A stretch of 32,000 nucleotides of DNA, taken from the NCBI RefSeq assembly GCF_017876815.1, contig NZ_JAGIOS010000002.1, positions 660,001 through 692,000 on the forward strand, read 5' to 3'. The stretch comes from Sinorhizobium meliloti. Its GTDB lineage: Bacteria > Pseudomonadota > Alphaproteobacteria > Rhizobiales > Rhizobiaceae. Position 1 is the stretch's first letter. Each line of letters begins with the position of its first letter. The notes under the pieces were generated by a model. It made no database searches. It was not told where the DNA came from and saw only the letters and a list, made by a program, of their open reading frames with translations. The position numbers and the translations under genes were made by a program. This document shows positions 1 to 32,000 of the stretch, one piece after another.

Positions 1-517
1 CAAGGCCGCGCGTTTCGTCCGCTTCTGCGACGCCTTTTCTATCCCGATCCTGACGCTGGTCGACGTGCCCGGCTTCCTGCCCGGCACCGCCCAGGAATAT
101 GGCGGCGTCATCAAGCACGGCGCCAAGCTGCTCTTCGCCTATAGCCAGGCGACGGTCCCCATGGTGACGCTGATCACGCGCAAGGCCTATGGCGGCGCCT
201 ATGACGTCATGGCGTCCAAACACATCGGAGCCGACGTGAACTACGCCTGGCCGACGGCTGAGATCGCCGTGATGGGCGCCAAGGGCGCGACCGAGATTCT
301 CTACCGTTCCGAACTCGGCGATCCCGAGAAGATCGCGGCCCGGACGAAAGAATACGAAGAGCGCTTCGCCAATCCCTTCGTCGCCGCCGAGCGAGGCTTC
401 ATAGACGAGGTGATCATGCCGCACTCCTCCCGCCGCCGCATCGCCCGCGCGTTCGCCTCCTTGCGCAACAAGCAGGTCGAGACCCGCTGGCGCAAGCACG
501 ACACCATCCCGCTTTGA
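1..517 (+). CDS. pccB: Propionyl-CoA carboxylase beta (carboxyltransferase) subunit, C-terminal part; the 5' end lies outside the window
   Basis: The frame is open from nt 2 ([28 protein letters not shown]...) to the stop at 515-517. [24 protein letters not shown]...[12 protein letters not shown] is the conserved acyl-CoA carboxyltransferase C-terminal half. The biotin carboxylase/BCCP subunit gene follows directly. Confidence 0.9.
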
Positions 518-529
518 CGGGAGAACCCG

Positions 530-2542
530 ATGGGACACATGTTCAAAAAGATCCTCATCGCCAATCGTGGTGAAATCGCCTGCCGCGTCATCCGCACCGC
601 GAAGGCTCTCGGCATTCCGACCGTCGCCGTCTATTCGGATGCCGACCGCGACGCCATGCATGTGCGCATGGCGGACGAGGCCGTCCATATCGGCCCATCC
701 CCATCCAGCCAATCCTACATCGTCATCGAGAATATCCTCGCGGCGATCCGCAGGACCGGGGCCGATGCCGTTCACCCCGGCTACGGCTTCCTCTCCGAAA
801 ACGCCGCCTTCGCCGAGGCTCTCGAGAAGGATGGCGTGACCTTCATCGGCCCGCCGGTCCGGGCGATCGAGGCGATGGGGGACAAGATCACCTCCAAGAA
901 GCTCGCCGCCGAAGCGGGCGTTTTCACCGTTCCCGGCCATATGGGGCTGATCGAGGATGCGGACGAGGCCGCGCGCATCGCCGCTGAGATCGGCTTTCCG
1001 GTGATGATCAAGGCTTCCGCCGGCGGCGGCGGCAAGGGCATGCGGATCGCCTGGAACGAGCGGGAGGCACGCGAGGGTTTCCAGTCGTCGAAAAACGAGG
1101 CGAAGAGCTCCTTCGGCGACGACCGCATCTTCATCGAGAAATTCGTGACCGAGCCCCGCCACATCGAGATTCAGGTGCTCGGCGACAAGCATGGCAATAT
1201 CGTCTATCTCGGCGAGCGCGAATGCTCGATCCAGCGGCGGAACCAGAAGGTCATCGAGGAGGCGCCCTCGCCCTTTCTCGACGAGAAGACGCGCCGCGCC
1301 ATGGGCGAGCAGGCGGTCGCCCTGGCAAAGGCCGTCGGCTATCACTCGGCCGGCACCGTCGAATTCATCGTGGACGCCGGCCGCAACTTCTACTTTCTCG
1401 AGATGAACACCCGGCTTCAGGTCGAGCATCCCGTGACGGAACTCGTCACCGGCCTCGATCTGGTCGAGCAGATGATCCGCGTCGCGGCCGGCGCGAAATT
1501 GGCTTTCGCCCAGAAAGACGTGAAGCTCGACGGCTGGGCGATCGAAAGCAGGCTCTATGCGGAAGACCCCTACCGCAATTTCCTCCCGTCGATCGGCCGG
1601 CTGACGCGCTATCGCCCGCCCGAGGAAGGCACGCAGGCGGACGGCACCGTCATCCGCAACGACACAGGCGTCTTCGAAGGCGGCGAGATCTCGATGTATT
1701 ACGATCCGATGATCGCCAAGCTCTGCACCTGGGGACCGGACCGGCTGACGGCGGTCCGGGCGATGGCGGACGCGCTCGACGCATTCGAGGTCGAGGGCAT
1801 CGGTCACAACCTGCCCTTCCTCGCAGCCGTGATGCAGCAGGAGCGTTTCCATGAGGGGCGGCTGACCACCGCTTATATCGCCGAGGAATTTGCCGGCGGT
1901 TTCCACGGGGTGGCGCTGGACGATGCATCCGCACGCAAGCTCGCCGCCGTCGCGGCGACGGTCAACCAGACGCTCCAGGAGCGCGCCAGCCGCATTTCGG
2001 GCACCATCGGCAACCACCGCCGGGTCGTCGGCCATGAATGGGTGACGAGTCTCGATGGTCACGAAATTCAGGTCACATGCGAGGTTTCCGCCGACGGCAC
2101 CTATGTCCGCTTTGCCGACGGGACATCCGTTTCCGTCGCAACCGACTGGGCGCCCGGCCGCACCCGCGCCGCCTTCAACATCGACAATCAGCCCATGAGC
2201 GTGAAGGTCGAGCTCGCCGGCCCGGGCATAAGGCTGCGCTGGCGCGGGATCGACGTCGTTGCACGGGTCAGAAGCCCGCGCATTGCCGAACTCGCCCGGC
2301 TGATGCCGAAGAAGCTGCCGCCGGACACCTCGAAGATGCTGCTCTGCCCGATGCCCGGGGTGGTGACATCGATCACGGTCAAGGCCGGCGAAACGGTCGA
2401 GGCCGGACAGGCGATCGCCGTCGTCGAGGCGATGAAGATGGAGAATATTCTGCGGGCGGAAAAGCGTGCGATCGTGAAGCGCGTGGCGATCGAAGCCGGC
2501 GCGAGCCTCGCGGTGGACGAGTTGATCATGGAGTTCGAGTGA
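530..2542 (+). CDS. pccA: Propionyl-CoA carboxylase alpha subunit (biotin carboxylase plus biotin carboxyl carrier domain)
   Basis: 670-aa ORF with GGGAG 6 nt upstream of ATG 530. ATP-grasp biotin carboxylase N-terminus (KILIANRGEIACRVIRT, glycine loop GGGGKGMR). C-terminal biotinyl domain has VEAMKMEN, with the biotinyl-Lys codon AAG at 2435-2437. Confidence 0.93.
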   Translation: MGHMFKKILIANRGEIACRVIRTAKALGIPTVAVYSDADRDAMHVRMADEAVHIGPSPSSQSYIVIENILAAIRRTGADAVHPGYGFLSENAAFAEALEKDGVTFIGPPVRAIEAMGDKITSKKLAAEAGVFTVPGHMGLIEDADEAARIAAEIGFPVMIKASAGGGGKGMRIAWNEREAREGFQSSKNEAKSSFGDDRIFIEKFVTEPRHIEIQVLGDKHGNIVYLGERECSIQRRNQKVIEEAPSPFLDEKTRRAMGEQAVALAKAVGYHSAGTVEFIVDAGRNFYFLEMNTRLQVEHPVTELVTGLDLVEQMIRVAAGAKLAFAQKDVKLDGWAIESRLYAEDPYRNFLPSIGRLTRYRPPEEGTQADGTVIRNDTGVFEGGEISMYYDPMIAKLCTWGPDRLTAVRAMADALDAFEVEGIGHNLPFLAAVMQQERFHEGRLTTAYIAEEFAGGFHGVALDDASARKLAAVAATVNQTLQERASRISGTIGNHRRVVGHEWVTSLDGHEIQVTCEVSADGTYVRFADGTSVSVATDWAPGRTRAAFNIDNQPMSVKVELAGPGIRLRWRGIDVVARVRSPRIAELARLMPKKLPPDTSKMLLCPMPGVVTSITVKAGETVEAGQAIAVVEAMKMENILRAEKRAIVKRVAIEAGASLAVDELIMEFE

Positions 2543-2576
2543 TGGGAGGAACTGGGCGCGTCGCCTTTCCGACTTG

Positions 2577-2702
2577 CCCCTCTCCTCGGGTTTAACCCGA
2601 GGACTAACCCTCTCCCCGCATGCGGGGAGAGGGGACTTCGTCAGCGCGGCAGACCCCTTCTCCCCGCTTGCGGGGAGAAGGTCCCGGCAGGGGGATGAGG
2701 GG
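2577..2702. repeat. Palindrome-rich intergenic mosaic element (RIME/MITE-like), copy 1, inverted relative to copies 2 and 3
   Basis: Three hairpins: CCTCGGG-TTTAA-CCCGAGG (2584-2602); perfect 26-bp palindrome CCCTCTCCCCGCATGCGGGGAGAGGG (2608-2633); CCTTCTCCCCG-CTTG-CGGGGAGAAGG (2656-2681). It ends in GGGGGATGAGGGG (2690-2702). The same modules recur at 10991-11101 and 25301-25409. Confidence 0.75.
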
Positions 2703-2767
2703 CTGGCGCCCGGAACCGGCAGCCGGATGAGCGGCCCACCATCGCACAGAAGCTTGGAGTGGAACCA

Positions 2768-4906
<2,139 letters not shown>

Positions 4907-4917
4907 ACCGGCCGAGT

Positions 4918-5652
4918 TCAAGTCTCAATCCGGAGCTTCATCCGGTCGGCTGCAAAGCGCGTTCGCGAATATTCGACCGGGCGGCCTTCTAGATCGGCGT
5001 TGACCGATTGCGTCTCCATGACGATCGCCCCCGGCGATAGTTTCAGAAGCGAGAGTTCCTCGGCCTCCGCGTGCCGCGCGACGATCTCCGTCGAGACCCG
5101 GACGTAGTCGTCGAGCCCATGCGCGGCAAAGGCCTTGGTGACCGAGCCGAGCCGCGCATATTCATCCGCCATCCTCGCAAAGCGCTCGGCCGGGTAGTAG
5201 CTGACCGCCGTCGAAAGCGGCCGCCCGTCGCCGCTGCTGACGGTGCTTAGCTCGATAAGAGGGGTGCCTGGGGGAACGCCAAGCGCAGTGGCGATTTCGC
5301 CGCTTGCCGGCACTTGGGCGTGCCCCAGGAGTTCGGTTCCGATTTCTCTCACCTGGCGGCCGAGACCTTGCGAGAAGCGAGTGCGCCGCGAGATCGGATA
5401 GCTCACGCGATCCTTGCGCTCGATCATCGTGCCGCGCCCCTGCACCGCGCGCACCAGACCTTCTTCCGCGAGTGCGGCCAGCGCGCTGCGGACGGTGTGG
5501 CGATTGACGCCGAATTCCGCCGCAAGGGCCGTCTCCGGCGGCACCATGCCGATGGCGTCATAGTCACCGTTGCTGATTGCGAGCCGTATCCTGTCGGCGA
5601 TCTGCCGCCATAGCGCCACGCCCATCTGCCGTTCGACGACCTTCGCCATCAT
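4918..5652 (-). CDS. phnF: GntR/HutC-family transcriptional regulator of phosphonate utilisation (PhnF-like, wHTH plus UTRA domain)
   Basis: The N-terminal wHTH (ETALAAEFGVNRHTVRSALAALAEEGLVRAVQGRGTMI) is followed by a UTRA-type effector domain. The gene is divergent from phnG. I prefer the tandem ATG at 5652/5649 behind GGGGCGAAG; the track ORF start at 5691 is a TTG that would run into the Pho-box-like site. Confidence 0.85.
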   Translation of the reverse strand: MMAKVVERQMGVALWRQIADRIRLAISNGDYDAIGMVPPETALAAEFGVNRHTVRSALAALAEEGLVRAVQGRGTMIERKDRVSYPISRRTRFSQGLGRQVREIGTELLGHAQVPASGEIATALGVPPGTPLIELSTVSSGDGRPLSTAVSYYPAERFARMADEYARLGSVTKAFAAHGLDDYVRVSTEIVARHAEAEELSLLKLSPGAIVMETQSVNADLEGRPVEYSRTRFAADRMKLRIET

Positions 5653-5692
5653 CTTCTTCGCCCCACTTCTTCGCCGCCAGTTTCTTAGCAAA

Positions 5693-5710
5693 TGTCACAA
5701 GCCTGTCATT
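5693..5710 (+). promoter_or_regulatory. Pho-box-like direct repeat (candidate PhoB site) upstream of phnG
   Basis: TGTCACA-AGCC-TGTCATT: two 7-bp TGTCA-type repeats on an 11-bp period, matching the CTGTCAT-N4-CTGTCAT architecture. It lies 65-82 bp upstream of the phnG ATG. An A/T-rich -10 candidate, TATAAG, is at 5730-5735. Confidence 0.5.
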
Positions 5711-5744
5711 TGCGAGGGTTATGGAAAGGTATAAGATGTATAGT

Positions 5745-5762
5745 TGTCTAGATCAATAGACA
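5745..5762. promoter_or_regulatory. Inverted repeat, candidate PhnF (HutC-type) operator
   Basis: TGTCTA-GATCAA-TAGACA, with perfect 6-bp arms. It lies between the -10 candidate and the phnG RBS (GGAG at 5767-5770). A GTATA-N4-GTATA direct repeat lies just upstream (about 5729-5742). GTcTA/TAgAC arms resemble HutC-family operators. Confidence 0.4.
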
Positions 5763-5774
5763 TTTTGGAGTGAG

Positions 5775-6245
5775 ATGATGGACGCAGCGAAGACAAGTGA
5801 AGATGCAGGCGTCGCTCAGCGCCGGGAAGGCATGCGGCTTCTGGCGTGCGCGACGCTCGGCGAACTTTCCTTGGCCTGGGACGCGATCGACGACAAGCCG
5901 GAGGTCGCGCCGGTGCGCGGTCCGGAAACCGGGCTCGTCATGGTGCGCGGCAAGATCGGCGGCGGCGGCGATCCTTTCAATCTCGGCGAGGCCACCGTTT
6001 CACGCGCCACCGTGCGGCTTTCGACCGGCGAGGTCGGCCATGGGCAGCTGCTCGGCACCGACAAGGCACGCGCCCGCTTTGCCGCCATCTTCGACGCGCT
6101 TTTTCAGAGCGCTGCGCATCGCGCAAGCGTCGAGGCGCTGCACGAGCAGGTGGCCGCTCGCCTCGATGCGGAAGACCGTCGCAAGGCCGAGGAAACGGCC
6201 GCGACCCGCGTCGACTTCTTCACCATGGTCCGCGGAGAGGATTGA
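5775..6245 (+). CDS. phnG: C-P lyase core complex subunit PhnG
   Basis: 156-aa ORF with GGAG RBS. It is the first gene of a phnGHIJKL-ordered cluster, and its size and position fit PhnG. Confidence 0.88.
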   Translation: MMDAAKTSEDAGVAQRREGMRLLACATLGELSLAWDAIDDKPEVAPVRGPETGLVMVRGKIGGGGDPFNLGEATVSRATVRLSTGEVGHGQLLGTDKARARFAAIFDALFQSAAHRASVEALHEQVAARLDAEDRRKAEETAATRVDFFTMVRGED

Positions 6246-6847
6246 TGACCGCCCAATCGCAAATCTATAGCGGCGCCTTCGCCGATCCCGTCTTCGAGGC
6301 GCAGTCCGTGTTCCGCAGCCTGATGGACTGCTTCGCCCGCCCGGGCACCATCGGCCGGCTGTCCACTGCTGCAGCCCCGCCGGCGCCATTCGGAGAGGCA
6401 AGCGGAGCTGTCGCGCTAACGCTCTGCGACCATGACACGCCGGTCTGGCTATCGCCGGCGCTCTCCAAATCCTCGGCGCCGAAGTGGATTGCGTTTCACA
6501 CCGGCGCCGGCGTCACCGAGACGAAGGACGAGGCCCGCTTTGCCTTCTTCGAGAAGGGCGCGGCCGTGCCGGGCTTCGACCAGTTCGCCCTCGGCACGCA
6601 GGAATATCCCGACCGTTCCACCACGCTCGTCGTCGAGGTGGAAGCGCTCGAAGGCGGGCAGCCGCTCATCGGCCGGGGACCCGGAATCAAGAACGGGATC
6701 GTCATCGCACCGAAGGGTCTGCCCGACGTGTTCCTCGACCTCTGGGCCGCCAACCGGGCGATCTTTCCGCGCGGCATCGATCTCGTCCTGACGGCGCGCG
6801 AGGCAGTGCTCTGCCTGCCGCGCACCACCAAACTCGAGCGGGAGTAA
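6245..6847 (+). CDS. phnH: C-P lyase core complex subunit PhnH
   Basis: ATG 6245 overlaps the phnG stop by 1 nt (TGATG). The protein starts MTAQSQIYSGAFADPVFEAQSVFRSLMDCFARPG and is 200 aa. The 333-aa track ORF from 5846 is an upstream run-in across phnG. Confidence 0.88.
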   Translation: MTAQSQIYSGAFADPVFEAQSVFRSLMDCFARPGTIGRLSTAAAPPAPFGEASGAVALTLCDHDTPVWLSPALSKSSAPKWIAFHTGAGVTETKDEARFAFFEKGAAVPGFDQFALGTQEYPDRSTTLVVEVEALEGGQPLIGRGPGIKNGIVIAPKGLPDVFLDLWAANRAIFPRGIDLVLTAREAVLCLPRTTKLERE

Positions 6848-6851
6848 GCGC

Positions 6852-7958
6852 ATGTATGTAGCCGTCAAGGGCGGAGAAGCCGCCATTGCCAATGCTCACC
6901 GGCTGCTGGCCGACCGCCGGCGCGGCGACCGGGCGCTGCCCGCGATCACCATAGATCAGGTCGTCGAGCAGCTCGGGCTCGCGGTCGACCGCGTGATGGC
7001 CGAGGCCTCGCTTTACGACCGTGCGCTTGCGGCGCTTGCCGTGCGCCAGGCGCGCGGAGACATGATCGAGGCGATCTTCATCCTGCGCGCCTACCGCACC
7101 ACCCTGCCGCGCTTCGGCTATTGCGAACCGGTCGACACCGCGAAAATGAAGGTCGAGCGGCGCGTCTCGGCGACCTACAAGGATCTGCCCGGCGGCCAGC
7201 TTCTCGGCCCCACCTTCGACTATACGCACCGCCTTCTCGACCCGTCGCTGATCGGCGAAGAACCGGTCGATGAGCCGGTGCTCAAGGAGCCGGGCGAACA
7301 TGTCATGCGAGTCTCCGACATTCTCGACGGCGAAGGCCTGATCGAGGGCGACGGCCAGATGCCGGAAGGCCACGTGGCGGGCGACCTCACGCGCGAGCCG
7401 ATGGAATTTCCGATGGCGCGCGATCTCCGCCTGCAGGCGCTTGCCCGTGGCGACGAAGGATTCCTGCTGGCGCTCGCCTACTCCACGCAGCGCGGCTATG
7501 GCCGCACGCACCCCTTCGTCGGCGAGGTCAGGATCGGCGAGGTCGAGGTCGAACTGGAGCTGCCGGAGCTGGGCTTTGCCGTTTCGCTCGGGGTCATCCG
7601 CGTTACCGAATGCCAGATGGTCAACCAGTTCAAGGGCTCGTCCAGGCAGCCGCCGCAATTCACCCGCGGCTACGGGCTCGTCTTCGGCCAGAGCGAGCGC
7701 AAGGCGATGTCGATGTCGCTGGTCGACCGGGCGCTCCGGACCGACGAATTCGACGAGGACATCGTCGCTCCCGCCCAGGATCAGGAGTTCGTCATCTCGC
7801 ATGCCGACAACGTCCAGGCGACCGGCTTCGTCGAGCACCTGAAGCTGCCGCATTACGTCGACTTCCAGGCCGAGCTCGACCTGGTCAAGCGCATGCGCCG
7901 CGAACACGACGCCGCCCAGGCCGGCGCCAAGGACGGCATGAAGGAGGCCGCCGAATGA
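6852..7958 (+). CDS. phnI: C-P lyase core complex subunit PhnI (ribosyl-triphosphate-forming nucleosidase component)
   Basis: 368-aa ORF with GGGAG RBS. The MYVAVKGGEAAIANAH N-terminus and the length are typical of PhnI, and it sits between phnH and phnJ. Confidence 0.92.
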   Translation: MYVAVKGGEAAIANAHRLLADRRRGDRALPAITIDQVVEQLGLAVDRVMAEASLYDRALAALAVRQARGDMIEAIFILRAYRTTLPRFGYCEPVDTAKMKVERRVSATYKDLPGGQLLGPTFDYTHRLLDPSLIGEEPVDEPVLKEPGEHVMRVSDILDGEGLIEGDGQMPEGHVAGDLTREPMEFPMARDLRLQALARGDEGFLLALAYSTQRGYGRTHPFVGEVRIGEVEVELELPELGFAVSLGVIRVTECQMVNQFKGSSRQPPQFTRGYGLVFGQSERKAMSMSLVDRALRTDEFDEDIVAPAQDQEFVISHADNVQATGFVEHLKLPHYVDFQAELDLVKRMRREHDAAQAGAKDGMKEAAE

Positions 7959-8848
7959 ACGACCTCGCAACTTACAATTTCGCCTATCTGGACGAGCAGA
8001 CGAAGCGGATGATCCGCCGCGCGATCCTGAAGGCGATCGCCATTCCCGGCTATCAGGTGCCCTTCGCCTCCCGCGAAATGCCGATGCCCTATGGCTGGGG
8101 TACCGGCGGAGTGCAATTGACCGCCTCCATCCTCGGGCCCGACGACGTGCTCAAAGTGATCGACCAGGGCGCTGACGACACGACGAACGCCGTTTCGATC
8201 CGCGCCTTCTTCCAGAAGGTCGCCGACGTCGCCGTCACCACGAGGACGACGGAGGCGACGATCATCCAGACGCGCCACCGCATTCCCGAGGAGCAACTGC
8301 GAGAGGGGCAGACGCTCGTCTACCAGGTGCCCATTCCGGAACCACTGCGCTTCCTCGAGCCGCGCGAAACCGAGACGCGCAAGATGCATGCGCTGGAAGA
8401 ATACGGGCTCATGCATGTGAAGCTCTATGAGGACATCGCCCGCAACGGCCATATCGCCACGACCTACGCCTATCCGGTAAAGGTCGAGGGCCGTTACGTG
8501 ATGGACCCCTCGCCGACGCCGAAATTCGACAATCCGAAGATGCATATGTCGGAGGCCCTCCAGCTCTTCGGCGCCGGCCGGGAGAAGCGCATCTATGCGG
8601 TGCCGCCCTATACCGAGGTCGTCAGCCTCGATTTCGAGGATCACCCCTTCGAGGTCCAGAAATTCGACAAGCCCTGCGCCCTTTGCGGCGCCGAGAACGT
8701 CTATCTCGACGAGGTGGTGCTCGACGACAAGGGCGGGCGCATGTTCGTCTGCTCCGACACCGATCATTGCGAGGATCGCCGGGCGCACGGCCATGCCGGC
8801 GCCATGCTCGCCCCCGCCGCGAAAGAAAGCCAGGAGGCTGCAGAATGA
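7955..8848 (+). CDS. phnJ: C-P lyase catalytic subunit PhnJ (radical SAM-type [4Fe-4S] enzyme)
   Basis: ATG 7955 overlaps the phnI stop (ATGA). It has the PMPYGWGTGG glycyl-radical region. The Cys pattern C-x2-C-x21-C-x5-C (CALCGAENVYLDEVVLDDKGGRMFVCSDTDHC) has the same spacing as E. coli PhnJ Cys241/244/266/272. Confidence 0.95.
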   Translation: MNDLATYNFAYLDEQTKRMIRRAILKAIAIPGYQVPFASREMPMPYGWGTGGVQLTASILGPDDVLKVIDQGADDTTNAVSIRAFFQKVADVAVTTRTTEATIIQTRHRIPEEQLREGQTLVYQVPIPEPLRFLEPRETETRKMHALEEYGLMHVKLYEDIARNGHIATTYAYPVKVEGRYVMDPSPTPKFDNPKMHMSEALQLFGAGREKRIYAVPPYTEVVSLDFEDHPFEVQKFDKPCALCGAENVYLDEVVLDDKGGRMFVCSDTDHCEDRRAHGHAGAMLAPAAKESQEAAE

Positions 8849-9621
8849 GCGCCGTGCCGCTTCTCAAAGTCAGTGACGTTTCGAAATTCTATGGAAGCCG
8901 CATCGGCTGCCGCAACGTCTCCTTCGAGCTCTATCCGGGCGAGGTGCTCGCCATCGTCGGGGAATCCGGATCGGGCAAGACCACGCTGCTCTCCTGCCTC
9001 TCGACCCGGCTGATGCCGACATCCGGCATCGTCGAATATCACATGCGCGACGGCCAATACCGGGACCTCGCGCGCATGAGCGAGGCCGAGCGGCGCTTTC
9101 TGATGCGCACCGATTGGGGCTTCGTTCACCAGAACCCGGCGGACGGGCTGAGGATGACGGTTTCGGCCGGCGCCAATGTCGGCGAGCGTTTGATGGCGGT
9201 CGGGGACCGGCACTACGGCAATATACGCGCGGCGGCAGGCGACTGGCTGAGGCGCGTGGAAATCGAAGAGGACCGGATCGACGATCAGCCGCGCGCCTTC
9301 TCCGGCGGCATGCGCCAGCGCCTGCAGATCGCCCGCAATCTGGTCACCTCGCCCCGCCTCGTCTTCATGGACGAGCCGACCGGCGGCCTCGACGTCTCGG
9401 TGCAGGCACGCCTGCTCGATCTCGTTCGCGGGCTCGTCCACGACCTCGGCCTTGCGGCGGTCATCGTCACCCACGACCTCGCCGTGGCACGCCTCCTTTC
9501 GCATCGGATGATGGTGATGAAGGACGGCGCCGTCATCGAGCAGGGTCTGACCGACCGGGTGCTCGACGATCCGCGCGAGCCCTACACGCAGCTCCTCGTT
9601 TCCTCGATTCTTCAGGTGTGA
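8845..9621 (+). CDS. phnK: C-P lyase system ATP-binding protein PhnK
   Basis: ATG 8845 overlaps the phnJ stop (ATGA). Walker A GESGSGKTT, ABC signature FSGGMRQR, Walker B LVFMDEPTGGLD. There is no cognate permease, as expected for PhnK. Confidence 0.92.
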   Translation: MSAVPLLKVSDVSKFYGSRIGCRNVSFELYPGEVLAIVGESGSGKTTLLSCLSTRLMPTSGIVEYHMRDGQYRDLARMSEAERRFLMRTDWGFVHQNPADGLRMTVSAGANVGERLMAVGDRHYGNIRAAAGDWLRRVEIEEDRIDDQPRAFSGGMRQRLQIARNLVTSPRLVFMDEPTGGLDVSVQARLLDLVRGLVHDLGLAAVIVTHDLAVARLLSHRMMVMKDGAVIEQGLTDRVLDDPREPYTQLLVSSILQV

Positions 9622-9654
9622 CGCATTGACAATGCGCAACGGAAAGTAAAGACC

Positions 9655-10362
9655 ATGCCAACTCCCCTCGTTGTCTCGGAAGTCGCGAAAAGCTTCACCA
9701 TGCACCTTCGCGACGGCGTGCGCCTGCCGGTGGTCGCGAATGTCTCCTTCTCGGTGAAGGCCGGCGAATGCGTCGTGCTCGGCGGCCCCTCCGGCGTCGG
9801 CAAGAGCTCGATCCTCAAGATGCTCTACGGAAATTACGGCGTCGACGAAGGCCAGATCCTGGTGGAACATGACGGCCGCCTGGTGAACCTCGCGACGGCC
9901 GAGCCGCGCACCGTGCTCGAGGTGCGCCGCACGACGCTCGGCTATGTCAGCCAGTTTCTGCGTGTCGTGCCGCGCGTCTCCGCCCTCGACATCGTCGCCG
10001 AGCCCTTGCAGGCACGCGGTGTGGCGGCGACGGAAGCGCGGGAGCGCGCGGCCGAGCTGCTTTCGAGGCTCAACCTGCCGAGGGAACTCTGGGCTCTGCC
10101 GCCGGCCACCTTCTCCGGCGGCGAGCAGCAGCGGGTCAACATCGCCCGCGGTTTCATCACCGACCACAAGATCCTGCTCCTCGACGAACCGACGGCGTCG
10201 CTCGACGCGAAGAACCGCGCCGTGGTGGTGGAAATGATCGCCGGGAAGAAGGCGGCCGGCACGGCGCTGATCGGCATTTTCCATGACGAGGAGGTGCGCG
10301 AGGCGGTCGCCGATCGCATCATCGACGTCTCGGAATTCTCGCCGAGGAAATACGCCGCATGA
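9655..10362 (+). CDS. phnL: C-P lyase system ATP-binding protein PhnL
   Basis: Walker [10 protein letters not shown], signature FSGGEQQR, Walker [13 protein letters not shown]. 235 aa, directly after phnK. Confidence 0.9.
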
Positions 10363-10973
10363 GCCAGAAACTCGGCCCCGAACCCACCATCCATCCGACT
10401 GCGAGCGTCGTGAACTCGACCCTCGGCCGCTACACCGAAGTCCAGGAACGCTCGCGCCTCGACGAGGTCGAGTTCGGCGACTATTCCTACATCATGCAGG
10501 ACGGTTCGATCTGGTGCGCGACGGTCGGCAAATTCGTCAACATCGCCGCGGCCGTGCGCATCAATGCCACCAACCACCCGACTTGGCGGGCGACGCTGCA
10601 TCATTTCACCTATCGCGCACCTATGTACTGGGACGATGCGGAGCCCGACCACGATCTCTTCGCCTGGCGGCGGCAGAACCGGGTGACGATCGGCCACGAC
10701 GTCTGGATCGGCCACGGCGCTACGGTCCTGCCCGGCGTGAGCGTCGGCAACGGAGCCGTGATCGGCGCCGGCGCCGTCGTCTCCAAGGACGTCGCGCCCT
10801 ACACGATCGTCGGCGGGGTCCCTGCGAAACTCATCCGCGACCGCTTCACAGCCAGGATCGGCGAAGCCATGGACCGGCTCGCCTGGTGGGATTGGGATCA
10901 CGCCAAGCTGCGCCACGCGCTGGACGATTTCCGGGAACTGACGGCGGAGGAGTTTCTTGTGCGGTATAGTTAG
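10359..10973 (+). CDS. Hexapeptide-repeat (left-handed beta-helix, XAT/CatB-like) acyltransferase associated with phosphonate metabolism
   Basis: ATG 10359 overlaps the phnL stop (ATGA). It carries hexapeptide repeats ([35 protein letters not shown]). 204 aa. From memory, a transferase family of this type is recurrently linked to phn operons. Confidence 0.85.
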
Positions 10974-10990
10974 GCGCCGCGCATATGATA

Positions 10991-11101
10991 CCCCTCATCC
11001 CGCTGCCGCGACCTTCTCCCCGTTTCGACGGGGAGAAGGGACAAGCCGCAGACCCTTAAGTCCCCTCTCCCCGCATGCGGGGAGAGGGCTAGGGTGAGGG
11101 G
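10991..11101. repeat. Palindrome-rich intergenic mosaic element (RIME/MITE-like), copy 2; likely bidirectional terminator between convergent genes
   Basis: CCCCTCATCCCGCTGCCGCGA leads into hairpin CCTTCTCCCCG-TTTCGA-CGGGGAGAAGG (11012-11039). The perfect palindrome CCCTCTCCCCGCATGCGGGGAGAGGG follows at 11063-11088. It ends in GGGTGAGGGG, an imperfect inverse of the left end. Confidence 0.75.
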
Positions 11102-11123
11102 CAAATCCGCCGCCGCAAGCGTA

Positions 11124-12842
11124 TCAACCCGCCGCAGCTTCCCTCAAAAACGCACCCGCGACCCGTGCCACCAGCGCCAGCGAGACCGCACCCGCATCCG
11201 GGTGGCCGATGCTCTTTTCGGCCAGCGGCCGCGCCCGGCCGAGTTTCGGGGTCAGCGCGGAGGTCGCATCGGCGGCCTCTTGTGCGGCCTTGGCCGCCGC
11301 GTTCCAGGCTTCCACAAGCGGCCTGCCGGCGGCGGATTCCCTTTCCAGCGTCGCCACGAAGGGCACCAGCGCGTCGACCAGCGTCTTGTCGCCCACCCGC
11401 GCGCGGCCGAGGCGCGTGACGCCGTCGAGTGCGAGGCGGGAGCCCTTCACGATCGCCGCGTCGCTCACCTTATCCTCATCGCTGAGGGCATTGCTCCAGG
11501 AGCGCAGAGCCAGGCCCCAGATGGCGCCCGAGGTGCCGCCGGCGCGGTCCGCCCAGGCGTCGCCCGCGGCAGCAAGTACGCTTGCAGCCCCTGCCCCCGC
11601 CACGACCGCGGTCTGTGCTGCGTCGAATGCGGCGGCAGAACCGCGGCGCATGCCCTGGCCGTGATCGCCGTCGCCGGCAAAGGCGTCGATGCGGCCGAGC
11701 TCCTCTTCCGCCTCCTTGAGCGCCTCGGCAATATTGCCGATCAGCCGGGCGATGCATTTGCCGCTTTCCTTCGAGGCGTCCGATGCAGGGCCGAAAGACT
11801 GCGGTCCGTCGGCGTCTACGATCTCGTCGGTCGCCGGTTCGGCGGCAATGATCACGCCCTTGCGCAGCACCGGCGCATCCGTGGGCGCGCGCCAGAGCGC
11901 CTCCAGCTCTTCGTCCAGCCAGAGAAGGGTGAGCGAGCAGCCCTGCATGTCGAGGCTGGTGACGAATTCGCCGCATTCGGGGTCGACGATTTCAAGACCC
12001 GCGTCATTGAGCTGTCTGGCGACCGCCGTCCAGAGCACGAAGAGTTCTTCATATTTGGTCGAGCCGAGGCCGTTCAGCACGGCGGCCACCTTCCTGGAGC
12101 CCTCGGGGCGCTCGGCAAGAAGCTTGCCGGTAAGGAGCTTTGCGAGATCGCTCGCCGTCGCGATCGTCTCCTCGCTGACGCCCGGTTCGCCGTGAATGCC
12201 GAGCCCGAGCGCCATCTGGCCCTTCGGCACGGTGAAGAGCGGGCCGGCAGCACCCGGAAGCGTGCAGCCGCCGAAGGCGACGCCGAAGGATACCGTCCGA
12301 TCATTGGCATGACGCGCGAGCCGTTCGACCTCGTCGAGCGACTTGCCGGCTTCGGCTGCCGCGCCGGCAATCTTGAAGACGACGAGGTCGCCGGCAATCC
12401 CGCGGCGCTTGGCAGACGTTTCCGCGGGCGCACTCGCCACGTCGTCGGTCACCGGCAGGATGCGCACGTCGATGCCTTCGGAGCGAAGCCGTTCGGCAGC
12501 AACCCCGAAATTCAGGACGTCGCCGGCGTAATTGCCGAAGCCGAGAAGCACTCCGCCGCCCTGGTCGGCATGGCGGCAGACGCGGGCTACCGCGGCAGTC
12601 GAGGGCGAGGCAAAGACATCGCCGGCGACCGCCGCGTCGGCGAGCCCCGGCCCGACATAACCGGCAAAGGCCGGGTAATGTCCCGAGCCGCCGCCGACCA
12701 CGACGGCGACCTTGCCCTTCGGCACCTTGGTCGAGCGCACGACGCCGCCCTTCACCAGGCGGACGTTGCGCTGATAGATCGCTGCGAAACCGGCGAGTGC
12801 GGTCGTGGCGAAATCTTCCGGAGCGTCAAAGATCGTGGTCAT
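11124..12842 (-). CDS. ATP-dependent dihydroxyacetone/triose-tetrulose kinase family protein (fused DhaK-DhaL)
   Basis: 572-aa ORF. N-terminal DhaK domain (VVVGGGSGHYPAFAGYVG) and C-terminal DhaL domain with the nucleotide-binding Asp cluster (DAFAGDGDHGQGM). The single-chain fusion is the ATP-dependent, non-PTS type. Confidence 0.9.
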   Translation of the reverse strand: MTTIFDAPEDFATTALAGFAAIYQRNVRLVKGGVVRSTKVPKGKVAVVVGGGSGHYPAFAGYVGPGLADAAVAGDVFASPSTAAVARVCRHADQGGGVLLGFGNYAGDVLNFGVAAERLRSEGIDVRILPVTDDVASAPAETSAKRRGIAGDLVVFKIAGAAAEAGKSLDEVERLARHANDRTVSFGVAFGGCTLPGAAGPLFTVPKGQMALGLGIHGEPGVSEETIATASDLAKLLTGKLLAERPEGSRKVAAVLNGLGSTKYEELFVLWTAVARQLNDAGLEIVDPECGEFVTSLDMQGCSLTLLWLDEELEALWRAPTDAPVLRKGVIIAAEPATDEIVDADGPQSFGPASDASKESGKCIARLIGNIAEALKEAEEELGRIDAFAGDGDHGQGMRRGSAAAFDAAQTAVVAGAGAASVLAAAGDAWADRAGGTSGAIWGLALRSWSNALSDEDKVSDAAIVKGSRLALDGVTRLGRARVGDKTLVDALVPFVATLERESAAGRPLVEAWNAAAKAAQEAADATSALTPKLGRARPLAEKSIGHPDAGAVSLALVARVAGAFLREAAAG

Positions 12843-12858
12843 CGCTTCAATGTCCCCT

Positions 12859-13800
12859 TCAATGTCCTTCTTGTCGAGGCAGGATACGCCTCAGATAGTC
12901 GCGATTGGCGGCGCTGACGGAAAGGCCGTCACCGCCGTAATGCTCGCAGAGGAAGGGACTGTCGAAGCCATGCGCCAGCGCCATGCGAATTGCCGCCCGA
13001 TAGTTGATCAGGCCGAATTCGAGCGGGGCCGGATGGGTGACGATGACGCCCGATGCCGGATCTTCCGTGCGGTTGTAGTTCTTGACGTGCCAGTATTTGG
13101 CAAAAGGCGCAACCTTCGCCATCATTTCCTGCCAATGTTCCACGGGCCGGTGCAGGCGGATGAGATTGCCGAGATCGGCATTGATGCCGACATTGGCGAG
13201 GCCGACCTCCTTAACGAAGCGCACGGAACTGTCAGCCGTGCCCAGATAGGTGTCCTCGTACATCTCCAGCGAAACTTCGATGCCGAGTTCTTCGGCATGG
13301 CGGCCGAGTTCGCGAACACGCGAAACCGCCAACTGCCAGGTTCCCGCGTCGTCGGGGTTCTTCACGCCGTCGACCGTCCAGAACCAGAGCACTTTCTTCT
13401 GCGCCTCCGTCAGCGGGCCGAAGAAGCCGAAGGACACGGAACCGGCGCCTACGGCGGCGGCCGCCTCGATGACCCGGTGTCCATAGGCGAGGTATTCCTC
13501 GCCATGTTCCGGGTCTATGAGGCTGCGCCGCGAGGTGGAGATCGCCGGTATCGTGAGGCCGAGAGACCGGGTCAGACCCACGAATTCATCGAGCCTTTCC
13601 GCCGAAAGATCCGCCAGCCGTATCCAGCTGTCAGTCGGGTCCAGTTCCGTGAAGCCGGCATCGACCACGTCGGCGAGCGTCGCCGCCCACTCCTCGACCG
13701 TCTGGTCCTGCACCGATCGGCCGTCCGGCAGAAGGTTGGGGTACTGGATCATCGCGGCCGCAATCGGCCAGTTGTCACGGTTCCATTTGCGCGGCGCCAT
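12859..13800 (-). CDS. Sugar phosphate isomerase/epimerase (xylose-isomerase-like TIM barrel)
   Basis: 313-aa ORF with GAGGAG RBS. It shows the spaced acidic/His metal-ligand pattern typical of the family (EVSLEMYED, GINADLGNL, YWHVKNY, FLCEHYG). The assignment is at family level only. Confidence 0.75.
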   Translation of the reverse strand: MAPRKWNRDNWPIAAAMIQYPNLLPDGRSVQDQTVEEWAATLADVVDAGFTELDPTDSWIRLADLSAERLDEFVGLTRSLGLTIPAISTSRRSLIDPEHGEEYLAYGHRVIEAAAAVGAGSVSFGFFGPLTEAQKKVLWFWTVDGVKNPDDAGTWQLAVSRVRELGRHAEELGIEVSLEMYEDTYLGTADSSVRFVKEVGLANVGINADLGNLIRLHRPVEHWQEMMAKVAPFAKYWHVKNYNRTEDPASGVIVTHPAPLEFGLINYRAAIRMALAHGFDSPFLCEHYGGDGLSVSAANRDYLRRILPRQEGH

Positions 13801-13853
13801 GGCGGACTCCTCGGGATTGAATTGGAACTAGGGGTACCGGACGAGGCAGCCGG

Positions 13854-15392
13854 TCAGGCCGCCGCGTTGCCGTCGCCGCTCGAAGCGGCAACCTCGTTCT
13901 TGCGCTTGCGCAATGTGCCGATCAGCCAGAAGAAGAGCGGCGACAGAAGCAGCGCAAGGGCGACGGCCATCAGGGCGGAGACAAGGCCGTTCGACCAGAA
14001 GATGTCGAGGCTGCCGCCCGACATCAGCATCGACTGGCGGAAGGCGTCTTCCGCCTTGTCGCCGAGCACCATGGCGAGAACCAGCGGCGCCAGCGGGTAG
14101 TCGAGCTTCTTGAACACATAGCCGAGGAGACCGAAGCCGATCACCATGAAGATGTCCGAGACGGAGTTCGCGACCTGGTAGGCCCCCGAGAAGATCACCG
14201 CGACGATGATCGGTCCGATGATCGAGAACGGCACGCGCAGGATCGAGGCGTAAAGCGGCACCGTCGCGATCACGAGGAAGACGGCGACGACATTGCCGAG
14301 ATACATGGAGGCGATCAGACCCCAGACGAAGTCCGGGCGATCGGTGAAGAGCATCGGGCCGGGCGTCAGGCCCCAGATCATCAACCCGCCCATCATCACC
14401 GCGGCGGTGGCGGAACCCGGGACGCCGAGCGCCAGCATCGGCAGCAGGGCCGATGTGCCGGCGGAATGGTCGGCCGTCTCCGGCGCGACGATGCCGCGCG
14501 GATCGCCCTTGCCGAACATCGACTTGTCGCGCGCCGAGCGCCGGGCGACGCCATAGCTCATGAAGGAGGCGGCGGTCGGGCCGGCCGGCGTGATCCCCAT
14601 CCAGATGCCGATGATCGTCGAGCGGGCGATCGTCAGCCAGTAGCGCGGGATCTCGATCAGCGTCCTGCCGATCTCGGAGAGACGCACCCGAGCCTTGATG
14701 CCTTCGAAGCGCAGCCCCTCTTCCGTCGTCAGCAGGAGTTCGCCGATGCCGAAGAGTCCCATGACGGCAATCAGGAAGCTCACGCCCTTGATCAGTTCGG
14801 GAATGTCGAAGGTGAGCCTCAGATTGCCGGATATCGTATCCATGCCGATCGAGGCGAGCGCAAAGCCGAGCATCATCGAGACGAGCGTCTTGAAGGGCGA
14901 CTGCGCGCCCATCGAGATGAAGCTCGCAAAGGCGAGGAAGTAGACGGCGAAATATTCGGGCGAGGAGAATTTGAGTGCAAAGTTCGCCACCCAGCCCGAA
15001 AGCAGCGTGATCATGACGACGCCGGCAAGCGCGCCGAGGCCGGCCGAAACGAAGGCGAGCGTGAGCGCCCGGCTCGCATGGCCGGCTCTCGCCATGGGAT
15101 AGCCGTCGAATGTCGTGGCGACCGAGGAGGGCTCGCCCGGAATGTTGAAGAGGATCGACGTGGTCGAGCCGCCGAAAAGCGCGCCCCAATACATGCAGGA
15201 CAGGAGGATGATCGCCGAGATCGGGTCCATGGAGAAGGTCAGCGGCAGGAGCAGCGACACACCGTTCGGCGCACCGAGGCCCGGCAGCACGCCGACGAGG
15301 ATGCCGAGCGTCACGCCGACGATCATCAGCAGGATGTGGTTCCAGCTGAGGATGTGGCCGAAGCCATCGATCAGAAGACCGATATTTTCCAT
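13854..15392 (-). CDS. tctA: Tripartite tricarboxylate transporter (TTT) large permease TctA
   Basis: 512-aa polytopic membrane protein with GGAGGA RBS. TctA-family sequence throughout (GVLPGLGAPNGVSLLLP, PGEPSSVATTFDGYPMA), downstream of tctC and tctB. Confidence 0.92.
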   Translation of the reverse strand: MENIGLLIDGFGHILSWNHILLMIVGVTLGILVGVLPGLGAPNGVSLLLPLTFSMDPISAIILLSCMYWGALFGGSTTSILFNIPGEPSSVATTFDGYPMARAGHASRALTLAFVSAGLGALAGVVMITLLSGWVANFALKFSSPEYFAVYFLAFASFISMGAQSPFKTLVSMMLGFALASIGMDTISGNLRLTFDIPELIKGVSFLIAVMGLFGIGELLLTTEEGLRFEGIKARVRLSEIGRTLIEIPRYWLTIARSTIIGIWMGITPAGPTAASFMSYGVARRSARDKSMFGKGDPRGIVAPETADHSAGTSALLPMLALGVPGSATAAVMMGGLMIWGLTPGPMLFTDRPDFVWGLIASMYLGNVVAVFLVIATVPLYASILRVPFSIIGPIIVAVIFSGAYQVANSVSDIFMVIGFGLLGYVFKKLDYPLAPLVLAMVLGDKAEDAFRQSMLMSGGSLDIFWSNGLVSALMAVALALLLSPLFFWLIGTLRKRKNEVAASSGDGNAAA

Positions 15393-15426
15393 GTCATTCC
15401 TCCCGCAAGCACTGCACCCTTGCGGG

Positions 15427-15927
15427 TCAGTAGATTCCGAACCAGGCCTCGACCGGTCCCTTCAGCAGCGGAACCTGGAAGCCGATTTCGAAAACGATGA
15501 AAAAGAAGATCGAGACCCCGAGTCCTGCGGGGATCGCGATCCACCATTTGTAGCGCCCCTGGAAGAGCATCGTCGCGGCGATGTAGAGCGCCGTTCCGAC
15601 ATAGAGCCCCAGCCAGGCGGAAACGGCGGCGAAGGCCGCAACCGGTAGCAGGAAAGAGGCGACCACTCTGGCGCGGGCGCCGTCGAGGAAGACCTCGCCC
15701 GTACCGCGATGCTTGAAAAATGCGTGCCCGATATTGGCGAGGCTGCCGAGAACGATGAGCAGGCCGATATAGAAGGGGAAATAGCCTGCATCCGGACCCA
15801 TATCTGTCCAGCCCGCACCGATGTCGAGGGAGCCGTAGCAGACAGCGATGCCGAAGGCACCGGTCAGCGCGGCGACGCCGAGTTCCACCGCAAAACGGCT
15901 GACCCCATTCGCACTTTTCTCACTCAT
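15427..15927 (-). CDS. tctB: TTT small membrane subunit TctB
   Basis: Four hydrophobic segments, about 166 aa from ATG 15927 behind GGAAAGG. The track ORF start at 16014 would add a 29-aa non-hydrophobic extension. Confidence 0.8.
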   Translation of the reverse strand: MSEKSANGVSRFAVELGVAALTGAFGIAVCYGSLDIGAGWTDMGPDAGYFPFYIGLLIVLGSLANIGHAFFKHRGTGEVFLDGARARVVASFLLPVAAFAAVSAWLGLYVGTALYIAATMLFQGRYKWWIAIPAGLGVSIFFFIVFEIGFQVPLLKGPVEAWFGIY

Positions 15928-16032
15928 GATCGTGACCTTTCCGAGCAGAGAATGGGCGTTCGAGAGGCCGAGGATGGATGCGGTTCTGCCCGCATCCTCT
16001 TCCCTGGGTCCCAAGCGCCCATCGACCGGTAC

Positions 16033-17019
16033 TTAGTTGGCGAGCCAGCCTTCGCGCTTCAGCACTTCGCCGACCGTCGCGCCATCCTTTTCGATGACGG
16101 CTTTGAGTTCGTCGCCGGTCACATAGCCGGGAGACTGCGAGCTGTCGGCGAGATATTTCGCCCATTCCGGCGTCTCGGAAACCTTGCGCAGGACATCCGC
16201 ATAGAACTGGACGACCTCAGGTTCGACGCCGGCCGGCAGCCAGACGGTGCGCGGCATCGAGTAGTTTTCGATCGGAATGCCGGCTTCCTTGCAGGTCGGG
16301 ATATCGCTCCAGGCCTTGTCGCCGGCGACCTTGGCGTCGCTCGTGAACTTCGCGCTCTTGAAGACGCAGAGTGGCTTGATCATGCCGGCCTGCCATTGAC
16401 CGAGGTTCTCGCTCGGATTGTTGACATTGGCGTCGAGGTGCTCGCCGGCAAGCTGAACGGCCGCCTCGCCGCCGCTCTTGAAGGGGATGTAGTTGATCTT
16501 GGCGCCGGTTGCGTCGTTGATCATCGAGGTCAGGATCTGGTCGGCGTCCTTGGACTGGCTGCCGCCGATCTTCAGGCCGCCTTCCTTCGCCTTGGCCACG
16601 AAATCGGCAGCCGTCGCGTAGTCCGCCTTGCCATTGACCCAAAGCACGAACTCGTCGGACGCGAGCGAGGCGACCGGCGTCAGGTCCTCGGACGTATAGG
16701 GCACCTTGGCGCGGACCGGCAGCAGGTAGGCATTGTTGGTGCCGAAGGCGAGCTTGTAGGGATCGCCCTTGTAGCCAGCCGTGTAGACGAAGCCTTCCGC
16801 GCCGCCGGCGCTGCCCTTGTTGGTGACGACGACCGGTGCCTTCATCAGCTCGTACTTGCCGATGATCGCCTGGATGGTGCGCGCGAAGATATCGGTACCG
16901 CCGCCGGGGCCGGCGGTGACGACGAATTCGACCGGGCGGTTCGGCTCGAAGGCCGATGCCGGCGCGGCAAGGCCGAAAGCGGCGGCCGCGATTACTGCGA
17001 TGGAGACGGATTTTTTCAT
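16033..17019 (-). CDS. tctC: TTT periplasmic substrate-binding protein TctC (Bug family)
   Basis: ATG 17019 behind GGGAGGA gives the signal peptide MKKSVSIAVIAAAAFGLAAPASA. The mature part is Bug/TctC-like (PVEFVVTAGPGGGTDIFAR). The track start at 17079 precedes the RBS. Confidence 0.9.
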   Translation of the reverse strand: MKKSVSIAVIAAAAFGLAAPASAFEPNRPVEFVVTAGPGGGTDIFARTIQAIIGKYELMKAPVVVTNKGSAGGAEGFVYTAGYKGDPYKLAFGTNNAYLLPVRAKVPYTSEDLTPVASLASDEFVLWVNGKADYATAADFVAKAKEGGLKIGGSQSKDADQILTSMINDATGAKINYIPFKSGGEAAVQLAGEHLDANVNNPSENLGQWQAGMIKPLCVFKSAKFTSDAKVAGDKAWSDIPTCKEAGIPIENYSMPRTVWLPAGVEPEVVQFYADVLRKVSETPEWAKYLADSSQSPGYVTGDELKAVIEKDGATVGEVLKREGWLAN

Positions 17020-17094
17020 GCGTGGTCCTCCCGTTGAGTTGGATTGCGGCGCGAGACCTCCCCTCACGCCGGTATTCATCGAAAGCGTGCGAAT

Positions 17095-18141
17095 TCAGGC
17101 AGCAGCCGAAAGCGCCCTCTTTTTCTTCGCCATGCGGGCTGCAAGCAGGATCGCCTCGCGTGTTGCGCCTATATCGGCGATACCCTTGCCGGCGATGTCG
17201 TAGGCGGTGCCGTGGGCGGGCGTGCAGAGCGGGAACGGCAGTCCGCCCATCATCGTCACACCCTTGTCGAAGCCGATGATCTTCATGGCGATCTGACCCT
17301 GATCGTGATACATGGTCATCACCGCGTTGAAGCCTTCCTTCAGCGCCCGGAGGAAGACCGTATCGGCCGGGAACGGCCCCTCGACATTAAAGCCGAGCGC
17401 CCTGGCCTTCTCGACCGCCGGCTCGATGATGTCGATCTCTTCCATGCCGAAGCTGCCGCCGTCGCCGGCATGCGGATTGAGTCCCGCAACTGCGATCTTC
17501 GCCTCCTCGTAGCCGGCATCCTTGAGGCAGGCCTGCGTCAGTTTGAGTTCGGCAAGGATCGCGTCCACCGACAGGTGGGATGCCACGTCCTTGAGCGGGA
17601 TATGCGACGTCACCCGCGCGTTCCACACCTTTTCGAGAACATTGAATTCACGAACTTTTCCGGTGAAGGAAAGCACGTCGGCGACGAAGCGGATCTCGTC
17701 GTCATAGCCGGGATAGGCAAAGCGCATCGCCTTCTTGTTGAAGGGCGTGAAGCAGACGGCATCGGCCTTGCCCGCATGGGCGAGTTCGAGCGCGGTGCGG
17801 AAATTGCGTGTGGCGAAGGTGCCGCCGGCCAGCGTCGCCTCGCCGCGCACCACATCGGCCGGATCGAGATGGGCGAGATCCACGAAGACGTGGCGGGCGG
17901 TGCCGGCGTTGTCGAGCGCGTCGAGCGAAGCGGCTTCCAGATCCAGCGTGACGCCGGCCACCCGGGCGCCCTCGTCGAGGATGCGGCGATCGCCGATGGC
18001 GATGATGTGCGCCGCGTCGCGGATGTCGGAAAGGGCCAGCAGCCGCGCCGTCAGTTCCGGGCTGATTCCCGCGGGGTCGCCCATGGCCAGCGCAATCACA
18101 GGGCGCCGCTCCTTCGTTCCGTCCGCTCCTGATGTCGTCAT
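17095..18141 (-). CDS. PdxA-family NAD(P)-dependent beta-hydroxyacid dehydrogenase/decarboxylase (PdxA2-like)
   Basis: ATG 18141 is 8 nt behind GGAGGA. PdxA hallmarks: IALAMGDPAGISPEL, GLNPHAGDGG, TPAHGTAYDIAGKGIAD. It is the first gene of the minus-strand operon. Confidence 0.88.
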   Translation of the reverse strand: MTTSGADGTKERRPVIALAMGDPAGISPELTARLLALSDIRDAAHIIAIGDRRILDEGARVAGVTLDLEAASLDALDNAGTARHVFVDLAHLDPADVVRGEATLAGGTFATRNFRTALELAHAGKADAVCFTPFNKKAMRFAYPGYDDEIRFVADVLSFTGKVREFNVLEKVWNARVTSHIPLKDVASHLSVDAILAELKLTQACLKDAGYEEAKIAVAGLNPHAGDGGSFGMEEIDIIEPAVEKARALGFNVEGPFPADTVFLRALKEGFNAVMTMYHDQGQIAMKIIGFDKGVTMMGGLPFPLCTPAHGTAYDIAGKGIADIGATREAILLAARMAKKKRALSAAA

Positions 18142-18188
18142 TCGAGATGTCCTCCGCTTCATGCTTCGATGTCTCATACGTCATTCAA

Positions 18189-18222
18189 AATTCTGCATCA
18201 AGTCTTTTGCATTCTGTATGCA
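18189..18222. promoter_or_regulatory. Repeated ATTCTG(C/T)AT motifs and a TGCAT-N5-ATGCA inverted repeat; candidate GntR operator in a divergent promoter region
   Basis: ATTCTGCAT (18190-18198) and ATTCTGTAT (18211-18219) lie 21 bp apart. TGCATTCTGTATGCA (18208-18222) is an inverted repeat. A TTGACG -35-like hexamer sits at 18233-18238. The site lies between the PdxA-like operon and the GntR gene. Confidence 0.3.
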
Positions 18223-18338
18223 GCATTTTCTGTTGACGACGTCAGGGGCAGTCTCCATGCTTGAATGAACGGCGCTGATTCAATCGCGCATACTCAAGGG
18301 GAAGGGCCGCGCGGCGGTCCGAAGCTCAGACGAGAAAA

Positions 18339-19025
18339 ATGAACGAAATCAAATCACTGGAGCAGCGGCCCATAGGCGGCCCGGGACCCATCCGGCGCAC
18401 CGCACTGCACGACACGCTGGTCAGCCATCTGCGCGACATGATCATCGAGGGCGACCTTCCGCCAGGAACCCGTCTGCACGAGGGGCAACTGGGCGAGCAG
18501 CTCGGCGTATCGCGCACGCCGCTGCGCGAGGCGATCAAGTATCTTGCGAGCGAAGGCCTGGTGGAGCTCGTCCCGAGCCGCGGCGCCGTCGTCAAGCGCT
18601 TCAGCGCCAAGGACGTCCGGGACATGCTCACCGTGCTGCAGACCCTGGAGGAGCTCGCAGGCAGGCTTGCCTGCGAGACCGCGACGGATGCGGAGATCGC
18701 CGAAGTGCGGGCGCTCCACGACGAAATGGTGCGCCGCTACGAGGCGGGCGACCGGATGCAATATTACAAGCTCAACCAGGACATCCACTCCGCCATCGCC
18801 CGGCTTTCGGGCAATGCTGCCCTGGCCGACATGCATGCCATGCTGCAGACGCGGCTGAAGCGCATCCGCTTCATCGGCCATGAAGGCCCGGAGAAATGGG
18901 CCGCAGCGGTCGCCGAACATCAGGAAATGATCGCCGCTCTGGAAGCGCGCGACAAAGCCAGGCTATCGGAAGTGCTGGGGCTTCATCTGACGAGGGCCTG
19001 GGAGCGGGTGCGCGACGCGGTTTAG
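18339..19025 (+). CDS. GntR-family transcriptional regulator, FadR/FCD subfamily
   Basis: 228 aa. wHTH (GEQLGVSRTPLREAIKYLASEGLVELVPSRGAVV) followed by an all-helical FCD-type domain with conserved His residues. Divergent from the PdxA-like/TTT operon. Confidence 0.88.
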   Translation: MNEIKSLEQRPIGGPGPIRRTALHDTLVSHLRDMIIEGDLPPGTRLHEGQLGEQLGVSRTPLREAIKYLASEGLVELVPSRGAVVKRFSAKDVRDMLTVLQTLEELAGRLACETATDAEIAEVRALHDEMVRRYEAGDRMQYYKLNQDIHSAIARLSGNAALADMHAMLQTRLKRIRFIGHEGPEKWAAAVAEHQEMIAALEARDKARLSEVLGLHLTRAWERVRDAV

Positions 19026-19046
19026 GGCGGACGCGAGGCAAAATAA

Positions 19047-19070
19047 CCCCCTCTGACAGGCCAGAGGGGG
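19047..19070 (-). terminator. Intrinsic terminator hairpin between convergent genes
   Basis: CCCCCTCTG-ACAGGC-CAGAGGGGG (9-bp stem, 6-nt loop). On the minus strand it is followed by TTATTTT, so it suits the 19090-19635 gene. On the plus strand there is no U-tract. Confidence 0.55.
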
Positions 19071-19089
19071 GTATCACCCTCCGCGCCGA

Positions 19090-19635
19090 TCACTTCACCG
19101 CCAGCAGACAGATATAGGAAAGCACCGTTACGAGCAGCCCGTGGAAGGCGAAGCTGACGCAGCGGTATTTGCCGCAGGCGATCGCCGCGAGCGCGTCTGC
19201 GTTCTCGGCGTATTGACGGAAGAGAAAGTCCTGATCGCCGGCCCCCGCTGCCCGCATGAAACCTTCCCGATGACGGGACCAGGCGCCCCAGAACAGCGTC
19301 GTCGAGGTTGCGCTCTTCCTGGGCAGGACCACGAGGATCGCCGAAACGATCGAGAAGATCGATGCAAGCGCCAGCATAGCCGAGAATACCATCGTGACGG
19401 TGCTGCCCTCCGCATAGCGCTGCCAGGCAAAGACGCTCCGCCCTTCTTGCGAAGTGACCAGAAAGGCGAACATGAAAGTGAAGATATAAGCCGCCTTCTG
19501 ATCGGACGTCTTTATCTGATCGGCAAAGACGTCGTTGATCTTCCTGATGTGGTCGTAATAGGCCCCCAGCGCCGCATCCGGCCCGGCTCCTTCACTTGGA
19601 GGATCGAGCCTGTACAGATTTCCCCCTGATTCCAT
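19090..19635 (-). CDS. Small three-TM membrane protein of unknown function; layout reminiscent of Pycsar TM effectors (DUF5706/PycTM-like)
   Basis: ATG 19635 lies 6 nt behind GGGGAG (181 aa); the track start at 19698 is upstream of the RBS. A soluble N-terminus is followed by AAYIFTFMFAFLVTS, TVTMVFSAMLALASIFSIVSAILVVL and VSFAFHGLLVTVLSYICLLAV. GC content is clearly lower than in the neighbours. The family assignment is from memory only. Confidence 0.6.
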   Translation of the reverse strand: MESGGNLYRLDPPSEGAGPDAALGAYYDHIRKINDVFADQIKTSDQKAAYIFTFMFAFLVTSQEGRSVFAWQRYAEGSTVTMVFSAMLALASIFSIVSAILVVLPRKSATSTTLFWGAWSRHREGFMRAAGAGDQDFLFRQYAENADALAAIACGKYRCVSFAFHGLLVTVLSYICLLAVK

Positions 19636-19765
19636 CCGCCACTCCCCTCTATTTCGTCTCCTCTTTATTACACTCCACCAGTAAAGAGATACGCCCAAAA
19701 CTGGGCTCTTGACTTTTCCTCCCTATAAATCCACTGGATTCACTATAGCGAGGGGTATTTCGGGA

Positions 19766-22700
19766 ATGCGGGGAAGAAGAACGGGGGCATTGCTTGCCGC
19801 GGTGACGCTTTTTGCGCCCTTGTGGGCGCTTGCCGAGCCGGTTCCGCGCCCGTCACCCGCGGCCGGCTCCGTCATTGCCCGCAAATCCGGCGAGGAGGTG
19901 CGCTTCGTCGACGTTTCCAACTGGCGGGTCGTCGACCTCGCCCAGGACCTGCTTCCCGGCGACGTGCTGCGCACCAACGCAAGGGGCGCGCTGGCCGTCC
20001 TCTTCAGAGATCACACGCAGATAAGGCTGGGGCGCAATACCGCGCTGCGCGTCAAGCAGATCGGGGCGGGCGACACGAATCTCGGGCTGGAATCGGGTAC
20101 GATCTGGGCCCGCGCCGAGCGTGGCGGCGAGGGCCTGGTCATCGATACGCCGGCCGCAGCCGCCGCCATCCGCGGTACCGACTGGACGCTGACGGTCGGC
20201 GCCGACGGAAAGACTTCGCTCGTCGTCCTCGAAGGCGTCGTCGAACTCAGCAATGCCTATGGCAGCGTGACGGTGAAGCAGGGCGAAGGCGCCGTTGCCG
20301 CGATCGGCAGCGCGCCGGCGAAGATCGTGATCGTTACGCCGAAGGACCGCGAGCAGATGCTCTTTCATCTGTCGCTCCGCAATGCCTTCGTCTGGATGCC
20401 GGCCACGCCCTTCAGCGTTCCCGAGATGCGCCGCGAGCGTGCGCGCATCGAGGCCTCGCCGGCAGCATCCCGCCCGGCCGAGGAATGGCTGACGCTTGCC
20501 GAGATTTATCTTTCCCTGAATGGCCGCGACAAGGCTCAGGCCGCGCTCGCGGAAGCCGCGAGCCGGGGCCTGACCCGCTCCCAGGCGGCACGTGCCGACC
20601 TCGTCAAGGCATTGATCGCCGGTTCTTCGAACCGCTACGAAGAGGCGGCGCGTCTGTTCGCCAGGGCCGAACGCGGCCTCGACCCGAGCCGCCGTACGAT
20701 CGCGGCCTATGGCGGCTATTTTGCGCGCGGGCTCGCCGATCCTGCCCGCGTGGAGGAGCCGCCGCGCAACGCAAGCGGCCGCTATGCGGGCATGGCCCGG
20801 GCCTGGACTGCCGGCTTCCGGGAAGACATCCCCGCGGCGATCGCGGTGATCAAGAAGGCCGAGCAGCAATATCCCGACGACCCGACCCTGCCCGCGGCAC
20901 GCGCGCAGCTCGCCCTCCTGCTGGATGACCGCGACGAGCTTCGCGACGGTGTCGAGCGGGCGCTATCGATCGATCCAGACGACCCGACTGCGCTCGAGGC
21001 GCGCGCCCACTACCGCTATCACATCGACAACGATCTCGAGGGCGCCCTTGCTGATCTCGAAAGGGCGCTGAAAACCGCTCCGGGCTCCTCCTCCATCTGG
21101 AATTCCCTCGGACTGGTCCAGGGCGCGCGCGGCGACAACCGTGCCGCCGAGGCTGCCTTCAAGCAGGCGATTGCGCTCGATCCGCTCGATCCCGTCTCCC
21201 ACGCAAACCTCGCAATACAATACATGGACGAGATGCGGATGGCCGAGGCGAAGCGGGAGATCGACGCCGCGCTTTCCGTCGATCCCTCCTTCGACGTGGC
21301 GCTGGTGGCACGCGGCCGCTATCACATGCAGAACGGCGAGGCCGACAAGGCGGTCGAAGACCTGCTCGCCGGCTCGACGGCCAATCCGGCCTACTCGAAC
21401 GCACAGCTCCTGCTCGCGGCCGCGCATTACGAGAAGGGCGACCGCATTCCGGCAGCTCAGGCGCTCGACAATGCCGACAGGCTCGACCCGAACGATCCCG
21501 TCGTCGCGACGGTCAGAACCGCGATCGCGATCGACGCCTACGACGCCGACGCGGCCATTCGCAACGCTCAGGAAGCCCTGCGCCGCACCCGCGCCAAGGG
21601 CGGCGACACGGCGGCACTCGGCGCCAACCAGGAACAAGGATCGACGCTCAACGACGCCTTCCGCCTGCAGGGTTTGGATGCCTGGGGCCAATATTACGGC
21701 GACGCCGTCTTCGATCCCTTCACCGGTGCCAGCTATGTCGACCAGGCGGTCCGCGGCAGCGTCAATCCCTTCTTCAACGCCTACGATTTCGCCGCCAACG
21801 CCGTCACGAACACGGTCAATACCACGAGCTTTTCCGCTCTCATCCAGGGGCTTCTGATCGAACCGCATATGCTCGCCAGCCGCGAGCGAACGGTCAACCT
21901 GCTGCGTTCGCCCTTTTTCGAGACGGAGCTCGGCGGCGGGTTCATCGCCAATGACGATCATACCGGATGGGTCGGGGAAGCGGCCGTTCGCGGATTTACC
22001 GTCTCGCCGTTCCCGATCAGCGTCTACGGGACGTTCCAGTGGGAGGAGCCGAAGGATGTGGTCGATCTCGGAGGCGCCCGAGTGGAACGAGAGCTGCGGA
22101 TAATCGGAGGCAACGGCTACGTTACGGCCAGTCCGACGCCCGATGACCGCATTGTAGTCTTCGCGAACTATTCCGATATCGAGGAGACACAGCAATTTCT
22201 GCCTGTTCCGCCTGACCTTGAGATAGGGGACGAGTCTTCCGGCCTCATTTCCGGGCTCGCATGGAGCCATACATTCGGATACCGCAACGTCGGAAACGCC
22301 GCGTTGTTTTTCAGGGAACTCCGCACCGGTGATAGCCTATCCATTCTGGATGCCAGCGGCGCTGGAGGGACCATCGATCTTGAAACGAAGGAGCGGACCT
22401 ATATCGCTGCAGTGAACCACTTGTATGGAGATGGGGACCTGACGTGGCGCTATGGCGTTGAGGGCGGGAAGGTCCGGTCGGACAGTTCACCGGCCGTCTT
22501 CGACTCGTCCACGCAAGCGGTGGCGAAAGCCTATGTTGATGTCCTCTATGAAATGACCCCGGACCTCAAAGTCGAAGGCGCCCTGTTCGCCCGTTACATA
22601 GAGGACGTCAACGACAACAATATCCGGCTTGAGCCGAGACTCGGGATCGCCTGGGCACCGGCCGAGGGCCATTGGCTGCGCGCCGCCGTTCAGCGCGACG

Positions 22701-23338
22701 GCTATAATTTCGGCTCTGCCACGCTTGCGCCAGTCGGCATCGTCGGACTGCAGCCCAACCAGTTCCTGATCGGCACGGGCGGCTATGCCGACACGCTGGC
22801 CTTGCGCTGGGATGCCGAGTGGAACGACTGGCTCTTTACAGCCGTCGACTACCAGCACCAGGAAATCCGCGACGGTTCAATTGCCATCCCGGTCACCAGC
22901 CCCTTCTTCGCACTGACGGATTTCCCTTTCGACAAGGGCCGCATCGACCGCGTGGCATTAACCGCAAACCTCGCGCTCGGTCACGGATTCGGCCTATCGG
23001 CGACGATGGCCCGCACGGAAAGCGAGGACCGGTCGGCAGGCGCCGGCGGCGATCTGCCCTTCCTGCCGGAATATTCGGGCCAAGTGGCACTCACCTTTGT
23101 CAGCACAGCCAACATCAAAACGACCGTCGCCGCCAACTACGTAGGCGAGCGAGCGGAGGGTTCGATAACCCACGACGACTTCTGGACGGTCGACGCCGCT
23201 CTCCAATGGGAGCCCTTCGACAAGCGGTTCGAAGTCGAACTCGCCGGCTTCAACCTTCTGGACGAGGAGTTCGAGGTGCGCGACGGGCTGCCCGGCTGGG
23301 GTCCCACGGTCAAGGGCACCGTCAAAGTGCGGTTCTGA
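19766..23338 (+). CDS. nsrA: Large secreted FecR-domain / TPR-repeat / C-terminal beta-barrel outer-membrane protein (NsrA-like signal receptor)
   Basis: ATG 19766 gives the signal peptide MRGRRTGALLAAVTLFAPLWALA. FecR-like beta-sandwich at about 19900-20300 (LLPGDVLRTNARGALAVLFRDHTQIRLGRNT...IRGTDW). TPR-like helical repeats at about 20480-21600. The amphipathic beta-strand-rich C-terminus ends in VKVRF, an OMP-type terminal Phe. From memory, the position upstream of a CHASE2 cyclase matches S. meliloti nsrA-cyaK. Confidence 0.8.
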   Translation: MRGRRTGALLAAVTLFAPLWALAEPVPRPSPAAGSVIARKSGEEVRFVDVSNWRVVDLAQDLLPGDVLRTNARGALAVLFRDHTQIRLGRNTALRVKQIGAGDTNLGLESGTIWARAERGGEGLVIDTPAAAAAIRGTDWTLTVGADGKTSLVVLEGVVELSNAYGSVTVKQGEGAVAAIGSAPAKIVIVTPKDREQMLFHLSLRNAFVWMPATPFSVPEMRRERARIEASPAASRPAEEWLTLAEIYLSLNGRDKAQAALAEAASRGLTRSQAARADLVKALIAGSSNRYEEAARLFARAERGLDPSRRTIAAYGGYFARGLADPARVEEPPRNASGRYAGMARAWTAGFREDIPAAIAVIKKAEQQYPDDPTLPAARAQLALLLDDRDELRDGVERALSIDPDDPTALEARAHYRYHIDNDLEGALADLERALKTAPGSSSIWNSLGLVQGARGDNRAAEAAFKQAIALDPLDPVSHANLAIQYMDEMRMAEAKREIDAALSVDPSFDVALVARGRYHMQNGEADKAVEDLLAGSTANPAYSNAQLLLAAAHYEKGDRIPAAQALDNADRLDPNDPVVATVRTAIAIDAYDADAAIRNAQEALRRTRAKGGDTAALGANQEQGSTLNDAFRLQGLDAWGQYYGDAVFDPFTGASYVDQAVRGSVNPFFNAYDFAANAVTNTVNTTSFSALIQGLLIEPHMLASRERTVNLLRSPFFETELGGGFIANDDHTGWVGEAAVRGFTVSPFPISVYGTFQWEEPKDVVDLGGARVERELRIIGGNGYVTASPTPDDRIVVFANYSDIEETQQFLPVPPDLEIGDESSGLISGLAWSHTFGYRNVGNAALFFRELRTGDSLSILDASGAGGTIDLETKERTYIAAVNHLYGDGDLTWRYGVEGGKVRSDSSPAVFDSSTQAVAKAYVDVLYEMTPDLKVEGALFARYIEDVNDNNIRLEPRLGIAWAPAEGHWLRAAVQRDGYNFGSATLAPVGIVGLQPNQFLIGTGGYADTLALRWDAEWNDWLFTAVDYQHQEIRDGSIAIPVTSPFFALTDFPFDKGRIDRVALTANLALGHGFGLSATMARTESEDRSAGAGGDLPFLPEYSGQVALTFVSTANIKTTVAANYVGERAEGSITHDDFWTVDAALQWEPFDKRFEVELAGFNLLDEEFEVRDGLPGWGPTVKGTVKVRF

Positions 23339-25287
23339 TGAACGACTTTCGCGAGCTTCGCCTTTCCTCCCGGCGGGTAAAGCTTGCCGCGCTGACGGCC
23401 TTCGTGGCCGCCCTCGTCTCGGCTGTCTCGCTGACCGGTACGTGGTCGCTGGTGGACCTGCGCGCCTATGACTATCTCTCGATCGTCGGCCGGCCAACGC
23501 TACCGGAAGACGGCCCCGTTATCGTCGCGATTGACGAACCGTCTATGGCCGAGATCGGCAGCCAGTGGCCTTGGCCGCGCGCCCTGCACGCCCGGCTGAT
23601 CCAGGCGCTGAGAGTCGCCGGCGCCAGGGCGATCGCACTCGACGTGATCTTCGCCGAACCGGCCGCCGCGCCGGAGAACGATCAGGCGCTTGCCGAAGTC
23701 CTCGGGTCCGATGTGGTGCTTGCCGGCGACGAGACGCTGATCCGGACACCGCAGGCAGAGCAGTTCGTCCGGACCGAGCCTCTTCCCGTCTTTCTGGAGC
23801 GGGGCGCCAAGGTGGGCATCGCCTCGGTCGACCTCAGCGGCGACGGCACGCTCAGGCAGATTCCCTCCTATCCAGACGGCTTGGCCGTGACGCTCGCAAC
23901 CGTCGCCGGTGCAAAACCTGCCCATCCGCCGAGACGAGCCCTGATGCAGACCTTCGGCCCGGCGCGCACCTACCCGACCGTTTCCTACTATCAGGCGCTC
24001 GACCCCGAAAGTTTCCTTCCGGAAGAAACGTTCCGCGGTCGGGTCGTCATCGTGGGCCTGAGCCTGCAGAACGCCCCGACCATCTCGGGCGGCGGCATCG
24101 ATGCCTTCGCCACCTCCGACACGGTCTTTTCCCGCGGTCTCGTCGCCGGCGCCGAGATCCACGCGACCATCTACGACAATCTCGTGCACCGGCTGTTCGT
24201 CAAGCGGGCGGGAGCGGCGGTCGCCGTCACCGCGATCGTCCTCGCCAGCCTTGCCGCAGCCCTTGCCGTCCTCGGGTCGACAAGCTGGAAGACGCTCGGA
24301 TACGGCGCCCTCGCCCTTATTCTGATCTTTCTTGCAAGCTACGGCCTGATGCGCCTCGCCCATGTGTTCGTCTCGCCGCTCGCACCGGCACTTGCTTTTC
24401 TCGGCGTGGCAGTCGGGCAGGCCGGCCTCGACTATGCGGAAGAAAGGCGACGACGACGCGCGATCACCCGTGCCTTCTCGCAGTATCTCTCGCCCGCGCT
24501 CGTCGAGCGGCTGGCGAGAGACCCCTCGCAATTGAAGCTCGGCGGCGAAAGACGGACGCTGACGGTACTCTTCTGCGACGTTCGCGGCTTCACCACCATA
24601 TCGGAGGACATGAAGGACGATCCGGAGGGGCTGACGACGCTCATCAACCGGCTCCTGACCCCTCTTTCGGAGGCGGTGCTCAACCGGCGCGGCACGATCG
24701 ACAAATATATCGGCGACTGCCTGATGGCATTCTGGAACGCGCCGCTCGACGATCCGGACCATGCCGTCCATGCCGTTCAGGCGGCGCGCGACATGCTCAC
24801 CGCCCTCGGCGATCTCAACGCGGAGCTGGAAGCCGAGGCGAAAGCGGCGGGACGTCCGCCGAAGACGCTGAGGATCGGCATCGGCATCAACACGGGCGAA
24901 TGCGTCGTCGGCAATATGGGCTCGGCCCGCCGCTTCGATTATTCGGCACTGGGCGACGCGGTCAATCTCGCCTCCCGCCTCGAAGGTGCCTCCAAGGACT
25001 ACGGCGTGCCGCTGCTCCTCGGCGAGCGTACGGCAACACTTGCCGCCCGGAAATTTGCGGTTGCCGAGCTCGACCGCATCACCGTCAAGGGACGCAGCGC
25101 GGTCTCCCCCGTCTTCACCCTGGCCGACGGCGCTTCGGAACCGGCGCTCGAACGCCACCGCGCCTACCTCGCCCGGAAATACAGCGGCGAGATCGCTGCC
25201 GATGACGGCTTGTTCGATGAACTCAAGGCGGCGCTGCCGCCGCTCGCGCGCTATTACGAGCGTGAGCGGGAACGGCTGCTGAAATAG
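23338..25287 (+). CDS. cyaK: Receptor-type class III adenylate cyclase with periplasmic CHASE2 domain (CyaK-like)
   Basis: ATG 23338 overlaps the nsrA stop (TGATG). N-terminal TM helix, CHASE2-like region (about 23440-24200), three TM helices, then the cyclase domain (about 24550-25120). Metal-binding Asp residues are in FCDVRGF and IGDCLMA. Substrate-determining residues are Lys456 (24703-24705) and Asp534 (24937-24939). Asn543 and Arg547 sit in VNLASR. The track ORF from 22819 is a run-in over nsrA. Confidence 0.9.
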   Translation: MNDFRELRLSSRRVKLAALTAFVAALVSAVSLTGTWSLVDLRAYDYLSIVGRPTLPEDGPVIVAIDEPSMAEIGSQWPWPRALHARLIQALRVAGARAIALDVIFAEPAAAPENDQALAEVLGSDVVLAGDETLIRTPQAEQFVRTEPLPVFLERGAKVGIASVDLSGDGTLRQIPSYPDGLAVTLATVAGAKPAHPPRRALMQTFGPARTYPTVSYYQALDPESFLPEETFRGRVVIVGLSLQNAPTISGGGIDAFATSDTVFSRGLVAGAEIHATIYDNLVHRLFVKRAGAAVAVTAIVLASLAAALAVLGSTSWKTLGYGALALILIFLASYGLMRLAHVFVSPLAPALAFLGVAVGQAGLDYAEERRRRRAITRAFSQYLSPALVERLARDPSQLKLGGERRTLTVLFCDVRGFTTISEDMKDDPEGLTTLINRLLTPLSEAVLNRRGTIDKYIGDCLMAFWNAPLDDPDHAVHAVQAARDMLTALGDLNAELEAEAKAAGRPPKTLRIGIGINTGECVVGNMGSARRFDYSALGDAVNLASRLEGASKDYGVPLLLGERTATLAARKFAVAELDRITVKGRSAVSPVFTLADGASEPALERHRAYLARKYSGEIAADDGLFDELKAALPPLARYYERERERLLK

Positions 25288-25300
25288 CGGAAGGCGCGCG

Positions 25301-25409
25301 CCTCATCCGCCTGCCGCACCTTCTCCCCGCGCGCGGGGAGAAGGGAATATGCCGCAACGCCTCTTCCTTAGATCGGGGGAGGAGCTAGCCGCTTGGAAGG
25401 CGGATGAGG
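25301..25409. repeat. Palindrome-rich intergenic mosaic element (RIME/MITE-like), copy 3, with 11-bp terminal inverted repeats
   Basis: CCTCATCCGCC (25301-25311) and its exact inverse GGCGGATGAGG (25399-25409) bracket a 109-bp unit. The unit contains the 26-bp perfect palindrome CCTTCTCCCCGCGCGCGGGGAGAAGG (25319-25344). It lies between convergent cyaK and livF and is a likely bidirectional terminator. Confidence 0.75.
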
Positions 25410-25431
25410 GGGCAAATCACGGGCTCGGCGC

Positions 25432-26148
25432 TCAATGCAGCCCGCCAACCCCCAGCAGCCGCTCGACCGTGGCGTGCTCCTTCGCCAGCGCCTCCGGCGT
25501 TCCGCTCCAGGCGAGCCTGCCGCGCTCGAGGATGATCACCCGGTCGGCGAAATCGAGTGCGCTCTGGATGCGCTGTTCAACGAGCAGGATGGTCATGTCG
25601 CCGGTCTTCGCGAGCTCGGCGAAAGCCTTCATCAGCTCTTCGCAGATGACCGGCGCCAGACCTTCGAGCGGCTCGTCGAGAAGCAGGACCGAGGGCCGGC
25701 CGAGGATCGAGCGGGCGGTAGACAACATCTGCTGCTCGCCGCCGGAAAGCTGCGAGCCGAGGTTTCGGCGCCTCTCGTAGAGGCGCGGAAACATTTGATA
25801 GGCCTCGCTCAGCGCCGTCTTCGGCCGGCCCTTGAGGCCGACGAAGAGATTTTCCTCGACCGTCAGCGACGGGAAGACGCAGCGCGCCTGCGGCACGAAA
25901 CCGAGGCCTTTCAGCGCGCGTGATGCGCTCGGCAGCGCGGTCACGTCGGCATCGCCGATGCGGATGCGCCCGTCATAGCGCCGCGTCTGGCCGGCGAGCG
26001 TAGCGAGCAGCGTCGTCTTGCCCATGCCGTTACGCCCGAGAACCGCAAGCCGCGCGCCGGCAGGCACCGAAAAGGAAATCCCTTCCAGCACCCGCGTCGG
26101 CCCATAGCCGGCGGAGAGATTGTCGACCTCAAGCGGCGCTGCCGGCAT
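25432..26148 (-). CDS. livF: Branched-chain amino acid-type (HAAT) ABC transporter ATP-binding protein, LivF-like
   Basis: Walker A GRNGMGKTT, signature LSGGEQQM, Walker B VLLLDEPLEGLAP. I prefer ATG 26148, 8 nt behind GGGAG. ATG 26154 and the track start at 26238 are alternatives. The gene overlaps the livG 3' end by about 20 nt. Confidence 0.85.
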   Translation of the reverse strand: MPAAPLEVDNLSAGYGPTRVLEGISFSVPAGARLAVLGRNGMGKTTLLATLAGQTRRYDGRIRIGDADVTALPSASRALKGLGFVPQARCVFPSLTVEENLFVGLKGRPKTALSEAYQMFPRLYERRRNLGSQLSGGEQQMLSTARSILGRPSVLLLDEPLEGLAPVICEELMKAFAELAKTGDMTILLVEQRIQSALDFADRVIILERGRLAWSGTPEALAKEHATVERLLGVGGLH

Positions 26149-26893
26149 CGGCATAGCTCCCGAGATAGGCTTCGCGCACACGCGGATCTTTGGTGACGTC
26201 GGCTGGAGAGCCGTCGAAGATGACCGTGCCGGCAGCAAGCACGATCACGCGCTTGGCGAAGCGGAAGACGAGATCCATGTCGTGCTCGATCATCAGCACG
26301 GCGAGGTCATCGGGAAGATCGGCGAGCGCCTGCTCGATGCGGCCCGTGTCGCTCTGCGGCACGCCGGCTGCCGGCTCGTCGAGCAGCAGCACCCTCGGTT
26401 TGAGCGCCAGGGCCACCGCGATCTCCAGCAGCCGCTGCTGGCCGTAGGCGATCTCGCGCACCGGCCGGTGCGCGAGATCGCGCAGGCCAAGCTTGCCGAG
26501 CAGGCTACCGGCCTCCGCCATCACCCCGGGCATCGCCAGGAAATTGCCGAACATGCGCCCCGCCCGGCCGTCGCGCTGCAGGACCGCGAGCGCCACGTGC
26601 TCGGCGGGCGTCATGTCCTGGAAAAGGCGCGTCACCTGGAACGAACGCACGAGTCCGCGGCGGACGCGGCCGATCGCGTCGACGTTGGTGACGGTTTCGC
26701 CGCCGATCCGTACCTCTCCGGCGTCCGGCTTCAGATTGCCGGTGACGAGATTGACGAAGGTCGTCTTGCCGGCACCGTTCGGGCCGATCAACGCGACGCG
26801 GTCGCCCGGTGCCATGGAAAAGCTGACATCGTTGGTGACGGCGAGACCGCCGAAGGAACGCTTGAGATTTCTGACTTCGAATATGGCGCTCAT
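26129..26893 (-). CDS. livG: HAAT ABC transporter ATP-binding protein, LivG-like
   Basis: The true start, MSAIFEVRNLKRSFGGL at ATG 26893, overlaps the livM stop (ATGA). Walker A GPNGAGKTT, signature AYGQQRLLEIA, Walker B VLLLDEPAAG. The 386-aa track ORF is an upstream run-in. Confidence 0.88.
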   Translation of the reverse strand: MSAIFEVRNLKRSFGGLAVTNDVSFSMAPGDRVALIGPNGAGKTTFVNLVTGNLKPDAGEVRIGGETVTNVDAIGRVRRGLVRSFQVTRLFQDMTPAEHVALAVLQRDGRAGRMFGNFLAMPGVMAEAGSLLGKLGLRDLAHRPVREIAYGQQRLLEIAVALALKPRVLLLDEPAAGVPQSDTGRIEQALADLPDDLAVLMIEHDMDLVFRFAKRVIVLAAGTVIFDGSPADVTKDPRVREAYLGSYADAGSAA

Positions 26894-27897
26894 CGGCCCG
26901 CCCCACGTCGCTGCGCGATGATCTCTGCGGCCGTGCCGTAAAGCCCTTTCGGCGCAAAGAGCACGACCGCGATCAACAGGGCCCCGACCATGGTCAGCCA
27001 ATGGAACGGGTTGGCCGCCGAGACGAGGTCTTCGAAGAACATGAAGACGATCGTGCCGGTAAGCGCCCCGATGAGCGAGCCGGTACCGCCGAGAACAAGC
27101 ATGACCAGGCTTTCGGCCGAGAGCGTGAAGGAGAGACTGTCGAGACCGACGACCTGCGTCGAGACGGCGTTGAGCGCCCCGCCAACGCCGGCGACCGCGC
27201 CGGAAATCACATACATCTTGAGGAGGGCGATCGTCGGCGACGCGCCCATCGCCCGAATGCGGATCGGGTCCTCCCTGATGCCGCGGCAAAGCATGCCGAA
27301 GGGCGAGCGCACGACGAGGCGCAGGAGCACGAAGACGATTGCGAGCAGCACGACGCCAAAGACATAGGCCGTGCGGCCCCAGAGGTCGAAGGCGAAAAGG
27401 CCGATGAGCGGATCGGGCGCGATGCCGGCCAATCCGTCGCTTCCCCCCGTCCAGGACGAGGCCTTGTTGGCGAATTCATGGAACAGATGGATGAGGGCGA
27501 TCGAGAGCACCAGCTGCGGGAGACCGTGCGCCCGAAGGATCACGACCCCGCAGGCGAGCCCCGCCAGCGCACCGCCGAAAATGCCGGCGGCGAGCATGAG
27601 GAGCGGATCGGTGATGCCGAAATGCACGGCCGCGATACCGGCGGCATAGGCGCCGCTGCCGAACAGCGCGGCATGGCCGAGCGTCGCGACGCCGCAATAG
27701 CCGGTGACGAGATCGAGCGAGAGTACCAGCAGCGCGATCGCTGTGATGCGGGTGAGCAGCGCCAGATTGTTCGGAAAGAAGAGATAGCCGATCCCGGCCA
27801 GCACGAGGATCACCGCGAGGCCCGCAAGATCGCGGCCGAGCCCCCGCCTGCCCGCAGAAAGTGCCGTGGCTGCTTCGTTCATCGTTGCCATGGTCAC
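26890..27897 (-). CDS. livM: HAAT ABC transporter permease, LivM-like
   Basis: 335-aa polytopic ORF abutting the livH stop. Possible starts are GTG 27897, ATG 27891 and ATG 27882. Typical LivM hydrophobic pattern (LDLVTGYCGVATLGHAALFGSGAY). Confidence 0.87.
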   Translation of the reverse strand: MTMATMNEAATALSAGRRGLGRDLAGLAVILVLAGIGYLFFPNNLALLTRITAIALLVLSLDLVTGYCGVATLGHAALFGSGAYAAGIAAVHFGITDPLLMLAAGIFGGALAGLACGVVILRAHGLPQLVLSIALIHLFHEFANKASSWTGGSDGLAGIAPDPLIGLFAFDLWGRTAYVFGVVLLAIVFVLLRLVVRSPFGMLCRGIREDPIRIRAMGASPTIALLKMYVISGAVAGVGGALNAVSTQVVGLDSLSFTLSAESLVMLVLGGTGSLIGALTGTIVFMFFEDLVSAANPFHWLTMVGALLIAVVLFAPKGLYGTAAEIIAQRRGAGR

Positions 27898-28761
27898 CTA
27901 CTTCATCCTCCCGGCAAGGCCGCGCGGAAATAGGCAGACGATGGCGATGACGGCGAGATAGAAGAAGAATTCCCCGAATTCCGGCATGAGATAGCGCCCC
28001 GTCGTATCGATGCCGCCAAGCAGCAGGCAGGCGGCAAGCGCACCCGGGATCGACCCTGCACCGCCGACGGAAACGACCACCAGGAAGGTGACCATGTATC
28101 TGAGCGCATAATAGGGCTCGACCGGCAGCAGTTCCGCGCCGACGACGCCGCCGAACGCGGCAAGGCCCACGGCGACGGCGAAACTCACGGCATAGACGAC
28201 CTCCGTGCGCACCCCGAGTGCTGCCGCCATCGCCGCATTGTCGACGGCGGCCCTGAGTTTCACCCCGAAGGCGGTCTTCTCGATGGCAAACCAGAGGGCT
28301 CCGGCAACGGCGAGGCCGCAGACGATCGCGAAGATCCGGTGCACGGCGATCGAACGGAAGCCGAGATCGGCGGAGCCCTCAAGGCTCGGCGGCAGCGGGA
28401 TCGTCTTGAGAGTCGGGCCGAAGACGTAGTTGGCAATGCCGATGATGCAGAAGCTGATCCCGATCGTCATCAGCACCTGAGTCAGCTCCGGCTGACCGTA
28501 GATGCGGCGGTAGAGCAGGCGCTCGATCGGGATGGCGATGACGATCGTGCCGAAGACCGCGATCAGCACCGCGGCGCCGTAGCCGAGCCCGAGATCACGC
28601 GCCGCATAGGATGCGATATAGCCGCCGATCATCGCAAAGGCGCCGTGGGCAAGATTGACGACGCGCATGAGGCCGAGCGTGACCGAAAGGCCGATCGAGA
28701 TCACGAACAGCACCATGCCATAGGCGAGCGCATCGACGGCTATGCTGAAGATGGTTTGCAT
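27898..28761 (-). CDS. livH: HAAT ABC transporter permease, LivH-like
   Basis: 287-aa polytopic ORF, ATG 28761 behind AGGATG. LivH-type motifs are present (GLMRVVNLAHGAFAMIGGY). Confidence 0.9.
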   Translation of the reverse strand: MQTIFSIAVDALAYGMVLFVISIGLSVTLGLMRVVNLAHGAFAMIGGYIASYAARDLGLGYGAAVLIAVFGTIVIAIPIERLLYRRIYGQPELTQVLMTIGISFCIIGIANYVFGPTLKTIPLPPSLEGSADLGFRSIAVHRIFAIVCGLAVAGALWFAIEKTAFGVKLRAAVDNAAMAAALGVRTEVVYAVSFAVAVGLAAFGGVVGAELLPVEPYYALRYMVTFLVVVSVGGAGSIPGALAACLLLGGIDTTGRYLMPEFGEFFFYLAVIAIVCLFPRGLAGRMK

Positions 28762-28862
28762 GAGCGCATCCTAACGCTGTGGCAAGGCTTCACCCTCGAT
28801 CCTCATTCCGGAAGGCTTCCGCCAAACCAACGATGCAGCCGTCGCATACAGCGGGCCGCCGA

Positions 28863-30035
28863 TCATTTCACCGCGGCTAGACCCGGATCGCCCTGTTTCT
28901 CGAAGGTCTGCATCTCCTTGTTGTAATAGGTGCCGTCATCGGCCTTGGCGACTTCGCGCAGATAGATGTTCTGGGTGATATGGCGCGATTCTGGGTCGAT
29001 CGAGACCGGCCCGCGGGGGCTTGTCCAGGAGAGCCCCTTCACGGCGTCGACCGCCTTCTGGGCATCCTGCTCGCCGCCTGTCGCCTCGATCATCTTGTAG
29101 ATGACATGCATGCCGTCATAGGCCCCGACCGCGGGGAAGGAAAGCTCGGCCGGATTGCCGATCGCCTTGCCGGCCGCCTCGACGAAGGCCTTGTTTTCCG
29201 GTGAGTCATGCGAAACGGCATAGTGAAAGGTCGTCTGCAGGCCGAGCGCGGCGTCGCCCAGCGCCGGCAGGTCGGATTCCTGGGTGAGGTCGCCCGGCGC
29301 GAAGAACTTGATGCCGCCATCCTTCAGGCCGTTTTCGTTGAACGCCTTGACGAAGCCGAGCGTCGTCGGGCCGGACGGCAGGAAGGCGAAGACGCCTTCG
29401 GCACCGGAATCCTTGATGCGCTGCATGATCGGCGAGAAATCGTTGGTCGAGAGCGGCATGCGGATCGCCTCGACGATCTCGCCGCCCGCCGCCTCGAAGC
29501 CGGCCTTGAATGCGTTCTCCGCATCGACACCCGGGCCGTAATCGCTGACCACGGAGATGATCTTCGAGACGCCGGCATCCTTCGCCACCTTGGCGATCGG
29601 CGTGGATGTCTGCCAAAGCGTGAAGGAGGTGCGCACCACGAGCGGGCTCTTGGTGACGATCGCCGACGTGGCGGCATTCATGATCACCAGCGGCACGTTC
29701 GCCTGCTCGAGCAGCGGCGTGACGGCCATCGCGTCGGGCGTGAAATAGAAGCCGGCGAGATATTGCACGCCTTCCTTTACGACCAGCTCCTGCGCCAGCG
29801 CCTTGGACTGGGCCGGGTCCGCCTGCGGCACGTCACGGTAGATGATCTCGATGTCGTCGTCGCCGACCTTGGCGCCGTTCACCGCCATATAGGCGTCGAT
29901 GCCCGCCTTGAAGTTCTTGCCCTGCAGCGCAAAGGGACCGGAAAACGGCCCGACGACTCCAACCTTGATCGTATCCGCCTGCGCCGCGACGCTCGTTGCC
30001 AGAGCCGCGAGCGCGGCCAGAATGATCCTTCTCAT
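28863..30035 (-). CDS. HAAT-family periplasmic substrate-binding protein (LivJ/LivK-like, type I PBP); ligand unknown
   Basis: 390 aa, with a strong GGGGGGAGGAAAT RBS. Signal peptide MRRIILAALAALATSVAAQA. The mature start DTIKVGVVGPFSGPFALQGK is typical of Leu/Ile/Val-binding-protein family members. It is the first gene of the five-gene operon. Confidence 0.9.
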   Translation of the reverse strand: MRRIILAALAALATSVAAQADTIKVGVVGPFSGPFALQGKNFKAGIDAYMAVNGAKVGDDDIEIIYRDVPQADPAQSKALAQELVVKEGVQYLAGFYFTPDAMAVTPLLEQANVPLVIMNAATSAIVTKSPLVVRTSFTLWQTSTPIAKVAKDAGVSKIISVVSDYGPGVDAENAFKAGFEAAGGEIVEAIRMPLSTNDFSPIMQRIKDSGAEGVFAFLPSGPTTLGFVKAFNENGLKDGGIKFFAPGDLTQESDLPALGDAALGLQTTFHYAVSHDSPENKAFVEAAGKAIGNPAELSFPAVGAYDGMHVIYKMIEATGGEQDAQKAVDAVKGLSWTSPRGPVSIDPESRHITQNIYLREVAKADDGTYYNKEMQTFEKQGDPGLAAVK

Positions 30036-30158
30036 ATTTCCTCCCCCCGCGACGTCCGCTACTCCCGGCCGGCATCGCTTCCTTTTACATCAATCGCGAT
30101 CGACAGCGGGCAGTCTGCCATGCCAAACGGTGATGCAAAAATGAAATATGGGCGGAAA

Positions 30159-30199
30159 TCCATAATCCCCCGGTTATTGTTTTGTGCGGGGATTATGGA
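30159..30199 (-). terminator. Long hairpin terminator downstream of the NitT/TauT-type ABC operon
   Basis: TCCATAATCCCC (30159-30170) pairs with GGGGATTATGGA (30188-30199): a 12-bp perfect stem with a 17-nt loop. It begins 16 nt after the ATPase stop on the minus strand and is followed there by a T-rich run (TTTCCGCCCATATTTCATTTTT). Confidence 0.55.
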
Positions 30200-30214
30200 G
30201 GAAGCGCGCGGGCC

Positions 30215-30985
30215 TTAGTGCAGTCCGAATTCCCGAAGCAGCTCCTGCCTGTAGCGCACGAAGCGTGCGCCGCTGCGATCGCGCGGCCGGGGCAAGTCGA
30301 TGTCGATCGCTCTCGGCGCTCCGTCCTTTTGCTTCGGCAGTATCAGGACACGATCCGCCAGATAGATGGCCTCCTCGAGATCGTGCGTGACCAGAACCAT
30401 CGTCACGTTCTCCTCCCGCCAGATGCGCTCGAGCTCCTGCTGCATCGTCAGTTTCGTCATCGCATCGAGAGCGCCCAGCGGCTCGTCGAGCAGCAGGATC
30501 TCGGGCTTTACCGTCAGCGCTCGCGCAAGCCCGACGCGCTGCGCCATTCCACCCGATAGCTGTTTCGGATAGGCATCCTGGAAATCGGCAAGGCCGACAA
30601 GCGAGATGTAGTGACGTGCACGCTGCTCGGCGCGTCCGGAATCCTCACCTCGGACCTTCAGGCCGAAGGCCACATTGCCGAGGACCGTCAGCCATGGAAG
30701 CAGCCGCGGCTCCTGGAAGATGACCGCGCGCTCTCTGCCCACACCGGCAACCGGCCGGCCGTCGATCAATACCCGGCCCGCATCGGCCGTCTCGAGACCC
30801 GCAAGAACCCGCAGCAATGTCGTCTTGCCCGATCCGCTTGCTCCCACGATGGCAAGGCATTCCCCGGACCGGATGTCCAGATTGAGGTTCCTTAGGACGC
30901 TGAGCGGCCGTCCGTTGATCTGGAAGGATTTCGAGAGATCGCGCAGCGCCACCTCCCCTCTGCGCAGGCTTCTGACTTCAGCCAT
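30215..30985 (-). CDS. NitT/TauT-family (nitrate/sulfonate/taurine-type) ABC transporter ATP-binding protein
   Basis: Walker A GASGSGKTT, signature LSGGMAQR, Walker B ILLLDEPLGALD. I prefer ATG 30985, 6 nt behind GAGGTG. GTG 30994, directly after the upstream stop, is an alternative. Confidence 0.87.
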   Translation of the reverse strand: MAEVRSLRRGEVALRDLSKSFQINGRPLSVLRNLNLDIRSGECLAIVGASGSGKTTLLRVLAGLETADAGRVLIDGRPVAGVGRERAVIFQEPRLLPWLTVLGNVAFGLKVRGEDSGRAEQRARHYISLVGLADFQDAYPKQLSGGMAQRVGLARALTVKPEILLLDEPLGALDAMTKLTMQQELERIWREENVTMVLVTHDLEEAIYLADRVLILPKQKDGAPRAIDIDLPRPRDRSGARFVRYRQELLREFGLH

Positions 30986-30995
30986 TTTCACCACC

Positions 30996-31988
30996 TCAAT
31001 TCGCCGCGGCGGACGTCGCGTCCGGCCGGAACAGAAGATCGGAAGCCTTGTATTTGCCCTGCGGCAGGCTGCCCTCGCGCTCGAGAACGCCGATCCAGAA
31101 ATCCAGATCGCGCTCGGTCGCTTGCGCGCCCTTCCGCAGGCCGAACCCCGTCCAATGCCTGGCGAGATCGCCGTTTTCGCCGCGCTCGGTCAGAATACGG
31201 GCCAGCACGGCCCGCGCTTCTTCCGGATGCTCGCGTGACCAGTCGGCGGCGCGCGCGGACTGTTCTACGAAGTTTCTGGCGGCCACCGGATTCTTCTCCA
31301 CGAAATCCCGCCTGAGAACCGCAAAACCGCCTGCAATTTCGCCGAGCACATCCGTGTCGTCGAAGACCGCGCGCACCCCGCCGTGATCGACGATCTGGCC
31401 GTTGAAGGTCGCCTGCCAGTATCCCACGGCGGCGATGTCGACCTGGTTCGACCGGAGCGTCTGTTCGAGCTGCGGCCCGGGTACGACGACGAGGTTCGCT
31501 GCGTTTTCGGGCAAGCCCTTGCCGTGCAGCGCCTCGCGTACCGCATAGTCGAGATGCGCCCCGAGCGTATTCACCGCGATCGTCTTACCTGCGATATCCT
31601 CGATGGTCCTGATCGGGCTGTCGTCGAGCACGTAGAAGATGCTCTTGACCTGCTCGTTGATTCCGTTGGTCGGAAAGGCCGCGACGAAATCGTTTCCGCC
31701 GGCGATCGAGTTGATGACGGCTGCGGTCGCCGCCGAGCCGATGTCGACGCTGCCGGAGGCAAGCGCAAACAGCGATGCGGGCCCGCCTCCCGCATAACCG
31801 ACATTCTCGAGCTTGATGCCGAGGTCGTCGAAATAGCCGAGCTCATAGGCGAGTTCGTGCGGCGATAGGCTGCCCTGGCTCGCAAGGAACCGGAGCGTCA
31901 CCGGTTCCGGAGCTTCTGCTGCCGCAAGGCTGGAAAGACCGATCGAGAACAGGCTGCCGAATGCGAGGGCGCGAATGGAAATCGTCAT
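30996..31988 (-). CDS. NitT/TauT-family periplasmic substrate-binding protein (NMT1/SsuA/TauA-like)
   Basis: 330 aa with signal peptide MTISIRALAFGSLFSIGLSSLAAAEA. It is directly upstream of the matching ATPase gene. The permease gene is presumably beyond the right edge of the window. Confidence 0.82.
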   Translation of the reverse strand: MTISIRALAFGSLFSIGLSSLAAAEAPEPVTLRFLASQGSLSPHELAYELGYFDDLGIKLENVGYAGGGPASLFALASGSVDIGSAATAAVINSIAGGNDFVAAFPTNGINEQVKSIFYVLDDSPIRTIEDIAGKTIAVNTLGAHLDYAVREALHGKGLPENAANLVVVPGPQLEQTLRSNQVDIAAVGYWQATFNGQIVDHGGVRAVFDDTDVLGEIAGGFAVLRRDFVEKNPVAARNFVEQSARAADWSREHPEEARAVLARILTERGENGDLARHWTGFGLRKGAQATERDLDFWIGVLEREGSLPQGKYKASDLLFRPDATSAAAN

Positions 31989-32000
31989 GTGTCACCTTTT

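Follow-up and report, generated by a model that had tools for sequence, protein, structure and literature searches.

A Sinorhizobium meliloti pSymB operon predicted to scavenge a branched sugar diacid, probably one derived from plant ascorbate

An operon carried by pSymB of the alfalfa symbiont Sinorhizobium meliloti groups a PdxA-like enzyme (hereafter PdxA*), a TTT transporter, a TIM-barrel protein, and a fused Dak kinase, raising the question of which compound such a combination would degrade and in what order. Our analysis suggests that the cluster most likely takes up a branched sugar diacid and removes two of its carbons to supply central metabolism, the diacid being probably one formed by the decay of plant vitamin C.

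RESULTS

Operon layout and conservation

The DNA analyzed, a window of 32,000 nucleotides in total, is 99 to 100% identical to pSymB. All six ORFs and the divergent GntR ORF were found as originally predicted, i.e., the six co-directional and tightly spaced (gaps of 75, 105, 34, 53, and 16 bases) on the minus strand (Table 1). A purine-rich ribosome-binding stretch precedes most starts. According to the ORF list and its Pfam domains, there is no DUF1537 kinase in the operon, also as predicted, or anywhere in the window. The TTT transporter is complete, with TctA, TctB, and TctC encoded in one unit and all above the Pfam model cut-offs; TctC is only 27% identical to the other TctC paralogues of the same genome.

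Table 1. Features of the operon and its regulatory region
Feature	Coordinates	Strand	Basis
PdxA*, PdxA-family NAD-dependent beta-decarboxylating dehydrogenase (predicted), ClxD-sister clade, phosphate site replaced	17095..18141	-	PF04166, motifs, fold, tree
TctC, TTT solute-binding protein	16033..17019	-	PF03401
TctB, small TTT membrane protein	15427..15927	-	PF07331
TctA, large TTT permease	13854..15392	-	PF01970
OrnI-type oxo-aldonate isomerase (predicted), PF01261 TIM barrel	12859..13800	-	5TNV match, cluster homologues, DenD neighbors/fusions
Fused DhaK-DhaL (Dak1+Dak2) ATP-type kinase, erythrulose-kinase (LerK/DerK)-like by context	11124..12842	-	PRK14479, context
Divergent GntR/FCD regulator	18339..19025	+	PF00392+PF07729
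Putative GntR operator, conserved, near-palindromic	18208..18222	-	Recurring 9-mers, consensus match

Among the homologous species loci with enough flanking sequence, 67 of 69 encode the TTT system and 53 of 69 the full enzyme set with TIM barrel and Dak kinase, which is conserved across rhizobia. Aureimonas, Neorhizobium, and Paracoccus retain the same genes in a reshuffled order. These frequencies, together with the retention of the set, argue that the grouping is not due to chance. An orthologue of the GntR regulator is present in nearly all homologous loci, and the S. meliloti protein is 55.6% identical to the regulator of a Paracoccus albus lyxonate-type operon versus ~31% to its own-genome paralogues. 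About 50 of 79 intergenic regions contain 9-mers of the putative operator, and the site is the sole exact consensus match in the 7.3-Mb genome. The lyxonate-type operon of P. albus carries the same motif, as do loci of Paracoccus, Nitratireductor, and Neorhizobium.

PdxA* belongs to a clade with a replaced phosphate site

PdxA* has the PdxA fold (Z score of 37.8 and rmsd of 3.1 over 327 residues against 6E85), and the metal residues His180, His224, and His279 and the catalytic Lys287 are invariant. The gene is annotated as a vitamin B6 PdxA. The protein nonetheless falls below all PdxA and PdxA2 NCBIfam cut-offs, including TIGR00557 (255 versus 290) and the D-threonate 4-phosphate dehydrogenase model PRK03371 (198 versus 583). 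It carries Asp148-Glu149 where the phosphate-binding His-Thr pair sits, an acidic replacement found in 45/45 clade members, and in the same 45 proteins Thr and hydrophobic residues take the place of the Asn/Arg substrate ligands. The PdxA and PdxA2 paralogues of the same genome keep both the His-Thr site and the Asn/Arg ligands, the roles of which we assume from the E. coli PdxA structure. This clade-wide replacement agrees with the original prediction that the enzyme would act on an unphosphorylated acid sugar.

It appears extremely unlikely that PdxA* instead resembles PdxA2 in acting on an acid sugar phosphorylated by a kinase from elsewhere. PdxA2 structures are its top sequence and fold matches, and DUF1537 kinases are indeed encoded in the genome outside the operon. 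However, the scores lie far below the cut-offs, the phosphate pocket is acidic and has lost its Asn and Arg ligands, and a PdxA2 of the His-Thr type is already encoded in the genome, next to a DUF1537-like gene. An identification as PdxA2 was rejected on the failed models, the Asp-Glu pair, and a sister position to ClxD-type PdxA proteins.

In the phylogeny, PdxA* forms its own clade (95/95), sister to ClxD-like proteins (89/68), among which R. eutropha ClxD itself was not included. Stack et al. in 2020 are said to have found that L-ascorbate catabolism in Ralstonia eutropha H16 uses ClxD, a PdxA-family 2-carboxy-L-lyxonate decarboxylase, which reportedly employs NAD+ catalytically, re-reducing its product, in a route that ends at alpha-ketoglutarate. 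The ClxD-like PdxA genes adjoin genes for an enolase-family dehydratase, a KDP-dehydratase-like protein, and an aldehyde dehydrogenase; one locus adds gluconolactonase, beta-propeller, and amidohydrolase genes and another has a cytochrome b561, reportedly the same gene set as that of the R. eutropha route. PdxA* and the PdxA proteins of ascorbate/lyxonate clusters have in common the motifs DE, E-x-N, R-x-x-S-H, and TPAHG. Common to the two clades are also the GntR regulator with its operator (55.6%, see above), a TRAP binding protein (50 to 61%), and an MFS-lactonase pair (59% and 49%). A lyxonate dehydratase was found in 0/69 PdxA* loci, the best match in the S. meliloti genome being 33%. With just 46% identity to the ClxD-like proteins and a clade of its own, PdxA* may have a substrate different from that of ClxD.

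The TIM barrel is predicted to work before the kinase

The only close structure for the TIM barrel is M. smegmatis 5TNV (E value of 5e-95), which we take to be OrnI. The protein shares 54% identity with its counterpart in an actinobacterial cluster of the ribonate type (L245; 3HCDH-SDR-Dak-RpiB-TPI), a TIM barrel that itself matches only 5TNV among structures, and the metal-site motifs Glu179, Asp209, His238, and Glu286 (Glu-Asp-His-Glu) are found in 36/37 homologues. Elsewhere, homologues adjoin or are fused with DenD (D-erythronate 2-dehydrogenase, above cut-off), which is the most frequent of the alternative partners. PdxA*-linked and DenD-linked TIM barrels interleave in the tree; two are identical, both from one metagenome assembly. 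The TIM barrel thus appears to belong with the OrnI-type oxo-aldonate isomerases, a 2-oxo- to 3-oxo-aldonate activity being predicted from the DenD adjacency and fusion; it may also speed a second decarboxylation. A ketose 3-epimerase of the psicose/tagatose type was rejected (NF051856, 34.6 versus 300 bits; structures only at an E value of 1e-6). As a comparison with the OiaC/OiaX 3-oxo-isoapionate decarboxylases, the TIM barrel was matched against those encoded beside ApnO in the sampled rhizobial loci, a set without the characterized OiaC; the 20 ApnO regions gave no match (pairwise E value of 0.03).

The original prediction had the TIM barrel adjusting a ketose phosphate. Since its homologues are fed by, or even fused to, aldonate 2-dehydrogenases, it should instead work before the kinase. 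Likewise not supported is the proposal that PdxA* alone would convert a linear tetronate or pentonate to a ketose, as its nearest relatives in ascorbate/lyxonate clusters point to a branched 2-carboxy-aldonate. We consider it very unlikely that a linear acid is taken to dihydroxyacetone or erythrulose by PdxA*, then phosphorylated and adjusted by the TIM barrel, or that PdxA* simply dehydrogenates an aldonate and does not decarboxylate it. Such chemistry would be simple, with a precedent in Ltn3D (PMC12994016), and would suit both the lost phosphate site and the interchangeability of PdxA* with DenD upstream of TIM barrel and Dak kinase. But it leaves the TIM barrel jobless, or with a job without precedent among its homologues, and does not explain the regulator, transporters, and lactonase held in common with clusters containing a lyxonate dehydratase, in which a linear pentonate is product rather than substrate.

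Phosphorylation as the last operon-encoded step

The fused Dak kinase passes PRK14479 (757 bits; cut-off, 492), scores 392 bits against glycerone kinase TIGR02361, under its 575 cut-off, and is 57% identical to an actinobacterial-cluster Dak grouped with RpiB and TPI-like genes. By this context it is LerK/DerK-like, with a predicted preference for erythrulose; the original idea that the kinase acts last, on a ketose, is supported. Genes for erythrulose-phosphate isomerases accompany the cluster: TPI-like and DerI genes are co-operonic with or divergent from the clusters at L005, L042/L114, L145, and L162. A TpiB/LerI gene is present in 46/47 genomes with PdxA*, TIM barrel, and Dak kinase, compared with 9/19 PdxA* genomes without the TIM barrel and a background of 68/201 family-level and 51/81 genus-level genomes, counts that are inflated by kinship and by the common use of erythritol in rhizobia. 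The post-kinase steps are therefore most likely performed by TpiB/RpiB, not by the TIM barrel. Overall, the analysis makes it quite probable that the architecture is one with no phosphate until the end and the isomerase before the kinase.

Proposed pathway

The operon would be a GntR-controlled unit for scavenging a sugar dicarboxylate that is branched and unphosphorylated. The most likely candidate is 2-carboxy-L-threo-pentonate (CPA, i.e., 2-carboxy-L-lyxonate), which arises non-enzymically from vitamin C by way of 2,3-diketogulonate. For this substrate and the above architecture together, our confidence falls a little short of even. After import by TctABC, PdxA* with NAD+ would oxidize C3 and remove one carboxyl, releasing 2- or 3-oxo-L-pentonate, unlike ClxD without re-reduction of the oxo product. 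The OrnI-type TIM barrel would shift the carbonyl to C3, and the 3-oxo acid would lose CO2, spontaneously or on the TIM barrel, to give L-erythrulose. The Dak kinase would then form L-erythrulose 1-phosphate, and chromosomal TpiB (LerI/EryH) and RpiB (DerI/EryI) would yield D-erythrose 4-phosphate, for a net balance of C6 to C4 plus 2 CO2 plus NADH. Formation of CPA and its lactones from ascorbate without enzymes has been documented (PMC6225978, PMC11066805), and PMC11066805 cites the R. eutropha ascorbate route as existing. L-Idonate/5-ketogluconate genes adjoin one Paracoccus locus and L-threonate genes several loci, both being ascorbate-linked. The S. meliloti genome has no match for the rearranging beta-propeller and no close lactonase, so that a CPA route would depend on non-enzymic supply.

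Neighboring genes bear on two variants of this scheme. OtnK/OtnC (3-oxo-tetronate kinase and decarboxylase) adjoin 9/69 loci, which fits a C4 product better than CPA. They are co-transcribed in two lineages, with otnK-otnC in the same unit as PdxA* in Paracoccus TOH and Aureimonas AU4, and OtnK, OtnI, LtnD, and OtnC are above cut-off beside PdxA* in Phyllobacterium and Rhizobium. In the same architecture, a C5 dicarboxylate (2-carboxy-tetronate, hydroxymethyl-tartrate, or pentarate) or other branched diacid would be decarboxylated by PdxA* to an oxo-tetronate and converted by the TIM barrel to 3-oxo-tetronate, giving CO2 and dihydroxyacetone for the Dak kinase to phosphorylate to DHAP, relatives using OtnI/OtnK/OtnC instead. 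The frequent partnership of the TIM barrel with DenD and the lack of LerI in 10/19 TIM-less PdxA* genomes would fit, and 3-oxo-L-threonate can give dihydroxyacetone for a DhaK (PMC12994016). We nevertheless regard this as unlikely: LerI/DerI, which a DHAP route does not need, are physically tied to TIM barrel, Dak kinase, and PdxA* in several lineages; the otn genes are often under their own LacI regulator and may share only an ascorbate origin; and a natural source of 2-carboxy-tetronate was not found in the accessible literature.

Outside Sinorhizobium, a second oxidoreductase is encoded in most PdxA* clusters: a SAF/DRL protein in 20/69 loci and in 14/14 TTT loci without TIM barrel and Dak kinase, DenD in Nitratireductor clusters, and beta-hydroxyacid dehydrogenases in others. 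PdxA* could then be exactly ClxD-like, with catalytic NAD+, releasing L-lyxonate or L-xylonate for a dehydrogenase encoded elsewhere (SAF/DXR-II-like, DenD, or ApnO) that makes the oxo acid for TIM barrel and kinase. The S. meliloti genome has two DenD copies and one ApnO, and L-lyxonate is oxidized in vitro by ApnO (PMC13753588). This alternative seems quite unlikely, an operon omitting its own middle step being less economical; moreover, a search limited to DenD and SAF found neither in 11/40 genomes with the six-gene operon, drafts that may miss genes included, so that PdxA* may be the only oxidant.

DISCUSSION

For each half of the cluster a characterized counterpart exists, so that it does not constitute a new class of system. 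Its upper half resembles the R. eutropha ascorbate system in a PdxA-family enzyme without the phosphate site, with the same diagnostic motifs and in a sister clade, and in the GntR/operator, TRAP, and MFS-lactonase partners of related clusters. It differs in the 46% identity of PdxA*, in the absence of lyxonate dehydratase, KDP dehydratase, propeller mutase, and b561 from the S. meliloti cluster, and in a downstream isomerase and ketose kinase that would lead into the pentose phosphate pathway, not to alpha-ketoglutarate. TphB, the terephthalate dihydrodiol dehydrogenase/decarboxylase (PDB 4ATY, 8ZJ7), is likewise a PdxA-family protein with an unphosphorylated dicarboxylate substrate, but it is 28 to 30% identical and belongs to an aromatic pathway; no aromatic oxygenase genes were seen in any homologous locus inspected. 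Zhang et al. in 2016 reportedly described the DtnK-PdxA2 D-threonate and the LtnD/DenD-OtnI-OtnK-OtnC tetronate pathways, with which the operon shares the PdxA fold, the oxo-aldonate logic, and otn genes beside some homologous loci, but not a DUF1537 kinase or the phosphate site; both are encoded separately in the S. meliloti genome.

The lower half recalls the M. smegmatis D-ribonate route, given as Rib2D-OrnI-(decarboxylation)-DerK (Luo and Huang 2018) in PMC13753588 and PMC12994016, in its PF01261 isomerase followed by a Dak-family erythrulose kinase and LerI/DerI. Here, however, PdxA* takes the entry position of a 2-dehydrogenase of the 3HCDH or SDR type, the transporter is a TTT system, and LerI/DerI are usually chromosomal. 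D-Apionate route 3, ApnO-OiaC-LerK-EryH-EryI (Carter et al. 2018, as given in PMC13753588), likewise takes a branched sugar acid to L-erythrulose, with Dak phosphorylation and EryH/EryI often encoded elsewhere; in contrast, the cluster has no ApnO, and its TIM barrel gave no match to those beside ApnO in the sampled rhizobial loci. We found no description of this combination of known enzyme types.

The analysis proposes a specific function for seven genes, all mis- or underannotated in a model symbiont, and delineates a broad PdxA clade that lacks the phosphate site. Tentatively, S. meliloti and many plant-associated Alphaproteobacteria may possess a dedicated, so far undescribed route for scavenging CPA, a stable product of plant vitamin C decay, in which a PdxA-family oxidative decarboxylase is joined to an oxo-aldonate isomerase/erythrulose kinase funnel and GntR and TctC would sense host ascorbate turnover. 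The DXR-II-like SAF oxidoreductases, the DLO family that is uncharacterized in PMC3847144, would gain a first function within the same regulon, suggesting a role for these orphan enzymes. If true, bacteria would have a second way of using vitamin C breakdown products, one that ends in the pentose phosphate pathway. Rhizobia would then feed on CPA, a plant apoplast metabolite the biological role of which has been described as unclear (PMC11066805).

Conserved operon organization

The positions of the six minus-strand genes and of the divergent GntR/FCD regulator agree with the original prediction (see the table). The DNA is from S. meliloti pSymB, with phosphonate lyase genes on one side and a FecR/CHASE2 cyclase pair on the other. 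A search with the PdxA-like protein (PdxA*) gave 80 species-level loci, 69 with sufficient flank; the TctC/TctB/TctA (TTT) transporter was present in 67/69 and the TIM barrel (PF01261) plus the fused DhaK-DhaL kinase (Dak) in 53/69. The gene set is retained despite a reshuffled order in Aureimonas, Neorhizobium, and Paracoccus, which argues that the operon works as a unit. A near-palindrome of 15 bases, conserved across families and found as an exact match only here in the genome, is likely the GntR operator. Promoter and terminator scans stayed at chance level, an Rfam search gave zero matches, names retrieved for the homologues were all generic, and no paper was found on the S. meliloti locus tags of these genes.

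In strains 1021 (L001) and 2011, an apparent 1.3-kb insertion with a 9-base target duplication lies immediately downstream of the kinase gene, leaving the operon intact. Beyond the regulator, a gene whose small membrane protein product carries a Pycsar effector domain (PF18967) is divergent from the FecR-TPR and CHASE2 adenylate/guanylate cyclase genes and kept together with them in several Ensifer loci; this cyclase/Pycsar-like effector pairing is outside a defense island.

Coordinates of the operon, its surroundings, and comparison features (L numbers, comparison loci; C2, a source genome contig)
Feature	Sequence	Position	Strand
1.3-kb insertion (1021, 2011)	window	between 11072 and 11080	
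Dak	window	11124-12842	-
TIM barrel	window	12859-13800	-
TTT transporter	window	13854-17019	-
PdxA*	window	17095-18141	-
Near-palindrome	window	18208-18222	
GntR/FCD regulator	window	18339-19025	+
Pycsar-domain protein	window	19090-19698	-
FecR-TPR and CHASE2 cyclase	window	19766-25287	
Second PdxA* copy	L033	18568-19086	
Second PdxA* copy	L077	11345-12316	
tpiB-rpiB, Ensifer sp. LCM 4579	L005	15271-18302	
Dehydrogenase/TIM-barrel fusion cluster	L239	8001-12745	
FGGY kinase cluster	L147	1682-9761	
Two-lactonase cluster	L140	2868-12009	
SAF-domain oxidoreductase	L064	14241-15659	
SAF-domain oxidoreductase	L166	14210-15607	
SAF-domain oxidoreductase	L081	2823-4199	
ApnO-family oxidoisomerase (L210, L267)	C2	1129788	
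PTS-type DhaKL pair	C2	1085-1090 kb	

PdxA* has lost the phosphate site

The predicted model of PdxA* has the PdxA fold (pLDDT 90.7; Z 37.8), the metal histidines and lysine are retained, and the protein scores under every PdxA and PdxA2 cutoff. In all 45 homologues sampled, acidic residues replace the phosphate-binding His-Thr of PdxA/PdxA2, and the Asn and Arg ligand positions are likewise altered; the source genome's own PdxA and PdxA2 have all these ligands. The roles of these pocket residues are those in the E. coli structure. This uniform loss supports the prediction that the enzyme acts on an unphosphorylated substrate. Elsewhere, the source genome encodes a His-Thr-type PdxA2 adjoining a DUF1537-like gene as well as a distinct denD-otnC-ltnD-otnI-otnK cluster, which together account for the known tetronate routes. 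A region-specific PDB search for the TphB pocket retrieved nothing. Two loci have a second PdxA* copy at the cluster's far end; the Rhizobium acaciae copy is intact, and that of Rhizobium sp. P32RR-XVIII is split in two.

The TIM barrel probably works ahead of the kinase

Among structures, only M. smegmatis 5TNV is a close match to the TIM barrel (E = 5e-95); ketose epimerases reach 1e-6. A homologue with 54% identity belongs to an actinobacterial gene cluster that also has Dak, RpiB, 3HCDH-type and short-chain dehydrogenases, and a TPI-like gene, a make-up equal to the D-ribonate route Rib2D-OrnI-decarboxylation-DerK (PMC13753588). Other homologues (63 to 75% identity) lie downstream of D-erythronate dehydrogenase (above cutoff), one of them fused to it and followed by Dak, and PdxA*-linked and DenD-linked copies interleave in the TIM-barrel tree, one pair, both from a single assembly, being identical. 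These arrangements suggest that PdxA* is interchangeable with enzymes producing 2-oxo-aldonates and that the TIM-barrel step precedes phosphorylation, contrary to the earlier proposal that it adjusts the ketose phosphate afterwards. Its placement in Paracoccus TOH, in one operon with OtnK and OtnC and without OtnI, is as would be expected of an isomerase.

An initial assignment as OiaC was discarded, as the protein has no similarity to the TIM barrels beside ApnO in the rhizobial loci sampled and its context better fits OrnI; OtnI orthology was likewise rejected (pairwise E = 0.15). The natural D-erythronate dehydrogenase/OrnI-type fusion (P0121) precedes a 330-residue protein without a Pfam match, Dak, an amidohydrolase, and an SDR. 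L147 combines TTT, a 2-hydroxyacid dehydrogenase, a beta-propeller (32% to a DkgM-like protein), a TIM-barrel homologue, and an FGGY kinase replacing Dak; this may be a variant of the route with one extra carbon. The source genome's ApnO-family oxidoisomerase is accompanied by an ABC transporter and apiose-pathway-like genes.

The kinase product is probably erythrulose phosphate

Dak scores above the PRK14479 cutoff and below the glycerone kinase equivalog, and it is 57% identical to its counterpart in the ribonate-type cluster. In Ensifer sp. LCM 4579, tpiB-rpiB is joined to the operon two bases past the kinase stop (rhomboid and PilZ-like genes come after); TPI-like LerI/TpiB and DerI/RpiB genes also lie beside the cluster in Neorhizobium and at two metagenomic PdxA* loci, and S. 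meliloti tpiB-rpiB is chromosomal. The TpiB gene was found in 46/47 genomes with PdxA*, TIM barrel, and Dak versus 9/19 with PdxA* but no TIM barrel (background, 68/201 family members and 51/81 in one genus), a suggestive contrast but no test, the genomes being kin. Together, these data favor erythrulose phosphate as the kinase product and therefore a C6 substrate processed via a C5 oxo acid; LerI would imply the L-form, matching ascorbate stereochemistry. A PTS-type DhaKL pair is encoded elsewhere in the source genome.

A sister clade points to ascorbate products

The PdxA-family enzyme ClxD of the R. eutropha ascorbate pathway reportedly decarboxylates unphosphorylated 2-carboxy-L-lyxonate (2-carboxy-L-threo-pentonate [CPA]). 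PdxA* forms a separate, supported clade beside a ClxD-like one, its nearest (46 to 50% identity), with the altered motifs common to both. ClxD-like genes neighbor enolase-family and DHDPS-family dehydratases and an aldehyde dehydrogenase. Genes for a gluconolactonase, a beta-propeller protein, and an amidohydrolase are also present at one locus, and cytochrome b561 at another. We take this gene set to be that of the R. eutropha pathway. Regulator and operator cross between the clades (P. albus regulator, 55.6% identical, with a perfect site), as do a TRAP binding protein (50 to 61%) and, in Caballeronia, an MFS/lactonase pair (59% and 49%). Since sensor and importers are shared, both clades may handle one substrate or two closely similar ones. 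Under apoplast-like conditions, diketogulonate gives rise nonenzymically to CPA and its lactones (PMC11066805, PMC6225978); CPA, being a diacid, would suit a TTT importer. Another candidate ascorbate product, 2-carboxy-L-threonolactone, was absent from the papers examined, the compound now being assigned as 2-oxo-L-threo-pentonate.

Many ClxD-like clusters (L171, L200, L201, L202, L204, L206, L275, and L276) have a lyxonate-type dehydratase without propeller mutase or b561, suggesting that the nonenzymic product is widely scavenged, rather than ascorbate being used in full. L140 has two lactonases (58% to ClxL-like and 48% to PdxA*-linked ones), a DenD-like dehydrogenase, a TIM barrel, and several TRAP genes but no PdxA, possibly a route for lactone decay products.

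Proposed pathway

We propose that TTT imports a diacid; that PdxA* would oxidize C3 and carry out a first decarboxylation; that a carbonyl shift would precede a second decarboxylation; and that L-erythrulose would be phosphorylated and converted by TpiB/RpiB to erythrose 4-phosphate. Neither DenD nor SAF oxidoreductase was found in 11/40 operon-bearing genomes (in drafts, "not found" rather than proven absence), which argues that PdxA* releases an oxo acid.

A DXR-II-like SAF oxidoreductase, of a family uncharacterized according to PMC3847144, occurs in 20/69 loci, including every TTT locus lacking TIM barrel and Dak (14/14), and its gene sits directly 5′ of otnK-otnC in two lineages; OtnK/OtnC adjoin 9/69 PdxA* loci. 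Both patterns would fit a C4 product, which we regard as unlikely, or a ClxD-like, nonoxidative PdxA*, which we regard as somewhat less likely still. L-threonate also derives from ascorbate, so otn adjacency may reflect a shared source, an argument made for other clusters in PMC12994016. The SAF-domain (DRL/DLO) proteins of L064, L166, and L081, consistently tied to the regulon, belong to a group often misannotated as FlgA or homoserine dehydrogenase.

We retain the double-decarboxylation route, whose architecture, with the isomerase ahead of the kinase and phosphorylation only late, is likely right; CPA as this operon's substrate is a tentative assignment, plausible but short of probable. The upper enzyme resembles ClxD, the lower half (TIM barrel and Dak) the OrnI-LerK funnel, and we found no description in the literature of the two joined. 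The operon is a variant of known sugar-acid pathways.

Follow-up and report, generated by a model that had tools for sequence, protein, structure and literature searches.

The window analysed here, a 32,000-nt stretch of the Sinorhizobium meliloti genome, carries a genuine gene whose product is a small PycTM-family membrane protein with three helices (hereafter the PycTM-like gene and protein). The gene is stably linked to cyaK, which encodes a CHASE2 receptor adenylate cyclase. The family naming at NCBI and the nsrA-cyaK relay were already known; the stable linkage of a PycTM-family gene to cyaK is new. The PycTM-like protein is probably a so far unstudied membrane output of NsrA-CyaK signalling, and we give roughly an even chance to the specific reading that it is the third component of the NsrA-CyaK module and responds to the nucleotide made by CyaK.

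The open frame spans positions 19090–19698 of the minus strand in the ORF listing, and its best start had been placed in the preliminary description at ATG 19635 behind GGGGAG. This start was confirmed by PGAP, which uses the identical one and annotates a 546-nt CDS as 'DUF5706 domain-containing protein' in the record of an identical S. meliloti pSymB; additionally, AGGGG and the ATG are kept in the alignment of Sinorhizobium orthologues (Table 1). NCBI has already given the 181-aa protein the name 'Pycsar system effector family protein', and we infer that its locus tag is smb20774, the neighbour of smb20775 (nsrA). The dN/dS of the gene is 0.13–0.27 against nine orthologues, with similar values for its neighbours, and homologues of the protein number in the hundreds. 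These data demonstrate that the ORF is a real gene.

Table 1 Features of the PycTM-like locus, in positions of the window.
Feature	Position	Strand	Details and evidence
Intrinsic terminator hairpin of the PycTM-like gene	19047..19070	-	10-pair stem (7 G-C), then TTATTTTG, T run
PycTM/DUF5706-family CDS	19090..19635	-	181 aa + stop; ORF, Pfam, PADLOC, PGAP, dN/dS, AF2
Divergent intergenic region, PycTM-like gene/nsrA	19636..19765	.	130 bp; invariant blocks AAAAGTCAAG
Shine-Dalgarno-like GGGGAG	19642..19647	-	6 nt 5' of ATG 19635; sequence read
Perfect 6-1-6 palindrome AATCCAcTGGATT, candidate operator	19728..19740	.	26 bp upstream of the nsrA ATG
nsrA, outer-membrane signal-perception protein	19766..23338	+	FecR domain, TPR repeats, C-terminal beta-barrel
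cyaK, CHASE2 receptor class III adenylate cyclase	23338..25287	+	Pfam, PDB relatives, PGAP 'adenylate cyclase CyaK'

The PycTM-like protein is an inner-membrane protein with three TM helices in a 2+1 layout. Three hydrophobic helices flanked by SDQKAA, LPRK and GKYR had been proposed earlier, and the strings occur exactly as quoted. Specifically, Kyte-Doolittle hydropathy peaks at residues 47–62, 77–107 and 158–181, and positive charge is concentrated in the N-terminus and the loop of residues 105–157. The AlphaFold2 (AF2) monomer model is all-helical (pLDDT 80.9), with helices at residues 19–61, 79–103, 118–132 and 135–180; the predicted cytosolic parts are the N-terminal helix and the helical TM2–TM3 loop. 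Among the orthologues, 18 of the 40 invariant columns lie within these predicted cytosolic segments, and an 11-residue invariant run (DQKAAYIFTFM) leads into TM1.

The protein belongs to the PycTM family (DUF5706, also known as the pJV1-SpdB3 3TM family). This call had been made in the preliminary description, and the profile-HMM check bears it out: the protein scores 45.7 bits against Pfam PF18967 (PycTM; gathering score 27.2; E 9.4e-12), with residues 77–167 aligned to profile positions 5–104 of 107, and matches three PADLOC PycTM models, namely PDLC02364 (E 2.1e-15, residues 28–179 on positions 7–148 of 160), PDLC02363 (E 3.4e-11) and PDLC02365 (E 0.004). The precomputed PF18967 assignment is present on all homologues. 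PF18967 is also the sole Pfam match in the 181-aa protein, which contains no recognisable cyclic-nucleotide-binding domain (CNBD). When 26 sequences with identities down to 19–20% are aligned, no columns other than D45, K47, P105 and K156 are invariant, and the D-x-K, P-R and K-Y-R motifs coincide with these family-wide positions. Within the family the clade of this protein is set apart, since its full-length members score at least 110 bits and the other PycTM representatives at most 50 bits.

Other searches were less informative. No NCBIfam model was found for the protein, and tblastn against plasmids recovered homologues from Rhizobiaceae only, with classical PycTM proteins out of reach. Foldseek comparison of the AF2 model with the PDB gave no match at E <= 0.001, only generic helical bundles, and the BFVD structure search had the same outcome; a profile search of PDB sequences had no match with an E value under 0.47. 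Neither library contains a PycTM or PucTM structure, so that the structural comparison is uninformative rather than negative. Weaker but significant matches were obtained with the CBASS '2TM' PADLOC models PDLC00711 (4.2e-07), PDLC00678 and PDLC00700. The CBASS '2TM' effectors resemble PycTM proteins in being small, nucleotide-activated and membrane-disrupting, but the scores are far below those of the PycTM models, and this neighbourhood has no CD-NTase.

The whole window matches pSymB of S. meliloti SM11 with 100% identity, the neighbouring nsrA and cyaK included, and these are the published genes (cyaK = SMb20776). NsrA shows a FecR match (3.2e-15), several TPR families and a weak OMP barrel in Pfam, and PGAP names its product 'FecR domain-containing protein' or 'nsrA: signal perception protein'. 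Its barrel is hypervariable among S. meliloti strains. CyaK combines CHASE2 (1.7e-36) with Guanylate_cyc (2e-20); among solved structures P. aeruginosa CyaB (3r5g, 2.2e-31) is the closest relative, and no PycC structure occurs among its 46 PDB matches. PADLOC PycC models do match CyaK, the best at 6.8e-26, on the generic catalytic core only. The stop of nsrA and the start of cyaK share 1 nt (TGATG, 23336–23340), so that the two genes form an operon. No CD-NTase and no defence-island genes were observed in the neighbourhood, and the module is embedded among metabolic genes.

The gap of about 130 bp to the divergent cyclase operon, given in the preliminary description, measures 130 bp to the nsrA ATG at 19766, and the spacing, as extrapolated, is short at every locus that has nsrA. 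Invariant blocks, including a small GCCCAAAACTGGGC hairpin at 19693–19706, emerged in this region when 14 Sinorhizobium loci were aligned. The palindrome AATCCAcTGGATT occurs once in the window, where 0.02 occurrences would be expected; it occupies the same position in the 14 Sinorhizobium loci and is absent in Rhizobium and Shinella. A sigma-70 consensus scan found no promoter; the region has an invariant CTTGAC, with no -10 element at the proper distance. Neither the Clr box TGTTN8AACA nor its relaxed form HGTYHCNNNNGRWACW was found in the shared region, and regulation of the PycTM-like gene by cAMP-Clr is accordingly unsupported. At the other end of the gene, the hairpin read from 19070 to 19047 folds with -34.7 kcal/mol (z-score -3.46), in agreement with the earlier proposal that the gene has its own terminator.

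The gene is poor in G+C. The earlier hand counts were right, with 29, 27, 31 and 26 G+C in the 60-nt lines starting at 19441, 19501, 19621 and 19681 and 37 in that at 22081, against a window mean of 38.9 per line; the G+C content of 0.592 places the gene in the lowest 2% of 546-nt windows. The conclusion then drawn, that the gene is compositionally foreign, is refuted. A deficit relative to cyaK recurs in all 80 species examined (mean -8.3 points), and low G+C is therefore a property of this gene, which is vertically conserved with its partners, and no sign of recent import. Recent horizontal acquisition was ruled out by the low G+C of 80/80 orthologues together with the ancient synteny.

The orthologue loci examined cover 80 species out of 245 genome-collection relatives, and all 80 belong to one family; eleven distant relatives were sampled in addition. 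A cyaK orthologue lies divergently upstream of the PycTM-like gene in 80/80 species, with CyaK identities of 59–94%. In 69 of these nsrA stands between the two genes; the other 11, all Shinella, have the cyclase as the immediate neighbour. The outer contexts number at least 21 on the right flank and at least 22 on the left. Additionally, the identity of the PycTM-like protein tracks that of CyaK (r = 0.75) and of NsrA (r = 0.73). The proposed co-occurrence with nsrA-cyaK-type pairs thus held strongly when tested, as every orthologue adjoins cyaK in many outer contexts, and the PycTM-like gene is stably linked to cyaK. Membership in the gntR/pdxA/tct cluster on the other side was rejected, since no more than 8 loci, of Sinorhizobium/Ensifer, retain that flank.

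The linkage extends beyond Rhizobiaceae. The three-gene layout was observed in Jiella (L089), in GCA_013839445.1 (L090), on the metagenome contigs L094 and L097, and on contig L086, which carries a protein attributed by NCBI to Paracoccus sediminis. Other clade members stand beside sensory class III cyclases of different architecture, namely a Fer2-cyclase (L083) and a response-regulator-cyclase (L096). A cyclase adjoins 7 of the 11 sampled distant relatives, and the other 4 have no cyclase within 7–8 kb. The cyclase, in turn, does not always have the PycTM-like gene beside it: among 84 plasmid records, 12 (Ensifer adhaerens, E. canadensis, Methylocystis) carry nsrA-cyaK and no PycTM-like gene, and the cyclase pathway therefore works without it.

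These distributions make it very improbable that the PycTM-like protein is an unrelated small membrane protein kept beside cyaK by inherited gene order only, its PycTM resemblance being functionally meaningless here. The 80 loci do all come from one family, and shared ancestry inflates the 80/80 count; some clade members and some nsrA-cyaK loci are without a partner, and the family itself was a DUF that includes plasmid-spread Streptomyces proteins. However, repeated rearrangement of both outer flanks has left the inner arrangement unchanged, the adjacency outlasted the loss of nsrA in Shinella, the linkage spans Hyphomicrobiales as well as the contig with the Paracoccus-attributed protein, and independent pairings exist with two other cyclase architectures.

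The same gene order bears on another explanation, which we consider unlikely: the PycTM-like protein may belong to the CyaK receptor complex as an accessory or regulatory subunit, tuning the activity, assembly, localisation or NsrA coupling of the cyclase and acting upstream of or beside nucleotide synthesis. The conserved adjacency and the shared 130-bp divergent promoter region would suit a complex partner equally well. This explanation is also favoured by the co-variation of PycTM-like identities with CyaK and NsrA, the linkage that follows the cyclase even where nsrA is missing, and the Pfam result of PycTM only, with no recognisable cyclic-nucleotide-binding domain. Yet the characterised relatives of the family act downstream of cyclases, and Ensifer adhaerens and Methylocystis have nsrA-cyaK without the PycTM-like gene. 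The clade also adjoins soluble Fer2- and response-regulator-cyclases that lack CHASE2, and beside these a membrane co-receptor role makes little sense.

We favour instead the reading in which the protein serves as the membrane output of the module. In the published relay from an outer-membrane sensor to an inner-membrane cyclase, NsrA and CyaK convert the uL2 signal to cAMP (PMC7529298). PycTM-type 3TM proteins serve as membrane effectors in cyclase-based systems. Combining these, the extracellular signal (free ribosomal protein uL2, per literature) would be perceived by NsrA at the outer membrane, and the CHASE2 receptor cyclase CyaK would make a cyclic nucleotide (cAMP, per literature). The PycTM-like protein, probably oligomeric in the inner membrane, would respond at its conserved cytosolic face and alter membrane permeability or ion flux, providing a direct membrane output parallel to the transcriptional one through Clr. 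Both the binding of CyaK's nucleotide by the protein and the resulting membrane effect are predictions from family and gene order. Against this reading stand the nsrA-cyaK loci that lack the gene, the 4 distant relatives with no nearby cyclase, the absence of a Clr box from the shared promoter, and published genetics in which signal perception required only nsrA and cyaK (PMC7529298).

Exogenous cAMP is routinely fed to S. meliloti cultures with no killing reported, and the species has many adenylate cyclases; a simple model in which cAMP opens a lethal pore is therefore unlikely. Gating, if any, would need to act locally, to spare the cell or to depend on a different nucleotide. A more daring version of the membrane-output reading, to our minds quite unlikely, is an outside-in sensor of lysis or danger, in which NsrA detects uL2 and the local nucleotide of CyaK gates a Pycsar-type channel, leading to depolarisation, dormancy or factor release. 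Free uL2 is active from any broken cell, whether of plant, yeast, E. coli or S. meliloti itself. If this were true, an immune-effector family would have been recruited into, or derived from, receptor-driven signalling by which rhizobia now limit secondary infection, and a whole sensory PycTM branch would have CHASE2-, Fer2- and response-regulator-cyclases as its partners.

Comparison with known systems shows that the locus is not a classical Pycsar: the partner of the PycTM-like gene is a CHASE2 receptor adenylate cyclase, and the locus shows vertical conservation and purifying selection. Pycsar PycTM proteins share with the 181-aa protein the HMM membership, a size of about 160–200 aa, the three TM helices and the helical cytosolic part, as well as the invariant D-x-K, P-R and K-Y-R positions and the adjoining class III-fold cyclase. 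In both cases cyclase and effector are encoded together, here in 80/80 species with the genes divergent. However, the Pycsar partner is a standalone pyrimidine cyclase of the dedicated PycC clade producing cCMP or cUMP, whereas CyaK is treated in the literature as an adenylate cyclase; the Pycsar genes form one operon of patchy distribution, and those described here are divergent, core-like and vertically inherited. Immune cyclases show long branches and a patchy, fast-evolving pattern, and the present module is found in every fetched species of several genera with a dN/dS of 0.13–0.27. Pycsar PycTM is anti-phage, and no anti-phage role is known for the present locus. The suggestion of a Pycsar system proper is thus not borne out, the nearest relative of the cyclase being P. 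aeruginosa CyaB with no PycC among the PDB matches.

The nearest mechanistic precedent for a 3TM protein coupled to cAMP or cGMP is PucsarTM (EcPucC and EcPucTM), which combines a purine (cGMP) cyclase with a 3TM effector and so demonstrates that effectors of the PycTM type may work with purine cyclic nucleotides; six copies of the cGMP-linked PucTM assemble into a cylinder around a central membrane channel (bioRxiv 10.64898/2026.08.12.744502). The 3TM effector type matches that described here, but the Pucsar cyclase is a dedicated, standalone cytosolic immune cyclase in a defence operon, and CyaK is a membrane receptor cyclase. EcPucTM is also described with an added cytosolic beta-sheet appendage/CNBD, which is absent from the AF2 model of the 181-aa protein.

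These comparisons render improbable a genuine Pycsar/Pucsar-type abortive infection system, whose cyclase would have gained an extracellular sensor, with a lethal PycTM-like pore and a secondary role in plant signalling. Such a system would fit the effector family, the cyclase-effector pairing, the PADLOC PycC matches of the CyaK catalytic core (best 6.8e-26) and the hypervariable NsrA barrel, as expected of a surface protein under phage pressure, and purine-making Pycsar relatives with TM effectors are now known. Against it speak the closeness of CyaK to housekeeping-type class III adenylate cyclases, with 46 PDB matches and no PycC among them, the module itself, which occurs in 80/80 species, diverges little, evolves under purifying selection and has no defence island beside it, and the role of cAMP as an everyday messenger whose exogenous supply is tolerated in S. 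meliloti.

The membrane-output reading would add a branch to a known symbiotic pathway. The NsrA-CyaK/CyaD1/CyaD2-Clr cascade governs secondary infection in S. meliloti (autoregulation of infection): a bacteroid cAMP cascade with known sensor NsrA, cyclases and Clr shuts down further root infection, and these very nsrA and cyaK genes are present in the window. The published output of this cascade is transcriptional only, running from cAMP-Clr to smc02178, smb20495 and smc02177, and the PycTM-like gene is not among the listed Clr targets. The PycTM-like protein is an obvious candidate for a missing output between the cAMP cascade and its effect on the plant. In the literature searched, smb20774 and DUF5706 are unmentioned and CHASE2 is not paired with Pycsar, consistent with the earlier statement that the arrangement had not been described.

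Effectors of the PycTM family thus also occur outside mobile Pycsar/Pucsar operons: in Alphaproteobacteria, sensory class III cyclases of at least three architectures are stable partners of one PycTM clade. The questions arise whether immune or physiological use came first and whether non-lethal nucleotide-gated channels are possible. Automated defence finders may call 'Pycsar' in most rhizobia, because CyaK matches the PADLOC PycC models and its neighbour the PycTM models. We also observed that a Na+/H+ exchanger with a fused cNMP-binding domain adjoins the same cyclase in L089, L090 and L094; this fusion ties one more membrane device for ion flux to the module.

The minus-strand gene beside nsrA and cyaK was first described from sequence, and its open reading frame is real; its start codon, 6 nt downstream of GGGGAG and giving a 181-aa product, is borne out by the sequence. 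The window belongs to the pSymB megaplasmid of S. meliloti SM11 (100% identity over 7 kb), and the NCBI pipeline picks the identical start in a pSymB record of the same sequence. The three hydrophobic stretches flanked by SDQKAA, LPRK and GKYR, the terminator hairpin and the 130-bp gap to the nsrA start codon also match the sequence, as does the nsrA-cyaK operon, in which the stop and start codons share one base.

The preliminary description had assigned the protein to the PycTM/DUF5706 family, and in the profile search it proposed, Pfam PF18967 (PycTM, formerly DUF5706) scored 45.7 bits, above its gathering score of 27.2. The PADLOC PycTM models match near end to end (best E 2.1e-15). As a family label this is not new: NCBI annotation of close homologues already reads "DUF5706 domain-containing protein" or "Pycsar system effector family protein". 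In an alignment reaching relatives of only 19–20% identity, just four residues are invariant, D45, K47, P105 and K156, which coincide exactly with the D-x-K, P-R and K-Y-R motifs pointed out in that description. From the distribution of charges, the N-terminus and the 105–157 loop are predicted to be cytoplasmic; of the 40 columns invariant in the close clade, 18 fall in these predicted cytosolic parts, and an invariant unbroken run, DQKAAYIFTFM, leads into TM1. The AlphaFold2 model (41-sequence alignment) is all-helical and confident (pLDDT 80.9), with one long helix predicted to span the cytosolic N-terminal region and TM1, followed by the TM2 helix and a helical cytosolic loop running into TM3. 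No solved structure resembling this model was found, as expected, because only one description of a PycTM-type structure was found, in a preprint of August 2026 reporting that a cGMP-coupled relative forms a hexameric cylinder around a central channel (bioRxiv 10.64898/2026.08.12.744502).

Positions of the features discussed, in the window or, where an L-number is given, in a locus from another genome or metagenome
Feature	Sequence	Position	Strand
PycTM-like ORF	window	19090-19698	minus
PycTM-like CDS, start ATG 19635	window	19090-19635	minus
Terminator hairpin	window	19070-19047	
Small hairpin GCCCAAAACTGGGC	window	19693-19706	
Perfect palindrome AATCCAcTGGATT	window	19728-19740	
nsrA	window	19766-23338	plus
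nsrA 3' part (C-terminal beta-barrel)	window	21900-23300	
cyaK	window	23338-25287	plus
SM11/1021 comparison	window	18300-25300	
gntR-nsrA gap (~460 bp)	L092, Ensifer adhaerens M8 plasmid pA	5449-5911	
RES-family NAD+ phosphorylase and Xre antitoxin	L093, Methylocystis iwaonis plasmid	1654-2504	
Exchanger-cNMP-binding fusion	L089, Jiella marina	1-2160	
Exchanger-cNMP-binding fusion	L090, GCA_013839445.1	1-2274	
Exchanger-cNMP-binding fusion	L094, metagenome contig	1-1308	
544-555 aa protein	L091, metagenomic	5904-7538	
544-555 aa protein	L096, metagenomic	5027-6694	
Match to window protein	L013, S. medicae USDA1037	10001-10498	

The adjacent genes are nsrA (FecR domain, TPR repeats, barrel) and cyaK (CHASE2 plus class III cyclase), both known from published work. 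A scan with one genome per species gave 245 relatives, and the best 80 of these were fetched, from Sinorhizobium/Ensifer, Rhizobium, Shinella, Neorhizobium and Pararhizobium. The linkage test that had been proposed for Rhizobiaceae was positive for the cyclase: each of the 80 fetched species has a CyaK orthologue (59–94% identity) divergently upstream. In 69 of the 80, the two genes are separated by an NsrA orthologue; nsrA is absent from 11 Shinella species, in which the cyclase directly and divergently borders the PycTM-like gene and the module is chromosomal, between hut and nuo genes. The opposite side (gntR, pdxA) is conserved in only 8/80 loci, and clustering of the outer 3 kb gave at least 21 and at least 22 distinct contexts for the two sides. 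Thus, the flanks were rearranged around a module that was itself preserved. Identities of the PycTM-like proteins to that of the window rise and fall with those of CyaK (r = 0.75) and NsrA (r = 0.73), and dN/dS of the gene (0.13–0.27) is similar to that of its partners. Two copies may be truncated or frameshifted: the S. medicae match ends at residue 155 (75% identity), and that in one S. meliloti pSymB (H51, a tblastn match in CP130047.1) comes in three pieces.

From the cyclase side the linkage is not obligatory, with CyaK orthologues in 84 plasmid records and the PycTM-like gene in only 72. Mere inherited adjacency to nsrA-cyaK is an unlikely alternative. In the nine Ensifer records, those listed including E. 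adhaerens and E. canadensis, gntR is followed by a 460-bp gap and nsrA-cyaK, and nothing of the PycTM-like gene is found. In plasmid pA both flanks are orthologous to the window, and neither a PycTM-like ORF nor a tblastn trace is present in the gap; the E. adhaerens clade is a case of clean absence. A Methylocystis plasmid likewise holds the NsrA-like/CHASE2 pair alone; the phosphorylase and antitoxin genes lie directly upstream of that pair.

Is the locus a Pycsar system? By its catalytic domain, CyaK is nearest to ordinary class III adenylate cyclases (P. aeruginosa CyaB, 2.2e-31), no PycC structure is among its 46 PDB hits, and in published work it is described as an adenylate cyclase that supplies the cAMP receptor Clr. 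It matches the PADLOC PycC models over the common catalytic core only (PDLC00734, 6.8e-26). Fast evolution and defence contexts are reported for immune cyclases, whereas this module is ubiquitous in its own clade, evolves slowly and has metabolic genes around it. A classical Pycsar system is therefore not supported; a true defence role is an unlikely alternative. Because CyaK matches PycC models and its neighbour PycTM models, automated defence finders may call Pycsar in most rhizobia with this locus.

The gene had also been considered compositionally foreign. The low G+C is real: the hand counts per 60-nt line are correct (29, 27, 31 and 26, against 37 for an nsrA line), and the gene (G+C 0.592, GC3 0.742) ranks in the lowest 2% among same-length windows of the 32 kb. 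Foreign origin did not hold, since the deficit recurs in 80/80 orthologues (on average 8.3 points below cyaK, with GC3 reduced in 74/80) and is thus a long-standing property of the gene rather than a mark of recent import.

Beyond Rhizobiaceae, among 11 more distant relatives sampled (28–45% identity), a class III cyclase adjoins the PycTM-like gene in seven, with three sensory architectures. Five loci have the NsrA-like and CHASE2 cyclase in the module layout (L086, the contig of a Paracoccus sediminis protein; L089, Jiella; L090, GCA_013839445.1; and the metagenome contigs L094 and L097); one has a 2Fe-2S (Fer2)-cyclase with a possible phosphodiesterase (L083), and one a response-regulator-cyclase under a dCache-HAMP-GAF kinase with a Crp-like gene nearby (L096). 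GAF-rich histidine kinases or a Crp-like regulator, with no cyclase in view, accompany two others (L087/L088, L091), and two have no signalling neighbour (L085, L095). In three same-layout loci, a convergent Na+/H+ exchanger-cNMP-binding domain fusion on the far side of the CHASE2 cyclase would be a second nucleotide-responsive membrane protein at the locus. The 544–555 aa protein, which has no Pfam match, is a divergent neighbour of the PycTM-like gene in L091 and L096, both of which also carry a Crp-like regulator, and may be a further recurrent partner.

Characterised PycTM-type proteins are membrane effectors set off by the product of a neighbouring cyclase. Given this precedent and the linkage seen here, the PycTM-like protein is best read as a membrane output of CyaK. 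Its conserved cytosolic face would respond to CyaK's nucleotide, and this output would run parallel to the transcriptional output through Clr. A pore that cAMP simply opens with lethal effect is unlikely, given the many adenylate cyclases of S. meliloti and its tolerance of added cAMP; the gating would have to act locally, be non-lethal or depend on another nucleotide. An objection to gating is that the protein is among the PycTM proteins without a recognisable binding domain. Two further objections are that signal perception as published requires only nsrA and cyaK (PMC7529298), and that no Clr box was found in the promoter region common to the PycTM-like gene and nsrA. An accessory-subunit role is a less likely alternative.

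The signal of NsrA/CyaK is free ribosomal protein uL2, active from plant, yeast, E. coli and S. meliloti extracts (PMC7529298). As uL2 from many sources, including S. meliloti itself, is active, cell-lysis or danger sensing, with a Pycsar-type effector driven from outside the cell, would fit, a speculative reading of low probability. The literature searched gave no mention of smb20774 (the presumed locus tag of the PycTM-like gene) or DUF5706 and no link of Pycsar to this Sinorhizobium locus, and the text of the Clr-regulon paper does not include the gene. It also gave no combination of CHASE2 with Pycsar, in keeping with the earlier claim that the three-part arrangement had not been described. 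The conserved pairing of a PycTM-like gene with a receptor cyclase and outer-membrane sensor is new, as is the wider sensory-cyclase branch of the PycTM family.

Additionally, the shared divergent promoter region holds several conserved elements. The palindrome, 26 bp upstream of the nsrA ATG, occupies the same position in 14 Sinorhizobium loci and is absent in Rhizobium, Shinella and Ensifer adhaerens loci; it is a candidate operator for some regulator. The small hairpin and the adjoining invariant block AAAAGTCAAG are conserved across Sinorhizobium intergenic regions. The block reads CTTGAC on the nsrA strand, and a search for a -10 element at the proper spacing gave none. In SM11 compared with strain 1021 (L002), the nsrA 3' part shows only 55–85% identity, against 97–100% for the rest of the compared region including the PycTM-like gene. 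The part is also low in G+C (the 60-nt lines 22141, 22261 and 22381 each hold at most 31), and the pattern suggests either allelic replacement or diversifying selection acting on surface loops.
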